From contig CAZYCX010000003.1 of assembly GCA_964645875.1 (NCBI GenBank), positions 1 to 63,439 of the forward strand: DNA of 63,439 nt. Reading direction: 5' to 3'. This DNA is from an uncultured Acidimicrobiaceae bacterium (lineage in GTDB: Bacteria; Actinomycetota; Acidimicrobiia; Spongiisociales; ZC4RG35). Under the pieces are notes generated by a model. The model saw only the letters and a program-made list of their open reading frames with translations. It was not told where the DNA came from and did no database searches. Of the stretch, positions 1 to 63,439 are shown one piece after another (position 1 is the stretch's first letter; each line of letters opens with the position of its first letter). Both the position numbers and the translations under genes were made by a program.

Positions 1-33
1 GGTCGGCGCATGGTCGGCGCATGGTGTCCCATC
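1..33 (+). repeat. Tandem 11-bp direct repeat (ggtcggcgcat x2 plus partial third unit)
   Basis: Positions 1-11 and 12-22 are identical. Positions 23-26 (ggtg) restart the unit. The window edge truncates the context. Confidence 0.8.
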
Positions 34-89
34 TGCGCCGCAATGATCGCTGTCCCCGTGGCCTTCGTGACGGGTCATACCCCAACGTC

Positions 90-114
90 GCGGGTTCAAA
101 TCTCGCCCTCGCTA
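90..114 (+). other. tRNA-like 3-prime fragment (T-arm plus 3-prime acceptor strand), not an intact tRNA
   Basis: gcggg-ttcaaat-ctcgc gives a 5-bp T stem with one G-U and a canonical TTCAAAT loop, followed by cctcgct + a. No complementary 5-prime acceptor strand (agcgagg) and no foldable D or anticodon arm in the ~90 nt upstream. Confidence 0.35.
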
Positions 115-308
115 CAAGCGAAAGCATCGATCTGTGGTAGATCGTTTTTTTCGATCGGTAGGAACTGACGGATTCCGTCAGCCAGAATCTTACGGTTGTC
201 AGCGAGCAACGCTAAGTGGTACGCGGAGAGGACGTCGTGGCCCGTTGGGCCATTCCGCTAAGAGTTCTTTGTTGATCAAAGACTCGTACGCCCAGTGGAG
301 ATCGCGAA

Positions 309-596
309 TTGTCGTCTCGAGGCTGTCAGCCTCTTCACGAAAACCATCTGACCCAGATCGCGGGAGTTCCGGAGGACCATCCGGCGGTGCTCGTCGCCTC
401 AGAGCTGGCCACAAACGCGGTGAAACACGCCAGAACCCGCTTTGAAGTGTCCATCACCGCACAGGAGTCGATCCGCATGACCGATCCCGTTGAGCACGGG
501 TTCGGAATGCGAATCGTTGCACAGCTCAGCGACCGCTGGGGTACAGACCAGATCGAGGGAGACGGCGAGATCGTCTGGGCTGAAGTCCAGCCCTAA
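309..596 (+). pseudogene. Truncated HATPase_c / RsbW-like anti-sigma serine-kinase fragment
   Basis: LVASELATNAVKHA...FGMRIVAQLSDRWG...IVWAEV matches the N-box-to-C-terminus layout of RsbW-type ATPases. The frame is closed by a stop at 273-275, so at most ~106 aa are possible against ~130-140 expected. Confidence 0.5.
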
Positions 597-767
597 ACAC
601 CGGGACCCACTCAGAGCCCATCGACGGTCGACTTTGAAGCGACCGAGGAGTCCCGATCAATCCTTGGCGATGCCCGCCCGGCAGCTCATAAACCTGCGCC
701 AGCCCGGTCCCGGTCAACTCCTCCGACTCTATGACCTGACCCCAAGCTTGCTCCCACTCCCGCCGCC

Positions 768-912
768 GGCGTAAGTGTCTACATTCTCGATCCGGTTAAC
801 CGGCCTAGCCACATCCTGACCAAACTGGGCCTGGCGCGATCGCACCCAAGCGGTGGTGCTCGCCTACGAGTCGGGACTCGTCGAACCGCCAGGGGGGAGA
901 GAAAGCCAATAG
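768..912 (+). pseudogene. LuxR-type HTH C-terminal relic with a frameshift
   Basis: One frame reads ...VSVYILDPVNRPSHILTKLGL up to ~833. After one extra g at 834, another frame continues RDRTQAVVLAYESGLVEP... to TAG 910-912. Joined, this gives the canonical LuxR recognition-helix tail (KLG[LV]RDRTQAV..A...GL). No N-terminal domain is present. Confidence 0.45.
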
Positions 913-998
913 CCTCGAGCTCGCCTGAGAGGCTCTCTCTGGCCGCAATGACTGGTCGACGGTGCGGATCAGAGGGCTCGCCGCGGATGGGTCAGCCC

Positions 999-3900
999 TC
1001 AGGCGGCGAGTGCCTCGATCTGTCGCAGAATCACCATGAAGTACGCCAGATCGTGGTCCGTGTCTGATTCGAGCGACTGCGTGAGCCGGAGGACACGCTT
1101 CAGCCCATGTGCGTGTGCCGCCAAGAACGAGTCCACCGCTTCGTCTCCCGACTCGCTCTCGGTTGCCTCGCTCAGGACACGCTCCGCCAGTCGTCGTTGC
1201 GCGCGGATCATGTCGTCTTCGATGTCTTCCCGCGCCCACCGATGCCATCGGTCGCTCATCGTGGCCCCGTTCAGGATTCTTCCGAGGGCGTCGAGCCGGA
1301 CGGCCTGGCTCATCGAGAAGAAGACCCGACCTACCTCTCCCACCGGTCGGTCCGACTGCCTGGCGACCTCGATGATTCCCGGAGCGTGGATCAGGTCGGG
1401 CAGGAGGGCGAGACGCTTCGCCATGGGGGCAGCGAACCCGGCGGCGACGTAGCGCTCGGTGCGGACATCCCGTTCCAGTGCCCAGTTGGGTGGTCCCAGC
1501 TCAGATCCGGAATCTTCGAGGACGCCGAATCCCTCGGAGAGCGCGGCGACGGCCGCGGCGTCGGGCATCTCGGAGCGCCTCACGTAGGAGCGGGTCAGAT
1601 CGGCCACCAGCTTGTCGTTGTCGTTGATCGCGTCTGACCATGCAGTGGCGTCGACCCGCCCGAAGGCTTGCTCGATCTGGCTCCTTCGTTGCACACCGCC
1701 AGAGATCTCACGTGCGATGCGGTAGGCGCGCACGATGTCCGGGACACTCGCACCGGTGCGTCCCGACAGCTGAGAGACGAAGTCAGAGCCTTGCGAGTCG
1801 ATCAGCTCGTTGGCGACGACGGTGGCGGCGAGCCGGCGCAGGAGCGGATGCTCGGCGATGAGGTCTTCGAACCGGGCGGCAACCTCGCCGGGGAAGTAGT
1901 CGACGACGTCTCGCACCAATTCGTACGGATCCGACTGGTTCGTGGTGAGAAGAGTGTCCACGAGGCTCCGCTTGGCGTAGGCGAGAATGACACCCAGTTC
2001 GGGACGGCACAGGCCCCTTTCGGAGCGCGCCCGCTCCGTCATCTCCTCCGATCTCGGCAGGCTCTCCAGCTCCCGATCCAGGAGGCCATCGTCTTCGAGG
2101 TCCGACATCAGCTGCTCATAGGAGTCGAGACGATTCACCGAGGTGCCCTCCTCCAGTGCCAGCCTGTGGGCTTGGGCCAGGCTGTCGTCGAGAATTCGAT
2201 CCACGACGTCGTCCACGACCCGGTCGAACAAGTCTTGGGACTCGTCGCGAGAGGTGAGCCCACGTCGACGAGCCACACCAAACAGGATCTTCAGGTTCAC
2301 CTCACGATCCGAGCAGTTGACGCCACCGGAGTTGTCGATGAAATCGGTGTTGATCTTTCCCCCCGACCATGCGTACTCGATCCGGCCCCGCTGGGTGAGG
2401 CCGAGATTGCCTCCCTCCACGACCACGCGGCAGCGCAGATCCGATCCGTTGACCCTCACGTTGTCGTTGGTGCGGTCTCCGGCATCTGCATTCGACTCGG
2501 CAACCGCCTTCACATAGGTGCCGATCCCTCCGTTCCAGAGGACGTCTACCGGGGCGCGCAGGATGATCCGAATCAGATCTGCTGGTGTCACGGTGTCTGC
2601 TTCCGTACCGAGAGCATCTTTCGCCTGGGGCGTGAGTGAGATCTTCTTCGCAGAGCGGGAATGGACGCCTCCTCCCTCGGAGATGAGCTTTGGGTCGTAG
2701 TCCGCCCAAGTCGAGAACGGTTGCTCGAAGAGTCGCTTTCTCTCGGCGAACGAAATCGCCGGGTCGGGGGCGGGGTCGATGAAGACATGACGATGATCGA
2801 ATGCAGCCACCAGCCGGAGCTTCGGCGAGCCGAGCATCCCGTTGCCGAACACGTCACCCGACATGTCACCGATCCCCGCCACGGTGAACGTGTCCCGATG
2901 GGGGTCGATGCCCAATTCGGTCAGATGACGCTCGAGAGACTTCCACGCTCCGCGTGCGGTGATGCCCAGCGCCTTGTGGTCGTAGCCGGTGGAGCCACCC
3001 GAAGCGAAGGCGTCATCGAGCCAGTAGTCGTATTCCTGGGCGATGTGGTTGGCGGTGTCTGAGAAGGTGGCGGTCCCCTTGTCGGCCGCCACGACCAGAT
3101 AGGGGTCATCGTCGTCGTGCACCCGCACCCCGTCGGGGTGGACGACCCTCCCGTCGAGGAGGTTGTCGGTGACGTCGAGGAGTCCCCTTATGAAGGTGGA
3201 GTAGGCGGCGGCTACCTCACGACGGGTGTCGTCGGGATCGGTCGGCGGCCGCCGCAAGACGAATCCGCCCTTGGCGCCGGTCGGCACGATCACCGAGTTC
3301 TTCGTGATCTGTGCCTTCAGCAGGCCGAGTACTTCCGTCCGGTAGTCCTCACGTCGATCCGACCAACGGATCCCACCTCTCGCTACCGGCCCGGCGCGGA
3401 GGTGGATGCCTTCCACGTCCCTGCCCAGCACGAAGACTTCTGCGAATGGTCGCGGCGCCGGCATGTCGGGAACGCCGGGTGACCGCAGCTTGAAAGAGAG
3501 CGCTGTCCTGTCGCTCCGGTAGACGTTGGTGCGGTCAGTTGCCTCGATCAATTGCAGGACGCCGCGCAGGATGCGGTCCTGATCGAGCGATGGGACGTCG
3601 TCGAGGAGCCCGAGCAGCTCATACCTGGCCGCTTCGTAGCCGGAGTCGTCGGCATCGGGCTCGAAGCGCATCTCGAAGAGGTCGATGAGACGCTCCGCGA
3701 TGTCGGGGTGACTGGCCAGCGTCTCGTTGACGTAGTTGATGGTGAAGGCCGGCCGGACCCGCCGCCAATAGATGAGGTAGGCACGGAGAATGGCCACTTG
3801 TGCGTGGTCGAGGCCACTCAGCAGGACCAGACGGTTGAGGGAGTCGGTTTCGGTTTCGCCGGACCAAACCGCGGTCAATGCTTCCGTCAATCGGTGACCC

Positions 3901-5867
3901 GACTCCTCGAGGTCGATGAGCTCGTCGTCCGGGCCGAGGACACCGAAGTCATGGACGAAGACGTCCTCTTCACCCAATAGGCTGGTGGGGACCTCCTCGA
4001 CGACCCGGAGACCCATGTCCTCCAGTGCCGGCATGAGTGCGGTCAGGTCTCTCTTGCCCTGGCCGTACAGAGTGACGCGGGTGAGTCTGGTGGAGTCCAC
4101 CGACTCGTTCTGGACTCCAACGATGAAGGGTCGATCTGCACCGGTCATCTCCTCGAGTCGCTCGATGTCACCGACAGCAACCGCCAACTCGGTAGAAGAG
4201 GTGTAGTAGGCGGGGAACCGGGACCCCCAGTGATGGACCATCTCACGGGCCTTGGTCAGACCATGGCGTTCCGACAGCACTTCGGTGAGGCGTTCGGCCC
4301 AAGAGCGGGTGATCTCCCGAACGTCGGCTTCGAGCTCGTCGTATGCGACCTCGGGGACCTGGCCCTCCTCGACCCAAACCTTGTAGTGGAGGTAGGCGAG
4401 ATCGTCCGCCTCGAGAGTCAGGTTGAAGTCCACCGACTTCCCGCTGAATTGCTCCAGGAAGAGGTCCTCGAGACGCTTGGCGAGCATCGTCGAGTAACGG
4501 TCCGACGGGATGGCAACCAGCAGCCTGGCGCTGCGGTCGAGCAGATCTCGCCTCATGAACAACTTCACCCTCGCTCGCTCCCGAAGGTCGAGGAGCCCCA
4601 TCAGCAGCGGTCGCAGGTCTTCCACCGGCACACCGAATAGGTCGTCTTTGGGGAAGCTCTCGAACAAGGAGACGATCTCTTTGTGGTCGTGGGACCCTTC
4701 GATGAGATCTTCCATCTCGGCCAACTCGTCGAGTTTGCGACGCAGGACCGGGGTGCGTGCGGACCTCTCCATGTAGGCCTTCGACGTGAACAGGCCGATC
4801 AAGCGGGCCTCGCCAACCGTCCGGCCGTCCGGTGCCACGATGCGGACGCCGACGTAGTCCATCCGAGCCCTTCGGTGGACCGTCGCCACCTCGTTGGTCT
4901 TGGAGATGACGAGAAGGTCACCGCTCTCGTATCTGGCGGCGAGTGGCGGCGGGAGGGACGAGAGCAGGGTGGGTGAAGCGGCCTTCGACTTCGTGGAGTC
5001 GGAGAGGATCCCGAGGCCCGATTCGGCGACGGATCGGATGGCACTTCCCTCGGGGAGCTCGAGAATCTCGTACTCGCGGTACCCCAAGAAGACGAAGTTG
5101 TCCTCCCGCAGCCACTCGAGGAATGCGACCGCCTCGTCGATCTCTCCCGGCGGATAATTGCCTCGACCACGTCTGACCAGTTCGATCATTCGAGGGAGCA
5201 TGCCGACCATGCGGTCGAAGTCGCCGACCGCGGCCTGCACGTCGGCGAGCACTTGCACCAACTTTGTCTGCAGATCGGAGAGATCGGCGTCGGGAAGACG
5301 CCTATCGAGCACCCAATGTTGTATCGACTCCCGGAGGTCGGAGGCACGTGCCGCACGGATATCGGTGATTCGACCTCCATCGTCACGTTGGATTCCGAGA
5401 ACGGGGTGGAGCACGCGAGCCACTTCGAGGCCGCGGGCCTGAAGTTCGCTGCCGATGGAATCGACTAGGAATGGGCTGTCGTCGACGTGAACCTCGACCA
5501 CGGTCCCGGAAGGCTCGGCCCTTGGGTTGTCGTCGGGAGGGTTGAAGGCCCGTACCGCAATCGGAGCCGAGCGACTCTCGATGAAGTCGTAGAGACCGGT
5601 GACCTCCTCGAAGAGGTCGTCGACCGACACCGTTGGATGCGGCGGTAGCCGCCTCAGGTAGCTTCTGGCGAAGAGGGAAACCAGGTCCGAGCGATCATCC
5701 GGATGATCTCTGATGCGTGCGACCACTGCTTCTACGAGTTGGTCCTCGCCTGTCGACGTCTCCGAATCCCCGCGAGCCATATCGGTCAACGTCTCATCGG
5801 CAGGTTGAGATGCTGGGATGACTCCACCACGTCCCAATACGTCTCGACGTGTGTCATGTCCAACCAC
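999..5867 (-). CDS. gdh: Large (~180 kDa class) NAD-specific glutamate dehydrogenase
   Basis: 1622-aa ORF with the Bac_GDH catalytic core (GGIRWSDRREDYRTEVLGLLKAQITKNSVIVPTGAKGGFV; GTATFSDTAN; GGSTGYDHK). The true start may be an internal Met (MARGDS...). Confidence 0.93.
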   Translation of the reverse strand: MVGHDTRRDVLGRGGVIPASQPADETLTDMARGDSETSTGEDQLVEAVVARIRDHPDDRSDLVSLFARSYLRRLPPHPTVSVDDLFEEVTGLYDFIESRSAPIAVRAFNPPDDNPRAEPSGTVVEVHVDDSPFLVDSIGSELQARGLEVARVLHPVLGIQRDDGGRITDIRAARASDLRESIQHWVLDRRLPDADLSDLQTKLVQVLADVQAAVGDFDRMVGMLPRMIELVRRGRGNYPPGEIDEAVAFLEWLREDNFVFLGYREYEILELPEGSAIRSVAESGLGILSDSTKSKAASPTLLSSLPPPLAARYESGDLLVISKTNEVATVHRRARMDYVGVRIVAPDGRTVGEARLIGLFTSKAYMERSARTPVLRRKLDELAEMEDLIEGSHDHKEIVSLFESFPKDDLFGVPVEDLRPLLMGLLDLRERARVKLFMRRDLLDRSARLLVAIPSDRYSTMLAKRLEDLFLEQFSGKSVDFNLTLEADDLAYLHYKVWVEEGQVPEVAYDELEADVREITRSWAERLTEVLSERHGLTKAREMVHHWGSRFPAYYTSSTELAVAVGDIERLEEMTGADRPFIVGVQNESVDSTRLTRVTLYGQGKRDLTALMPALEDMGLRVVEEVPTSLLGEEDVFVHDFGVLGPDDELIDLEESGHRLTEALTAVWSGETETDSLNRLVLLSGLDHAQVAILRAYLIYWRRVRPAFTINYVNETLASHPDIAERLIDLFEMRFEPDADDSGYEAARYELLGLLDDVPSLDQDRILRGVLQLIEATDRTNVYRSDRTALSFKLRSPGVPDMPAPRPFAEVFVLGRDVEGIHLRAGPVARGGIRWSDRREDYRTEVLGLLKAQITKNSVIVPTGAKGGFVLRRPPTDPDDTRREVAAAYSTFIRGLLDVTDNLLDGRVVHPDGVRVHDDDDPYLVVAADKGTATFSDTANHIAQEYDYWLDDAFASGGSTGYDHKALGITARGAWKSLERHLTELGIDPHRDTFTVAGIGDMSGDVFGNGMLGSPKLRLVAAFDHRHVFIDPAPDPAISFAERKRLFEQPFSTWADYDPKLISEGGGVHSRSAKKISLTPQAKDALGTEADTVTPADLIRIILRAPVDVLWNGGIGTYVKAVAESNADAGDRTNDNVRVNGSDLRCRVVVEGGNLGLTQRGRIEYAWSGGKINTDFIDNSGGVNCSDREVNLKILFGVARRRGLTSRDESQDLFDRVVDDVVDRILDDSLAQAHRLALEEGTSVNRLDSYEQLMSDLEDDGLLDRELESLPRSEEMTERARSERGLCRPELGVILAYAKRSLVDTLLTTNQSDPYELVRDVVDYFPGEVAARFEDLIAEHPLLRRLAATVVANELIDSQGSDFVSQLSGRTGASVPDIVRAYRIAREISGGVQRRSQIEQAFGRVDATAWSDAINDNDKLVADLTRSYVRRSEMPDAAAVAALSEGFGVLEDSGSELGPPNWALERDVRTERYVAAGFAAPMAKRLALLPDLIHAPGIIEVARQSDRPVGEVGRVFFSMSQAVRLDALGRILNGATMSDRWHRWAREDIEDDMIRAQRRLAERVLSEATESESGDEAVDSFLAAHAHGLKRVLRLTQSLESDTDHDLAYFMVILRQIEALAA

Positions 5868-6138
5868 AGTATTGCGGGTTCTCGAGGATGCGCCGGTAGA
5901 AGTCGCCCGACGCGGCGGTAGCCTCGCCTCCCAGATGGGGGCGGGGGCGGGGATCTCGGCTCAGAGAACGAGCTGACTCAACCAGCCCAGGTATTGCTCG
6001 GATCCCACGAGGTCGTCGAACTCGACGGCAGTCGGAAAGGACGTGTAGCGGGGGCCAGGGCAGTCGTGACGGGCGAGCGGTTCGGCGTCGATCCCCAATG
6101 AAGCGGGATGTGTCACGGTTTCGAAAGTACGCGTGGTC

Positions 6139-6161
6139 GCATCCGACAGTGAGTCGGATGC
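6139..6161 (-). terminator. Perfect 9-bp hairpin downstream of the small Cys-rich ORF
   Basis: gcatccgac-agtga-gtcggatgc lies ~30 nt after the stop at 6191. On the minus strand it is followed by a weakly T-rich tract (cgtactttcga). Confidence 0.4.
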
Positions 6162-6190
6162 ATTTCAGCCAGCAGGGTCGGTCGGGATGG

Positions 6191-6424
6191 TCAGTTGAGG
6201 CGCCTCGGCGCTGCTGAATCGATCCGATCTCCCGCCACGATTGAGGTGGGGGCGGGGCCCGTCTCCGCCGTCTCGCCGTCACAGCACTCGGCCTGGTTGA
6301 CGCCGAACATCGGGCAGGACCCGTCGAGGCAAGCGGCATGACCGTGGACGTATCCCATCGCGCTTCGACACCAGGCGCACACCATGGGCTCACCGTAAAC
6401 AGCGATGGGCGGGGAACGGCGCAT
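6191..6424 (-). CDS. Small Cys/His-rich hypothetical protein (77 aa)
   Basis: VCAWCRSAMGYVHGHAACLDGSCPMFGVNQAECCDGE contains 7 Cys and 2 His. GC3-rich codons. Divergent from the NuoF-like gene, with a hairpin just downstream. No family recognised. Confidence 0.45.
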   Translation of the reverse strand: MRRSPPIAVYGEPMVCAWCRSAMGYVHGHAACLDGSCPMFGVNQAECCDGETAETGPAPTSIVAGDRIDSAAPRRLN

Positions 6425-6480
6425 CCCGACCGCTCTGTTTGGATCAGCCGCTCTCCACCCTCGGCTAGCGTCGATGCAGC

Positions 6481-7848
6481 GTGGGACCCATGAGCGAAGC
6501 CGGATATCTGCTGCCAGAGTCGCCCTTCGAGAGCCTGGACGACTACCGGTCGAGCGGTGGGGGAGACGGCATCGCCGAGGCCGTACGCATCGGGCCCGCC
6601 CCCATCATCGACAGGGTGACCGAGGCCCGGCTCAGGGGCCGGGGCGGTGCGGGGTTCCCGACCGGGATCAAATGGTCCGGCGTTGCGTCGGCCCATCCCG
6701 ACCAGCGCCGGTTCGTGGTGTGCAACGCCGCCGAGGGAGAGCCCGGCACCTTCAAGGACCGGACCCTCATCCGCGCCAACCCGTATCAGGTTCTGGAGGG
6801 TTTGGCGATCGCCGCTTTCGCCGTCGGTGCCGAAGAGGCCTTTGTGGGTATCAAGCAGAAGTACGCAGTCGAGGTCGACCGGCTGGAGTCGGCTGCCGGC
6901 GAGATGGACGACGCCGGGCTCCTCGGTGAGATTCCGATCCGTCTCGTCACCGGGCCCGACGACTACCTCCTCGGGGAGGAGAAGGGTTTGCTGGAGGCGA
7001 TCGAGGGTCGCCAGCCGTTGCCGCGATGGCTGCCTCCCTATGTGGTGGGTCTCTACGTAGCCGAGACAAGCGGGGTTGGCGCCGCCACCAGCGGCTGGGA
7101 CGACCAGTACAACCCGACCGTGGTCAACAACGTGGAGACGCTGGCTCACGTGCCTCCACTCCTCGCCCGCGGCGCCGAATGGTTTCGCTCGCACGGCACC
7201 GAAGACACGCCGGGGACCGTGCTCTTCACGGTCTGCGGTGACGTTCTTCGCGAGACGGTGGTGGAGCTGGCAGCCGGGACTCCTCTGGCGGTCCTGGTCT
7301 ACGGGATCGGGGGAGGTTTGGGCGCCGGGAGAAAGGTGTCGGCGGTGTTCCCGGGTGCATCCAACGCTCCGATGCCCGCCCGGTTGCTCGACACTCCGAT
7401 GGACTACGGATCGATGGCCGCGGTGGGCTCGGGCATGGGGTCGGGAGGGATGATCGTATACGACGACACCGCCTGCATTCTCGATGCCGCGGCTCAGTTG
7501 TCCCGGTTCCTCGCCGTGGAGTCCTGTGGCCAATGCCCACCCTGCAAGCTGGGAACCGGCGCACTGACCGACCTGCTCGTCGAGCTCGAATCGGGCCGGG
7601 CCGGGCCCCACAACGTCGAAGAGATCGTCGGCTGGGCACAGCGGGTCACCGATGCGAACCGCTGCGGTCTGGGAGCCGGTGAGCGCTCCCTGATCACCGG
7701 CTTGCTCTCCAACTTTCCGGAGGTGGTCTCGGCTCACCTGGACCAGGGGTGCGCAAGCGAGCGGACCCTCGTGCTGTCCAAGATCGTGGATCATGAGGGC
7801 GACCGGTTTCTCTACGACGAGACCTACTTCGATTGGAGGCAGCCGTGA
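6481..7848 (+). CDS. NuoF-like NADH dehydrogenase 51-kDa-subunit family protein (FMN/NADH site plus 4Fe-4S), orphan
   Basis: LRGRGGAGFPTGIKW, VVCNAAEGEPGTFKDR, ESCGQCPPCKLGT...RCGLG. No nuoE or nuoG neighbours. Confidence 0.88.
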   Translation: MGPMSEAGYLLPESPFESLDDYRSSGGGDGIAEAVRIGPAPIIDRVTEARLRGRGGAGFPTGIKWSGVASAHPDQRRFVVCNAAEGEPGTFKDRTLIRANPYQVLEGLAIAAFAVGAEEAFVGIKQKYAVEVDRLESAAGEMDDAGLLGEIPIRLVTGPDDYLLGEEKGLLEAIEGRQPLPRWLPPYVVGLYVAETSGVGAATSGWDDQYNPTVVNNVETLAHVPPLLARGAEWFRSHGTEDTPGTVLFTVCGDVLRETVVELAAGTPLAVLVYGIGGGLGAGRKVSAVFPGASNAPMPARLLDTPMDYGSMAAVGSGMGSGGMIVYDDTACILDAAAQLSRFLAVESCGQCPPCKLGTGALTDLLVELESGRAGPHNVEEIVGWAQRVTDANRCGLGAGERSLITGLLSNFPEVVSAHLDQGCASERTLVLSKIVDHEGDRFLYDETYFDWRQP

Positions 7849-8165
7849 ACGCCACGGGTCACATGGCGTCAGCCCACCGGCCCGGGACGCTTGCGGCCGC
7901 GCGCCCCGAGCCTCGTCTGGTCATGTTGGCTCGCAGAACGATCGACGAGGGAGACGATGTCGCTGCCGCGGCTCGCATCATCGCGAACGAGGCGTCGGGC
8001 CCCGAAGAGATCAAACAAGCCGGCATCTACTTCCAGCAGCGGATGGGAAAGGTCCGGGCTGGAGACGACGGATACCGTTCGAACCGGGTGCAGATGGCGC
8101 TGGAAGCTGCCTATTCCGTTCTCCGCTCCCAGCCCGACAGCACCACGACAGACTCGACCCCATAG
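7845..8165 (+). CDS. Hypothetical protein, translationally coupled to the NuoF-like gene
   Basis: GTG 7845 overlaps the TGA 7846-7848 of the upstream gene (GTGA). The ORF track opens at TTG 7833 in the same frame. No recognisable domain. Confidence 0.45.
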   Translation: MNATGHMASAHRPGTLAAARPEPRLVMLARRTIDEGDDVAAAARIIANEASGPEEIKQAGIYFQQRMGKVRAGDDGYRSNRVQMALEAAYSVLRSQPDSTTTDSTP

Positions 8166-8184
8166 ATGGACGAGCCGAACCGTC

Positions 8185-9825
<1,641 letters not shown>

Positions 9826-9937
9826 TCGAATCTCACCTCTGGGAAGTCGCTCTTTCTCCGATCCTATTGCGTTCGGGGACGGATTGGGTCGCGTCGGCTT
9901 TGCATGCAATTCTCCTGTCACGGAGCGCGAGGGGGCT

Positions 9938-10426
9938 CTAGTCACCCCAGAACTCGATGCGGTGTTGCTCGGGGTCGTGGATGTCGAAAACGCGCGAGTT
10001 GAACCGCTCCGACACCTCGGTAGTCTTGATTCCGAGAGTGGTGAGTCGTCTTCTCAGGTCGTCGAGGTCCTCCACCTTCAGGCTCAGGGCCATGCCTTTT
10101 CCGTCTGCCGGCGGGATGGTGGTCCGGGAGGCGTCGGCGATGCTCAGCGTCGTCCGGTCGCCGAGACGGAACTCCACGAACCACTCGTTGCAGAAGGTGA
10201 CCTCGAGGCCGAGGAGGTCGCGGTAGAACACGACGGTGGCGTCGAAGTCGGCGCAGTAGAGGATCGTGTTGATCTGAGCAGCTGTGAACACCGGGCCCGA
10301 ACCAGAGCGGTTCGTAATGCCGTCGACCGGCTCGCCGCAGTGGGGGCACACGGAGGCGTCGGGATCTTCTACGAACCTGCCACACGCCAGACACGCCGAA
10401 GATAGATGGCAAGCGGGATCACCCAT
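9938..10426 (-). CDS. Zinc-ribbon fused to a VOC (glyoxalase/bleomycin-resistance/dioxygenase) domain protein
   Basis: N-terminus CHLSSACLACGRFVEDPDASVCPHCGEP (CxxC...CxxC), followed by a VOC-like beta-alpha-beta module (ILYCADFDATVVFYRDLLGLEV...FDIHDPEQHRIEFW). Confidence 0.75.
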   Translation of the reverse strand: MGDPACHLSSACLACGRFVEDPDASVCPHCGEPVDGITNRSGSGPVFTAAQINTILYCADFDATVVFYRDLLGLEVTFCNEWFVEFRLGDRTTLSIADASRTTIPPADGKGMALSLKVEDLDDLRRRLTTLGIKTTEVSERFNSRVFDIHDPEQHRIEFWGD

Positions 10427-10476
10427 GGATTCGAGACTATTCCCCTCTCCACTCTCCGTCAGGTCCTCCAGGCCGC

Positions 10477-10527
10477 GAACTCAGGGCGCCAGACTTCGCT
10501 GAGCGGGGCTCCCAACCCTGGGTTCGG
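10477..10527 (+). repeat. Copy A of a ~50-nt intergenic repeat with 10-bp terminal inverted repeats
   Basis: gaactcagggcgccagacttcgctgagcggggctcccaaccctgggttcg. The ends GAACTCAGGG and CCCTGGGTTC pair at 10/10 positions (one G-U). About 85 percent identical to the copy at 53472-53522. Confidence 0.7.
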
Positions 10528-10558
10528 GTCACTCCGAGCTTGTTGGTAGTTTTTCCTC

Positions 10559-13500
10559 GTGGCCAGTCCAGGAGGAAACCTCGCAGGAGAGCGGCGAGTC
10601 GTCACCGCCCTGTTCTGTGACGTCGTCGGCTCCACCTCGATCGCGGAGACCCTCGATCCCGAGGATTGGAGCGAGATGGTCTCCGGAGCGATCGACACCA
10701 TGGGCATGGTGATCGACCGCTTCGGAGGCACCGTCACCGATTTCGCCGGAGACGGTCTCGTCGCCCTGTTCGGAGCGCCCGTGGCCCACGAGGACGACCC
10801 CTACCGCGCGGTGAGATCCGGGCTGGCGATCGTCGAGGAGATGCGGAGCGCCCGCGCCCATGGTGGCGTGCTGGAGGTGCGCGTCGGGATCCACACCGGG
10901 CTGGTGGTCGTCGGTGACGTGACCGCAGGACACCGCAACACCTATTCGGCGCTGGGCGACACCCTCAACGTGGCCGCCCGTCTCCAGGCGGTCGCCGATC
11001 CGGGATCGGTCGTGATCTCGTCCGAGACCCGGCGTCTCCTGGGCTCCGACGTCGAGGCGAGACTGGTCGGCCCGACCGAGCTCAAAGGTCGCCAGGAGCC
11101 GGTCGTGGTCTACCAGGTGACCAGCGCCAGCGGGAGTGACCAGCGGCGACGTGGCCTTCCCGGGTTGACCAGCCCGATGGTGGGTCGGCAGAACGAGCTG
11201 GCGACGATGGAGAAACTGGCCATGGCCAGCGCCGCCGGAACCGGACGGGTCGCCGCGGTGCTGGGGGAGCCGGGGGTGGGCAAGAGCCGGCTGCTCCGCG
11301 AGGTCGGGAAGCGAGCCCGCCAATCTGAAGACACGCTTTGGGCAGTCGGCACCTGCGTCGCATTCGACGACGAGCTCCCATATCACCTGGCCAGTTCGCT
11401 GCTTCGCTCACTCGCCGGAGTCGGTTCGTCCGAGTCGCCAGAGGTCGTCGGCAAGGCCCTCGACGACCTCTTGGAGCGAGCCGAGGCGGGCGAGCATGGT
11501 GTGGCCTTGAAACGCCTCGTCGGAGTCGAGGGCGGCGACGAACAGTCGACGGCCGAGGCGTTGAGGGACGAGTACTCGAGGTGTCTCCGCGCCGTCGTAT
11601 CCGGGTTGGCGAGGAAAAACCGGCTCGTCCTGGTGTGCGAGGACGCTCACTGGGCCGATGCCTCCTCCACCGAGCTCATCGCCGACCTGATGTCGACTGT
11701 CCCTTCCCTCCCGGTGCTGATGCTCCTGGTGATGAGACCTGACCGCGGCTCAACCGGGTGGAGTCTTCTCGAGACGGCTCGTCGCGAACTGGCGGAGTCT
11801 CTCACCGAGATCCGGCTGGCCCCTCTCGACGAGGTCGACAGCCGCAACCTCGTGTCCAATCTGCTCGAGGTCGAGTCACTCCCCCCGACGTTGCGCAGGC
11901 TCGTGCTCGACAAGGCGGAGGGCAACCCTTTCTTCCTCGAAGAGGTGGTGCGGATGCTCATCGAAGGAGATCTCGTCGAGCATCGCGATGGGCGGTGGAT
12001 CGGACGCGACGACATCGGCGACCTCGACGTTCCGGAGACGATCGAAGGTCTGCTGGTCTCCCGTATCGACATGCTGGGCCCTGACTTGCGCCGAGCCGGG
12101 CGGGTGGCGTCGGTGATCGGCCGTCGTTTCACCGCACGGCTCTTCGACCAGGTATATGGCACCCGGTCCGAGGAGGAGCGTTCCAGCCTCCATCCCCATC
12201 TCGCCGGTCTCGAGTCGCACGGCATGGTCCAGCTCGAGGAGATCGATCCCGACCTGGAGTTCTCCTTCCGCCACGCCCTGATCCACGACGTCATGTACCG
12301 GGGCCTGTTGCGAAAGGAACGCCGCCAGCTCCATGGGGAAGTCGCCGCCGCGATCGAGAAGGTCCACGCCGACCGGGTCGAGGAGCTGGCACCCTCCCTC
12401 GCCCGCCACTATGCGGAAGCCGGAGTCCCTGACAAGGCGGTTCGCTACTTCTTCTCCGCCGGCCGGCACGCCCTGGCCCAGGGGGCTCGGGTCGAGGCCG
12501 CCCGGTTCTTCACCCGAGCCCAGAAGCTCCTGGAGGCCGACCCCGATTCCGATCCGAGAGACCTGATCGATGCGGTCCTCGGCCGTCTCGGTGCGGGCCG
12601 GGCATTCATCCCTGGACAGGAGGCGATCGGGCTCATCGAAGGTGTGCTTCCGACCGCCGAGGATCTCGACGACCCGAACCGACTGGCCCGGCTCTACGAG
12701 CGTCTCATCTGGACCCGCGGAATACAGGGAGAGTCGTACGCCAATCCCGAGTACCGGGCTCAACTCGACAGGGGTTATGCCCTGACCCCACGTCTCACGG
12801 ATACCGGTACGGCCGGATTGCTCCACGCCATGATGGGCGATGCGTTCCGGTCGGCCGATGAATACGAGGCGTCAGTCGAGCCACTCTCGAACGCGGTGGA
12901 CGCTCTCGAGGACGTGGGCCGGCTCAGTGAAGCCTCCTACAACGCCGCCATGCTCGCCGACTCGCTGACCCAGGTGGGCCGTTTCGAGGAGGCGATGGCG
13001 GCTGTCGACCGGTCACATGACCTGGGGGAGAGGAGCGGCGACCCGAACACGGTGGCGGACGCCGACATCATCCGCGGCTCGATCGCGGCCGATAAGGGAG
13101 ATCTCGAGGAGGCCTTGGAGTACACGAGGAGGGGCATCGAGGGCGCCGAGGAGTACGGGAACACCTTCTGCAATCTGGCCGGCAACTTCAAGCTCGCCGA
13201 TCAGCAGCTCCGCCTGGGTGACGTCGACTCGGCCATCACCCACCTGGAGAAGAGCACGGGGCTGGCCCAGTACTGCGACGCCGGAGGCTACGAGGCCCTG
13301 GGCCAGGCTTGGCTGGCCATGGCCCGGTCACGAACCGGCGACCTCCGTCCCGGAGACTTCGACGTGCCGCTGGAGAACGCCGTCGCCTCCGGCAGCCGCA
13401 GCATGGAGGGCCTGGTGCGGCTCCGACGGGCGATCGCATTCGCCGACGCGGGCCAGGGCGAGAATGCCCGTCCCGATTTCGAACGAGCGATCGAGTTGTT

Positions 13501-13663
13501 CGCCGACTATGGAGGTCTTCCCAACCTGGCTCGGGCCCACCACGCCTACGGGCAAGCCCTCGACTCGGTGGGCCGATCCGACGAGGCGGTCGTGCATCTG
13601 CGCAAGGCCGAGGAGATCTTCGAGGAGCTCGGGATCACTCCCGACCCGGTGACCGCGGCCTGA
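10559..13663 (+). CDS. Class III adenylate/guanylate cyclase - AAA/STAND ATPase - TPR multidomain protein
   Basis: Cyclase core VVTALFCDVVGSTSIAE...FAGDGLVALFGAP...VRVGIHTGLVVVGDV...GDTLNVAARL. Walker A GEPGVGKSRLL. Long helical/TPR-like C-terminus. No LuxR HTH. Confidence 0.88.
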   Translation: MASPGGNLAGERRVVTALFCDVVGSTSIAETLDPEDWSEMVSGAIDTMGMVIDRFGGTVTDFAGDGLVALFGAPVAHEDDPYRAVRSGLAIVEEMRSARAHGGVLEVRVGIHTGLVVVGDVTAGHRNTYSALGDTLNVAARLQAVADPGSVVISSETRRLLGSDVEARLVGPTELKGRQEPVVVYQVTSASGSDQRRRGLPGLTSPMVGRQNELATMEKLAMASAAGTGRVAAVLGEPGVGKSRLLREVGKRARQSEDTLWAVGTCVAFDDELPYHLASSLLRSLAGVGSSESPEVVGKALDDLLERAEAGEHGVALKRLVGVEGGDEQSTAEALRDEYSRCLRAVVSGLARKNRLVLVCEDAHWADASSTELIADLMSTVPSLPVLMLLVMRPDRGSTGWSLLETARRELAESLTEIRLAPLDEVDSRNLVSNLLEVESLPPTLRRLVLDKAEGNPFFLEEVVRMLIEGDLVEHRDGRWIGRDDIGDLDVPETIEGLLVSRIDMLGPDLRRAGRVASVIGRRFTARLFDQVYGTRSEEERSSLHPHLAGLESHGMVQLEEIDPDLEFSFRHALIHDVMYRGLLRKERRQLHGEVAAAIEKVHADRVEELAPSLARHYAEAGVPDKAVRYFFSAGRHALAQGARVEAARFFTRAQKLLEADPDSDPRDLIDAVLGRLGAGRAFIPGQEAIGLIEGVLPTAEDLDDPNRLARLYERLIWTRGIQGESYANPEYRAQLDRGYALTPRLTDTGTAGLLHAMMGDAFRSADEYEASVEPLSNAVDALEDVGRLSEASYNAAMLADSLTQVGRFEEAMAAVDRSHDLGERSGDPNTVADADIIRGSIAADKGDLEEALEYTRRGIEGAEEYGNTFCNLAGNFKLADQQLRLGDVDSAITHLEKSTGLAQYCDAGGYEALGQAWLAMARSRTGDLRPGDFDVPLENAVASGSRSMEGLVRLRRAIAFADAGQGENARPDFERAIELFADYGGLPNLARAHHAYGQALDSVGRSDEAVVHLRKAEEIFEELGITPDPVTAA

Positions 13664-13671
13664 AGGAAGGT

Positions 13672-15105
13672 ATGACCGACCAGACATGTGAAGTGATAGT
13701 GCTCGGAATGGGGACCAGCGGCGAGGATGCCGCATTGAGGCTGGCCAAGGCGGGAGTCGACGTCATCGGCATCGAGGGAAACCTGATCGGGGGAGAGTGT
13801 CCCTATTGGGCATGCCTGCCATCCAAGTCGATGATCCGCTCGGCCAACCTGGTGACCGAGGCGAGGAGGGCGAATGGCCTGGTCGGCTGGGTGAGTGTCG
13901 AGACGGACTGGTCCACGATCGCGGCCCGCATCCGCTCCGAGATCACCGGCGGCTGGAACGACGCCGGCGGGGTAGAGCGGTTCGAGGCCAAGGGGGGCAG
14001 GTTCCTGCGGGGATGGGCCAAGGTCACACAGCCGCACCGTGTCGAGTTGGACGGGATCGGAGTCACCGCTTCGCGTGGGATCCTCGTCGCCACCGGCTCC
14101 AAGCCCATGGTTCCCCCGATACCGGGGCTCGCCGACCTTCCCTACTGGACCAACCGGGAGGCCATCGAGGTGGAGCAGCTGCCCGAGACGTTGATCATCC
14201 TCGGTGGCGGCCCTGTCGGCTGCGAGTTGGGCCAGGTGTTCGCTCGATTCGGAGCCCGGGTCACGATCGTGGAAGGCGAGGATCGGCTCCTCAGGTCAGA
14301 AGAGCCCGAGGTCTCACGACTGGTCGCCGAGGCGCTGATCGAGGACGGAGTAGAGCTTCGTCTCGGTGTGCGGGCGGAAACGGCGAGCGGTGACGAGAGC
14401 TCGGTGACGTTGGAGCTCAGCGACGGGAGCTCCGTCTCGGCGGAGCGTCTGCTGGTTGCTACGGGCCGGAGGGCCGACGCCGACTCGCTTGGTGTGACCG
14501 CGGCGGGGGCGCGGACCGATCGGGGTTTCGTGGCAGTCGACGATCACATGCGGGCCGCCAAAGGGCTGTGGGCAATCGGGGATGTGACGGGCAAGGGGCT
14601 GCTCACGCAGGTGGCCGAGTACCAGGGGATGATCGCCGTCGAGGACATCCTCGGAGGAAACCCCCGACCCGCTGACTACACGGCGATGCCCAGGGCCATC
14701 TTCACCGATCCCGAGGTCGGTGGCGTGGGGATGACCGAGGCCGACGCCCGTGCCGCCGGGCACGAGGTCACCGTCACGGTGAAAGACGTGCGTGCCACCT
14801 TCCGTGGCTGGCTCCACGCCACCGGCAATGCGGGAGTCATCAAGCTCGTGGCCGACAAGGGAGAGAGCCGTCTCCTCGGAGCCTCGGTGGTTGGCCCGCG
14901 TGCCACCGATGTCCTCGGGTTCCTCGCCCTCGCCATCCAAGAGCGAGTGCCCCTGGAGAATCTGGTCAACATGATCTACGCCTTTCCAACCTTCTACGGA
15001 GGAGTCGGTGAGGCACTCGGGTCATATGGCCGGGGTGTGGTGCGTGTGATGGACCCGGACACCCCGCCGCTCTTCGACGACCCGCCTCGCGAGGGCAAGG
15101 CATAG
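13672..15105 (+). CDS. Class I pyridine nucleotide-disulfide oxidoreductase (dihydrolipoamide dehydrogenase / mycothione reductase-like)
   Basis: VIVLGMGTSGEDAA FAD motif, redox-active GGECPYWACLPSK (CxxxxC), second Rossmann motif ILGGGPVGCELG. ATG 13672 is preceded by gaaggaagg. The ORF-track extension to 13309 overlaps the upstream gene. Confidence 0.9.
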   Translation: MTDQTCEVIVLGMGTSGEDAALRLAKAGVDVIGIEGNLIGGECPYWACLPSKSMIRSANLVTEARRANGLVGWVSVETDWSTIAARIRSEITGGWNDAGGVERFEAKGGRFLRGWAKVTQPHRVELDGIGVTASRGILVATGSKPMVPPIPGLADLPYWTNREAIEVEQLPETLIILGGGPVGCELGQVFARFGARVTIVEGEDRLLRSEEPEVSRLVAEALIEDGVELRLGVRAETASGDESSVTLELSDGSSVSAERLLVATGRRADADSLGVTAAGARTDRGFVAVDDHMRAAKGLWAIGDVTGKGLLTQVAEYQGMIAVEDILGGNPRPADYTAMPRAIFTDPEVGGVGMTEADARAAGHEVTVTVKDVRATFRGWLHATGNAGVIKLVADKGESRLLGASVVGPRATDVLGFLALAIQERVPLENLVNMIYAFPTFYGGVGEALGSYGRGVVRVMDPDTPPLFDDPPREGKA

Positions 15106-15135
15106 AGGTGGTCTCTCAGGGTCTCGACGCCTCCG

Positions 15136-15522
15136 TCAGATGAGACCGCGGGCTTCGAGAAGAGGTCGGGAGAGCCGTTTGGGGACCCGGTCGACCCAAG
15201 CCTCGACGATCAGCTCTTCGAGTTCGGCTGCAGACACCTCCTCCAGCCGGATCAATATGGCCCGGTAGCCGTCGAAGTGGGGGGTGGTGAAGTAGATCCC
15301 GCGTCCATCGGCCAAGAGCGCCTCCTTCGCCTCGAGGCCGGGGAGCCATACCGCCAGTATGTCCCCGGAGGGCGCTGCGACGCCCAGAGCCTCGTGGTCG
15401 GACTTCCGTAGCGGACGCTCCCACGCGACCAGCTTGCCGCGGACCCGCCATTCGTTTCCACGAGTTTCGATCTCCGGCAGGCTGTAGGTGGCGATCTCGT
15501 GCACTTGGTCCCAGGTCGCCAT
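15136..15522 (-). CDS. MmcQ/YjbR-like family protein (family call tentative)
   Basis: WRVRGKLVAWERP...YFTTPHFDGYRAILIRLEEVSAAELEELIVEAW resembles YjbR-type proteins. Start moved to MATWDQ (ATG 15522) to avoid overlap with the upstream stop at 15537. Confidence 0.6.
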   Translation of the reverse strand: MATWDQVHEIATYSLPEIETRGNEWRVRGKLVAWERPLRKSDHEALGVAAPSGDILAVWLPGLEAKEALLADGRGIYFTTPHFDGYRAILIRLEEVSAAELEELIVEAWVDRVPKRLSRPLLEARGLI

Positions 15523-15536
15523 CGGGCCGGCGATTT

Positions 15537-16676
15537 TCAGAGACTCGTGGACTCGGTGAGGCCGAGTTCTTGGGAACGCTGCAGCCACCGGCTGATGTCA
15601 CGGGGGCTGATGATCCCGATGACCTGCCCGTCGTCGACGATCACCACCCGGCGGAGATCCCCACTCATCAGCTTTCCCACCACCTCGTCGAGGGGCTCGG
15701 ATGGACCGACCGTGCAGGCATCACCGAGAGGCTCGGCTTCGGCGCGGACCAATCTCTCGTGCCACTCCTCCTGGGGGATGGCGCGGATTGCGTTCATGGT
15801 CAGGATGCCCACGGTGTGTTCGCCATCGCGGACCGGGAAGGCGTTGAAGTCGTGGCTCATGAAGTAATCGTCCACGGCTTGACGAATGGAGAGATGGGCA
15901 GGTATCTCGACGATTCCGCCGGTCATGATCCTCGAGGCGGGGACCTCGGCGAGGACACGGCGCATCTGGAGCTGCAGGAAGGAAGCCTGCGCGGCCTGGG
16001 ACAGGAACCAGCCGATCGCGATGAACCAGAGACCCCCGACGAGAGCGCCGAGAAAGAGGATCTGGAGGACGCCGAGGCCAATGAGGCCGTATCCGACGAA
16101 CTGGCCGCCGCGCGCCGCCACGCGTGTGGCGCCAACGAGGTCTCCAGAGCGTCGCCACACAATGGAGCGCAACACCCGCCCACCGTCGAGGGGGAAGCCG
16201 GGAACCATGTTGAAGACGCCCAGTGCGAGGTTGATCCAGCCGAGATGCCCGGCGACGAATCCGCCGACCGTTCCCGGCCCGAACGCCAGCGCTACCAGCC
16301 AGAACCCGGCGGCCAAGACGACGCTGGTGAGCGGCCCCACCACGGCGATGACCAACTCGTCGGTCGGCTCCTTGGTCTCGAGGTCGGCCTTCGTGGCGCC
16401 GCCGAAGAGGAACAGGGTGATGTTCTCGACCTCGACACCGCGCGCCACCGCGACCCAGCTATGCGCCAACTCATGGAGCAGGACGCTGGCGAAGAAGATG
16501 AGCGCCATGCCGGCGGAGAGGATCACCATCTCCGCAGTGCCCATCCCGTCGAAGCGGAACTGGATGGCCAGGAAGAACGAATAGGCGATGAGGAAGGCGA
16601 TGAAGCTCCACGAAGGATCGATTCGGATCTCGATGCCGCCGAGTCTCCCGATCGCCCACGAATTGCGCCCGAACAT
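15537..16676 (-). CDS. Site-2 protease (M50) family metalloprotease with C-terminal CBS pair
   Basis: HELAHSWVA (HExxH), multiple TM segments, GFPLDGG motif, CBS-like tail (IMTGGIVEIP...VIVDDGQVIGIISPRDI). Confidence 0.9.
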   Translation of the reverse strand: MFGRNSWAIGRLGGIEIRIDPSWSFIAFLIAYSFFLAIQFRFDGMGTAEMVILSAGMALIFFASVLLHELAHSWVAVARGVEVENITLFLFGGATKADLETKEPTDELVIAVVGPLTSVVLAAGFWLVALAFGPGTVGGFVAGHLGWINLALGVFNMVPGFPLDGGRVLRSIVWRRSGDLVGATRVAARGGQFVGYGLIGLGVLQILFLGALVGGLWFIAIGWFLSQAAQASFLQLQMRRVLAEVPASRIMTGGIVEIPAHLSIRQAVDDYFMSHDFNAFPVRDGEHTVGILTMNAIRAIPQEEWHERLVRAEAEPLGDACTVGPSEPLDEVVGKLMSGDLRRVVIVDDGQVIGIISPRDISRWLQRSQELGLTESTSL

Positions 16677-16781
16677 GTCTACGAACCTACCCGGCTCCGG
16701 TCGACGAGAAACTGTGTCGGCCGGTACGGGTCCGGTCCATCGTCGAGTGGCGAACGGGTGGAGTCGAGGTCCCCGGGACGG

Positions 16782-17822
16782 TCATTGGACAGCAGCGTCC
16801 CGTGGCGCCGGGAAGGCCGTGGCGCGCTGGACCGACACCGAAACCGGGTCGCCGGGCTCGAGGTAGGGGGTGGGGCCGAGCCGGGCCCGAATCTGGTGAC
16901 CCTCCTTCAGGGTCACCGTGACCAACTGGTCGTGACCGAAGAACTGACGCTGCCGGACCACGGCGCTGCCCGACTCGTTCGGGGAGAGAACGACGGACTC
17001 CGGGCGGATCATGACCCGGACCGAGCCCTCGAGATCGGTGGGAAACACGCCCACCGGTGTGGTGACCCGCCCAGACACGGCATGGCCGGCGAAGAAGTCG
17101 GCGTCACCGAGGAAACCGGCGACCCATTCGTCGATGGGGTCGTGATACAGATCGCCAGGGCGCGCCGCCTGGACGACCTGTCCGGCTCTCATCACCGCGA
17201 CGAAGTCGCTGGTGGACAGAGCCTCCTCCTGGTCGTGGGTAACGAACACGGCCGTGGTGCCGGCGGTGCGGAGTATGTCGGCGACCTCGGTGCGTACCCG
17301 AGCCCGGAGGGAGGCATCGAGATTGGAGAACGGCTCGTCGAGGAGGATGACGCTCGGCTCGGGGGCCAGAGCGCGGGCCAGGGCGACTCGCTGCTGCTCG
17401 CCGCCGGAGAGCTCGTTGGGGAGACGATGCTCCTTGCCGCTCAGACCGACGAGCTCGAGTGTCTCGGCCACCCGACGTTTGCGGACGTCTCTCCCCACGC
17501 CGTAGCCGACGTTCCGGGCCACGGTGAGATGGGGGAAGAGGGCGTAGTCCTGGAAGACCATTCCGACCCGACGCTTCTCCGGCGGAACGAACGTGGTCTC
17601 ATCGGCGACCATGTCACCACCGACCTCGATCGAGCCTTGGTCCGGCCTGTCGAAGCCGGCGATCAGACGCAGTGCGGTCGTCTTCCCCGAGCCAGAGGGT
17701 CCCAGGAGAGTCATCACATGGCCGGCATGGACGTCCAGATTGAAGCCGTCGAGTGCCATCACGTCGCCGAAACGTCGGTCGACGTGGCGTGCTCTGATGG
17801 CGAGTGTGTATCCGTCGGACAT
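16782..17822 (-). CDS. ABC transporter ATP-binding protein, FbpC/PotA type with C-terminal TOBE-like domain
   Basis: GPSGSGKTT (Walker A), LSGGEQQRVALARAL (signature), ILLDEPFSNLD (Walker B). ATG 17822 lies 2 nt after the permease stop. Confidence 0.92.
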   Translation of the reverse strand: MSDGYTLAIRARHVDRRFGDVMALDGFNLDVHAGHVMTLLGPSGSGKTTALRLIAGFDRPDQGSIEVGGDMVADETTFVPPEKRRVGMVFQDYALFPHLTVARNVGYGVGRDVRKRRVAETLELVGLSGKEHRLPNELSGGEQQRVALARALAPEPSVILLDEPFSNLDASLRARVRTEVADILRTAGTTAVFVTHDQEEALSTSDFVAVMRAGQVVQAARPGDLYHDPIDEWVAGFLGDADFFAGHAVSGRVTTPVGVFPTDLEGSVRVMIRPESVVLSPNESGSAVVRQRQFFGHDQLVTVTLKEGHQIRARLGPTPYLEPGDPVSVSVQRATAFPAPRDAAVQ

Positions 17823-17824
17823 GG

Positions 17825-19438
17825 TCAATCGTGCAGGTCGCGAGCGACGAGGAAATACAGGGGCACGGCCGAGACGGCGACGAGCGCCAACGCGGCCACA
17901 CTCGCCTGAGTGTAGAAGAGCTCGGACGATGCACTCCAGATCCGCACCGCCAGCGTCTCGAATCCGGTGGGTCGGAGCAGGAGAGTCGCCGGCAGCTCTT
18001 TCATGACGGTCAGGAAGACCAGAGCCCCTCCGGCCAGCAGCGAAGGCCACAGCAAGGGGAGTGTTATGTGCCGGAGAGTCCCCAATGCGCCCGCTCCCAG
18101 ACCGCGACTCGCCTCCTCGAGGCTGGTACCGATCTGTCGGAGGCCGGTCTGGGCCGCGGAGAGCGCCTGGGGGAGAAACATCGCCACATAGGCGATGAGG
18201 AGTAGGGGGACGGTTTGGTACAAGGGCGGCACGAAGCGGAGGGCGAGGATCAGGAACCCGAGCCCAACCGCCAGGTGGGGAAGCGAGTAGGTCGACCAGG
18301 TGACCGACTCGAGGAGCCGGGTCCTGCGGTTGGCGTGGCGAATGGTGAGGATGGCGAGCGGGATGGCGGCGACGATGGTCACCACCGCAGCACCCCCTGC
18401 CACCGATGTCGATCGCACCAGCTCGGCGATCACCGAGTCGACCGGGCTCCCCAATGAGATTCCGCGAACGGTCCACCAGGCCAGGGTGAGTAGAGGCAGG
18501 ACCAGCGCACCGATCACGACCGTGGCGAGGAAGGCGTAGGCGGCGAGTCGGGCGAAGCCGTGCAGCCGCACCGTTTCGGGGGGCCGGGTGGGCCGGGTCG
18601 CCGCCAAGGCGGCCCGTCCCCGAACCCGCTGCTCGGCCCACACCAGGGACAGGGCCACCAGGATCAGGACCCCGGAGAGGAACATCGCCGGCGTCACGTC
18701 GAGTCGCCCCCGGAACTGGGCGTAGATGGCGCGGGTGAAGGTCTCGTACCTGAGCAGGGACACCGCTCCGAAGTCGGACAGGACGTAGAGAGAGACGAGC
18801 AGCGAGCCACTGAGGAGCGCCGGGCGCAGTTGGGGGAGAACCACGGTGCGCAGGGTCTTCCACCGTGACGAGCCCAGGCTCCGTGCCACCTCCTCGAGAG
18901 AGGGATCCATGCGACGGATGGCGGGAACTCCGAGAAGGTGGACGTAGGAGAAGTTCCAAAGGCTCAGGGCTCCCCAGGTGGCCCAAAAACCGGCGAAGAC
19001 GGGCAGGCCGGGGAGACCGACGGCACGCAGCGCCTCGGTGATGAGGCCGCTGTTGCCGGACGTGCCCAGCATGGCGAGGGCGCCGACGTATGACGGGATG
19101 ACCAGGGGCAACGTCACCAGCGTCGACCACATCCTCCGCCTGGCGAGGTCGGTCCGGGTGGTCAGCCAGGCGGTGGCGGTGCCCAGGAGCGCGGTGGTGA
19201 CGGTTACCGCCGCCACCAGCACCGCCGTCGAGAGAAAGAGCGACCACAGTCGGCTGGCCGGGATCCCGCTGGTGTCGGTCACGCCGGCGCGCAACACCGT
19301 CCAGAGGAGATAGACGATCGGCGAGACTGCCGGGACCACCGCGACCAGGCCGAGGACCCACAACGCGAGCGGAGCCCTCTCCCGTCTGACGGGAGAGGGC
19401 TTGCGCTCGGTGCCCCGAGGGGGGGCTATGGCTGTCAT
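17825..19438 (-). CDS. ABC transporter permease, duplicated (12-TM) FbpB/ThiP type
   Basis: 537 aa with two tandem BPD-type permease halves. Confidence 0.9.
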   Translation of the reverse strand: MTAIAPPRGTERKPSPVRRERAPLALWVLGLVAVVPAVSPIVYLLWTVLRAGVTDTSGIPASRLWSLFLSTAVLVAAVTVTTALLGTATAWLTTRTDLARRRMWSTLVTLPLVIPSYVGALAMLGTSGNSGLITEALRAVGLPGLPVFAGFWATWGALSLWNFSYVHLLGVPAIRRMDPSLEEVARSLGSSRWKTLRTVVLPQLRPALLSGSLLVSLYVLSDFGAVSLLRYETFTRAIYAQFRGRLDVTPAMFLSGVLILVALSLVWAEQRVRGRAALAATRPTRPPETVRLHGFARLAAYAFLATVVIGALVLPLLTLAWWTVRGISLGSPVDSVIAELVRSTSVAGGAAVVTIVAAIPLAILTIRHANRRTRLLESVTWSTYSLPHLAVGLGFLILALRFVPPLYQTVPLLLIAYVAMFLPQALSAAQTGLRQIGTSLEEASRGLGAGALGTLRHITLPLLWPSLLAGGALVFLTVMKELPATLLLRPTGFETLAVRIWSASSELFYTQASVAALALVAVSAVPLYFLVARDLHD

Positions 19439-19457
19439 CGGTTCATGGGGTGGCCAT

Positions 19458-20540
19458 CTAGTTCAATCCGGATTCCGAGATCAGGTTGAGGGCAGGTTCG
19501 AGCGTGTCGGCGGTGTCGGTGAGACTGATGTCGAAGACCGGGAGAGCATCGAGGTCGGGCTGGCCCTCGGGGGTGCCCCCGCCCTCGACGAGTGGATACT
19601 CGAAGAGGCCGAGGAAGTGCTCCTGGCTCTCGGCCGAGAGCAAGTGCCGGATCAGATCGGCCGCCGCCTCCGGCTGGTCCGTGACCGCGAGGATCCCCGC
19701 ACCGGTGGCCATCACCATGCTTCCCGGGTCTCCGTCACCGAAGTAGTGATTGGAGGCGGGTACGTCGCCCAGCTCGGCGATGCGTTGGAGCAGGTAATAG
19801 TGGTTGACCAGCCCCCCGGGGAGATCGCCGGCGACGGTGGCGTCGACGATGGGCCCGTTGCCCTCGAAGATCACCGGGTTGTTCGCCGCGATGCCCTCGA
19901 GCCACTCCCGGGTCGTCTCCTCGCCCTCGGCGAGCAGCATTCCCGTGACGAACGCCACGAACGATCCATTGGTGGGGGCCACGCCGAAGCGGCCGTTCCA
20001 TTCGGGCTCGACCAGGTCCCACACCGTTGCCGGCAGCTCCGCTTCGTCGACCAGGTCGGTGTTGTAGACGAAGACCCGGCTACGCCCGGTGATACCGACC
20101 CATCGGTTGTCGGCATCACGGAAACGGTCCGCGACCAGGCTGGTGATGTCGTCGGGGAGCTCGGCGAGCAGACCTTCCTTGGCGATGCCACCGATGAAGG
20201 CAGGGTCCTGAGCCCAAAACACATCGGCAGGAGTGCCCTCGCCTTCGGCGAGAATCGTGGTGGCCAGCTCCCCGGTACCCGCATACCGGACTTCGACTTC
20301 GATGCCGGTGGCGGCGGTGAACGCGGCTATGGCGGGCTCGACGAAGTTCTCGTTCCTACCCGAGTACAGGATCAGGGGCGCGGTCTGAGCCTGGGTGGTC
20401 TCCGGTGTCGGCGTCGTCGTCTGCGACGGAGCAGTCGTCGTGGTGTCGGACGGGCCGGCGGGGGTGGTTTCGGGTCCTCCGCCTCCACCACACGCCGCCA
20501 GCATCGCCATCGCGACGAGGATGGTGGCGATCCGTTTCAC
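19458..20540 (-). CDS. Extracellular solute-binding lipoprotein, Fe(III)/thiamine-type (FbpA/AfuA-like)
   Basis: Lipobox MAMLAACGGG, Thr/Pro-rich linker, ILYSGRNE...YAGTGEL...VFWAQDP pattern typical of the family. Confidence 0.85.
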   Translation of the reverse strand: MKRIATILVAMAMLAACGGGGGPETTPAGPSDTTTTAPSQTTTPTPETTQAQTAPLILYSGRNENFVEPAIAAFTAATGIEVEVRYAGTGELATTILAEGEGTPADVFWAQDPAFIGGIAKEGLLAELPDDITSLVADRFRDADNRWVGITGRSRVFVYNTDLVDEAELPATVWDLVEPEWNGRFGVAPTNGSFVAFVTGMLLAEGEETTREWLEGIAANNPVIFEGNGPIVDATVAGDLPGGLVNHYYLLQRIAELGDVPASNHYFGDGDPGSMVMATGAGILAVTDQPEAAADLIRHLLSAESQEHFLGLFEYPLVEGGGTPEGQPDLDALPVFDISLTDTADTLEPALNLISESGLN

Positions 20541-20586
20541 TTGCTGTTCCTTTCGTGTGAGTGCAACGGGCGCGGACCATAAATTC

Positions 20587-20602
20587 CACTATCCGGATAG
20601 TG
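20587..20602. promoter_or_regulatory. Perfect 16-bp palindrome CACTATCCGGATAGTG upstream of the ABC importer operon (candidate operator)
   Basis: Lies 47-62 nt upstream of the SBP start in the only AT-rich patch of this intergenic region. On the minus strand it is immediately preceded by gataat. Confidence 0.4.
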
Positions 20603-20624
20603 CAAATTATCTCACGTCTCGGGT

Positions 20625-20648
20625 CAGGGGTGATCTGAGAGCACCCTG
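20625..20648 (-). terminator. Hairpin downstream of the HD-GYP/LuxR gene
   Basis: caggggtg-atctgagag-caccctg forms 7 bp with one bulge, ~55 nt after the stop at 20702. On the minus strand it is followed by ...gagataattt. Confidence 0.3.
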
Positions 20649-20701
20649 CGCGGTGTCCGACCCGTGCGGCGTCCCGGGGTGACGAGACACCACGCGAGAG
20701 A

Positions 20702-22225
20702 TCAATCGAGGAGACGGTGCTCCATCGCGTACACGGCGGCCGCGGCGCGGCTGGAGACCCCGATCTTCGTGTAGATGTTCTCGACATGGCGCCCAACCGT
20801 CTTCGGTGAGATGAAGAGCCGATCGGCCATCTCCCGGTTGGTCAGCCCGCCGGACAGGAGCTCGAGCACCTCTAGCTCACGTTCGCTCAACCCATCGGGG
20901 TTCGAGGCGACCGGAAGGCTCTCTCCCCCGGCCGCAGCCACGACACATTCCACCGCCCGTTTGTCGAGCAGCCCCGAGTCGACTTCCTCACGCATCACGG
21001 CGGTCGCTTCATCCAGATCGAGCCGCTCCCGATGAGGGCGTGCCGAGGTGAGGGCGGCGAGCACGTCGGCCGCAGCGAGGATCCTCGCCGAGAACGTCAG
21101 CTCCTCCGACACCGATTGACGGTGATAACCGGATCCGTCGAGCCGCTCGTGATGGCTCGACGCCAGGTCGGCGAGCCCGGCGAGACCGCGACACCGGGTG
21201 AGGATTCGATGGGTCAGATATGGATGGAGCCTGACCTTCTCCGATTCGTCGATGGACAGTGGGCCCCCCTTGTCCCAGACACCGTTCTCGACACCAACCC
21301 GGCCCAAGTCGTGGACCAATCCCGCTCGACGCAATTCCACCGCCTCGTCGTCCGAGAGTGAGGCATCAAGCGCCGCACCCTCGGCCAGATCCGCGACTTT
21401 GGTGGAATGGCCCCGCGTCCACGGAGACTTGAGGTCGACGAAATCGGCCAGGACCCGGAGCGCGGTGTCGAGGTCGGAGACCATGGTCGGCGGTTTGGGC
21501 TCGGCCTCGATGATCTGTTCCCAATCCGCATCCTTGGACCAGTCGTCGATCTCATCGAGGGCATCGACCACCGTCGGGTCGTAGGACTTGCCGCGACGTC
21601 TCTGCAGGATCGCTCTCACATCCTCACCCGACCGGATGAACAGGTCGACGTCCTCGGCCACCACGGCGATGCGCGGTGCGACCGGGATCGCCTCACCCTC
21701 TACTCCCGCGGGATAGCCCTTCCCGTCCCAGCGCTCGTAGGTGGTCTCCAGAGACGCCAGCACGTCTCCTCCGAGACGGAGCCGGGCGGCGAGCATTGAA
21801 GCAACCTCACAATGGGCGGCGAGGCTCTCCGCCGTGGCACTGGTGTTCGCCATCGCGGTCCCGAAGAGTTTCGCCCTTCGCCATGGGGGAAGACCAGGAT
21901 CGACCGCCTGCCAACCGGCACGCATCATCTCGAAGACCGTCCCGTTGATCGCCGGCGCGAAGCTGGCGTTCGCCTGCTGGTCGTTGCCCCCGAACGACGT
22001 TGCCATCTCCGCCGAGTCGGCCGTGCAGCCGAGGAAGCGAAGCAGCGAGACGTGATGGACGGTGCGGACCGTCTCGTCGTCGAGTCCCATGACAGAGGCG
22101 AGGTCGACGGCCAGGAGACAGGTCCTCAACCCGTGCCCCAGCGGCTGTCCGGTGGCGAGATCGGTGGCCAGGGACAGCGAGCCCATGATCTCTGCCAGCC
22201 GGAGACGATCTTCTGAAGACGCCAT
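20702..22225 (-). CDS. Tandem HD-GYP-type domains (first degenerate) fused to a LuxR-family HTH
   Basis: Domain 1 has YERWDGKGYP but LLRFLGCT in place of the HD-x-GK motif. Domain 2 has GLVHDLGRVG and HHERLDGSGYHR. C-terminus LSERELEVLELLSGGLTNREMADRLFISPKTVGRHVENIYTKIGV. Confidence 0.88.
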   Translation of the reverse strand: MASSEDRLRLAEIMGSLSLATDLATGQPLGHGLRTCLLAVDLASVMGLDDETVRTVHHVSLLRFLGCTADSAEMATSFGGNDQQANASFAPAINGTVFEMMRAGWQAVDPGLPPWRRAKLFGTAMANTSATAESLAAHCEVASMLAARLRLGGDVLASLETTYERWDGKGYPAGVEGEAIPVAPRIAVVAEDVDLFIRSGEDVRAILQRRRGKSYDPTVVDALDEIDDWSKDADWEQIIEAEPKPPTMVSDLDTALRVLADFVDLKSPWTRGHSTKVADLAEGAALDASLSDDEAVELRRAGLVHDLGRVGVENGVWDKGGPLSIDESEKVRLHPYLTHRILTRCRGLAGLADLASSHHERLDGSGYHRQSVSEELTFSARILAAADVLAALTSARPHRERLDLDEATAVMREEVDSGLLDKRAVECVVAAAGGESLPVASNPDGLSERELEVLELLSGGLTNREMADRLFISPKTVGRHVENIYTKIGVSSRAAAAVYAMEHRLLD

Positions 22226-22360
22226 GCCCAGAACGTATACCGATGGTTGGCCGGACGCGCACCGAACCAGATTCGGGTGTCGTTCGAATTGGGGTGTTCA
22301 CCCGATGCGGTCAGGGCGCCGCCGGGATTACGTTCTGGCTCAAACCAAGGAGGCACTGAA

Positions 22361-22417
22361 GTGGCTACATCCGTGATGAGAACATGCGCTTGCCGCGAGA
22401 ACCGGGGAGCCAGCTGA
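22361..22417 (+). CDS. Candidate 18-codon leader ORF (VATSVMRTCACRENRGAS)
   Basis: The strongest SD in the region (aaggagg, 22347-22353) sits 7 nt before GTG 22361. Its TGA (22415-22417) overlaps ATG 22417 of the hydrolase (TGATG). Confidence 0.25.
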   Translation: MATSVMRTCACRENRGAS

Positions 22418-23220
22418 TGGTCCCTCGGGTATTGAGACACGAGGTCTCAGGGGAAGGTGATCCTCTGATCCTGGTACCGGGGGGACTGACCGGGTGGGTC
22501 TCGTGGATACCTCTCCAGGAGAGACTCGCCGGACGGTGGGCGGCGATCAGGGTTCAGCCGATCTACAACGAGCTCGGGTCGGCGGGACAGGCGCGTGACG
22601 CTGGTCACAGCCGCCACATCGAGGAGGAGAGCCTTCGCCTTACGCTCCAGCATCTGGGGATCGAGCGGGCCGACTTCGCCGGATGGTCGGCCGGAGGCAA
22701 GTTGCTCCTCGATTTCGCAGCCGGCCACCAAGACATCGTCCGCTCGCTGACGCTGATCGAGCCGGCGGTGTACTGGATTCTCGACGAGTTGGGGGAGACG
22801 GATCCCCGGCTCCGGGAGATCAACCGGTATCTGTGGGGGCTCGCAGGCCGTGAGATCACCGAGGCCGACCTGGCGGTCTTCCTCTCGTCGGCCGGATTCG
22901 TCGAGGGTCCGGGAGAGGTGCGTGACGATCCCTATTGGGAGCGGGCGCTCCCCCACCGGATGACACTGTCATGGCTCGACGAGGAATTCATGCGCTCGGA
23001 TCTGACTGTTGGTGACCTGTCGGAGGTCTGGAGCCCAACCCTCATCACCAAGGGCACTCTCACCGAGCCCTGGGAGCGGAGACTGGTCGACCTCCTCGGC
23101 GAGCATCTGCCCAATGCCCGGGTCGCCGAGTTCGCCGGCGGGCACGACCATCACATCGAGAACATCGAGGCTTTCCTCGCAGCAATGGGAGGTCACCTCC
23201 AGACGGCTGGCGCGGTCTGA
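22417..23220 (+). CDS. Alpha/beta hydrolase
   Basis: PLILVPGGLTGW, nucleophile elbow FAGWSAGG, C-terminal GGHDHH. An alternative in-frame start at ATG 22384 has no RBS. Confidence 0.85.
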   Translation: MVPRVLRHEVSGEGDPLILVPGGLTGWVSWIPLQERLAGRWAAIRVQPIYNELGSAGQARDAGHSRHIEEESLRLTLQHLGIERADFAGWSAGGKLLLDFAAGHQDIVRSLTLIEPAVYWILDELGETDPRLREINRYLWGLAGREITEADLAVFLSSAGFVEGPGEVRDDPYWERALPHRMTLSWLDEEFMRSDLTVGDLSEVWSPTLITKGTLTEPWERRLVDLLGEHLPNARVAEFAGGHDHHIENIEAFLAAMGGHLQTAGAV

Positions 23221-23224
23221 GGTA

Positions 23225-23761
23225 TCAGCCCATCTTCTTCCGGATCCGACCCACGGTGAGCCAGGTCCTCGAGGTGAGATCCTTTCCGAAGAGGTCTTCG
23301 ATCCACCCCATGACGCTCGGGGTTCGAGTCGTGGTGGTGTCGGTCACGGAGAACAACTCGCGGTCGGTGGCCCCCACCAACCGGAACGATGGGTCATCGG
23401 GTTGATGGGGGAGGGCGAAGTCGATGGCGAGGGAGCGCTTGGCGAAAGTCACCAGCAAGTAGGTCTCCTTCCCATGCTCGAGCCCGCCGAAGGGCTCGAG
23501 GGCGGTCAACCGCTCGAGGTCCTCGGCGGTTCGGACGATGGTGGTGCTCTCGAAGCCGAGCTCTTCGGGCCAAGCTCTCTCCAGGGTGGTCTCCAGCGCG
23601 GCGAGATCGTCGCTGTCCGTGTCGAAGACGACGTTCCCGCTCGAGATCACCGTGCTCACGTTGTCCAGACCGACGTCTTCGCAGACCCGGCGCAGATGCT
23701 CGTTTCGCATGTTCGGGTTGCCGGGCCCGATTCCTCTCAATAGGGCCACACATCGCGTCAT
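23225..23761 (-). CDS. DUF1697 family protein
   Basis: VALLRGIGPGNPNMRNEHLRRVCEDVGLDNVSTVISSGNVVFDT is the DUF1697 N-terminal signature. Confidence 0.85.
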   Translation of the reverse strand: MTRCVALLRGIGPGNPNMRNEHLRRVCEDVGLDNVSTVISSGNVVFDTDSDDLAALETTLERAWPEELGFESTTIVRTAEDLERLTALEPFGGLEHGKETYLLVTFAKRSLAIDFALPHQPDDPSFRLVGATDRELFSVTDTTTTRTPSVMGWIEDLFGKDLTSRTWLTVGRIRKKMG

Positions 23762-23861
23762 CGACCTTGGTTCTAGCGCATTTCGCCGGGCGCGGCACCC
23801 CGGAGCGGATGTCCGATTCGCTCACGGGGCCCGTTGCGGAGGACTATCGGGCGGGTGGGTC

Positions 23862-24500
23862 TCATCGGAGCTCACCGGCTGAGATCGTCTGTGCCTCTCC
23901 CATGGTCTCGCGCGCCTCGTTGGCTGCGAACACCGCCACGACCATGCCCGCCACCGGGTCGGCCCACCAGATGCCGAGGAATGCGTTGAGGGAAAGTCCC
24001 AGCAGCGTGCTCAGGGACAGGACACCATCGAGGAACGTGACTGTCGCCTCCGATGCGAGCGGCTCGGATCCGAGCAGCACCGCCGTCCGGCGCTTTGCCA
24101 TGGCGAGGCCGAACATGACCACGGCCGTCACGGCGAGGTAGGCGATACCGAACGGAGAGCCTTCGGCTCGACGTCCGCTGGCCAGATCGTTGACTGCCAC
24201 CAGGAGTATGGCCAGGGAGAGGGCCAGGAAGGCCACCGCGATCAGACGCAATGCCAGGCCGGTCGACTCCGTGTGCTCGCCGCCGGACGTCCTGCGAAGA
24301 TGCCAGACCACGACGGACGAAGCGAAGATCTCGACAACCGAGACCGTCCCGAAGCCGATCAACGCGACTGAGCCGGCTATGGACCCGAGGGCGATCGTGA
24401 AGACCGCTTCGCCCACATTCCAGGCGATGGTGGCGTACTCGAGCTTGAGGGCACGGCTCTGCAGTCGCGGATCTCGGATCTCGGTCGGGTCGGGGTTCAT
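23862..24500 (-). CDS. Cation diffusion facilitator-type cation efflux protein (membrane domain only)
   Basis: From MNPDPTEI (ATG 24500): LEYATIAWNVGEAV..., about six hydrophobic segments, WWADPVAG motif. No cytoplasmic C-terminal domain. The upstream ORF extension is Arg/Pro-rich and looks non-coding. Confidence 0.75.
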   Translation of the reverse strand: MNPDPTEIRDPRLQSRALKLEYATIAWNVGEAVFTIALGSIAGSVALIGFGTVSVVEIFASSVVVWHLRRTSGGEHTESTGLALRLIAVAFLALSLAILLVAVNDLASGRRAEGSPFGIAYLAVTAVVMFGLAMAKRRTAVLLGSEPLASEATVTFLDGVLSLSTLLGLSLNAFLGIWWADPVAGMVVAVFAANEARETMGEAQTISAGELR

Positions 24501-24832
24501 GGGGGTCGATGGGACCAAGCAGCCGTGGGAGGATGTCCGCACGGTACAGAACCGCGTAATCCGGGCCCAACGGGCGGTTCGCGGCGCCGACTGCGGTCGT
24601 CCCGGGTTCCGGTATGGTGCGACTCGATGAGCACGGTGCGGAGAGTGGTGCTGCGCCGTGGTCGCCGGGCCGGCTTCGGGCAGGGTGCTGTCTGAATAAC
24701 CTCCGAGGTTGATGATGCAGCCAGGGCGTGTCGACAATTCGAGAGCTAGGGGCTTGCGGGAGGGGGCGCAACCTGGAGAGAGCCCCAACCGGCGGCGAGT
24801 CGACCCGGTGACCCGGTGAGATAACGGCTGCA

Positions 24833-27166
24833 GTGATATCAGTACTCCTCTTCTGTGCCCTCGTGGCCGCTGTCTGCGGAGCGTTGGGCAGACGTCTGGG
24901 CACGCGGGTCTTCCTGCTCGGCGCACTGGCGCCTGCCGCCATGATCGCCTGGCTCGTCGTTGCCAGGTCGGGCGGCGAGGACGTCGTGACCGAGGGGCTG
25001 TCCTGGCTCCCCGTCCTGGGCTTGGACCTCGACTTCCGACTCGATGGTCTCGGCAGTCTGATGACGGTCCTGATCGGTGGGATCGGGGTTCTGATCTTTG
25101 TCTACGCGTGGCGATACTTCGGCTCGCGACCAGGCCTGGGCCGATTCGCGGCCTATTTGGTGACCTTCGCCACTTCGATGTTCGGGCTGGTGGTGGCGGA
25201 CAACTTCCTCCTCCTCTTCATCTTCTGGGAGCTCACGTCCATCACTTCCTACCTGTTGATCGGATTCGATGACGAGAGCGCCGCGGCACGCACCGGCGCC
25301 CTGCAGGCACTCCTGGTGACCGGCTTGGGTGGATTGGCGATGCTCGGTGGGATCGTCCTGATGGCCCAGGCCGGCGGGACCTACAGCTTGTCCGAGCTCC
25401 TCGCCGATCCTCCTACCCAGACGACGGCATTGGCCGGGCTGGCTCTCGTGCTGCTCGGCGCCTTCACCAAGTCGGCGCAGTTCCCCTTCCACTTCTGGCT
25501 TCCAGGTGCCATGAGTGCACCGACCCCGGTCAGCGCCTATCTGCACTCGGCCACCATGGTGAAGGCGGGGATCTATCTGATCGCCCGTCTCGCCCCTGTC
25601 TATGCGCTGCTGGTCTCCTGGTGGCGCCCCACCCTCGTCGTCGTCGGGCTCCTCACCATGCTGGTGGGAGGTTGGAGAGCCCTGACCCAGCGCGACCTGA
25701 AGCTGCTGCTGGCTCAGGGGACCGTCTCACAGCTCGGTTTCATCGTGGTGCTGGTCGGAGTCGGCATTCCCGAGCTCACGTTCGCCGGGGTGGCGATGAT
25801 CCTCGCCCACGCCATCTTCAAAGCTGCCCTCTTCATGGTGGCCGGGATCGTGGACCACCAGGCTCACACCCGCGACATCCGGCGTCTCAGTGGCCTCGGT
25901 CGCATGATGCCCGCCACGTTCGGCCTGGCCATCGTGGCCACCCTCTCGATGATGGGAGTCCCTGGCCTCCTGGGGTTCGTCAGCAAGGAGGCAGCCCTCG
26001 AGGGTTTGGTTCACGGGGGCCTGGGGTGGACCACCCTGGGTGTGGTCGCCGGGTCGGCGTTGACGGTCGCCTACGGGTTGCGCTTTCTGTCGGGTGGGTT
26101 CATGGCGAAGCCCGAGAGCCAGACCGACCAGCCGGTCGACGTCGGGATCTCTCCCCCTCGTCCCACGTTCTTGATCGCTCCGATCGTCCTGGTGGTGGTC
26201 ACGGTGGCGGTAGGACTGGCCCCGGCGCTGGTCGACGACATGGTCGTCTCAGCCGCGGGATCCGTCGACCCGGTGGCGACGCGGTACCACCTCGCCGCCT
26301 GGCATGGGCTCGGCGTCCCGGTCGGCTTGTCCGCTCTGGCCATCGCCGCGGGGTGGATGGTATGGCGGTGGCCCTTGCAGGGGCTTCGGCGGATCACCAG
26401 CCGGGCGCCCGATGCCACTCATGTCTATGCATCGACTCTCACCGGGATCAACCGGTTGGCCGACCGGGTCACGGCGGTGGTCCAGGGAGGCTCTCTGCCG
26501 GTGTATCTGGCTGTGATCATGGTGGTGACGGTGATAGCTCCGGGCATGCTGATCGTCAGGAATTGGCTCCCGCCGCCGGCCTTCACGTTCGCCGAGTCAC
26601 CCGTCCAGGGGGTTACCGCAGCGCTGGTCGTCGTGGCCGCGCTCGCCGCCATCGCCGCGAGCCGGAGGTTGGCCGCGGTTCTGTTCCTGGGAGCGGTCGG
26701 CTACGGGGTAGCCGTGCTCTTCGTCATTCAGGGCGCACCAGACCTCGCGCTGACACAACTCCTCATCGAGACCCTCGTCCTCACGCTGTTCATCCTGGTG
26801 TTGCGGGTCCTTCCCCGCAGGTTCGAGGTGGTCCAGTCACGTATCCGCAGAGTGGTGCGGATCGCGATCTCTTTGGGCGTGGGGGTGTTCGCCGGCGCAT
26901 TCGCCCTGATGGCCGCCGCCGGGCGGCAGGCACCATCACTCGCTGATGAGTACCTGAGCCGCGCCGAGCCGGAAGGAGGGGGGACGAACGTCGTCAACGT
27001 GATCCTCACCGACTTCAGGGCACTGGACACTCTCGGGGAGATAACCGTCCTCGCGGTGGTGGCCATGGGTGTGATGGCCCTGCTGATGGGGCGTCATCGC
27101 CCGGGAGGCGGCGACGGGGACGATGTCGATGGGCTCGTCGAGGGAGATCGGAGGCTCGACCGATGA
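24833..27166 (+). CDS. mrpA: Na+/H+ (monovalent cation/proton) antiporter subunit A
   Basis: 777 aa, NuoL-like polytopic protein (WELTSITSYLLIGF, FPFHFWLPGAM). Confidence 0.93.
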   Translation: MISVLLFCALVAAVCGALGRRLGTRVFLLGALAPAAMIAWLVVARSGGEDVVTEGLSWLPVLGLDLDFRLDGLGSLMTVLIGGIGVLIFVYAWRYFGSRPGLGRFAAYLVTFATSMFGLVVADNFLLLFIFWELTSITSYLLIGFDDESAAARTGALQALLVTGLGGLAMLGGIVLMAQAGGTYSLSELLADPPTQTTALAGLALVLLGAFTKSAQFPFHFWLPGAMSAPTPVSAYLHSATMVKAGIYLIARLAPVYALLVSWWRPTLVVVGLLTMLVGGWRALTQRDLKLLLAQGTVSQLGFIVVLVGVGIPELTFAGVAMILAHAIFKAALFMVAGIVDHQAHTRDIRRLSGLGRMMPATFGLAIVATLSMMGVPGLLGFVSKEAALEGLVHGGLGWTTLGVVAGSALTVAYGLRFLSGGFMAKPESQTDQPVDVGISPPRPTFLIAPIVLVVVTVAVGLAPALVDDMVVSAAGSVDPVATRYHLAAWHGLGVPVGLSALAIAAGWMVWRWPLQGLRRITSRAPDATHVYASTLTGINRLADRVTAVVQGGSLPVYLAVIMVVTVIAPGMLIVRNWLPPPAFTFAESPVQGVTAALVVVAALAAIAASRRLAAVLFLGAVGYGVAVLFVIQGAPDLALTQLLIETLVLTLFILVLRVLPRRFEVVQSRIRRVVRIAISLGVGVFAGAFALMAAAGRQAPSLADEYLSRAEPEGGGTNVVNVILTDFRALDTLGEITVLAVVAMGVMALLMGRHRPGGGDGDDVDGLVEGDRRLDR

Positions 27167-27594
27167 TCCACCGCTCGTTCATTCTCGACACGCTGGTCGA
27201 TGTGATCGTACGCACCGCACTGGTCTTCTCCTTGTTCCTCCTCTTCGCAGGTCACAACTCACCTGGCGGTGGTTTCGTAGCCGGCCTCGTCTTCGGCATT
27301 GCGCTGATCCTCAAGTACGTGGCTGGGGGCATCGAGCAGATGCAAGAGATCCTCCCGATGAGCGCCGAGACCATGCTCGCCTCGGGTCTCTCGTTGTCGA
27401 TACTCACCGGCATCGCCGGGTGGCTGTGGGGAGAGGCGTTCCTCGAGAGCACCTACATCGAAGTCGAACTTCCGCTTCTCGGCGCCCTCAAGGCCAGCTC
27501 CACGCTTCCGTTCGACATCGGCGTCTTTGCCATCGTGATCGGCCTGGTCGCCGCTCTGGTGGTCGCCTTCGGGACCGATGAGGACGTTGAATGA
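27163..27594 (+). CDS. mrpB: Antiporter subunit B (MnhB)
   Basis: 143 aa, GHNSPGGGFVAGL motif. ATGA overlap with mrpA. Confidence 0.9.
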   Translation: MIHRSFILDTLVDVIVRTALVFSLFLLFAGHNSPGGGFVAGLVFGIALILKYVAGGIEQMQEILPMSAETMLASGLSLSILTGIAGWLWGEAFLESTYIEVELPLLGALKASSTLPFDIGVFAIVIGLVAALVVAFGTDEDVE

Positions 27595-28003
27595 TCGTCG
27601 TCATGGTCCTCGCGGTGGCGGTCCTCTACGGGACGGGCGCATACCTGCTTCTGCAGCGGAATCTGAGCCGGATCGTCATTGGGCTCGCGCTGCTCGGCCA
27701 CGGCGCAAACCTGTTGTTGTTGATGGCAGGAGGGCGGGCGGGAGACGCCCCCCTCGTCGGCGAGAACGGCGGACCGTTCGCCGACCCCCTTCCGCAGGCC
27801 CTGGCCCTGACCGCGATCGTCATCACTTTCGGTGTGAGCGCGTTTCTGCTGGCCCTCGCGTATCGGAGTTGGACTCTGGCCCGGTCCGATGAGGTCGAAG
27901 ACGACATCGAAGACCGGCGCATCGCTGCGATGATCGCGGCCCGGCGGGCCGGCTCGGAATTCGACGACGACACGGGAGACGAGACCGGTGAGGAGCCCCC
28001 GCC

Positions 28004-28007
<4 letters not shown>
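27591..28007 (+). CDS. mrpC: Antiporter subunit C (NuoK-like) with acidic C-terminal tail
   Basis: YLLLQRNLSRIVIGLALLGHGANLLLL. ATGA overlap. Confidence 0.9.
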
Positions 28008-29493
<1,486 letters not shown>

Positions 29494-29497
<4 letters not shown>

Positions 29498-30009
29498 AAC
29501 GGGTTGTGATCGTGGCGTGGCTGACCGCGGTTTGGGTGACCCTGTGGGAGGCGCTCTCGTGGGCGAACATCCTGGGAGGGGTGGTGGTAGCGGGCGCCGT
29601 CGTCTATCTGCTGCCCCCAAAGGCGACCCGCTCCGAGACCGGCCTCAACCTGTTCGCCGCATTGAAGCTGCTCATCTACTTCATTCGGGAGTTGATCGCG
29701 GCCTCCGGCCAGGTCGCCTGGGAGGTGATCACACCGCGTAATCGGATCAACGCCGCCGTGGTGTCGGTTCGTCTCGACAGTCGGATCGCCGGCATCATCA
29801 CGTCTGTGGCCAGCATGGTGTCCCTCACTCCGGGGACGGTGACTCTCGAGGTCGACGAGGAGAACTCGACCCTGTTCATCCACGTCCTCCATCTCAAGTC
29901 CGTGGAACAGACCCGAGACTCGGTTCGTCGTCTCGAGCGTCTCACGATGGGGGCTTTCCCGGTCCGTTCAACAGCAACGCCCAGCTCGTCCGGGGAGGCT
30001 CCGACATGA
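29494..30009 (+). CDS. mrpE: Antiporter subunit E
   Basis: 171 aa, position and MnhE-like pattern (LTPGTVTLEVDEENSTLFIHVL). ATGA overlap. Confidence 0.85.
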
Positions 30010-30269
30010 TCGAAGTGGCCACTACGATCGCCTTCGCCCTGCTCGGCGTGGCGGCACTGCTCTGTGTGGTCAGGCTCGTGAGAGGGGAGGGGCTCGCCGA
30101 CCGCATCGTCGCTCTCGATACGCTGCTGCTCATGGTGGTCAGCGGCCTCGCCGTGCAGGCAGCCATCACCGGGGAGGACACTTATCTCGACGTCATGGTG
30201 GTGGCGGCCCTGCTCGCCTTCACCGGCACCGCCATGGTGGCCAACTTCATCGAGAGGAGAGGGTCGTGA
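30006..30269 (+). CDS. mrpF: Antiporter subunit F
   Basis: 87 aa, RLVRGEGLADRIVALDTL motif. ATGA overlap. Confidence 0.85.
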   Translation: MIEVATTIAFALLGVAALLCVVRLVRGEGLADRIVALDTLLLMVVSGLAVQAAITGEDTYLDVMVVAALLAFTGTAMVANFIERRGS

Positions 30270-30616
30270 TGGAACCGTTGGCCTCGATCCTCATCGTTGC
30301 TGGAGCCGTGCTCGCCCTTCTCGCCGCCTTCGGCCTGCAGCGGTTCGACGACGTGTTCGCCAGGATGCACTCCGCCACCAAGCCGGCGACACTCGGGCTG
30401 ATCCTCATCCTGTCGGGAGCAGCTTTCATCCTCCCGGTCCCCGGTGCGGTGGCCAAGCTCCTCCTCGTCGTCATGCTCCAGTTCATCACCGCACCCATCG
30501 CCGCCCATCTCGTCGGACGGGCCGCCTTCCGCACCGGCCAGGAACTGAGCCGGGACACGATGGTCGTCGAGGAGGCGGAGTACATAAACACTCACCCCAA
30601 GCTCATCGAAGAGTGA
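30266..30616 (+). CDS. mrpG: Antiporter subunit G
   Basis: 116 aa, FGLQRFDDVFARMHSATKPATLG motif. GTGA overlap. Confidence 0.88.
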   Translation: MMEPLASILIVAGAVLALLAAFGLQRFDDVFARMHSATKPATLGLILILSGAAFILPVPGAVAKLLLVVMLQFITAPIAAHLVGRAAFRTGQELSRDTMVVEEAEYINTHPKLIEE

Positions 30617-30623
30617 GTGTTGA

Positions 30624-31415
30624 TCAGCCGGCGCGGGCGGTGACCGTGACCGAGGTGGCGATACGGTCGTGGCGTGATTCGGGGACCAGCCTGCGCATCA
30701 GGTCGATGAGGTCGTCATCGAAGAGCGGATAGCCGCTGGCCTCGTCGATGCCGAATGGGACCCTTGCCACGACTTCGACATCGGTGAAACCCACCTTCTC
30801 CATTTTCGAGACGAAGACACGCTCCGCCAGGGCTCCCGACACTCACCCGGCCCAGGCCGACGGGTGCACGAGGATCTCCGATGGCAGTTCCTCCTCTTTG
30901 ATCGTCAGGTCGGATACGCACAGCCGACCACCTGGCCTCAGGATGCGTCTCGCCTCGGCGAAGACCCGGCTCTTTCGGGCGGTGAGATTGATGGTCCCGT
31001 TGGAGATGACCACGTCGGTCTCGGCGTCGTCGAAGGGCAGGTCGTCGATTTCCGCCCGGACGAATTCGACGTTCTCGTACCCCGAGTCGGCGGCGATGCG
31101 ACGAGCCCTCTGCACCATCGAGTCGAGGAAGTCGACCCCGATGACCGATCCGGCAGCACCCACCTCGTCGGAGGCGAGGAGAACGTCCATCCCCGCTCCA
31201 CAGCCGAGATCGACGACCGTCTCACCCTTCGAGAGTGCGGCATGGCGTACCGGGTCGCCCACTCCCATGGCCCACTGTCTCGCCTCCTCGGGGACGGCGG
31301 CGAGCTGCTCTGGGTCGTAGAGGCGGCCCGCCGGGTCGGCGGGGGCATCGACGGCGGTATAGGCGTCACGGACCAGAGCCTGGACCTCCTCCCTGTACAT
31401 GAGATCTCTGGTCAT
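30624..31415 (-). CDS. ArsM-fold SAM-dependent methyltransferase with in-frame TGA (30843-30845), candidate selenoprotein (MT1)
   Basis: SAM motif VVDLGCGAGMDVL and DVVISNGTINL. The two listed ORFs (30843..31415 and 30624..30842) are contiguous and in the same frame, separated only by TGA: ...HPSAWAG-TGA-VSGALAERVFVSKMEKVGFTDVEV..., which aligns to the ArsM motif W-x-G-C-[ILV]-A-G-A-L. The tail has good GC3 coding character. Confidence 0.7.
30810..30828 (-). promoter_or_regulatory. Candidate SECIS-like hairpin downstream of the MT1 UGA
   Basis: mRNA GGCGGAG-CGUGU-CUUCGUC forms 7 bp including one G-U. The apical loop starts 24 nt from the U of UGA. Confidence 0.35.
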
Positions 31416-31654
31416 CGGGCTCCGTCAGCCTCCAACTCGTCGATCAGACGCTCGAAGCGTTGCCTCAGGTCGGGAGGCATCTCGACCGTCGGTCCTCTCA
31501 TCATGAAACCTCGCATCTCCTCGGCGAACTCCATCTCCCCACAGCACCGTCGGCACAGGGCGAGATGCTGTTCGACCCTCTCCCGTTCCACGGGCTCGAC
31601 CTCCCCTTCGACGTAGTCCCACAGTTGTCTCACGGCCTCGGTGCAGTCGATCAT
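31412..31654 (-). CDS. Soluble ZAS-family (RsrA-like) anti-sigma factor
   Basis: 80 aa from MIDCTEAV. Cys4 plus H30-x3-C34-x2-C37 (HLALCRRCC). No TM segment. ATGA overlaps with the sigma gene (31651-31654) and with MT1 (31412-31415). Confidence 0.85.
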   Translation of the reverse strand: MIDCTEAVRQLWDYVEGEVEPVERERVEQHLALCRRCCGEMEFAEEMRGFMMRGPTVEMPPDLRQRFERLIDELEADGAR

Positions 31655-32235
31655 GACGGCGACTCCTCTTTCTCCCGCAGCAGGTCTCTCTCCTCCGCGT
31701 AATCCCACAGTTCCTTCTCGAAGAACTTCCGGCCGCGATGCAGCCATGACAACACCGTGTTGCGGGGCGCTCCCAGCATCCGGGACACGGATTCGACGTC
31801 GAGGCCCTCCATGTGTACCAGGACCAATGGGACGCGGTACATCGGTTTGATCCGGTCGAGAACCGCCCAGACATCTTCCTCTGAGAACGAGTGGAGGAAG
31901 TCGACGTGGACGGTGTCCGAGTACGGCCAGGGATCCTCGTCGGCGATGGTTCGATAGAGCGAGTACCCCGAAATGTCCTCCACGGGTGTCTCGTCCGGCC
32001 CGCTCGACTCGCGTCTGAAGCTGTCCCGAGCGCAGTTCACCAGGATGGTCCTGAACCAGCCCGGCGCCGCTTCGAGGTCACGCAGGTCGTCGAACGCCTG
32101 ATAGGCCTTGATCAGGCACTCCTGGACCACATCCTCGGCCCTGGGGCCGCTGAGACGGCGCGCCAGCGCGTAGAGCCAGGGAAGCTGTTGGCGAGCCACC
32201 TGCTGGAAGCTGGTCCCTTCCGAGCTCATCGCCAT
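31651..32235 (-). CDS. ECF-type RNA polymerase sigma-70 family factor
   Basis: Region 2 (AEDVVQECLIKAYQAF...WFRTILVNCARDSFRR) and region 4 (VPLVLVHMEGLDVESVSRMLGAPRNTVLSWLHRGRK). Confidence 0.9.
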   Translation of the reverse strand: MAMSSEGTSFQQVARQQLPWLYALARRLSGPRAEDVVQECLIKAYQAFDDLRDLEAAPGWFRTILVNCARDSFRRESSGPDETPVEDISGYSLYRTIADEDPWPYSDTVHVDFLHSFSEEDVWAVLDRIKPMYRVPLVLVHMEGLDVESVSRMLGAPRNTVLSWLHRGRKFFEKELWDYAEERDLLREKEESPS

Positions 32236-32244
32236 GCCACGACC

Positions 32245-33048
32245 CTAGGCAAGCGAGTCGGGCCGGTTGGGGCGTCGACCTCGAATCGGAACGCCGAAGG
32301 TTCCGTATTTCTTGGCTCTGGCCTCCCCCGGGGCACCACCGAAAGTGTCCACCCTGGGGCCGAACTCGACACCGACCAGGCCTGCTCTCTCGATCGTCGC
32401 CTTCCACCCTGCACCCGGCAGGGCACCGGCGATTCAGCCAGTCCAGAGATCGATGTCCCTCTGGGCTTCCTCCGGAATGGGCTTTTCGACCACGATGTCG
32501 GCGATCTGGAACCATCCCCCCGGTCTGAGGACTCGCATCACCTCTCGATAGGCACCGAGCTTGTCCGGCACCAGGTTGAGGACCCCGTTGGAAATGACCA
32601 CGTCGACGGACTCGTCCTCGATCGGTAGGTCCTCGGCCAGCCCCTGCCGGAATTCGAGGTTCTCCAGGCCCATCATCTTCGCGGCGTCACCGGCGCGATC
32701 GAGCATGTCGGGGGTCATGTCCACCCCGATCACTTCTCCGTTGGTGCCGACAGCGCGCGCCGCGATCACCGAGTCGAGCCCACCACCCGCGCCGACGTCG
32801 ACCACCGTGGCGTCTTCCGGGGGCAGACCCCAATGAAACGGGTTGGCGACTCCGGCGAAGGCCTCCATCACCCGGTCGGGAATGCCCTCGAGGGACGCAA
32901 CCGGGTATCCGATGTGATCCAGGGCCTTCTTCCCGGTGAAGAAGTGGTACTCGGCCGACGGCTGGGTGGCCACCTCCCGGTACTTGGCTTGGATGCCCTC
33001 CCTGAGGAGGTCTTCATCGACCACGGCTGCCTTCGCGTGCTCGATCAT
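32245..33048 (-). CDS. ArsM-fold SAM-dependent methyltransferase with in-frame TGA (32434-32436), candidate selenoprotein (MT2)
   Basis: VVDVGAGGGLDSV and DVVISNGVLNL. Read through, the sequence is ...RDIDLWTG-TGA-IAGALPGAGWKATIERAGLVGVEFGPRVDTFGGAPGEARAKKYGTFGV... ending at TAG 32245-32247, in frame (189 nt after the TGA). That stop is only 9 nt before the sigma start. Confidence 0.7.
32405..32425 (-). promoter_or_regulatory. Candidate SECIS-like hairpin downstream of the MT2 UGA
   Basis: mRNA UGCCCUG-CCGGGUG-CAGGGUG forms 7 bp including two G-U. The apical loop starts 18 nt from the U of UGA. Confidence 0.35.
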
Positions 33049-33124
33049 CGATGGTCCTTTCGTTCGCCTGGCTCAGAGACAGAGACGTGTCACGAAGCCT
33101 CGCGATTGCGCGAACGGGGTGCTC

Positions 33125-33514
33125 TCACGTCCGGCCCATCAGCCGGTCGACGGTGATCTCGATGGCGACCCGATCGGGGTTCTCCCGCGCCGGGCGATAA
33201 CGGGCCTCGAATCCACTCACCGCTCTCGCTATCCCGTCAGGATCCCGTACCACCCGCGCCTCGCCCTCGAGGGTGAGCCACCGTGGCCCGTCGACCTGGC
33301 AAACCGCGACGCGACCGTGCCTTTCGGTGTTCTTGACCTTCTGCGTATTGTCCGAGCTGATGATCCGGACCAATCCGGCATCGGCGTCGTAGGCGAATGC
33401 GACGGCGACGACATGGGGAGTCCCGTCCGGGCGGATCGTGGTCAGAGTGCCCAGGTGACGCTCCGAAAGGAACGCCTTCTCGGTGTCGGTCAGGTCGGCG
33501 GTCGTTCTCGGCAT
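33125..33514 (-). CDS. PPOX-class (pyridoxamine 5-phosphate oxidase fold) probable F420/FMN-dependent protein
   Basis: FLSERHLGTLTTIRPDGTPHVVAVAFAYD...VRIISSDNTQKVKN...RVAVCQVDGPRWLTLEGEARV. Start set at MPRTTADL (ATG 33514). Confidence 0.8.
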   Translation of the reverse strand: MPRTTADLTDTEKAFLSERHLGTLTTIRPDGTPHVVAVAFAYDADAGLVRIISSDNTQKVKNTERHGRVAVCQVDGPRWLTLEGEARVVRDPDGIARAVSGFEARYRPARENPDRVAIEITVDRLMGRT

Positions 33515-34427
33515 GCCGGGCACGGTAACCAGGGAGACGCTATTGACCGATAGGGAACAGATCGAGACCACCTACCAGGAGATACAGTCGGCTTTCTGTG
33601 CCGCTGTCGAGGTGATCGACGGGCAGGAGACGTTCGGTGTCGACGACTGGGAACGGCCGGGAGGCGGTGGCGGGATCACACGCATCCTGTCGGGCGCGGG
33701 TCACGTCGAGAAGGCGGCAGTCAACTTCAGTGCCGTGGAAGGAGCCACTCCGAAGGCGCTCTCCGAGCGGATGGCCGTCGGCAGCTCTCGGTTCTTCGCC
33801 ACCGGTGTGTCCACCATCGTCCATCCCCGCAACCCTCTCGCCCCGACCTTCCACGCCAACATCCGCTACTTCGAGACCGACACCGGTCACTCCTGGTTCG
33901 GAGGGGGAGCCGACCTGACCCCTCACTACCTGTTCGAGACCGACGCCATTCACTTCCACCGGACGTTGAAGACGGTCTGTGACAGGCATCCGGTGGCGGA
34001 CTACCGCGTCTGGAAGCAGGCATGCGACGAGTACTTCTACCTGCCCCACCGGGGCGAGGCGCGCGGCATCGGGGGGATCTTCTTCGACCATCTCACAGAT
34101 CGTCCCGACGAGATCTGGGCTTACCAGCGCGAGCTCGGGCACAGCCTGACCGATCTCTATCTGCCCATCCTGACCGCACGTCTCGACGAGGAGCACGGAG
34201 AGCGCGAGCGCGAGTGGCAGGAGGTGCGCCGGGGACGATATGCCGAGTTCAACCTGGTTTGGGATCGCGGCACCAGGTTCGGTCTCGAGACCTCGGGCCG
34301 AACCGAGTCCATCCTGGCCTCCTTGCCACCCCGGGCCCGCTGGGTCTACGGGCACGAACCGGAGCCGGGAAGTCGCGAAGCGGCGCTCCTGGAACTGGTC
34401 CGGGCACCACCCCGTGACTGGGTCTGA
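33513..34427 (+). CDS. hemF: Oxygen-dependent coproporphyrinogen III oxidase
   Basis: DDWERPGGGGGITRIL, AAVNFS, VHPRNPLAPTFHANIRYFE, WFGGGADLTPHY, GIGGIFFD. The start is uncertain (ATG 33513 or TTG 33543). Confidence 0.9.
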   Translation: MPGTVTRETLLTDREQIETTYQEIQSAFCAAVEVIDGQETFGVDDWERPGGGGGITRILSGAGHVEKAAVNFSAVEGATPKALSERMAVGSSRFFATGVSTIVHPRNPLAPTFHANIRYFETDTGHSWFGGGADLTPHYLFETDAIHFHRTLKTVCDRHPVADYRVWKQACDEYFYLPHRGEARGIGGIFFDHLTDRPDEIWAYQRELGHSLTDLYLPILTARLDEEHGEREREWQEVRRGRYAEFNLVWDRGTRFGLETSGRTESILASLPPRARWVYGHEPEPGSREAALLELVRAPPRDWV

Positions 34428-34480
34428 CACAGAAGCGGAAGACCTGGATCGAATTCGTCCCCGTCCTTTTTGCCGACTCT

Positions 34481-35686
34481 GTGTCGGACCTACGCGCCGT
34501 TACGGTCGTCCCGTCAGCTCGAAGGATCGAGACTTTGGAGCTATCGGCCGCAAGCTTCTCCTACCCGGAACACGACGGCGCCACCCGCGCCGAGATCGCA
34601 GGGTCGCTGCTCCGCGGAGCCGGCCCGAAGGAGGGATTCGTGCTCTCCACTTGCATCCGCGTCGAAGTCGCAGTGCCCGGGTCGGACGAACAACTCAGAG
34701 ACGCCCTGACCGATCTCTTCGGAGAGGGGATGGATGTAGCGCCGCAGATCCGGGTGGGCGAGGCGGCGGCGACCCATCTCTATCGCATCGCCGCCGGTCT
34801 GGAATCCCCCATCCTCGGGGAGCAGGAGATCCTCACCCAGTTCCGACAGACCCTGATCGAGGCCGAGGAGGCCGGTCGGGTCGGGGGCCTGTTCGCCCGT
34901 CTCCTCGAGTCGGCCGTGTCGGTGGGGCGCCAGGCGCGGGAGCTCATCCCCGGCTCCCCCCACAACTCGATGGCGGCCGTCGCCGCCCAGGCGGTCGGCA
35001 CCGCCAACCGGGTGGCAGTCCTCGGCTCGGGGATCATGGCCACGGCGGTGGTGGAGGGCCTGTTGCTCCTGCCCGCGCCTCCCCTGGTCACCGTGGTGGC
35101 GCGTCACCCGGAGAAGGTGGCGGACCGGGACGGGGTCGAGGTGCTCCCCTTCGAGCGCGCCCGATCGGTGATAGAGGAGTTTCCCGCGGTCATATCCGCA
35201 ACCTCCGCCAAACATCGGCTCGTGGACGATCGCGCCCTCTCCGAGGCGATGTCCCGACGTCGGGATCGGCTGCTGCTGATCGACATGGCGATGCCTCCCG
35301 ACTTCAAGCCCATGGTCGAAGACGACGTCACCTACATCGCCATAGACGACCTGGCCCGCATGGCCGATCGCCGACCCCGCACGGACGAGGCCGACGCGTT
35401 CGTCGAGTCGGCGGCGACCGATGCCTACCGAAACTATCGGGAGCATCACGAGGTCGGCCCCCTCATCGGTGGTCTGATGAGCACCGCCGACGAGATAGTC
35501 GACAATGCGGTACGGCGGTTCTCCGGCCGTCTCGGAGACCCGGACGACGAAGCGGTCCTCCGTCAATCGGCGCACACGGTGGCCCGCACGCTGCTCGCCG
35601 GGCCCGTTTCCTATTTGAAGGCCGCTGGCCGGGCCCCCGAGGCCATCGAAGTCATCGCCGACGCATTCGGCGTCGACGATGGCTGA
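34481..35686 (+). CDS. hemA: Glutamyl-tRNA reductase
   Basis: VLSTCIRVEV (catalytic Cys), LESPILGEQEILTQFR, NADPH Rossmann motif VAVLGSGIMA. GTG start. Confidence 0.9.
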   Translation: MSDLRAVTVVPSARRIETLELSAASFSYPEHDGATRAEIAGSLLRGAGPKEGFVLSTCIRVEVAVPGSDEQLRDALTDLFGEGMDVAPQIRVGEAAATHLYRIAAGLESPILGEQEILTQFRQTLIEAEEAGRVGGLFARLLESAVSVGRQARELIPGSPHNSMAAVAAQAVGTANRVAVLGSGIMATAVVEGLLLLPAPPLVTVVARHPEKVADRDGVEVLPFERARSVIEEFPAVISATSAKHRLVDDRALSEAMSRRRDRLLLIDMAMPPDFKPMVEDDVTYIAIDDLARMADRRPRTDEADAFVESAATDAYRNYREHHEVGPLIGGLMSTADEIVDNAVRRFSGRLGDPDDEAVLRQSAHTVARTLLAGPVSYLKAAGRAPEAIEVIADAFGVDDG

Positions 35687-36536
35687 TCTGAGGATCGCCA
35701 CTCGTGGCTCCGACCTCGCCATGGCTCAGGCGCGCTGGGTGGCCGGGAGTCTCGAGGCTGCTCATCTTGGCCTGGAGACCACGCTCGTCGAGGTGTCGAC
35801 CACCGGGGATCGCGACCGGGTCTCGCCGGTCGCCACGCTCACAGAGGTGGGAGCTTTCGTGCGTGCCGTGCAGCAGGCGGTCCTCGAGGGGAGGGCCGAC
35901 GTCGGGGTGCACTCCTGCAAGGACCTCCCGGTCGACGGTCCTGGTGGCCTCACCGTTTTCTACCCAGAGCGCGAGGCGCCGTGGGACGTGATGTGCGGAC
36001 ACGACCTCGAGTCGCTGCCGACCGGTGCGAGAGTGGGCACCGGAAGCCCTCGTAGAGCCGCACAGTTGAAGGCTCTGCGTCCGGACCTGGTCGTCGCCGA
36101 CATTCGCGGAAACGTGGGCACACGTCTTGAGAAGATGGAGACGGGCGAATACGAAGCAGTGGTGCTCGCCGAGGCTGGGCTGCGACGACTCGGCCGTACC
36201 GGTGAGATCACGCACCGTTTCACGCTCGCCGAGATGGTCCCCGCGCCCGGCCAGGCAGCGCTGGCGGTGGAGGGACGTCGCGACGATCCGTTGCTCGACC
36301 TGCTGACAGCGATCGACGACCCTGAGACCCGACTCACCGTCGAGACCGAGCGGTCACTGCTGGGTAACACCCGTGCCGGGTGCCGCTCGGCCCTGGGTGC
36401 ACTGGCCGAGGTCCAGGAGGGCTCTATTCGAATCACCGGCTTCGTCGAGGACGAGGCGGGCTCTCGTTACGCAGTTGCCGAAGGGGCCACCCCCGAATCG
36501 GCAGCGCGGGCACTGCAGGAGGGACTGGGGCTGTGA
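35679..36536 (+). CDS. hemC: Hydroxymethylbilane synthase (porphobilinogen deaminase)
   Basis: LRIATRGSDLAMAQA, VHSCKDLP, GTGSPRRAAQL, IRGNVGTRL. 8-nt overlap with hemA. Confidence 0.93.
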   Translation: MADLRIATRGSDLAMAQARWVAGSLEAAHLGLETTLVEVSTTGDRDRVSPVATLTEVGAFVRAVQQAVLEGRADVGVHSCKDLPVDGPGGLTVFYPEREAPWDVMCGHDLESLPTGARVGTGSPRRAAQLKALRPDLVVADIRGNVGTRLEKMETGEYEAVVLAEAGLRRLGRTGEITHRFTLAEMVPAPGQAALAVEGRRDDPLLDLLTAIDDPETRLTVETERSLLGNTRAGCRSALGALAEVQEGSIRITGFVEDEAGSRYAVAEGATPESAARALQEGLGL

Positions 36537-37231
36537 CCAAACCACGTCTCGCCCTGACCAGCACACCCGAGCGGGCGGTCTCCCTGGGGGCAGTCGCCCA
36601 GAGTGCCGGCCTGGCGCCGGTCTCATTGCCCTGCATCGAGTACGTCCCCGTCGACTCCTCGATCGTCGAGATGGCGCGGGCCAGGGCCGCCGGTTGCGAC
36701 TGGCTGGTACTGACCTCGGCGCGGGCGGTGGCCACCCTCTGGCCGCGGGGAGGTATCCCCGCCGCTTCTGTGGCCGCCGTCGGGCCCGCCACCGCGGCAG
36801 CGGTGAGGACGGCAGGAGGCGACCCCAGCCTGGTCGGAGACGCCGGATCCGAAGAGTTGTTCGATCGCTTGTCAGGAGCCATCGCCGGGCAATCGGTCTT
36901 CGTTCCCCACGCCGCCGCAGCCGACCTGTCCAGGCTCGACATCTTGGAGGCGGCCGGAGCCGTCGTCGACACCATGGCCGTCTACGACGTCAGGCCGATC
37001 GCCCCTGGCGGTGACCCGGTGGAAGCGGTGGCCTTCGGCTCACCGACCGCGGTCGAGGGGTGGCTCTCCGCCCGCACTCTGGACGGGTTGGTCGTGGGGG
37101 CGATCGGAGAGACTACGAAGGCTTCACTCACAGCGCATGAGATGGCCGCAGACTTCGTTCCCGAGGAGCCCTCGTTCGAGGATTTGATCAGCCTGATCGC
37201 GGCCGGTCTGAGAGACAGGAGCACCGTATGA
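36533..37231 (+). CDS. hemD: Uroporphyrinogen-III synthase
   Basis: GTGA overlap with the hemC stop. The HemD-like two-lobe pattern (WLVLTSARAV, VAAVGPATA, AFGSPTAV) and the position in the cluster support the call. Confidence 0.8.
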   Translation: MTKPRLALTSTPERAVSLGAVAQSAGLAPVSLPCIEYVPVDSSIVEMARARAAGCDWLVLTSARAVATLWPRGGIPAASVAAVGPATAAAVRTAGGDPSLVGDAGSEELFDRLSGAIAGQSVFVPHAAAADLSRLDILEAAGAVVDTMAVYDVRPIAPGGDPVEAVAFGSPTAVEGWLSARTLDGLVVGAIGETTKASLTAHEMAADFVPEEPSFEDLISLIAAGLRDRSTV

Positions 37232-38208
37232 CACGATTCCCGGAGTTGCGGAGTCGCCGGCTCCGCCGGACCGAGGCACTGCGCCGCCAGGTGGCGGAGA
37301 CCCGTCTTCATCCCGCATCCTTCGTGTTGCCGCTCTTCGTCGTTCCCGGCAGGGATGTGAGCAACCCGATCGGATCGATGCCAGGGCATTCCCAGCTCTC
37401 GGTGGACGAGATGATCCCGGTGGTCAAGGAGGCTGCTTCTGCCGGCGTGGGAGGCGTGATCCTCTTCGGCATTCCCGAAGCCAAAGACGAGTCGGGTTCC
37501 GGGGCATGGGACGTTGCCGGGCCGGTGCCTGAGGCAATCCGCGCCATCAAGGATCAGGTGGCGGATATCACAGTGTGGGCAGACGTCTGTCTCTGTGAGT
37601 ACACCAGCCATGGCCACTGCGGCGTTCTCGATGGTGAGTCGGTGGACAACGACCGGACCCTCCCGCTCCTGGCTCAGGCTGCGATGGTCTACGCAGACGC
37701 CGGAGCCGACGTAATCGCCCCCTCCGACATGATGGACGGGCGCGTCGGTGCCATCAGGGAGGCGCTCGATTCTGCTGCCCACGAGGAGCTCGCCATCTGC
37801 TCGTATTCGGCCAAGTATGCGAGCGCCTACTACGGGCCTTTCCGGGACGCGGCCGAGTCGGCGCCCGCCTTTGGGGACCGGCGCACTCACCAGATGGACC
37901 CGCCGAATGTGCGGGAGGCTCTGGTCGAGGTTGCCCTCGATTTGGCCGAGGGTGCGGACATGGTGATGGTCAAACCGGCCGGGCCTTACCTCGACGTGAT
38001 CTCGGCAGTCCGTTCCCGCGTCGACATCCCGGTGGTGGCTTACCAGGTGTCCGGAGAGTTCTCGATGATCGAGGCCGCCGCGGCCAACGGCTGGGTCGAC
38101 GGCGACAGGGTCATGCTGGAGTCGCTGACAGCAATCGCCCGCGCCGGTGCCGGCATCACCCTCACCTACTTCGCCACCCGGGCGGCCCGGGCACTCGCCG
38201 GAGGCTGA
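37228..38208 (+). CDS. hemB: Porphobilinogen synthase (ALA dehydratase)
   Basis: RLRR...LR, LFGIP, ADVCLCEYTSHGHCG, APSDMMDGR, YSAKYASAYYGPFR, VKPA. ATGA overlap. Confidence 0.94.
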   Translation: MTRFPELRSRRLRRTEALRRQVAETRLHPASFVLPLFVVPGRDVSNPIGSMPGHSQLSVDEMIPVVKEAASAGVGGVILFGIPEAKDESGSGAWDVAGPVPEAIRAIKDQVADITVWADVCLCEYTSHGHCGVLDGESVDNDRTLPLLAQAAMVYADAGADVIAPSDMMDGRVGAIREALDSAAHEELAICSYSAKYASAYYGPFRDAAESAPAFGDRRTHQMDPPNVREALVEVALDLAEGADMVMVKPAGPYLDVISAVRSRVDIPVVAYQVSGEFSMIEAAAANGWVDGDRVMLESLTAIARAGAGITLTYFATRAARALAGG

Positions 38209-38213
38209 TCGAG

Positions 38214-39491
38214 ATGACTGCGACGAATACGGACTGGTACGAGCGTGCGGTTCGGGTGATGCCCGGGGGTGTCAACTCGCCGGTGCGTGCCTTCAAGGGA
38301 GTGGGCGGGGTGCCGCCTTTCGTGGAGAGCGCCGCCGGCGCACGTCTCACGACGCTCGACGACGGCGATCTCATCGACTTCATCGCCTCCTGGGGGGCGC
38401 TCATCCTCGGCCATGCCGAGCCCACGGTGGTGGAGGCCGTCGAGGAGGCGGCGAGAAGGGGCACGTCGTTCGGGATAACCACCAGTCAGGAGGTCGAGAT
38501 CGCCGAGCTCATCTGCGCGATGGTCCCGTCCATCGAGGTGATGCGGATGGTCAACTCGGGAACCGAGGCCACTGCTTCGGCGATACGGGTGGCGCGTGCC
38601 GCCACCGGCCGTCAGGGGATCATCAAGTTCGAGGGTTGCTACCACGGTCATGCCGACCCGTTCCTGGTCAAGGCGGGTAGCGGGGCCGCCACTCTCGGAG
38701 AGCCGGACAGTCCCGGCGTGCCCGCCGGGACCGTGGCCGACACCCGGATCGCGCGCTTCAACGATCTCGAATCGGTGGAGAAGGCCCTGGCCGAGGGTGG
38801 GATCGCCGCCGTCATAGTCGAGCCCGTTGCCGGGAACATGGGCGTCGTGCCTCCCCAGCCCGGGTTCCTCGAGGGGTTGCGACAGCTCTGCGACGACAAC
38901 GGCGCCATCCTGATCTTCGACGAGGTCATGACGGGCTTTCGTGTCGCCCGTGGCGGTGCTCAGGATCGTTACGGGGTGGCCCCCGACCTCACCTGCCTCG
39001 GCAAGATCGTCTCAGGGGGAACGCCGTCGGCGGTCTATGGAGGGCGGGAGGACCTCATGCGTCGGGTTGCCCCGGACGGCCCCGTCTACCAGGCCGGCAC
39101 ACTGGCCGGCAACCCGCTGACGGTCGCCGCCGGACTGGCAACCCTGCGGGCCATCGAGGCGAGCCCCGAGATCTATGACGAGTTGGAGTCCCTGGGGGCA
39201 GTCCTGGAGGACGAACTGGCCGGCGCCCTGACGGAGAACGGAATCGAGGGCTGTGTTCAGAGGGCCGGTGCGATGATGACGGTGTTCTTCGGCCCAACCG
39301 AGGTGCGCTCTTGGGACGAGGCCGCTCTTGTCGATCGAGACCGCTTCTCCCGTTTCTTCCACGCTGCGTATCGGTCCGGGGTCCTCCTCCCGCCGTCGCC
39401 GTTCGAAGCCCTGTTCCTGATGCGGGCACACCGCGGTGTGGTCACGGAGGCCACAGATCTCCTCGTCGAAGCAGTCGGGGCTGCCGCTTGA
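38214..39491 (+). CDS. hemL: Glutamate-1-semialdehyde 2,1-aminomutase
   Basis: MPGGVNSPVRAF, SWGALILGH, NSGTEA, ILIFDEVMTGFR, GKIVSGG. Confidence 0.94.
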   Translation: MTATNTDWYERAVRVMPGGVNSPVRAFKGVGGVPPFVESAAGARLTTLDDGDLIDFIASWGALILGHAEPTVVEAVEEAARRGTSFGITTSQEVEIAELICAMVPSIEVMRMVNSGTEATASAIRVARAATGRQGIIKFEGCYHGHADPFLVKAGSGAATLGEPDSPGVPAGTVADTRIARFNDLESVEKALAEGGIAAVIVEPVAGNMGVVPPQPGFLEGLRQLCDDNGAILIFDEVMTGFRVARGGAQDRYGVAPDLTCLGKIVSGGTPSAVYGGREDLMRRVAPDGPVYQAGTLAGNPLTVAAGLATLRAIEASPEIYDELESLGAVLEDELAGALTENGIEGCVQRAGAMMTVFFGPTEVRSWDEAALVDRDRFSRFFHAAYRSGVLLPPSPFEALFLMRAHRGVVTEATDLLVEAVGAAA

Positions 39492-40477
39492 GCCGACCCC
39501 TCCTCGACGCTCTCGCACTCCGGCCGCTGCCGCATCCACCGGTATGGATCATGCGTCAGGCCGGTCGCTACCTGCCCGAGTATCGCGCCGTCCGGGAACG
39601 GCACAGTTTCCAGGAGGTGGTGGGCACACCGGAGCTCGCCACCGAGGTGACACTGCAACCGATTCGGCGCTTCGGGATGGACGGGGCAGTGATCTTCGCC
39701 GATATCATGACCCCGCTGGAGGCCATGGGAGTCGAGATGACCTTCGACCCCGGGCCGAGGCTGAGCCCACTGACACTCACCGAAGTCGTCGACCTGCCCG
39801 TACTCGACCCGTCTCTGGTCTCCCACGTCGCGACGACGGTTCGCCTGGTGCGCGAGTCTGCGCCGGCGGAGACGGCGGTGATCGGTTTCGCCGGCGCACC
39901 GGTGACTCTCCTCGCCTATCTCCTCGAGGGTGGCGGTTCCAAGGACTTCCTGACCATGCGGGCCGCGCTGCGGGCAGATCCTCGAGCCGCTTCGGCCGCA
40001 CTGGAGAACCTGGCCCTCTCGATGAGGACCTATCTCCGCGTCCAGACCGAGTCGGGCGCCGATGTCGTTCAGCTGTTCGACACCTGGGCGGGGCTGTGTG
40101 ATCGGGACCTATTCGCCCGGATGGCGGTGCCTGCCGCCGCCCGGAGCCTCGACGACGTGGCGGCTCCGACGATCTACTTCGCCCCTGGTGCCGGGCACAC
40201 CCTCGACCTTCAGCCCGAAATCGGCGCCACCGGGTACGGAGTCGACTGGAGGACGGACCTCGAGACTGCCTTCGAGACCTTCGCCGGGCGAGCGGTCCAG
40301 GGAAACCTCGACCCGGCAGTTCTTCGCACCGACCCCGGGACGATCGGTGACGAGGTGGAATCGCTGCTCGGTCGCGCCGCAGGGCGACCCGGGCACATCA
40401 TGAACCTGGGTCATGGCATCGATCGGCACACCCCTCCCGACAACGTCGCCGCGTTCGTGGAGGCGGTCCGCTCTTGA
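39488..40477 (+). CDS. hemE: Uroporphyrinogen decarboxylase
   Basis: PPVWIMRQAGRYLPEYR, LQPIRRFGMDGAVIFADI, NLGHGI. TTG 39488 overlaps the hemL stop. The upstream ORF extension is out of context. Confidence 0.9.
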   Translation: MSRPLLDALALRPLPHPPVWIMRQAGRYLPEYRAVRERHSFQEVVGTPELATEVTLQPIRRFGMDGAVIFADIMTPLEAMGVEMTFDPGPRLSPLTLTEVVDLPVLDPSLVSHVATTVRLVRESAPAETAVIGFAGAPVTLLAYLLEGGGSKDFLTMRAALRADPRAASAALENLALSMRTYLRVQTESGADVVQLFDTWAGLCDRDLFARMAVPAAARSLDDVAAPTIYFAPGAGHTLDLQPEIGATGYGVDWRTDLETAFETFAGRAVQGNLDPAVLRTDPGTIGDEVESLLGRAAGRPGHIMNLGHGIDRHTPPDNVAAFVEAVRS

Positions 40478-41772
40478 GTGTGGTCGTGGTCGGAGGTGGG
40501 CTGGCCGGTCTGTTCTCTGCCTCCGAGCTCATGTCCATGGGTGTGGAGGACCTGGTCGTGGTCGAGGCCTCCCCGGCTCCCGGCGGTGTCGTGCGCACCC
40601 TGACGCGAGACGGATTCTCCCTGGAGCCGGGGGCGGGATCGTTCAGCCTGCCTCATCCGTATCTGGGACCTATCTTGCGGCGGGCCGGGGTGGTCACCAG
40701 GCCGGCAGAGGCAGGAGGGCGCCATGTGTTCACAGAGGGGAGTCTGGTGGAGTTGAGGGCCTCGCCAAGGATGCTCTTCACGCCACTGGTTCCGCTCCCG
40801 GCGGGTCTGCGCGCCATGGCCGAGATCCTGATACCGACGCGGTCCGACCCCGACGAGACCATTGCCGGTTTCTGTCGTCGCCGTTTCGGCCGGGGCGCGG
40901 GCGACGTGCTGTCCTGGCTCTTGGCCTCGGGAGTGTTCGCCGGTGATCCGAGTCGACTCTCGACACAGGCCGCCTTTCCTGTCCTGGAGGCACTGGAACG
41001 TGAATCGGGCTCGGTGGTGGTGGGTGTGCTGCGAAGACGCCTGGCCCGCTCCTTCGGAGGACGGGCCCGAATCCATGTACCGGTGGGGGGCATGGCGGCC
41101 GTCGCCGAGCTGATCGCTGAAACGCTGGGGGATCGATTTCGTCCGGGGTTCACCGTCGAGTCGGTGTATTCAGACGGTGATCGGTGGGTGGTGACCGGCC
41201 CGGAAGCCATCACGACCGAGTCGGTGGTGCTGGCGGTGCCCCCACATCTAGCTGTGGGGATGGTGGACCCGGAGCTCGCCGCCGTCCTCTCCGAATCCTC
41301 GAATGCTCGGGTGGCGGTGGTCTGGATCGGGGGAACGGCCCCTTCGCCCCTCCCTGAGGGCTTCGGTGCCCTGGTAGGACCGGGCGAGGGGATGCCGACA
41401 CGTGGGATCCTCTTCGAGTCGTCGTACGCACCCGAGCGCGCTCCGGACGGGTCCTGGCTGATCAAGGTGATAGTGGGTGGGGCCACTCAGCCCGACGTCG
41501 TCGATTGGAGCGACGAGAAGCTCACCGCGAGCACCGTCGAGGATGCCGGCAGGATCGTCGGCGCCGACTTGAGCCCGTCATTCGTCGAGTTGATCAGACA
41601 CCGCCCCGGAATCCCTCAATACGAGGTCGGCCACCTGCAGTGGCTTCGTCGGGTGAACTCGCTGCTGGGGGCCAGGTCGGGTCTGAGAGTCGCCGGATGG
41701 GGATATCACGGGGTGGGTGTGGCCAGTCTGGCGATGGGAGCGTCCAGACTCGCCAGGGAAATCGTCAGCTGA
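40474..41772 (+). CDS. hemY: Protoporphyrinogen/coproporphyrinogen III oxidase (FAD, HemY/CgoX-PgoX family)
   Basis: VVVVGGGLAGL dinucleotide motif, family-typical C-terminus (PQYEVGH...AGWGYHGVGV). TTGA overlap with hemE. Confidence 0.88.
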   Translation: MSVVVVGGGLAGLFSASELMSMGVEDLVVVEASPAPGGVVRTLTRDGFSLEPGAGSFSLPHPYLGPILRRAGVVTRPAEAGGRHVFTEGSLVELRASPRMLFTPLVPLPAGLRAMAEILIPTRSDPDETIAGFCRRRFGRGAGDVLSWLLASGVFAGDPSRLSTQAAFPVLEALERESGSVVVGVLRRRLARSFGGRARIHVPVGGMAAVAELIAETLGDRFRPGFTVESVYSDGDRWVVTGPEAITTESVVLAVPPHLAVGMVDPELAAVLSESSNARVAVVWIGGTAPSPLPEGFGALVGPGEGMPTRGILFESSYAPERAPDGSWLIKVIVGGATQPDVVDWSDEKLTASTVEDAGRIVGADLSPSFVELIRHRPGIPQYEVGHLQWLRRVNSLLGARSGLRVAGWGYHGVGVASLAMGASRLAREIVS

Positions 41773-41799
41773 AGCCAGGACTCTGATCCAGCGGCGCCC

Positions 41800-42681
41800 T
41801 CACGGTCTTCCGGCACCGTCGGGAGGCCCACCGGGGACGTCCGACGGAGGGCCGGCCCCGTCGCCGGGCTCGTTGTCCTGGCCCCCCACGCCGGGGCGGT
41901 CCACCATGTCCTGGCCGCCAGCCGGGCTGCCGATGGCTCGGGCCATTTCCGCGATCCTCCGACCGAACTCCACGTCGTCGAAATCGGTGTGATCCGCAAT
42001 GACGGCCATCTCGTCGAGCATCGAGGCCACGGCATCGCGGACCTCCTGGGACTCGGGAGCCGCGCTGTCTGACTCGACACTCGCCGCGGCATCGCGGAGC
42101 GCGGCGGTGGCGTTGGCGGCCTCGGGGGAGAAGCCGCCGACTTGCTCCCGGTCGCTCGACGCGGCGAGGGCTGCCGCGATGTGGTCGATGGCCTCGACGA
42201 CCTTGCCGGAGCCGGCCAGCACCCGAGCTTCGGCGATGCGCTCCGGGGTGCCCCCGTCCCCGATGCCCACCACTTCGAGGGCGCGGTCCAGACCGTACAA
42301 GGGATCGCCGGGAACGGCGGCGTCCGCGGCGATGGCGACTCCTGTCATCCCGACGACGACGAAGAACGCTACCGCGATCACGGCCAGTCTCTCGCGTAGG
42401 GCGACGAGGAGCGGTCTGGTGCGGCGGGGGTCGTCGATGACGGCCCCGACGCGGCTTTCGGGACGGGTGTCGTTGGTGAGGGCAGCGGCCTCGGCAGCCA
42501 AGCTCGCCATCTGCTCGTCTGATGAAGACGTCTGACCAAGTGGGTGCAATTCGGTGAGCACGGTGTGGAGACGCGTCAGAGCCGCATCCTCGAGTTCCTC
42601 TCCGGTGAGGACGCGCTCCACGTCGCGGTGAGTCATCTCTGCCCTGAACATCTCATCGTCGTAAACGTCTTCTTCGCTCAT
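41800..42681 (-). CDS. Anti-sigma factor-like membrane protein with DUF5667-type extracytoplasmic domain
   Basis: Single TM (LAVIAVAFFVVVGMTGVAIA), then PGDPLYGLDRALE. ATGA overlap with the upstream ECF sigma gene. Confidence 0.7.
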   Translation of the reverse strand: MSEEDVYDDEMFRAEMTHRDVERVLTGEELEDAALTRLHTVLTELHPLGQTSSSDEQMASLAAEAAALTNDTRPESRVGAVIDDPRRTRPLLVALRERLAVIAVAFFVVVGMTGVAIAADAAVPGDPLYGLDRALEVVGIGDGGTPERIAEARVLAGSGKVVEAIDHIAAALAASSDREQVGGFSPEAANATAALRDAAASVESDSAAPESQEVRDAVASMLDEMAVIADHTDFDDVEFGRRIAEMARAIGSPAGGQDMVDRPGVGGQDNEPGDGAGPPSDVPGGPPDGAGRP

Positions 42682-43229
42682 CGGGATACGTGGGACAGGT
42701 CGAGTTCCTGCTTCAGAGAGGCCAGTGCGCGGTGTTGGAGAGCCTTCACCGCTCCGATGCGCTTTCCCAGCACCTGGGCAGTCTGTTCCAGAGAGAGACC
42801 GGCGACCATGCGGAGGGCGAGCACGTCGCGTTGGGTCTCGGTCAGCCGCCCGAATGCGGCCAGTACCTCCGCGGTGACCAGCGACTCGACCGCCTCTTCT
42901 TCGACGTTGCCGCCTTCCGACGTCTCGTCAGGCGGGGGCGCGACCTGGTCGGGTCTTCGTGATCGCTGACGGCGCTCGTCGATCAGGGTTCGGTGGGCGA
43001 TGACGAACACCCAGGACCGGAATGAGCCCTCGTCTCCCTCGAAGTCATGGATGCTGCGGGCCACCTTGAGGAAGACCTCGCTGGCGGTATCTTCGGGCTC
43101 GACCGCGCCCCGGCTGGACAGATAACCGGTGACGGGCCCGAACAGCTGGTTGAAGATGGCCGACCAGGCCCAATCAGCCCCCGATTTGGCGGCAGTGAGA
43201 ACACTCGCGAATGCCTCCTCACCGACCAC
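42678..43229 (-). CDS. ECF-type sigma-70 family factor
   Basis: Region 2 (DTASEVFLKVARSIHDF...FRSWVFVIAHRTLIDERR) and region 4 (RDVLALRMVAGLSLEQTAQVLGKRIGAVKALQHRAL). Confidence 0.9.
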   Translation of the reverse strand: MVGEEAFASVLTAAKSGADWAWSAIFNQLFGPVTGYLSSRGAVEPEDTASEVFLKVARSIHDFEGDEGSFRSWVFVIAHRTLIDERRQRSRRPDQVAPPPDETSEGGNVEEEAVESLVTAEVLAAFGRLTETQRDVLALRMVAGLSLEQTAQVLGKRIGAVKALQHRALASLKQELDLSHVSR

Positions 43230-43336
43230 GGATCACTCCGATCACCCGCTGGCCGCGGTGGCTGGATGTCGGCTGTATCGCCGACCGGCGAGGGTGCTCG
43301 CTCCAGACCGGATCCAAGGACGGCTCCGTCAATGGA

Positions 43337-44719
43337 TCAGCCGATCGGGAGCCTGAGGCGGAACACGCTTCGATCGTCGCGACGCTCGTAAGTGAGGTTT
43401 CCGCCCATCAGCTCGGCGAGCTGGCGGGAGACCGCCAGGCCGATCCCCATCGACTGGTAGCGGTCCAAGTCGTCGTGGACACTGTGGTAGAGCTGGAATA
43501 TCGACTCCCACTGGTCTTCGGGCAGACCGGCTCCGTCGTCGATCACCTCGAGGTCGATCCAATCGTTTTCGCTCTCGAGGTGGACCGAAACCGAAGGACC
43601 ACCGTAGCGCTCCGCATTGGTGAGCAGGTTGCGCAGGATCTGTCGCACCCGGGTCGGGTCGGCGCTGACGACGACCGGTACCCCAGGACGCTCGAACGCC
43701 ACACCGTCGGTGAACGTGCCGCCTGCCGACAGGATCTGATCGACCTGGTCGGCCAGATCGATGATCTTCGCCTCGACGTTGAGCTCGTCGGAGTCGGCCC
43801 GGGCGGCCACGAGGAGGTCGTTGACGAGGTCGGACATCTCGCGCGCCTGCTCCACGATGGCGGTGACCATCGCCATGCGGTCCTCATCACCCATCCCGCC
43901 ATTGTCCTCGAGCACCTGGCTGAATCCGACGATCGCGGTCAGTGGCGTCCTGATCTCATGGCTGATCGCGGCGAGAAAGCGGTTCTTGGTGGTGATGAGC
44001 TCCTCCATCCTCCGTTCCTCGCTGCGATGCTCGGTCACGTCCACCACGGTGAACATCGCCCTGGAGAAGTCGGGCTCGCCGTCGACCACTGGGGCGGCGA
44101 GTATGGACTCGGCGTCGTATGTTTCTCCGCTGGGAGTGCCCGCGGTGAAGGAGGCGCGTGCCTCGGCTTGGCGGTTCCAGACCGCTTCGAACTGGGATAT
44201 CCACGAAGGGTACGACTCGTCGTTCACGATGCGAGGGTCGATGGGGCCGATCAGCTCCGGGAGGGGGAGCCCGACCGCCTTCACCGCCGCCGGATTGGCT
44301 GAGACGATCCAGACCAGGGGGACCGTGGCCCGGATGGACTCGATATCGGGGAGCACCTCGCGTATGGCCTCGATTCCCTGGCGGCGCAGATCGTCCATCC
44401 AGGCTTCGACTTGTGTGTAGTCCTGCTCCATGATCGGGAAGGGCGAGATGCGGAACAGGCTCTCGAAGCTGGCGATTCCCACCCGGGCGTCGGCGAGATC
44501 GACCCGAAGCCGATCCGTCTCCCGGCGCAGGGCGTGATAGCGGGAATGGAGTTGCTCCCAGGCCTCAGTGTGGCCGAGATCGGGGGAGAGGAAGCCTTCC
44601 ATCTCCGATGAGCACTCCGGGCAACCCGGGACATCGTTCCCAGGGCGCGCGAGGTCCGGCGTGGGTTCCGGTTTGGTGACTCTGCCTGGCGACGACACTC
44701 CATTGGTTATCGGATTCAT
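43337..44719 (-). CDS. Cytoplasmic PAS-containing sensor histidine kinase (no adjacent response regulator)
   Basis: H-box AAISHEIRTPLTAI, N-box LRNLLTNAERY, G-boxes DDGAGLP and GIGLAVSRQL. No TM segment. The start is uncertain (ATG 44719 or the longer ORF to 44806). Confidence 0.85.
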   Translation of the reverse strand: MNPITNGVSSPGRVTKPEPTPDLARPGNDVPGCPECSSEMEGFLSPDLGHTEAWEQLHSRYHALRRETDRLRVDLADARVGIASFESLFRISPFPIMEQDYTQVEAWMDDLRRQGIEAIREVLPDIESIRATVPLVWIVSANPAAVKAVGLPLPELIGPIDPRIVNDESYPSWISQFEAVWNRQAEARASFTAGTPSGETYDAESILAAPVVDGEPDFSRAMFTVVDVTEHRSEERRMEELITTKNRFLAAISHEIRTPLTAIVGFSQVLEDNGGMGDEDRMAMVTAIVEQAREMSDLVNDLLVAARADSDELNVEAKIIDLADQVDQILSAGGTFTDGVAFERPGVPVVVSADPTRVRQILRNLLTNAERYGGPSVSVHLESENDWIDLEVIDDGAGLPEDQWESIFQLYHSVHDDLDRYQSMGIGLAVSRQLAELMGGNLTYERRDDRSVFRLRLPIG

Positions 44720-44945
44720 GGGCGCTCGCCTGAACCCACTACCCGTTTGTTTTTCCCGATGGATCGGGCGAAATCGGAGCTCTGAGAGTGAAGACGTGCC
44801 GCGCACCCGGTCCAGACCGTGGCGTAGTCAGGGGTTTGAATCACCCCGAATAGGGATACTCTCTCCCCACGTCCGAGAGGGAGTGTGTCCATTGGCCCGT
44901 TGGGAGAGAATCAGGAGTCGCGGCGACGTCCAGGATCGGCGCGGC

Positions 44946-45746
44946 ATGAGCCGCCCCGGCGTCGCCATCGGCGGGTTGGGTGGGGCCGGTCTGATCGTCT
45001 TTCTCTTGGTGACGCTGCTCGGAGGGGGGTCAGGGCTCGATGACGTCATGGGCCAGCTCGACAACGCCACCGCGCCCCAGTCCCAGGCGCAGCCGGAGGA
45101 GTTCCAGGGCGAGGACGACTACGAGGTCTTCGCGTCGACCGTTCTCGGTTCCACCGACGATACCTGGAACGCCATCTTCGACGCGGCCGGCCTCTCCTAT
45201 GTGGAGCCGACACTCGTCCTCTTCCGGGACATCACCACCTCGGCATGTGGGAACGCCAGCTCCGCGGTGGGACCGCACTACTGCCCGCTCGACGAGACCA
45301 TCTACATCGACGAGACCTTCTTCGACGAATTGGTGGCCCGCTTCGGGGCTCAGGGCGGAGACGTGGCGGAGGCGTATGTCATCGCCCATGAGGTCGGGCA
45401 CCATGTGCAGAAGCGTCTCGGGATAATGGAGCAGGTCCAGGCCACCCAGCGCGCTGCCGGATCCCCTGAAGAGGCCAACGCGCTGTCGGTGCAGCTCGAA
45501 CTGCAGGCCGACTGCTTCGCCGGTGTCTGGGCCAACTCGTTGCGGGACGCCGGCGTCTTCCTGCCCGGGGAGATCCGGGAGGCCATGGATGCCGCCGCGG
45601 CCGTGGGGGACGATCGCATCCAGGAGCAGGTCGAGGGTCAGATCACCCCCGAGCGGTGGACCCACGGTTCGTCTGAGCAGCGGGTCGAGTGGTTCACCCG
45701 CGGATTCGAGACCGGTGATCCCGGTCTTTGCGACACCTTCGACTGA
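44946..45746 (+). CDS. Neutral zinc metallopeptidase (YpfJ family)
   Basis: N-terminal TM, GPHYCPLDETIYID, AYVIAHEVGHHVQ (HExxH), LQADCFAGVWA, HGSSEQR. Confidence 0.88.
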   Translation: MSRPGVAIGGLGGAGLIVFLLVTLLGGGSGLDDVMGQLDNATAPQSQAQPEEFQGEDDYEVFASTVLGSTDDTWNAIFDAAGLSYVEPTLVLFRDITTSACGNASSAVGPHYCPLDETIYIDETFFDELVARFGAQGGDVAEAYVIAHEVGHHVQKRLGIMEQVQATQRAAGSPEEANALSVQLELQADCFAGVWANSLRDAGVFLPGEIREAMDAAAAVGDDRIQEQVEGQITPERWTHGSSEQRVEWFTRGFETGDPGLCDTFD

Positions 45747-45758
45747 GCCTCGATCCGA

Positions 45759-46268
45759 TCAGGAGCCGAACAAGGCGGCGAGCTCGTCGAGATAGGCTTC
45801 GGCGGAGCGGGCGTTGTGTCGCCGCCATATCTCCACGTGATCGGTGGTCCCCGGCTCGTCCAGGGCGGCGAACGTCGGTCCCAGCGATCGTCTCTGCTCT
45901 GCGATCAGCCGGGCGGGCGAGCTGTGTGCCCTCTCCAGCAGGGCCAGCTTGAGGAGGAACTCGATGCGGATGTCGCGTACATGCGCCACCGGCTCGTCGA
46001 GCCAGCGCTCGAGACGGCGTTGACCCCGCCCGGTCACTCTGTGGATCACCCGGTCCGGGCCCGACTCGCCCCTCTCGATGTGCGCTCGCCGCGCCAAGCC
46101 GGTGTCGACCAGACGATCGAGCGCCCGGTAGACCAGGGGACGGCGGACGGTGAAGATCCTCCCCAGATCGGCCCCAGGGCCCAGCTCCCGGGCCAGGGCG
46201 AACCCGTGGTTGGGGCCCTCGGCGAGAACCCCGAGCACGGCGTACTCGGTGATCGAGAGCTCGGTCAC
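45759..46268 (-). CDS. PadR family transcriptional regulator
   Basis: LSITEYAVLGVLAEGPNHGFALARELG...VYRALDRL winged-helix pattern. Confidence 0.85.
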   Translation of the reverse strand: MTELSITEYAVLGVLAEGPNHGFALARELGPGADLGRIFTVRRPLVYRALDRLVDTGLARRAHIERGESGPDRVIHRVTGRGQRRLERWLDEPVAHVRDIRIEFLLKLALLERAHSSPARLIAEQRRSLGPTFAALDEPGTTDHVEIWRRHNARSAEAYLDELAALFGS

Positions 46269-46330
46269 TTCATCCCTTCATCCGGATGCTTGCCCGGCGG
46301 GTAGCGTGTAGTCACAATGAGAATAGGTCG

Positions 46331-47065
46331 ATGAGGGCACTCCTGGCCATGGTCACGGCTCTGGCGCTGGTCGGGTGCGCCCAAGGGGAGGATGAGGAGT
46401 TGGTGGTGTCGGCGGCCTCGTCGTTGACCGGGGCCTTTGCCGACATCGAGTCGGCCTTCGAGAAAGCCAACCCCGGGGTGAAAGTGAAGGTCAACCATGC
46501 CGGAAGCGCCACGCTGAGGGAGCAGATCCTCGAGGGGGCACCAGTCGACGTGTTCGCCCCTGCCGACCTGACCCACATGGGTCAGGTGGCCACGGCCGGG
46601 GCGATCGGAGGAGAGCACCGGGTGTTCGCCACCAACACGCTCCTCATCGCGGTGCCGGCGGGGAACCCCGGAGACGTCGCAGGGCTCGACGACTTCGCCG
46701 ACCCAAACCTGCTGCTCGGATTGTGCGCGGAAGGAGTCCCCTGCGGAGATCTCGCCCATGGAGTCCTCGACTCCGCGGGGATCGAGCCATCGATCGACAC
46801 CTACGAACCGAACGCCCGCCTCCTCCTGACCAAGATCGAAGCCGGTGAGCTCGACGCCGGGATCACCTACGCCACCGACGTGTACCGGGGCGACAGCACG
46901 GTCGAGGCCATCGAATTGCCCGAGGACCTCAGACTCACCACCCAATACCCGATCGCGATGCTGGCCCGGACCGACAAACCGGAACTGGCCGCTGCTTTCA
47001 TCCAGTTCGTGCTGTCACACGAAGGTCAGGCGATCTTGAGAGGGTTCGGGTTCGGCACACCATGA
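46331..47065 (+). CDS. modA: Molybdate ABC transporter substrate-binding lipoprotein
   Basis: Lipobox LALVGCAQ. VSAASSLTGAF...HAGSATLREQILEGAPVDVFAPAD...GITYATDV. Confidence 0.88.
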   Translation: MRALLAMVTALALVGCAQGEDEELVVSAASSLTGAFADIESAFEKANPGVKVKVNHAGSATLREQILEGAPVDVFAPADLTHMGQVATAGAIGGEHRVFATNTLLIAVPAGNPGDVAGLDDFADPNLLLGLCAEGVPCGDLAHGVLDSAGIEPSIDTYEPNARLLLTKIEAGELDAGITYATDVYRGDSTVEAIELPEDLRLTTQYPIAMLARTDKPELAAAFIQFVLSHEGQAILRGFGFGTP

Positions 47066-47856
47066 ATCGTCGCGTTTCCGGGAGGCCACCATCTCTCTTT
47101 CTCCTGTTGGCGTCGCTCGGGGCGGTCCTGTTCCTGATCCCTCTCCTCGGCCTGCTGTGGCGGACCCCCTGGTCCGACCTGCCGCGCCTGCTGTCCTCTT
47201 CGTTGGTGACCGATGCCCTCCGTCTCTCCGTGGTGTCGTCGATCACTGCGACCGCGATCTCGCTCGTGCTCGGTCTCCCTTTGGCCTGGATCCTGGCGCG
47301 CGTCGACTTCCCGGGACGAAGGCTGGTCCGGGGTCTCGTCCTCCTGCCCCTGGTGCTGCCCCCCGTCGTGGCGGGGGCAGCGCTCCTCTTCGCCATCGGT
47401 CGACGCGGGGTCATCGGAGAGGCTCTCTATGAGAGCACAGGGTTGGTGCTCCCGTTCTCGATGTGGGGGGTGGTCGTCGCGACGACGTTCGTTGCCATGC
47501 CGTTCCTCGTGATCACCGTGGAGGGTGCTCTCCGCAACCTGGACCAGCGCTTCGAAGACGCCGCGTCCAGTCTGGGGGCACATCGTTGGACCGTGATCCG
47601 CCGGGTCTCGCTCCCGATGATCGGCCCGTCGGTGACAGCCGGCCTCCTCTTGACCTGGGCCCGGGCCTTCGGCGAGTTTGGAGCCACCATCACCTTCGCC
47701 GGCAATCTGCAGGGTGAGACCCAGACTCTCCCACTGGCCGTGTTCGTCGCACTCGAGAGCGATCGAGAGGTTGCGGTTGCCCTCAGTCTGGTGATGGTGG
47801 CGGTGTCTCTCGGGGTTCTCGTCGCCCTGCGGGATCGCTGGTGGAGGGCATCGTGA
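47062..47856 (+). CDS. modB: Molybdate ABC transporter permease
   Basis: ModB-type EAA loop (EDAASSLGAHRWTVIRRVSLPM), FGEFGATITFAGN. ATGA overlap with modA. Confidence 0.9.
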   Translation: MNRRVSGRPPSLFLLLASLGAVLFLIPLLGLLWRTPWSDLPRLLSSSLVTDALRLSVVSSITATAISLVLGLPLAWILARVDFPGRRLVRGLVLLPLVLPPVVAGAALLFAIGRRGVIGEALYESTGLVLPFSMWGVVVATTFVAMPFLVITVEGALRNLDQRFEDAASSLGAHRWTVIRRVSLPMIGPSVTAGLLLTWARAFGEFGATITFAGNLQGETQTLPLAVFVALESDREVAVALSLVMVAVSLGVLVALRDRWWRAS

Positions 47857-48920
47857 GGGGGTCTCCGCTCGATGCCCGGGTCGTGTTTCGCCGGTCGCGA
47901 ACGTTCCAGATCGAAGTCGACCTGTCCATCGAGCCTGGGGCCACGGTGGCCCTGCTCGGGCCCAACGGGGCCGGAAAGTCGAGTGTGGTATCGGCGATCG
48001 CAGGGTTGTTGCCGATCGACGAGGGAACCGTCCGTCTCGGGAGCCGGGTGCTCGACGACCCCTCTGATGATGTCTTCGTCCCCTCCGAGAGTCGCCGGAT
48101 CGGCGTGGTTTTCCAGGACTACCTGCTCTTTCCCCATCTGAGCGTGGTGGACAACGTCGCCTTCGGCCTGCGGAGCCGGGGAACGCCCCGTTCCCGAGCC
48201 GATTCAGCCGCTCGCGCCTGGCTCGAGCGTCTCGGTCTCGCCGGTCTCGAGACCCGTCGGCCCGGCGACCTGTCGGGGGGACAGGCTCAGCGGGTCGCAT
48301 TGGCTCGTGCGCTGGTGACGGAGCCAGACGCCCTATTGCTCGACGAGCCCCTCGCCGCCCTCGACGTGACCACTCGCGCAGAGATGCGACACGCCCTTGG
48401 CGAACACCTGGCCGGCTTCGATGGGCCCCGCCTGCTGATCACTCACGACCCCGTCGAAGCGTTCCTGCTCGCCGACGATGTCTATGTCATGGAGGGTGGT
48501 CTGATCACCCAGGAGGGGTCACCCGAGGAGATCCGCCTCCGACCGCGGACCCGGTATGCCGCCGACCTCGCCGGAGCCAACCTGGTAGTGGGCGAGGCCA
48601 GGGACGGGGTGGTGAAGGTCGACACCCACGCCATCCACGTAGCCGACCACCAGATCTCCGGCCGGGTTCTGCTCACCATCTCTCCCACCGCGATCGCAAT
48701 CCATCGCCATCGGCCCGAGGGCAGCCCACGCAACAGTTGGTCGACCCGGATCAGGCGGGTGGAGCCGCTGGGGGACAGGGTCCGTCTCCAGGTGTCGGAC
48801 CCGTTGCCGCTCGCCGTGGAGGTGACCCGTGACGCGGCCGACGCACTCGAGTTGCACACCGGAGTCGATGTGTGGGTCGCGGTCAAGGCCACGGAGATCG
48901 GGGTCGAGCGCGACGGCTAG
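47841..48920 (+). CDS. modC: Molybdate ABC transporter ATP-binding protein with C-terminal TOBE domain
   Basis: GPNGAGKSS, LSGGQAQRVALARAL, LLLDEPLAALD. The alternative start GTG 47853 overlaps the modB stop (GTGA). Confidence 0.88.
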   Translation: MEGIVRGSPLDARVVFRRSRTFQIEVDLSIEPGATVALLGPNGAGKSSVVSAIAGLLPIDEGTVRLGSRVLDDPSDDVFVPSESRRIGVVFQDYLLFPHLSVVDNVAFGLRSRGTPRSRADSAARAWLERLGLAGLETRRPGDLSGGQAQRVALARALVTEPDALLLDEPLAALDVTTRAEMRHALGEHLAGFDGPRLLITHDPVEAFLLADDVYVMEGGLITQEGSPEEIRLRPRTRYAADLAGANLVVGEARDGVVKVDTHAIHVADHQISGRVLLTISPTAIAIHRHRPEGSPRNSWSTRIRRVEPLGDRVRLQVSDPLPLAVEVTRDAADALELHTGVDVWVAVKATEIGVERDG

Positions 48921-48930
48921 CTAGCTAGCC
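48915..48930. repeat. Perfect 16-bp palindrome GGCTAGCTAGCTAGCC (three tandem CTAG)
   Basis: Read directly. It contains the modC TAG stop (48918-48920) and gives TAG in two of the three reading frames on each strand. Confidence 0.9.
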
Positions 48931-49037
48931 GGACGGCAGCGGTGCCCCAGGAGGCCGGTATTGATCGTGGGTGGGTGGGAGTCGCTGATCGTCCGGGAGG
49001 TGGACCAACCCGGTTCCGGGGCGATAGGTTGCCATCC

Positions 49038-51347
49038 ATGAGAGTCGTCTGTGTCGGTGGCGGTCCCGCCGGTCTCTACCTGGCCATCCAGCTCAAGAAG
49101 GCCCGTCCCGACCACGAGATCACCATTCTCGAGAGGAATCGCCCCGGCGACGCCTACGGATTCGGCGTCGTGTTCTCGGAGGAGACACTCGATCACTTCG
49201 CCGCGGCCGATCTCGAGTCCTACGAGGAGCTGACCAAGGCTTTTCGGGAATGGGGCGACATCGAAGTGCGCCACTTCGCCGGCGAGCGTTTCGTCTCAGG
49301 GGGCCATGGCTTCGCCGCCGTCGGCCGCAAGGAGCTTCTCGCTCTCCTCAGCCGTCGCGCCGAGGAGCTAGGTGTCGACCTCCGATTCTCGACCGAGGTG
49401 CCCGCCCTCGCATCGGTGAGCGACGCCGACCTCGTGGTGGGGGCAGATGGGGCCAACTCGATGGTGCGGGCGGAGCTGGCCGAGCGGTTGCAGCCGTCGG
49501 TCGACTGGAGGGTCAACAAGTACATCTGGTTCGGCACCGAGAAGGTGTTCGATCGTTTCCACTTCATCTTCGTGGACACGCCATCCGGTCTCGTGTGGGC
49601 CCATATCTACCCGTACTCGTCGGAGGGGAGCACCTTCATCGTGGAGATGGCACCCGACACCTGGCGCGCGTTGGGGCTCGATCGCACCGAAGACGAGGTC
49701 TTCCCGCCCGGGGTCAGCGACGAGCATGCCCTGGAGGTGTGCGAGTCGCTGTTCGCCTCGCACCTCGACGGCTACGGGCTGATCGGCAACAACTCGAAAT
49801 GGCTCCGGTTCCCGACGGTCACGTGCGAGAAGTGGCACGACGGGAACGTCGTGCTGGTGGGAGACGCGGCACACACCGCCCACTTCTCCGTGGGCTCGGG
49901 TACGAAGCTGGCGATGGAGGACGCGATCGCCCTCGCCGAAGTGCTGGCGGAGGGCGATCCGCTTCCCGATGCGCTCGAGACTTACGAGACGGTCCGCCGT
50001 CCCGAAGTGGAGAGCCTGCAGCGGGCGGCGAAGGCGAGCCTGGAGTGGTTCGAAGGGGCGGACCGATACCGCCACTTGGAACCCGAGCAGTTCGTCTTCA
50101 GCATGCTGACCCGCAGTCAGCGGGTCACCTACGACAACCTGCGTCTCCGCGACCCCGAGTACATGGCATCCGTCGACCGCTGGTACGCCACCTCCGACCA
50201 CGGCTCTCCGGTACCGACCCACCCGGAGACTCCGCCGATGTTCCACCCCTTCCAGGTGCGGGACGTCGTGCTCCCCAACCGTGTCGTGGTGTCACCGATG
50301 GACCAGTACTCGGCCGTCGACGGGATGCCAAACGACTGGCATCTGGTACATCTGGGGAGCCGGGCCGTCGGTGGGGCCGGGTTGGTCATGACGGAGATGA
50401 CCTGCGTTTCTCCCGAGGGGCGGATCTCCCCTGCGGACACCGGGATCTGGAACGACGAACAGGAGGCCTACTGGGGGCGCATCGTCGCGTTCGTCCACGA
50501 GCACTCGGTGTCGCGTATCGGGCTCCAGATCGGCCACTCCGGGAGAAAGGGGTCCACCAAGCGGATGTGGGAGGGTGACACCGACCCGCTCGACGAAGGC
50601 AACTGGGATATCATGGCGCCGTCGCCGATCAGGTATCGGCCCGACAGCCAGGTCCCGAGAGAGATGACGAGGTCCGACATGGACGTGGTCTTGGCCCAGC
50701 ACGTGGAGGCGGCGGAACGGGGAGACCGGGCGGGCTTCGACTGGTTGGAGCTCCATTTCGCCCACGGATACCTGGCTTCCAGTTTCCTCACGCCTCTGGC
50801 CAACCAGAGGTCGGATCGATACGGCGGCTCGTTGCAGAACCGGATGCGTTACCCGCTGGAGATCTTCGACGCGGTGCGGAAGGTGTGGCCGGAAACCAAG
50901 CCGATCTCGGTACGGATCTCGGCCACCGACTGGGTGCCGGGCGCCTTCGACGGCGACGACGCGGTCGAGTTCTCCCGGGCGCTTCGTGATCACGGATGTG
51001 ATCTGATCGACGTGTCCACCGGCCAGACTTCGATCCATGCCCGTCCCGAGTACGGGCGTCTCTATCAGACACCTTTCAGCGACCGGATCCGCAACGAGGT
51101 GGGGATGGCGACGATGACGGTCGGCGCGGTGTCGTCGATCGACGACATTCACAACATCCTCGTCGCCGGCCGCGCCGACCTGTGCGTCATGGCCCGCCCC
51201 CACCTGGTCGACCCTTACTGGACCCTCAACGCCGCCATCGATCTCGGCTACACCGGGCATCGGTTCCCCAACCAGTATCTCTCCGGGCTCGCTGCCAGGA
51301 GACGGGAACAGGATCCGATCGCCCCGGACGTGTTCCGCCAGGGCTGA
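49038..51347 (+). CDS. Bifunctional FAD-dependent aromatic-CoA-type monooxygenase / Old Yellow Enzyme-family NADH:flavin oxidoreductase (salicylyl-CoA 5-hydroxylase / 2-aminobenzoyl-CoA monooxygenase-reductase-like)
   Basis: N-terminus [14 protein letters not shown]...[18 protein letters not shown]-terminus [11 protein letters not shown]...HSGRKGS...ELHFAHGYL...SDRYGGS (OYE motifs). Confidence 0.85.
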
Positions 51348-51351
51348 CGGT

Positions 51352-51878
51352 TCAGATCATGCTGGCCAGCTTCCTGACGGTGTTGCAGTTCCGGACCGTC
51401 ATCGCCTCGTAGAGGTCGGTTCCCACGAGCCGCGCCTTGCCGCTCCTGGCGAGGTTCTCCGTGTCGACCCGCCATACCACCGCCCCTGGCGTGTATTTGA
51501 CCTCGTCGATGCCATCGCGGGCAGGAAGACGACCGATGATCTCCTCGGAGTCCATGTGGTCCACAGGAAGATGACGTCGGTTCTCATCGTCTGGTCGTTG
51601 GTCCAGGGGTCGGGGATGGCATCGGCGGTGGCGACCAGTTCATGCTCGTCCCGCACCAGGACCTTCAGGCTCAGGCCGAACTCCTCTTCGATGGTGCGCT
51701 CGAGCACGCCGACGAGCTGCCCTCTTGGCCTCGAGTCGGCGAACAACACATTGCCCGAGGCGATGTACGTCCTGACGTCGTCGGCTCCGGCACGGGAGAT
51801 GGTCTCCCTCAGCCTCGCCATCTCCACCCTGTTCTTCCCTCCGACGTTGATGCCGCGCAGCAGGGCCACGTACCTCAT
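51352..51878 (-). pseudogene. DUF1697 family gene interrupted by a frameshift near 51560
   Basis: The N-terminal frame MRYVALLRGINVGGKNRVEMARL...DVIFL runs into nonsense (WTTWTPRRSS...). The C-terminal DUF1697 half (DHMDSEEIIGRLP...CNTVRKLASMI) continues in another frame (ORF 51352..51564). Confidence 0.7.
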
Positions 51879-51907
51879 CGGGCGACCCTAGGCCGAAGCC
51901 GCTGAGC

Positions 51908-52390
51908 TCAGGCCGGAGAATCCTGGGTGGTGGCGGCCAGGGCAATGGGGCTGGGAGGCTCGATGCTCACGTTGGTCCGTTCGAGTCGCCCGCCGCAATG
52001 GCTGCAATGGGAAACTGCGATAGCCTCGTGGCCACAGTCCAGGTGGATCACCCGCTGATGGTCCGGGTCGGCCGGTGGGTCCCACCGCTCCCCGTAAGCC
52101 CACAGCGTCATCAGCACGTCGAACAGGTCCTTGCCCTTCTCGGTCAGTCGATATTCGTGTCGGACGGGGTTGTCCTGGTAGGGGCGGGCTTCGAGCATCC
52201 CGGAGGAGATCAGTCGCTCCAGGCGGTCCGTCAGTGTGTTGCGGGCGATGCCGAGACTCTCCACGAACTGGTCGAATCGGCGTATGCCCAGGAAGGCGTC
52301 ACGGAGGATGAGCACGGTCCAAGCGTCGTTTACGACTTCCACCGTGTTGGCGACGGAGCATTCGAGATGGGACAGCGACTTGCGGGCCAT
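51908..52390 (-). CDS. HxlR-type winged-helix regulator with Cys/His-rich C-terminal extension
   Basis: CSVANTVEVVNDAWTVLILRDAF...RRFDQF...IARNTLTDRLERL...Y.LTEKG. Extra tail HLDCGHEAIAVSHCSHCGG. Confidence 0.85.
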   Translation of the reverse strand: MARKSLSHLECSVANTVEVVNDAWTVLILRDAFLGIRRFDQFVESLGIARNTLTDRLERLISSGMLEARPYQDNPVRHEYRLTEKGKDLFDVLMTLWAYGERWDPPADPDHQRVIHLDCGHEAIAVSHCSHCGGRLERTNVSIEPPSPIALAATTQDSPA

Positions 52391-52412
52391 GGCTCCATCC
52401 TAGTGGGTTGCC

Positions 52413-52455
52413 AGTTGCAATTCACTACTATGCGGAGTAAGTTGCAAGTTGCAAC
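52413..52455. promoter_or_regulatory. Three copies of AGTTGCAA / GTTGCAAC in the HxlR divergent promoter region (candidate operator)
   Basis: AGTTGCAA at 52413-52420 and 52440-52447. The palindromic GTTGCAAC at 52448-52455 directly abuts the second copy. Confidence 0.45.
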
Positions 52456-52547
52456 CCAGATGAATGTCGACCCGGATGAATAGGGGGCACAGTGATGACT
52501 TGGATCAAGATGTACCGGAGGGCGACCACCACTAAGGCCTTGAAAGC

Positions 52548-53405
52548 ATGGAGCCCGCTGTACTCGCTGGATCCCGTAGAGGTCGCAGCGGCTCTCATCG
52601 AGGGACGCTGGTGAGGGTCCCGCTCCCGGTGAGGGCTCTGTCACCGGTCACCTTCGAGACATGGCTGACGCCGCCCCCGTTGGGAGCCCGAGCAGCAGCG
52701 TTGGACAGCGACGCCCTCGCCGACATGGGCGACATGTTCTTCGGTGGTGTGCCCGGACATGAGACCGGTGAGGGCCCGTTGGTCGTTGCTCTCCACGGGT
52801 GGGGTGGCCGTGGCGCCCAAATGGCCCCGGTCGCCCGTCATCTCGCATCGATGGGGCTTCGTGTCGTGATACCCGACATGCCCGGACATGCCGGCGGGCC
52901 GAGAACGGACATCAAGGAGTCGAGCGCCGTCCTCCGCGATGTGATCGAAGACACGGGTGAGCCGGTGGCCATCATCGCCCACTCCTTCGCCAGCATGGTG
53001 CTGCGGCTCGCCTTCGTCGAAGCCGCGCCGTCGAAGGTGGTGTTGGTCGCACCCGCCCTCGACGTCCGCGACGCCCTTCGGGTCTTCGGGGATCGTCTCC
53101 AGCTCATGCCCTGGGTGCGACGCGGGCTGCGCAAACGGCTCGAGCGTTGGGACCCGGCGTTGTGGCCGACCCTTGCCGGGCTGTGCCCCGATCAGCTGCC
53201 GGGGGCGGAGATCCTCATCGTCCACGATCCGGACGACCAGGAGACACCCTTCTCCCGCTCCGCGGAGCTGGCGGCCATCCGGCCTGCCACGTCGATCCTT
53301 CCCCTTCCGGGGGCGGGGCACAGCCGGATACTCTCCGAGCGGGTGGCGCTGGATGCGGTGGCCGACTTCGTGGGAGAGTCTGTGCGCGACGAGAGCGCCG
53401 CCTGA
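52548..53405 (+). CDS. Alpha/beta hydrolase
   Basis: LVVALHGWGGRG, nucleophile-elbow-like IIAHSFAS, C-terminal PGAGHSRIL. The start is uncertain. Confidence 0.75.
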   Translation: MEPAVLAGSRRGRSGSHRGTLVRVPLPVRALSPVTFETWLTPPPLGARAAALDSDALADMGDMFFGGVPGHETGEGPLVVALHGWGGRGAQMAPVARHLASMGLRVVIPDMPGHAGGPRTDIKESSAVLRDVIEDTGEPVAIIAHSFASMVLRLAFVEAAPSKVVLVAPALDVRDALRVFGDRLQLMPWVRRGLRKRLERWDPALWPTLAGLCPDQLPGAEILIVHDPDDQETPFSRSAELAAIRPATSILPLPGAGHSRILSERVALDAVADFVGESVRDESAA

Positions 53406-53425
53406 AACACGTTCGCCGCCGTACC

Positions 53426-53522
53426 GAGGGCGCTGGATCAACGCCTGCGCGGGGCCTGCAAACCTGGGTTGAACTGAGGGCGCTGGACTTCGCTGAGTGG
53501 GGCCTGCAACCCTGGGTTCGCG
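53426..53522 (+). repeat. Tandem pair (period 50) of the same ~50-nt repeat family seen at 10477-10527
   Basis: The blocks GAGGGCGCTGGA (53426 and 53476, 12/12 identical) and GGGGCCTGCAA[A/C]CCTGGGTT (53451 and 53499, 19/20 identical) recur 50 nt apart. The region lies in the convergent intergenic gap between 53405 and 53525. Confidence 0.75.
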
Positions 53523-53524
53523 TT

Positions 53525-54928
53525 TTACTTGGTGCGCCAGGACCCCTGGGCGTAGCCCTCGCGTGCGTCCCTCGAGAACGGAGTGGGCGCCACCCGGACC
53601 CTGATCTCGGTCTGCTCGTGCGACTCCACCGTGGTCTTTGCCGTCCCGCCGTCCTCCTCGCCCCACACCAGGGTGAGCTGGTCGCCCTCTTCGATGTCGG
53701 GGCCGACCACTCCGAGTGAGAGGAAGGCACGGTCGTTGAACGTGTACCCGCTGAACATCGAGAAGCCGACATGGCCCCCGTCGTCGTCGACCACCTTGTC
53801 GTAGGTGGCCGACGTGTAGTTGGAGAGGGGGAGATCGATGTACTTGATGTTCTCTCCGGGGGCGTTGAACATCGAGCGCCACACCTCCACCACATCGTCG
53901 GTGTTCCACTCGAAGGTCACCTTCTTGCGATGCTCTTGGTCGTGGGTCTTCTCGAGGGCGTCACGGCCGATGAAGTCGTGGTCGAACTTCACGTAGAAGC
54001 CATAGCCGAGCTCGTAGGGGGTCAGGTAGTAGTCCTCGATGTCGTCGGACACGAAGCTCCCTCCGATCGACCCCGCCGCCTCATAGGAGTCCCCCGGGAG
54101 CCACTCCCGGTAAGCCTTCATCTCGTCCCCCGAGTAGACGGCGGGCAGCGGCGAGGGGATCCATCCCGATTCGAGCGTGTTGGTGGCGTAGGCGCGTGAT
54201 CCCACCGGCACCAGCCCGAACTCGGCTCCGGCTTCGAGGATGGCGCTGCGGATCTCCTCGCCCTGCTCATAGGGGCCCCAGATCTCCATGCCGGGCGCAC
54301 CGGCCATGCCGTGGTGGAACGCCGGGACCTCGCGGCCGGCGACCTTCATCGTGCCCACGTTGAAGAACTTCACGTCGGGTATCGGCCCACCGTTGAGCTT
54401 CTCCAGGACCTTCATCGCGTTCGGTCCCTGGATCTGATACCGATAGTGACGTCGGACCACAGGCTGACCCATGGGACGGGCGGGTGACCTGTCGTCCCTT
54501 TCCAGCTCGACGTCCCAGTCGCCGGTCTCGGCATGGAACTGGACCCAGTTCACCGTGGGTACCCGTCCCACCATGTTGAACTTCTCGTCCTCGGGACGGA
54601 ACAGGATCACGTCTCCGATGACGTGCCCGCCGTAGCTGGTGGGGACGAAGTGCTTCGCCCTGGTGGTGGGGAAGTTGGCGAAGCTGTTTATGGCCAGCGA
54701 CGAGAGCAGTGCTTCCGCTTCGGGTCCCTCCACCGTCAGCTCGGCCATGTGATGCGACTGATCGAAGAGGACCGCGGTCTCCCGCCAGGCTCTCTGCTCG
54801 TCGCGCCAGTTGCTGAACTCGGAGGGGACGACCGGATACACATAGGCTCCGATCGGGGAGTTGCGCAACATCGAGACGACGTTGTCGGTGGACTGGAGAA
54901 CGTCTTCGAGGCTCTGATGGTGGGTCAC
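53525..54928 (-). CDS. GcvT/aminomethyltransferase-family tetrahydrofolate-dependent demethylase (LigM/DesA-like), paralogue 1
   Basis: About 467 aa. FSNWRDEQRAWRETAVLFDQSHHM, EGPEAEALL, FHHGMAGAPGMEIWGP. GTG 54928 is preceded by gaggaga. Confidence 0.8.
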   Translation of the reverse strand: MTHHQSLEDVLQSTDNVVSMLRNSPIGAYVYPVVPSEFSNWRDEQRAWRETAVLFDQSHHMAELTVEGPEAEALLSSLAINSFANFPTTRAKHFVPTSYGGHVIGDVILFRPEDEKFNMVGRVPTVNWVQFHAETGDWDVELERDDRSPARPMGQPVVRRHYRYQIQGPNAMKVLEKLNGGPIPDVKFFNVGTMKVAGREVPAFHHGMAGAPGMEIWGPYEQGEEIRSAILEAGAEFGLVPVGSRAYATNTLESGWIPSPLPAVYSGDEMKAYREWLPGDSYEAAGSIGGSFVSDDIEDYYLTPYELGYGFYVKFDHDFIGRDALEKTHDQEHRKKVTFEWNTDDVVEVWRSMFNAPGENIKYIDLPLSNYTSATYDKVVDDDGGHVGFSMFSGYTFNDRAFLSLGVVGPDIEEGDQLTLVWGEEDGGTAKTTVESHEQTEIRVRVAPTPFSRDAREGYAQGSWRTK

Positions 54929-54968
54929 TTGGGTCTCCTCACACTGGCGACGTCCACCGATCATACGT

Positions 54969-54985
54969 ACTGAACGTTGTTCAGT
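54969..54985. promoter_or_regulatory. Inverted repeat ACTGAAC-gtt-GTTCAGT in the divergent promoter region
   Basis: 7-bp perfect arms with a 3-nt spacer, 41 nt upstream of the demethylase start and ~36 nt upstream of the riboswitch. Confidence 0.35.
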
Positions 54986-55020
54986 GTCTCTTCTCGCCGG
55001 CAGGCTCTTGTATCCTCACG

Positions 55021-55123
55021 GTGGTCATCTAGAGCGGCCGAGGGACAGGCCCGACGAAGCCGCGGCAACCACTCACCGGCGAGAAGGTGCCAATGCCTGA
55101 TCGATGATGACGTCGATGAGGTG
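55021..55123 (+). promoter_or_regulatory. SAM-I (S-box) riboswitch
   Basis: TCATC-T-AGAG-C-GGCC-GAGGGA-CA-GGCCC-GA-CGAA-GCCGC-GGCAACC...GGTGCCAATGCC...GATGA matches the SAM-I core (AGAGnGG..GAGGGA..GGCCC..UGAA.CC..GCAACC..GGUGCcAAuuCC). P2 is GCGGC/GCCGC. P1 is UCAUC/GAUGA. The P1 3-prime strand runs into the SD GAGGTG, 6 nt before ATG 55129. Confidence 0.85.
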
Positions 55124-55128
55124 AACGT

Positions 55129-56277
55129 ATGGCCCGTGGTCAGGTGAACGAACCGGTCGGTGGGGAGATCGATCGGTTCTTCGACAATCGCGCCGCCTAT
55201 CTGATGTTCACGACCGCCACCAACGAGAAGGCGGTGGTCGCGGAGCGGATCGGCGCGGAGCTCGACCTGATCGGGCCGGGAGAGTCAGCCCTGAGAGTGT
55301 TCGACGCCGGCATGGGCGATGCTTCGGTGTTGAGCCAGCTGATGCGTCGCATGCACACCGTGTTCCCGCACATCCCCTGGCTGGTGGTCGCCAAGGAGAT
55401 CTCGATCGAAGACCTCCGGTTGGCTTTGGGCCGGATGCCGGACCGGCTCTTCGAGCATCCCGAGATGGTCCTGGTGGTGACCAACATGAACTATCGGGAG
55501 GCTCCCGCGTTGGTCCCGGTTGGGGACAACGCCTCCCAACTGAACTGGATCGAAGCTCCGCTCGAAGGCTCCACCGCCGACGACTTCGGCCGGCAGATCC
55601 ACGACCTCTTCGACGACCTGGCGCGTGCCTGGGAAGTGGTCACCAGCCCCAAGACCGGCAACCCCCTCTATGCCACGCCCTCGGCGCTGGTGGTCTACCG
55701 CCGTGATCGCCAGTTCATCCTGAAGCGGGTGATCCCCGAGCCGGGCGGGATCGAGGGTCGTTACGACCTCGTTGTCGCCTCGCAGCCCTACCGGGCCCGG
55801 ACCAGCGCCGAGAGGAAGACGCGGACGGTGCTGGTTCCCTTGTCCCGGGCGCTCGCTCCCGGCGGTCGCCTGGTGGTGGTCCATGCCCACGGCAACGACC
55901 CCGGTCTCGAGATCATCCGCAACGTCTGGCCGGGCGAGGACCCGTTCCAGACCGGGCGTGCAGACCTGTTGGCCGAGGCACAACGCCAACTCACCGATCC
56001 CGAGGACGCCGCTTTGGTGTATCCCCACCTCAGCGACGAGGAGGCGATCTTCCGTTACGAACTCCACGCGATGCCCTCCGAGAGGACGGAGCACATCGGG
56101 ACCGGCCTGACCCTCGCCGCCTGGAACGCCGCCGCCTACGTTGCCCAGATAGACGAGTCCCGGCTCTCTGCTGCCATGGCCTCCGGCGTCTACGTGGAGG
56201 CGACCCGGGAGGTCCTGGCGCGCTACGGAGGGGTCTGGTTCAACGACGAGGCGTACGTGATCACCCGCTCAGTGTGA
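55129..56277 (+). CDS. Uncharacterised protein with class I methyltransferase-fold motifs, under SAM-I riboswitch control
   Basis: 382 aa. LRVFDAGMGDASV (motif I-like) and YDLVVASQPY...LAPGGRLVVVHAHG (post-motif-like), separated by a long insertion. Family not recognised. Confidence 0.8.
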   Translation: MARGQVNEPVGGEIDRFFDNRAAYLMFTTATNEKAVVAERIGAELDLIGPGESALRVFDAGMGDASVLSQLMRRMHTVFPHIPWLVVAKEISIEDLRLALGRMPDRLFEHPEMVLVVTNMNYREAPALVPVGDNASQLNWIEAPLEGSTADDFGRQIHDLFDDLARAWEVVTSPKTGNPLYATPSALVVYRRDRQFILKRVIPEPGGIEGRYDLVVASQPYRARTSAERKTRTVLVPLSRALAPGGRLVVVHAHGNDPGLEIIRNVWPGEDPFQTGRADLLAEAQRQLTDPEDAALVYPHLSDEEAIFRYELHAMPSERTEHIGTGLTLAAWNAAAYVAQIDESRLSAAMASGVYVEATREVLARYGGVWFNDEAYVITRSV

Positions 56278-56358
56278 CTGGACGCTCTCCAGCCGGCACG
56301 TGGCGAATCCCCTAGATAGGATCCACCAGAGTGTCCAGGGACGTTTACCGGGGCCTGC

Positions 56359-56388
56359 TTGACACTCTCGCAATCTGAACCGTACTGT
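56359..56388 (+). promoter_or_regulatory. Sigma-70-like promoter candidate for the TRAP genes
   Basis: TTGACA (56359-56364), 18-nt spacer, TACTGT (56383-56388), ~70 nt upstream of GTG 56460. Confidence 0.3.
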
Positions 56389-56459
56389 TTGCGTACGCAG
56401 GCCGCACATTTGTTCGTTATTCGGACAGATGGGGCAGGACCTAATGAGGAGGAAGAGAC

Positions 56460-57605
56460 GTGAAACGCATTAGAGGGATCTGGCGGTTCTCGATGGTCTT
56501 GGTGGTGGTGGCGTTGATCGCTGCCGCCTGTGGTGATGGTGACACCACCGACACCACGGAGCCCCCGGCCGCCACGACCACAGCCCCGTCGGGGGACACG
56601 ACCACGACGGAGGCGATGGAGGATACGACGACCACGGCCGCCGATTCGATGGACTTCGGTGACCCGGTGACGTTGACATTGGGTCATCCGTTCCCGGCGG
56701 TCCACCCGATCGCGGTGAACGCCCTGGAGCCGTATGCGGAGGCTGTCAACGAGGCCACCAACGGGACGATCTCGATCGAGTTCCAACCGGGCGGCGCGCT
56801 GGCGGCTCCTCCGGCCACCTTCGAGAACACCGTGGCCGGCGGTCAGGACATGGGTTGGGCCCTCCAGGGGTATCACGCCGGTGTCTTCCCGGTGACCGAG
56901 ATCGTCGAACAGCCCTTCCAGTTCAGCTCGGCGATGCAGGCCACCCAGACGCTGTGGGACCTCTACGACGAGTTCCCGGCGTTGCAGGACGAGTATTCGG
57001 ACGTCCAACTGCTCGGACTGTGGACCCATGACATCGGTGACATCTGGACCAAGGATGTCCCGGTGCAGACGGTCGAGGACATGCAGGGACTGACCCTCAG
57101 GTTCCCCACCGGGATCATGGGCCTGGTGATGGAGGCCTTGGGTGCGACGACGGTCGGTCTGCCCGCACCGGAGATCTTCGACTCGCTGTCGACCGGGGTC
57201 ATCGACGGTCTGTCCATCGCGGTCTCCGGCTTGGAGAGCTTCCAGCTCTACCCCGAGCTGAATTACGGGACCACCTGTGACTGCTACGTGGCCGCCCAGT
57301 ACCTGGTGATCAACCTGGACAGCTGGAACTCGTTGGCACCGGACGCCCAACAGGTGATGCTGGATCTGGGTCGTGAATACTCCCTCGTGGCCGCCGAGGT
57401 CTACGACCAGGCCTATGTGGCGATCTTCCAGAAGGCGATGGACGAGGGCATCGAGATCTACGAGCTGCCCGAGGACGAGCTTGCCCGCTGGCATGAGATC
57501 GGACAGCAGGTCACCGACGAGTGGATCGCCGCTCGTGAGGACGCCGGTGTCCCCGCTCAGGACATGTACGACCGGATGCAGGACATCAAGGCCGGATATC
57601 AATAG
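56460..57605 (+). CDS. dctP: TRAP transporter substrate-binding lipoprotein (DctP type)
   Basis: Lipobox LIAAACGDG, Thr-rich linker, DctP-family body. GTG start preceded by aggaggaag. Confidence 0.85.
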   Translation: MKRIRGIWRFSMVLVVVALIAAACGDGDTTDTTEPPAATTTAPSGDTTTTEAMEDTTTTAADSMDFGDPVTLTLGHPFPAVHPIAVNALEPYAEAVNEATNGTISIEFQPGGALAAPPATFENTVAGGQDMGWALQGYHAGVFPVTEIVEQPFQFSSAMQATQTLWDLYDEFPALQDEYSDVQLLGLWTHDIGDIWTKDVPVQTVEDMQGLTLRFPTGIMGLVMEALGATTVGLPAPEIFDSLSTGVIDGLSIAVSGLESFQLYPELNYGTTCDCYVAAQYLVINLDSWNSLAPDAQQVMLDLGREYSLVAAEVYDQAYVAIFQKAMDEGIEIYELPEDELARWHEIGQQVTDEWIAAREDAGVPAQDMYDRMQDIKAGYQ

Positions 57606-57621
57606 TCCGTAGAAGCGAAGC

Positions 57622-57656
57622 GGAGGTGGTGACCGTCTTGTACGGTCACCACCTCT
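57622..57656 (+). terminator. Perfect 14-bp stem-loop between dctP and dctQ (attenuator or mRNA-stabilising hairpin)
   Basis: gaggtggtgaccgt-cttgt-acggtcaccacctc followed by tgttg, 17 nt after the dctP stop. Confidence 0.55.
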
Positions 57657-57746
57657 GTTGATTGCCGGGGCTCTCTCTGCGGTTCCCGGCCGGTGTGAAG
57701 GAGGGTCAGCCTGGAGCCATCTGCCGACGATCGGACCCCGGACCAA

Positions 57747-58292
57747 TTGAAGGGGAGCCGTGGCACGCCACGCTGGGTCAGCTGGATCCGCCGCTTCAAC
57801 AGGTTCACCCATTACGTGTCGGGGTTGGCTCTGGTGGCGATCCTGGCCATGACGATCGTCGACATCGTCGGGCGGAATTTCTTCCGACAGCCTTTCCGGG
57901 GCACCGTCGAGCTGACCAGCATGATCCTGGTGGTGGTGGTGTTCATGGCCGTGGCCCGCTCCGAGGACATGGGCGACCACATCACCATCGACCTCATCTA
58001 CGAGCGGGTGGGTAAGGGCTCCAAGGCCTTTCTCGACATCTTCTCCGATCTGTTCACCGCAGTGGTGATGGCGTTGGTGTCCTACCGCCTCTACCAGTTC
58101 GTCCTCCGCAACCAGGCTTCGGGTGCGGAGACTCCGGTCCTCAACTTCCCCTTGTGGCCGTTCGTGGCGGTGGCGGCGGTCGGCGCCGCCTTGTACGTGG
58201 TCTCGACGGTGATGCGGGTGGTGCTGCGGTTGACGGGTGAGCCGGTCAACGCCGTCGATCCTCATGCGCCGGATGCGGGAGTGGAGGTTTGA
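57747..58292 (+). CDS. dctQ: TRAP transporter small permease (DctQ type)
   Basis: Four hydrophobic segments with the VDIVGRNFF motif. The start is uncertain. Confidence 0.8.
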   Translation: MKGSRGTPRWVSWIRRFNRFTHYVSGLALVAILAMTIVDIVGRNFFRQPFRGTVELTSMILVVVVFMAVARSEDMGDHITIDLIYERVGKGSKAFLDIFSDLFTAVVMALVSYRLYQFVLRNQASGAETPVLNFPLWPFVAVAAVGAALYVVSTVMRVVLRLTGEPVNAVDPHAPDAGVEV

Positions 58293-59590
58293 GCCCCGAA
58301 GTCGTCGGCATGCTGGGGATGCTCGCCCTGGTGGTCCTGTTGTTCATGCGGGTTCCGGTGGCGATCGCGATGATCGGTGTCGGACTGGTCGGGTTCGGGG
58401 TGATCATCAACTGGAACGCCGCCCTGGCGCGGCTCGGGTCGGACACCTTCTTCGCCGCCTCGCTCTACAGCCTCTCAGTGATCCCCCTGTTCGTCTTCAT
58501 GGGGCTGGTACTCGCCGCCTCGGCGTTGGGTGAGGACGTCTACAAGGCCATCGACGCCTTTCTGTGGCGTCTCCGCGGCGGCCTCGGAGTCGCCACCATC
58601 GGCGCTTCTGCCCTGTTCGGGGCCGTGAGCGGCTCGGCGGTCGCCTCCGCAACCACCATGTCGGTGGTGGCGGTGCCCGAGATGCAGCGGTTCGACTACG
58701 ACGACGGGTTCGCCGCCGGCACCGCCGCCGTCGGGGGAACCCTCGGGATCCTCATCCCCCCCTCGGCGATCCTGGTCCTCTACGGGGTGCTGACCGAAGA
58801 GCCCATCGGTCAGGTCCTCATCGGAGGCATCATTCCCGGGATCCTCACCACCGCCCTGTTGATGATCACCGCCTACCTGGTGGTCCGGGCCCGGCCCCAC
58901 TACGCCCCCCGACCCGCCGAGGCCCCCGACCTCAGCAAGTGGAAGGCGATCCGTCTGATATGGGCGGTGCCGGTGATATTCGGGATCAGCATGGGCGGCA
59001 TCTACTTCGGCTTGTTCACCCCCACCGAAGCCGGCGCCGCCGGCGCCTTTCTCTCCATCGCCTACGGCGTGATCACCAGACGCATGACATGGAGCGGGTT
59101 CATGGGAGCACTGAGCCGGACCATCCGCACCACCGCCTTCATCTTCATGCTCGTCATCGGCGGACAGATCTTCGGGTTCTTCCTGTCGGCATCCCGCATC
59201 CCCATCGAGCTCGGGCAATGGATCGAACAGCTCGACATCGCCGCCTGGATCATCATCACCCTCATCTTCGTCGTCTACTTCATCCTCGGAGCCCTCATGG
59301 ACGAGATCGCCATCCTCGTCATCATGACCCCCATCATGTACCCGGTGATCATCGGTCTCGAGTACTCCGGGGTGTGGTTCGGTGTGCTCACCATCATGAT
59401 GCTCCTCACCGGGCTCCTCCAGCCACCGGTCGGCCTCCTCTGCTTCGTGGTGTCCGGGGTCACCAAGATCCCCCTCCAGGACGTCTTCCGTGGCATCTTC
59501 CCGTTCGTGGGGGCGCTGGCCGTGGCCATCATGCTGGTCATCTTCTTCCCCGACCTGGTCACCTGGCTCCCCGACCTGATGACCAGATAG
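58289..59590 (+). CDS. dctM: TRAP transporter large permease (DctM type)
   Basis: 433 aa polytopic. GSGSAVASATTM and PPSAILVLYG motifs. TTGA overlap with dctQ (TTG start 58289, TGA stop 58290-58292). Confidence 0.9.
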   Translation: MSPEVVGMLGMLALVVLLFMRVPVAIAMIGVGLVGFGVIINWNAALARLGSDTFFAASLYSLSVIPLFVFMGLVLAASALGEDVYKAIDAFLWRLRGGLGVATIGASALFGAVSGSAVASATTMSVVAVPEMQRFDYDDGFAAGTAAVGGTLGILIPPSAILVLYGVLTEEPIGQVLIGGIIPGILTTALLMITAYLVVRARPHYAPRPAEAPDLSKWKAIRLIWAVPVIFGISMGGIYFGLFTPTEAGAAGAFLSIAYGVITRRMTWSGFMGALSRTIRTTAFIFMLVIGGQIFGFFLSASRIPIELGQWIEQLDIAAWIIITLIFVVYFILGALMDEIAILVIMTPIMYPVIIGLEYSGVWFGVLTIMMLLTGLLQPPVGLLCFVVSGVTKIPLQDVFRGIFPFVGALAVAIMLVIFFPDLVTWLPDLMTR

Positions 59591-59653
59591 CCCCCTTCGT
59601 TTTCGCGACAGGCCCCAAACGCGCCACTCGATGCGCGAAAAACGGTTGGTGGG

Positions 59654-61036
59654 CTAGGGGAGTGCGCCCGTTCGGTAGACCTCCCGGGCGACCTTGGCGT
59701 ACGGAACGGGGCTGACGATCGCCCTGATCTCCATCTGCACGTGTGGCTCCACGGTCGGTTTGGACGTTCCCCCCTCCGGCTCGCCCCAGATCAGAGTGAC
59801 CTCCCTCCCCGGCACGGCGTGCTCCTTGTCGAGGACGGCCAGGGTCAGCATCTTGGCTTCGTTCGAGCTGTAGCCGATCCACGTCGAGATCCCCATGGTG
59901 TCACCGTCGAGGGTCACCTCGTCATAGGGGTGCATCGAGTAGACAGCCGACGGGAACTCGATGAACTTGCCCCGCCGCTCCGGCTCGTCCAACTGTGAGC
60001 CGATCACTGCCAACACGTCGTCGTCTTCCAGGGCGAGAGTCACCTTCTCCCGGGGCGGATCGGCGGCCATCTCCCGGAGGGCCTCTTTGCCTATGTAGTC
60101 GTGGTCGAAGCGCACGAAGTGCCCGTATCCGAGGTCCCAGGGGGTGAAGTAGTAGTCCTCGATGTCCTCGGACACGAAGCTTCCGCCCAGCGAAGCCTTC
60201 GCTTCGTACGAATTCGCCGGCAGCCACTCACGGTATGCCTTCATCTCGGGGCTGGTGTAGATGGCGGGGAGGGGAGAGGGGATCCATCCCGACTCCAGGG
60301 TGTTGGAGGAGTAGGCCCTGGCCCCGACCCGCCGGATGCCGAACTCCTCGCCGGCTCCGACGATGGCCTCTACCACGGGCTCTTTGTCGTCCCATGGCCC
60401 GAACAGCTCGAAGCCGGGTTGGCCCGCCATGCCGTGCCTGAGGGCGCGCACCTGCCGACCCGCTATCTCCAACGTGGTCATGTTGAAGAAGCGCACCTCG
60501 GGTGGGGGGCCACCGAGCACCTTCTCCATCGTGGCCATGGCATTGGGCCCCTGGATCTGGACCCGGTAGGACCGCCGACGGGATGGGTCGTCGCGCATGA
60601 CGGTGCGCTCGTCGATCTCCCACTCCACGTCGAAGCCCCCGGTCTCGGCCTGGTACACGACCCAGTTGATCGATGGGATCCGACCCACCAACTCGTAGAC
60701 CTGGTCCTCGAGGTGGAAGAGGATGACATCTCCGATGACGTGGCCCTTGGGGGTGCAGGGGGCCAGTTGCTTGGCCTTGTCGACGTCGAAGCCTTCGAAC
60801 GAGTTGAAGCCGACCAGTTTCAGGACGTCGAGGGCTCCCGGGCCTTCGAGACGCAGATCGACCATGTGATAGGAGAGGTCGAACAGGATGCAGGTGTTCT
60901 GCCACGCCCACTGCTCGTCCCGCCAGTTGGTGAACTCGCCCGTGACCGGATAGACGTTGGGCCCCGTCTGCATGTTGCGCAGCATGTCGACCACGCTGTC
61001 GGTGCCCTCGATCAACTCCTGGAGATTGCTCGCCAC
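59654..61036 (-). CDS. GcvT/aminomethyltransferase-family tetrahydrofolate-dependent demethylase (LigM/DesA-like), paralogue 2
   Basis: 460 aa, colinear with 53525-54928 (FTNWRDEQWAWQNTCILFDLSYHM, RHGMAGQPGFELFGP, YTSPEMKAYREWLP). Confidence 0.8.
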   Translation of the reverse strand: MASNLQELIEGTDSVVDMLRNMQTGPNVYPVTGEFTNWRDEQWAWQNTCILFDLSYHMVDLRLEGPGALDVLKLVGFNSFEGFDVDKAKQLAPCTPKGHVIGDVILFHLEDQVYELVGRIPSINWVVYQAETGGFDVEWEIDERTVMRDDPSRRRSYRVQIQGPNAMATMEKVLGGPPPEVRFFNMTTLEIAGRQVRALRHGMAGQPGFELFGPWDDKEPVVEAIVGAGEEFGIRRVGARAYSSNTLESGWIPSPLPAIYTSPEMKAYREWLPANSYEAKASLGGSFVSEDIEDYYFTPWDLGYGHFVRFDHDYIGKEALREMAADPPREKVTLALEDDDVLAVIGSQLDEPERRGKFIEFPSAVYSMHPYDEVTLDGDTMGISTWIGYSSNEAKMLTLAVLDKEHAVPGREVTLIWGEPEGGTSKPTVEPHVQMEIRAIVSPVPYAKVAREVYRTGALP

Positions 61037-61088
61037 ACGAAAGTCCTTTCGCTGGGGCTTTCGACTCTATCGAGCCGTCGACAGGGAT

Positions 61089-62309
61089 TCAGTCCCCGGA
61101 GGGCGACCAGGCCACCCAGCTTCCATCGGCGACCTTCGTCGGGGCGTTGGCCTCGAGCCGTTGGACCCAGATGCCGTCATCGCCGTCGACGGTGCCGGCG
61201 AAGGCGAACGAGGCGGAGTCGGGAGACCAGAAACTAACCGACTGGGCGTATTGGGGAAAGAACGGGAAAGTGTCCTGCAGCATCGACCTGCTGGGCCGGT
61301 AGGAGGGATAAGCCCGACTTCCGTCGCCGGGCCCCCACACCGTCGGGACGACTTCGCTCTCCGACAATGTGAGCACGAGCAGAGCGTCTCCGTCGGGGCT
61401 CCAGAAGAAACCGAGGGCGAGGGAGTCGTCCACGATCTCGACCTGCCCGGTGTCGACCTCGACCACCACGACGGACTCACCGTCCACGGTGGGGAAGTCC
61501 TCGGTGGACGCCGTCAGGTTCGAGCCACCGGTGGTCTGGAGGGCCACCCGAGTGCCCTGGGGGTTGGAGACGAACATGGTGAGCCCGGAGACATCGGCCA
61601 CAGGAGAGCGCTCTCCCCGGTCGTTCTCCAGCGTCAAGAGGTTGCCGACGACGTGGAAGACACCGCTGGGTGTCCAATGCGGAGCCAGGTAGGTGCCCGA
61701 CGTCGGGTCGAGATCCTCACGCTCTCCGCTCGGTGTGATGGTCTGGGTCCGGCTCACCCCGGCGTGTGTCACCACACGGTCGCCGTCGGGGCTCCACGAG
61801 AAGTAGAACGGGGCGTCTTCGTCCAATAGCTGCGCTGTCTCGGATTCGACGTCGACGATTTGAAACTGCACCCCCGAGTCGCCGTTGTGCAGAGCTCCCA
61901 GGTATCGGCCGTTGGGCGACCAGAAGGTGTAGAAGGGGAGGTTGGGCGTAGTCAGGGTCTTGGTCGCGCCGTCTTCGGGACGGCCTATCCCGATCCCGAA
62001 CCCCGTTCCCGTCCGCTGTCCCCAAGCCAGACGCTCCCCGTCGGGGGACCAGACCGGCTGCATGTAGAGCGCCGGGTCGGCGCCCCGGTCGGTGATGGCT
62101 ACTCGACTCGAGCCATCGGGCTCCATGACCACGATGTCCCCGGAGTCGTCCACGATGGCGAGACGCCCCGGGTCCGAGGGGGTCTCGACGGACAACGTCG
62201 TGGTCGTTGGGTCGGGCCGAGCAGTGGTCGTCGTCTCGTCGCCGGCGGAAGAGGTGCAGGAGACGATCACGACCAGGAGCGCAAGGAGCGATAACGCGCT
62301 TCGACCCAT
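61089..62309 (-). CDS. TolB-like / PD40 beta-propeller repeat lipoprotein
   Basis: Lipobox VIVSCTSS, Thr-rich linker, repeated W/F-SPDG motifs (WSPDGERLAW, FWSPNGRY, FSWSPDGDR, FWSPDGDAL, FWSPDSAS, AWSPSGD). Confidence 0.85.
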   Translation of the reverse strand: MGRSALSLLALLVVIVSCTSSAGDETTTTARPDPTTTTLSVETPSDPGRLAIVDDSGDIVVMEPDGSSRVAITDRGADPALYMQPVWSPDGERLAWGQRTGTGFGIGIGRPEDGATKTLTTPNLPFYTFWSPNGRYLGALHNGDSGVQFQIVDVESETAQLLDEDAPFYFSWSPDGDRVVTHAGVSRTQTITPSGEREDLDPTSGTYLAPHWTPSGVFHVVGNLLTLENDRGERSPVADVSGLTMFVSNPQGTRVALQTTGGSNLTASTEDFPTVDGESVVVVEVDTGQVEIVDDSLALGFFWSPDGDALLVLTLSESEVVPTVWGPGDGSRAYPSYRPSRSMLQDTFPFFPQYAQSVSFWSPDSASFAFAGTVDGDDGIWVQRLEANAPTKVADGSWVAWSPSGD

Positions 62310-62335
62310 GGGCCGAGCCTATAGCCGGGCCCCGG

Positions 62336-63439
62336 TTAGGGGAGCGAGTCGGTCAGCGCCCGTCTCGCGCCTTCCCAGGCAGGATGGGAGCGATCGGCGA
62401 CGATGCGCCGGCCACCGACGAAGACGTCGCTGACGTCGGCCGATGTCGCGGCGAAGACGATGGAGTCGAGGGCGGTGTCGTCGCTGATTCCGGACAGACG
62501 GGGCGAGTCGGGGTCGATCACCACGAAGTCGGCGGGGCCGCCGACCTGGAGGCCGCCCCCTGGGAAGCCCAGAGAGGTGGCCCCGTTGCCGCTGGCGGCA
62601 GATGCCAGTGTCTCGGGAGAGAAGTGACCGCGGTGCCCGGTGGCCAGTCGGGCGTGCAGTTCGATGGCCCGGCCCTCCTCGAAGATGTCGATCACCGCGT
62701 GCGAGTCGGAGCCGACGCACAGCCTGGCCCCGGCCCGATGTAGCTCGTGGGCGGGGCCGATGCCGTCGGCGAGGTCGCGCTCGGTCGTGGCGCAATAGCA
62801 GACCGATGCCTCCGCCCGGCCGATGGCGGTGATGTCTGCCTCTTCGAGATGGGTGGCGTGCACCAGTGTGGTGTCCGACCCCAGCAACCCGGCACGGTTG
62901 AGCAGCCCGGTCGGCGTGAGCCCGGTGGCGGCGAGACAATCACGGTTCTCGGTGGGTTGCTCCGAGACGTGGACATGTAGGGGCATTCCGTCCACGCGTT
63001 GGTCTGCGGCCAAGGCCAATGCGGGTTCGGGCACCGCTCGCACCGAGTGGGGGGCGAGACCGATCACGACGTCGAGTTCGTCCCGGTAGGTGTCCAGGAG
63101 GCCGTCGACGCGGTCGAGCCAGGCTTCGGCCGAGGCGTCTTTGAACCGGGTCTGGACCGGGTCGAGGTTCGCATCGCCGAAGCCGGCTGTGAAGTAGCCG
63201 GCGTCGAGGAGGGCGAGGCGAATGCCTGCGGCCCGGGCGGCGCGGATCAGGGCGTGGCCCATCTCGTTGGCGTCGTGATAGGGGATACCGCCGGCCTGGT
63301 GGTGCAGATAGTGGAACTCGCCGACGGTGGTCACTCCGGCCATCGCCATCTCGACGTACACCGCGGTGGCCAACGCCTCGTAAGTGTCGGGAGTGAGCGT
63401 GGCGGCGATCTCGTACATCCGCTCCCGCCACAGCCAGAA
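62336..63439 (-). CDS. Amidohydrolase-superfamily deiminase (formimidoylglutamate deiminase HutF-like), 5-prime partial at the window edge
   Basis: The frame stays open to the window end (FWLWRERMYEIA...). EFHYLHH, HVHVSEQ, LVHATH and VGSDSH metal-ligand motifs. Confidence 0.7.
   Translation of the reverse strand, partial: FWLWRERMYEIAATLTPDTYEALATAVYVEMAMAGVTTVGEFHYLHHQAGGIPYHDANEMGHALIRAARAAGIRLALLDAGYFTAGFGDANLDPVQTRFKDASAEAWLDRVDGLLDTYRDELDVVIGLAPHSVRAVPEPALALAADQRVDGMPLHVHVSEQPTENRDCLAATGLTPTGLLNRAGLLGSDTTLVHATHLEEADITAIGRAEASVCYCATTERDLADGIGPAHELHRAGARLCVGSDSHAVIDIFEEGRAIELHARLATGHRGHFSPETLASAASGNGATSLGFPGGGLQVGGPADFVVIDPDSPRLSGISDDTALDSIVFAATSADVSDVFVGGRRIVADRSHPAWEGARRALTDSLP

Follow-up and report, generated by a model that had tools for sequence, protein, structure and literature searches.

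A SAM-I riboswitch of predicted ON polarity upstream of a gene for an unassigned methyltransferase-fold protein in an uncultured Acidimicrobiaceae bacterium

The Locus

The window analysed here is a 63-kb stretch (63,439 nt) of contig CAZYCX010000003.1 from an uncultured Acidimicrobiaceae bacterium, and its feature of principal interest is an open reading frame of 382 codons on the + strand (55129..56277), hereafter X, that is preceded by a SAM-I (S-box) riboswitch aptamer (55022..55110, +). The aptamer was identified with the Rfam covariance model RF00162 (72.7 bits, E = 4.2e-15; the gathering score is 44.4) and is the sole Rfam match within the window; its 3′ end lies 18 nt before the ATG of X, which bears out the original prediction that X is the direct target of a SAM-I element.

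Divergent from X lies a gene for a LigM-like tetrahydrofolate (THF)-dependent vanillate/3-O-methylgallate O-demethylase (53525..54964, −; 719 bits to NF047885 against a cut-off of 580), an enzyme whose product is 5-methyl-THF, and this gene is kept upstream of X in loci L001-L004 and L006. Downstream, on the same strand as X and after a gap of 183 nt, are the genes of a TRAP transporter (56460..59590), comprising dctP (56460-57605), dctQ (57747-58292), and dctM (58289-59590), each assigned by its Pfam family (DctP, DctQ, and DctM, respectively). The X-TRAP arrangement is conserved in L001, L002, L004, and L005, and the nearest solved structures to the TRAP solute-binding protein are 7nrr, 7nsw, 7nr2, and 5i5p. 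A DesA/LigM-like THF-dependent aryl O-demethylase gene follows on the opposite strand (59654..61036, −), its product scoring 789.5 bits to NF047633 (cut-off 800) and 602 bits to NF047885 (cut-off 580). No MTHFR-like or core MetE-like gene was found within the window. An α/β-hydrolase gene near X was considered as a possible orthologue of the hydrolase encoded between metY and X in SAR11, an assignment that was dropped because the similarity is merely generic.

Protein X and Its Family

Both motifs from which a SAM-utilising Rossmann methyltransferase had been proposed are present in X, where VFDAGMGDASV occupies residues 57-67 and DLVVASQPY...LAPGGRLVVVH residues 213-251. Motif I, of the GxGxG type, reads D59-A-G61-M-G63-D64, while E90 ends β2, N119 ends β3, and S218-Q-P-Y-R222 follows β4; in an alignment of 34 sequences that extends down to 27% identity, conservation of G61, G63, E90, and N119 is 90% or higher. 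An AlphaFold2 model built from this diverse alignment has a pLDDT of 91.0 and a pTM of 0.89, and replaced a poor first model (pLDDT 67.6) built from 29 close homologues. A Foldseek search of the PDB with the later model returned 105 matches at E ≤ 1e-3, and the best 50 of these 105 are almost all SAM-dependent methyltransferases, with histamine N-methyltransferase (HNMT; 1jqd, E = 1.5e-8), OxaG, FAMT, SABATH enzymes, and TmtA as the best. As modelled, X is a class I SAM-methyltransferase in fold, with the seven-stranded Rossmann-like α/β core. The insertion in this core, originally put at about 130 residues, is shorter in the model, where it amounts to about 95 residues (roughly 120-210) between β3 (113-118) and β4 (212-218).

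The structural neighbours of X, among them HNMT, the SABATH carboxyl methyltransferases, the mycobacterial fatty-acid O-methyltransferase, and the thiol methyltransferases TmtA and GtmA, have in common small-molecule substrates and a class I core that carries an inserted domain or a cap. X is distant from them (9-12% identity; TM-scores of 0.42-0.49 normalised to the query and 0.53-0.62 to the target), and its insertion and an N-terminal RFFDxR...TxEK motif are specific to its family. From the modelled fold and the conserved motifs, X is probably a SAM-binding, small-molecule methyltransferase that is catalytically active.

That X belongs to no assignable known family was upheld by every search made. 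Pfam and NCBIfam profile searches with X gave no family match above cut-off, and PDB sequence searches with X, with the single sequence (phmmer) and with a profile, gave none; more distant family members likewise lack a Pfam match, with only sub-threshold matches to motif I (E = 0.03-0.2). Neither MesX (PF08908, DUF1852) nor MetW (PF07021) matched X at E ≤ 0.01, and X lies outside both families, since it matches no Pfam family. A literature search for the X family found nothing. The family is nevertheless large, with thousands of sequences that carry no annotation and at least 245 species in which X occurs, and is found in Acidimicrobiia, Burkholderiales, and SAR11. Within Acidimicrobiia, identities range from 57 to 96%, with a mean column identity of 74%. 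Some homologues bear an N-terminal HTH-like extension, and many residues outside the SAM motifs are invariant. As to the original suggestion that X may be a homocysteine or thiol methyltransferase drawing on an imported methyl donor, the family alignments show neither an invariant cysteine nor an evident zinc-thiolate site.

A P4-Less SAM-I Aptamer

The aptamer upstream of X has the core in common with canonical SAM-I elements (RF00162), namely P1, P2, P3, the CAGG/CCUG pseudoknot, and the conserved segments AGAG, GGCAACC, and GGUGCCAAU. All of its strands read on the + strand: the P1 5′ strand UCAUC lies at 55025-55029, the pseudoknot strand CAGG of the P2 loop at 55046-55049, its J3/4 partner CCUG at 55096-55099, and the P1 3′ strand GAUGA(U) at 55103-55108. 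P1 is short, at just 5-6 bp. Homologous X leaders score 60-74 bits to RF00162; in 14 of 14 aligned leaders the P2 and P3 pairs are kept and CAGG and CCUG are invariant, and the P1 core is CAUC/GAUG in 11 of them, while the other three have UAUC/GAUG, which includes a U-G wobble.

The canonical P4 helix is absent. It is deleted in the cmscan alignments of the window aptamer and of eight further aptamers of the lineage, seven of which precede genes for MetH, MetE, MetY, ThrC-like, and OsmC-like proteins and one a homologue of X (L095); in this respect the window aptamer resembles SAM-IV and SAM-I/IV riboswitches, which lack P4 between J3/4 and the P1 3′ strand. The lineage aptamers place the P1 3′ strand 3 nt after CCUG and show compensatory variants in P1 (UAUC/GAUA, CCUCAUC/GAUGAGG, and ACCAUC/GAUGG), and on account of this layout and these variants the proximal GAUGA is taken as the homologous P1 strand of the X leaders. 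A hairpin in the position of P4 arises in X leaders only when a more distal P1 is assumed.

A −10-like hexamer, TATCCT (55011..55016, +), is a candidate promoter element upstream of the aptamer; each of the 16 leaders compared has a hexamer of the form TANNNT 5-8 nt 5′ of the P1 5′ strand, a position that suggests a transcript start approximately at the P1 5′ strand. Scans for the sigma-70 promoter consensus and for an intrinsic terminator gave no match, and no terminator-like site was found between the aptamer and X.

Surveying homologues, as the original prediction had proposed, revealed a recurrent association: SAM-I elements precede the X gene in 15 of 80 species-level loci (64-96% protein identity), and in two metagenomic leaders besides. 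The family is accordingly neither free of riboswitches nor part of a characterised family unrelated to sulfur or methyl metabolism. Other genes behind aptamers of this lineage encode MetH (16), ThrC-like proteins (15), MetY (12), MetE (4), and a MetE-like protein (6). SAM-II, SAM-IV, SAM-V, and SAH riboswitches reached the gathering score neither in the 80 genome loci nor in the scanned Burkholderiales and SAR11 loci, and inspection by eye of SAR11 intergenic regions by X showed nothing obvious.

Expression Platform and Switch Polarity

The Shine-Dalgarno (SD) sequence of X, read directly from the sequence as GAGG (55118..55121, +), lies 7 nt 5′ of the ATG and falls inside the lower stem of a hairpin predicted for the SAM-free state (55095..55122, +; loop AUGA) from an RNAalifold consensus, pairing counts, and duplex energies. 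In this hairpin, GCCU-G-AUCGAUG (55095-55106) pairs with CGUCGAU-G-AGGU (55111-55122), thereby taking up the P1 3′ strand as well as the pseudoknot strand; its formation would hence exclude the SAM-bound aptamer. Across 13 distinct leaders 92% of its cells are paired, where slid controls give 21-56%, and the duplex energy of the window hairpin is −16.9 kcal/mol compared with −6.6 ± 2.0 for shuffles. The duplex formed by the 13-nt aptamer 3′ strand with the ribosome-binding site (RBS) has a median energy of −16.3 kcal/mol in 15 X leaders but of −6.9 kcal/mol in 57 classical met-gene leaders (Mann-Whitney p = 2.4e-8), and is beyond shuffles at p ≤ 0.004 in 8 of the 15. Complementarity of the aptamer 3′ strand to the SD sequence is thus a property of X leaders only and is absent from met-gene leaders of the same lineage.

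Because the aptamer 3′ strand is complementary to the SD segment, the SAM-free fold is predicted to bury the RBS and the SAM-bound fold to free it. In the window, opening the RBS costs a modelled 11.8 kcal/mol from the apo state and 5.4 from the holo state. Of the 15 genome X leaders, 13 show this cost falling on aptamer formation, by 2.2 to 10.2 kcal/mol, and in the two metagenome leaders it falls by 14.5 and 3.2, whereas in classical leaders the median shift is +0.35 to +2.4; thermodynamic modelling accordingly gives the ON direction in 13 of 15 X leaders, unlike 54 classical leaders. The polarity of the X riboswitch would, on this modelling, be ON, with translation rising as SAM rises. The original prediction had taken an OFF switch for granted; this was an assumption, and the platform is complementary to the aptamer’s own 3′ strand, as it is in ON-type translational switches. 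If ON polarity is right, the original puzzle, why a SAM consumer should be shut down at high SAM, no longer arises. Compared with canonical SAM-I elements, the window switch lacks a terminator, is predicted to act on translation, and has a P1 of only 5-6 bp; compared with characterised ones, the complementarity of its RBS to the aptamer’s own 3′ strand would reverse the polarity.

These energies come from a nearest-neighbour model in which tertiary structure, the energy of the ligand, and folding during transcription play no part; with the pseudoknot and ligand still left out of account, the holo fold comes out 4-17 kcal/mol less stable than the apo fold. The shortness of P1 likewise counts against the ON model, the leaders of L002, L025, and L040 fit it poorly, and no two-sided covariation was seen in the apo hairpin. 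Other pairings were considered. An outer helix between CCUC(A), 5′ of P1, and the SD sequence was rejected, since that segment is the conserved TANNNT −10-like hexamer and is probably untranscribed. Distal P1 3′ strands (GAUGAGG with a 4-bp mini-P4; GGUGAACG; the start codon) have duplex energies that are not beyond chance overall: they are barely so when combined (p about 0.04), and not so in most lineages. They fare well in a few, where the window leader, L002, and L004 form 7 of 8 pairs and L005 and L095 form 7-8 bp at the start codon, and are retained only as a rival model.

All SAM riboswitches characterised so far are, to our knowledge, OFF switches, and a literature search for a natural SAM-I ON switch found none, the papers found treating SAM-I as OFF. 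ON control of methyl-cycle genes does have a precedent, since SAH riboswitches turn on ahcY, metF, and metH. Their regulon likewise links a methyl-cycle metabolite to induction of an operon that can hold an MTHFR and a methionine-synthase-like gene; here, however, the aptamer is SAM-I, with no SAH-riboswitch match, and the first gene encodes a methyltransferase-fold protein rather than SAH hydrolase. A parallel in mechanism is the add adenine riboswitch of Vibrio vulnificus, a translational ON switch in which the P1 3′ strand of the apo form pairs with the SD region and ligand-stabilised P1 frees the SD sequence and start codon. The logic proposed for X is the same, but aptamer class and ligand differ and, unlike in add, the pseudoknot strand (CCU) would also take part as an anti-SD.

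Gene Neighbourhoods of the X Family

A link to methionine and methyl metabolism, as had been suspected, is apparent from the genes that recur beside X across Acidimicrobiia, Burkholderiales, and SAR11, which encode MTHFR-like, core MetE-like, LigM/DesA, MetY, and FTHFS proteins. In both Acidimicrobiia and Burkholderiales an MTHFR-like gene follows X, overlapping it or only a few nucleotides away, and translational coupling is often predicted. Operons of riboswitch, X, MTHFR-like, and core MetE-like genes occur in L015 and L024, and one of riboswitch, X, and core MetE-like gene in L025; the trio of X, MTHFR-like, and core MetE-like genes recurs in Burkholderiales, and in SAR11 the order is metY, hydrolase, X. 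The core MetE-like protein (370 aa) scores 445 bits to NF005085 and matches 1ypx at E = 9e-102. Many other X orthologues have no adjoining MTHFR gene and lie beside FTHFS or in housekeeping contexts; distant ones follow secY-adk-map or lie by tsaE/tsaB/rimI/tsaD, hflX, or tig/clpX with tRNA genes. The best reading is that the X family works at the node of SAM, 5-methyl-THF, and methionine.

The MTHFR-like partner is closest to S6MTHFR (best PDB match 7XG9, E = 5.7e-33), an enzyme of the CH3-THF-oxidising type that couples to LigM/DesA (PMC11868366). This type 4 is hallmarked by Leu48-Pro49, Arg78, and Pro268 (PMC11868366). In the L011 partner Pro49 and Arg78 are kept while Leu48 is replaced by Ser and Pro268 by Thr, a lack of two hallmark residues that counts against the valve reading put forward below; the Burkholderiales partner keeps Leu-Pro and has Ser at position 268.

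A Possible SAM-Activated Methyl Valve

A mechanism consistent with the platform can be put forward. Without SAM, the pseudoknot strand and P1 3′ strand (GCCUGAUCGAUG) would pair with CGUCGAU-G-AGGU and bury the SD sequence; with SAM, the pseudoknot and P1 would hold the aptamer 3′ strand, leaving the SD sequence and AUG free. As the SAM-bound fold would free both, X would be made when SAM is abundant and could serve as a methyl sink or overflow valve, while the MTHFR-like enzyme and the THF-dependent demethylases would handle methyl and C1 flux. Inducing a SAM consumer at high SAM is physiologically coherent, which counts for the ON reading. Glycine N-methyltransferase (GNMT) is such an overflow valve for SAM, linked to 5-methyl-THF and MTHFR and controlled allosterically; X in the proposed role would equally be a SAM-dependent methyltransferase removing surplus methyl groups, but it has no homology to GNMT and would be controlled by a riboswitch rather than by allostery. 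We put the probability of this reading, SAM-activated translation of a SAM-using enzyme acting as a methyl overflow or C1 valve, at roughly 0.4. The fuller proposal, that this is the first natural ON-type SAM-I riboswitch and drives the founding member of an unrecognised methyltransferase family of worldwide abundance that, with an S6MTHFR-like MTHFR, returns surplus SAM methyl groups to the folate C1 pool or a methyl sink, is doubtful as a whole.

Alternative Explanations

The gene contexts also lend themselves to a conventional reading, which has an appreciable chance of being correct, in which the riboswitch is a translational OFF switch and X an accessory or catalytic component of methionine synthesis: a partner for the core MetE-like synthase (compare MesX/MesD), a MetW-like SAM-binding accessory, or a new methyl-THF:homocysteine methyltransferase. 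Same-lineage aptamers control metH, metE, metY, and ThrC-like genes, and X stands beside metY in SAR11 and beside the core MetE-like gene, whose product matches NF005085 and 1ypx, in the riboswitch operons and the Burkholderiales trio; such contexts are expected of a methionine-synthesis gene repressed by SAM and count against ON polarity. The pairing of MesX (DUF1852) with MesD and of MetW, which has a methyltransferase-like fold, with MetX likewise presents an uncharacterised partner encoded beside a methionine-pathway enzyme. Core MetE (MesD) indeed requires a partner protein (PMC7857596), although the core MetE-like protein adjacent to X is of the PRK06520/1ypx type and not MesD. The corresponding RNA fold would be a SAM-bound four-way junction in which the hairpin is P4 and a distal P1 strand covers the SD sequence or AUG, and RNAfold does prefer the distal closing helices noted above in the window leader, L002, L004, L005, and L095. 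Yet no fold of this model exposes the RBS, the apo state already burying the SD sequence in a helix of 10-11 bp, so that there would be no ON state to switch off; nor is the distal complementarity beyond chance in most lineages, and the lineage aptamers before bona fide met genes have neither P4 nor aptamer-RBS complementarity. A full set of SAM-binding motifs would, moreover, be odd in a protein needed when SAM is scarce, and X lacks an invariant cysteine for thiolate activation.

The close coupling of X to the MTHFR-like gene invites a further reading, improbable in our estimation, in which X is no enzyme but a SAM/SAH-sensing regulatory subunit of the MTHFR-like enzyme, and perhaps also of the MetE-like protein. 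X would then correspond in function, though not by homology, either to the SAM-binding regulatory domain of eukaryotic MTHFR, an enzyme that SAM inhibits allosterically, or to MetW in its pairing with MetX. Genes that overlap or lie a few nucleotides apart in two phyla are typical of complex subunits, and the very high conservation of X and the HTH-like extension of some homologues hint the same way, whereas many orthologues have no adjoining MTHFR, and the conserved SQPYR after β4 and the many invariant residues outside the SAM motifs fit an active site. The housekeeping contexts of distant orthologues, together with a SQPY motif that we take to resemble loosely the (N/D/S)PPY of amino-methyltransferases, would suit a housekeeping methyltransferase with a macromolecular substrate, either a protein or an RNA belonging to the translation apparatus, and with only incidental links to C1 and methionine genes. 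This is very improbable, given that the structural neighbours of X are small-molecule methyltransferases rather than enzymes acting on RNA, DNA, or protein, that X repeatedly has MTHFR-like, MetE-like, MetY, and FTHFS genes as neighbours across three bacterial groups, and that translational coupling of X to MTHFR is predicted.

Implications

SAM riboswitches are the textbook case of feedback OFF control, and a natural ON variant, if true, would be unprecedented for the class; arising from the same aptamer, it would illustrate how readily a switch can change polarity and provide a ready-made SAM-inducible part. The X family shows high conservation in lineages that abound in the environment, SAR11 among them. 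Finding its reaction would close a gap in what is known of methyl and C1 metabolism in bacteria and may explain the use of core MetE-like proteins of the PRK06520/1ypx type and of S6MTHFR-like reductases. It also has a bearing on the balance between the methyl groups that lignin-derived methoxy-aromatics supply and the demand for methionine and SAM. If the fuller proposal is true, X and its S6MTHFR-like MTHFR would be a bacterial counterpart of the GNMT/MTHFR circuit of SAM homeostasis.

The SAM-I-Preceded Gene and Its Locus

The ORF at 55129–56277 (+) encodes a 382-aa protein, here termed X, that contains both methyltransferase motifs quoted in the original prediction and is directly preceded, as that prediction held, by a SAM-I riboswitch aptamer (55022–55110, +; 72.7 bits, above the gathering score of 44.4; E = 4.2e-15). 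The aptamer ends 18 nt 5' of the ATG and is the sole Rfam match across the whole window. A Shine-Dalgarno (SD) sequence, GAGG, lies at 55118–55121 (+), and no terminator-like site was found between aptamer and ORF. The window has a G+C content of 65.7%, and its nearest relatives are Acidimicrobiia MAGs, with DATKCE01 at 96% protein identity.

Divergent from X is a gene for a LigM-like THF-dependent O-demethylase (53525–54964; 719 bits to NF047885), while a TRAP transporter, dctPQM (56460–59590, +), and a convergent DesA/LigM-like demethylase gene (59654–61036) lie downstream. Among solved structures, the TRAP binding protein comes nearest to 7nrr, 7nsw, 7nr2, and 5i5p, all of them binding proteins for lignin-derived aromatic acids. 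Farther from X are an HxlR regulator, an alpha/beta-hydrolase, a FAD-monooxygenase/OYE fusion, and a ModABC-like transporter. The fusion, an 801-aa FAD-dependent monooxygenase plus Old-Yellow-Enzyme (Oxidored_FMN) protein (48942–51347, +), is repeatedly found close to X and LigM in several loci (also L001:1–2289, L002, L027, L029). Alpha/beta-hydrolases of ~270–285 aa are likewise encoded near or directly 5' of X in several Acidimicrobiia (window 52548–53405, +; L003, L004, L007); that found between metY and X in a SAR11 clade (L203:6171–6986) shares only generic similarity with them (E = 1e-6).

Fold and Distribution of the X Family

The view that X belongs to no known family is borne out: it matched no Pfam or NCBIfam model and, as a single query or a 34-sequence profile, no PDB sequence, and Pfam gave no significant match for distant family members. 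An initial AF2 model from an alignment of close homologues was mediocre (pLDDT 67.6), whereas a more diverse alignment gave pLDDT 91.0 and pTM 0.89. In agreement with the predicted methyltransferase (MTase) fold, the PDB matches listed by Foldseek for this model are almost all class I SAM-dependent MTases of the small-molecule type, among them histamine N-MTase 1jqd (E = 1.5e-8), OxaG, a mycobacterial fatty-acid O-MTase, SABATH enzymes, and the thiol MTases TmtA/GtmA (TM 0.49 on query, 0.62 on target). Since sequence identity to the neighbours listed is just 9–12%, X is regarded as a class I MTase fold without a characterised family. The SAM-binding signature is preserved down to 27% identity (motif I D-A-G-x-G-D, E90 ending beta2, N119 ending beta3) and is accompanied by the family-specific motifs RFFDxR...TxEK, DRFxEHPE, ASQPYR, and AAWNAAAYVAQI; the alignment contains no invariant cysteine. 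The insertion, originally put at ~130 aa, spans ~95 residues between beta3 and beta4 in the AF2 model.

A word-indexed search returned at least 4,966 proteins at E ≤ 1e-3, named in their sources, where at all, as 'hypothetical' save for one stray JGI label. When 50%-identity representatives were searched exhaustively, 892 clusters matched, and for 152 of these E was 1e-30 or lower. Among GTDB species representatives, relatives occur in 245 species, for the most part Acidimicrobiia but also a few Arenicellales, Spongiisociaceae, and Kiloniellales. A SAR11/Pelagibacter clade (39% identity) is abundant in Tara Oceans data, and its loci L204–L212 always carry a conserved 99-aa ORF, without a Pfam match, ~170 nt 3' of X. 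A Burkholderiales clade (53% identity) has an extra N-terminal segment of ~100 aa with conserved AESTFGRxAVNDGKxVxRLRDG. Across proteins P0122, P0134, P0137, P0140, P0143, and P0148 and loci L201, L202, L214, and L216, this extension measures ~60–100 aa and follows the pattern LxxIxxFCxxxGxAESTFGRxAVNDGKxVxRLRDG; it has no Pfam match, resembles a small domain of the HTH type, and may serve as regulator in place of the riboswitch.

Gene Neighbourhoods

Gene context was established by ORF clustering and profile searches. A divergent MTHFR-like gene lies immediately 3' of X in nine loci, with start/stop overlap in L011–L013, and a 371-aa core MetE-like gene (445 bits to NF005085; E = 9e-102 to 1ypx) follows X in ~15. 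The order riboswitch, X, MTHFR-like, core MetE-like is found in L015 and L024, and riboswitch, X, core MetE-like in L025. LigM-like genes are located 5' of X in the window, L001–L004, and L006, and TRAP or Liv-type transporters are common beside X; distant orthologues reside in housekeeping surroundings (secY-adk-map, tsaEBD-rimI, hflX, tig-clpX). The module recurs in another phylum: in Burkholderiales, a ~300-aa MTHFR-like gene begins 3 nt after X or overlaps it, with a 370-aa Meth_synt_2 gene close by, or, at one locus, a MetY-like gene instead. SAR11 X genes are mostly divergent from formate-THF ligase and in one clade follow metY and an alpha/beta-hydrolase gene. What unites the various neighbours is a connection to 5-methyl-THF, C1-THF, and methionine. 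Comparative genomics backs the earlier proposal that X is tied to the metabolism of methionine and methyl groups.

In PDB comparisons, the MTHFR-like partner resembles S6MTHFR from Sphingobium SYK-6 (7XG9, E = 5.7e-33) much more than it does ordinary MTHFRs (3e-6). S6MTHFR is of 'type 4' and carries out the oxidation of CH3-THF that LigM/DesA produce (PMC11868366). However, the hallmark residues Leu48 and Pro268 are replaced by Ser and Thr, so that the direction of its reaction is not inferable from this likeness.

Riboswitch-less pairs of X and the core MetE-like gene (L016, L017, L020–L023, L028, L030, L031, L042, L055, L058) have a catechol 2,3-dioxygenase-like gene on one side and, on the other, the boxC/boxB genes of the benzoyl-CoA epoxidase pathway, with a Liv-type ABC transporter 5', a setting that is a further tie to aromatic catabolism.

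The Riboswitch Lineage and Its Targets

An Rfam scan at gathering thresholds, covering all 80 genome loci, identified a same-strand SAM-I aptamer directly 5' of the X homologue in 15 (L001, L002, L004, L005, L011–L015, L019, L024, L025, L034, L039, L040), whose X proteins are 64–96% identical to that of the window. The recurrence that the original prediction proposed to check is therefore real but not universal, as close relatives such as L003 and L006–L010 lack the aptamer. No other riboswitch class was found ahead of X homologues in these loci or in the Burkholderiales and SAR11 loci scanned. MAG JAHWLC01 carries two paralogous cassettes of SAM-I, X, and MTHFR-like gene (L019, L024), each with a TRAP dctM gene just 5' of the riboswitch. 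In L034 (2592–2650), the SD-bearing hairpin precedes a ~14-codon uORF that starts with GUG and whose UGA stop overlaps the X AUG (AUGA); X translation would be coupled there to a riboswitch-controlled uORF.

A metagenome pattern scan yielded 124 aptamers of the same lineage. The largest class of this regulon (36) is an OsmC-like gene behind a small Met/Cys-rich ORF, followed by MetH (16), ThrC-like (15), MetY (12), a 357-aa MetE-like protein (6), MetE (4), and X (2). In the OsmC-like leaders (L116, − strand, ~2150–2210; L142, L101, L199), SD and P1 3' strand overlap, and the aptamer is directly followed by the short ORF (MRQPMCFMVMCRRS..., MRVVRSYLMCPSSR..., MTSLVRGVMCARSR...), which may encode either a leader peptide or a small peptide rich in sulfur. 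The 357-aa protein (L190, − strand; L090, L108, L110, L144, L150) has no Pfam match but an HLCYGD motif resembling the MetE zinc site, and may represent another divergent family of core methionine synthases. The lineage aptamers align without P4 in cmscan, and GAUGAG(C), 3 nt past the pseudoknot strand CCUG, closes P1, with compensatory P1 variants across the set. By homology to them, the 3' strand of P1 in the X riboswitch is assigned to the proximal GAUGA (55103–55107).

Direction of Control

To our knowledge, every known SAM riboswitch is OFF-type, as the original prediction assumed this one to be, yet for this one the premise is probably wrong. In X leaders only, GCCUG-AUC-GAUG (pseudoknot strand, linker, P1 3' strand) is complementary to the adjoining downstream CGUCGAU-G-AGG(Y), SD included, and the hairpin over the SD is the RNAalifold consensus. 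Its pairing reaches 92% over 13 distinct leaders, against 21–56% when the partner strand is slid. The median energy of the duplex between the aptamer's 3' 13-mer and the ribosome-binding site (RBS) is −16.3 kcal/mol in 15 X leaders versus −6.9 in 57 classical leaders, which carry the same aptamer ahead of met genes (Mann-Whitney p = 2.4e-8), and it beats dinucleotide shuffles (p ≤ 0.004) in eight of the 15. RBS accessibility was computed as the partition-function opening energy of positions −13 to +3 under a nearest-neighbour model, which omits ligand, tertiary, and kinetic effects. Enforcing the SAM-bound fold (pseudoknot sites unpaired, P1 formed) cuts the opening cost in 13 of the 15 X leaders from genomes, by 2.2–10.2 kcal/mol, and in the two metagenomic ones, by 14.5 and 3.2 kcal/mol, whereas the median shift in 54 classical leaders is +0.35 to +2.4. 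The RBS would thus be buried in the SAM-free fold and freed in the SAM-bound fold, as in translational riboswitches of the ON type such as the add adenine switch. A TANNNT hexamer 5–8 nt 5' of P1 in all 16 leaders indicates that the RNA probably begins at P1, and an upstream anti-SD was rejected on this ground.

No two-sided covariation in the SD hairpin was found among X leaders, its 5' strand being frozen by aptamer function. In an alternative, OFF-type bound fold, the hairpin would serve as P4 and P1 would close with a distal strand that covers the SD or the AUG. This distal pairing is good in the window, L002, and L004 (7/8 pairs) and forms 7–8 bp at the start codon in L005 and L095, but overall it is barely above chance (combined p ~0.04), and OFF folds leave no RBS-exposing state, which argues against them. 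The OFF polarity of the known SAM riboswitches and the resemblance of the operon partners to methionine-synthesis genes favour OFF control, under which X would be an accessory of an alternative methionine synthase (core MetE-like plus MTHFR-like), by analogy to MesX with MesD (PMC7857596). Lesser alternatives are that X is a non-catalytic SAM-sensor subunit of MTHFR or a housekeeping macromolecule MTase. On balance, ON-type control is given a probability of roughly 0.55–0.6.

Possible Role of X

The fuller reading, which adds to ON control a catalytic SAM consumer with an overflow role, is tentative and falls somewhat short of even odds. Abundant SAM would license synthesis of the SAM-using methyltransferase X and, through translational coupling, of the S6MTHFR-like enzyme. 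The organism would import methoxy-aromatics, on which LigM/DesA would act to supply much CH3-THF, and, once replete in methionine and SAM, would divert methyl groups by oxidation or to a sink, with regeneration of THF and homocysteine. The riboswitch and the protein are of known kinds, a SAM-I riboswitch and a class I MTase, and potential novelty lies on both the RNA and the protein sides.
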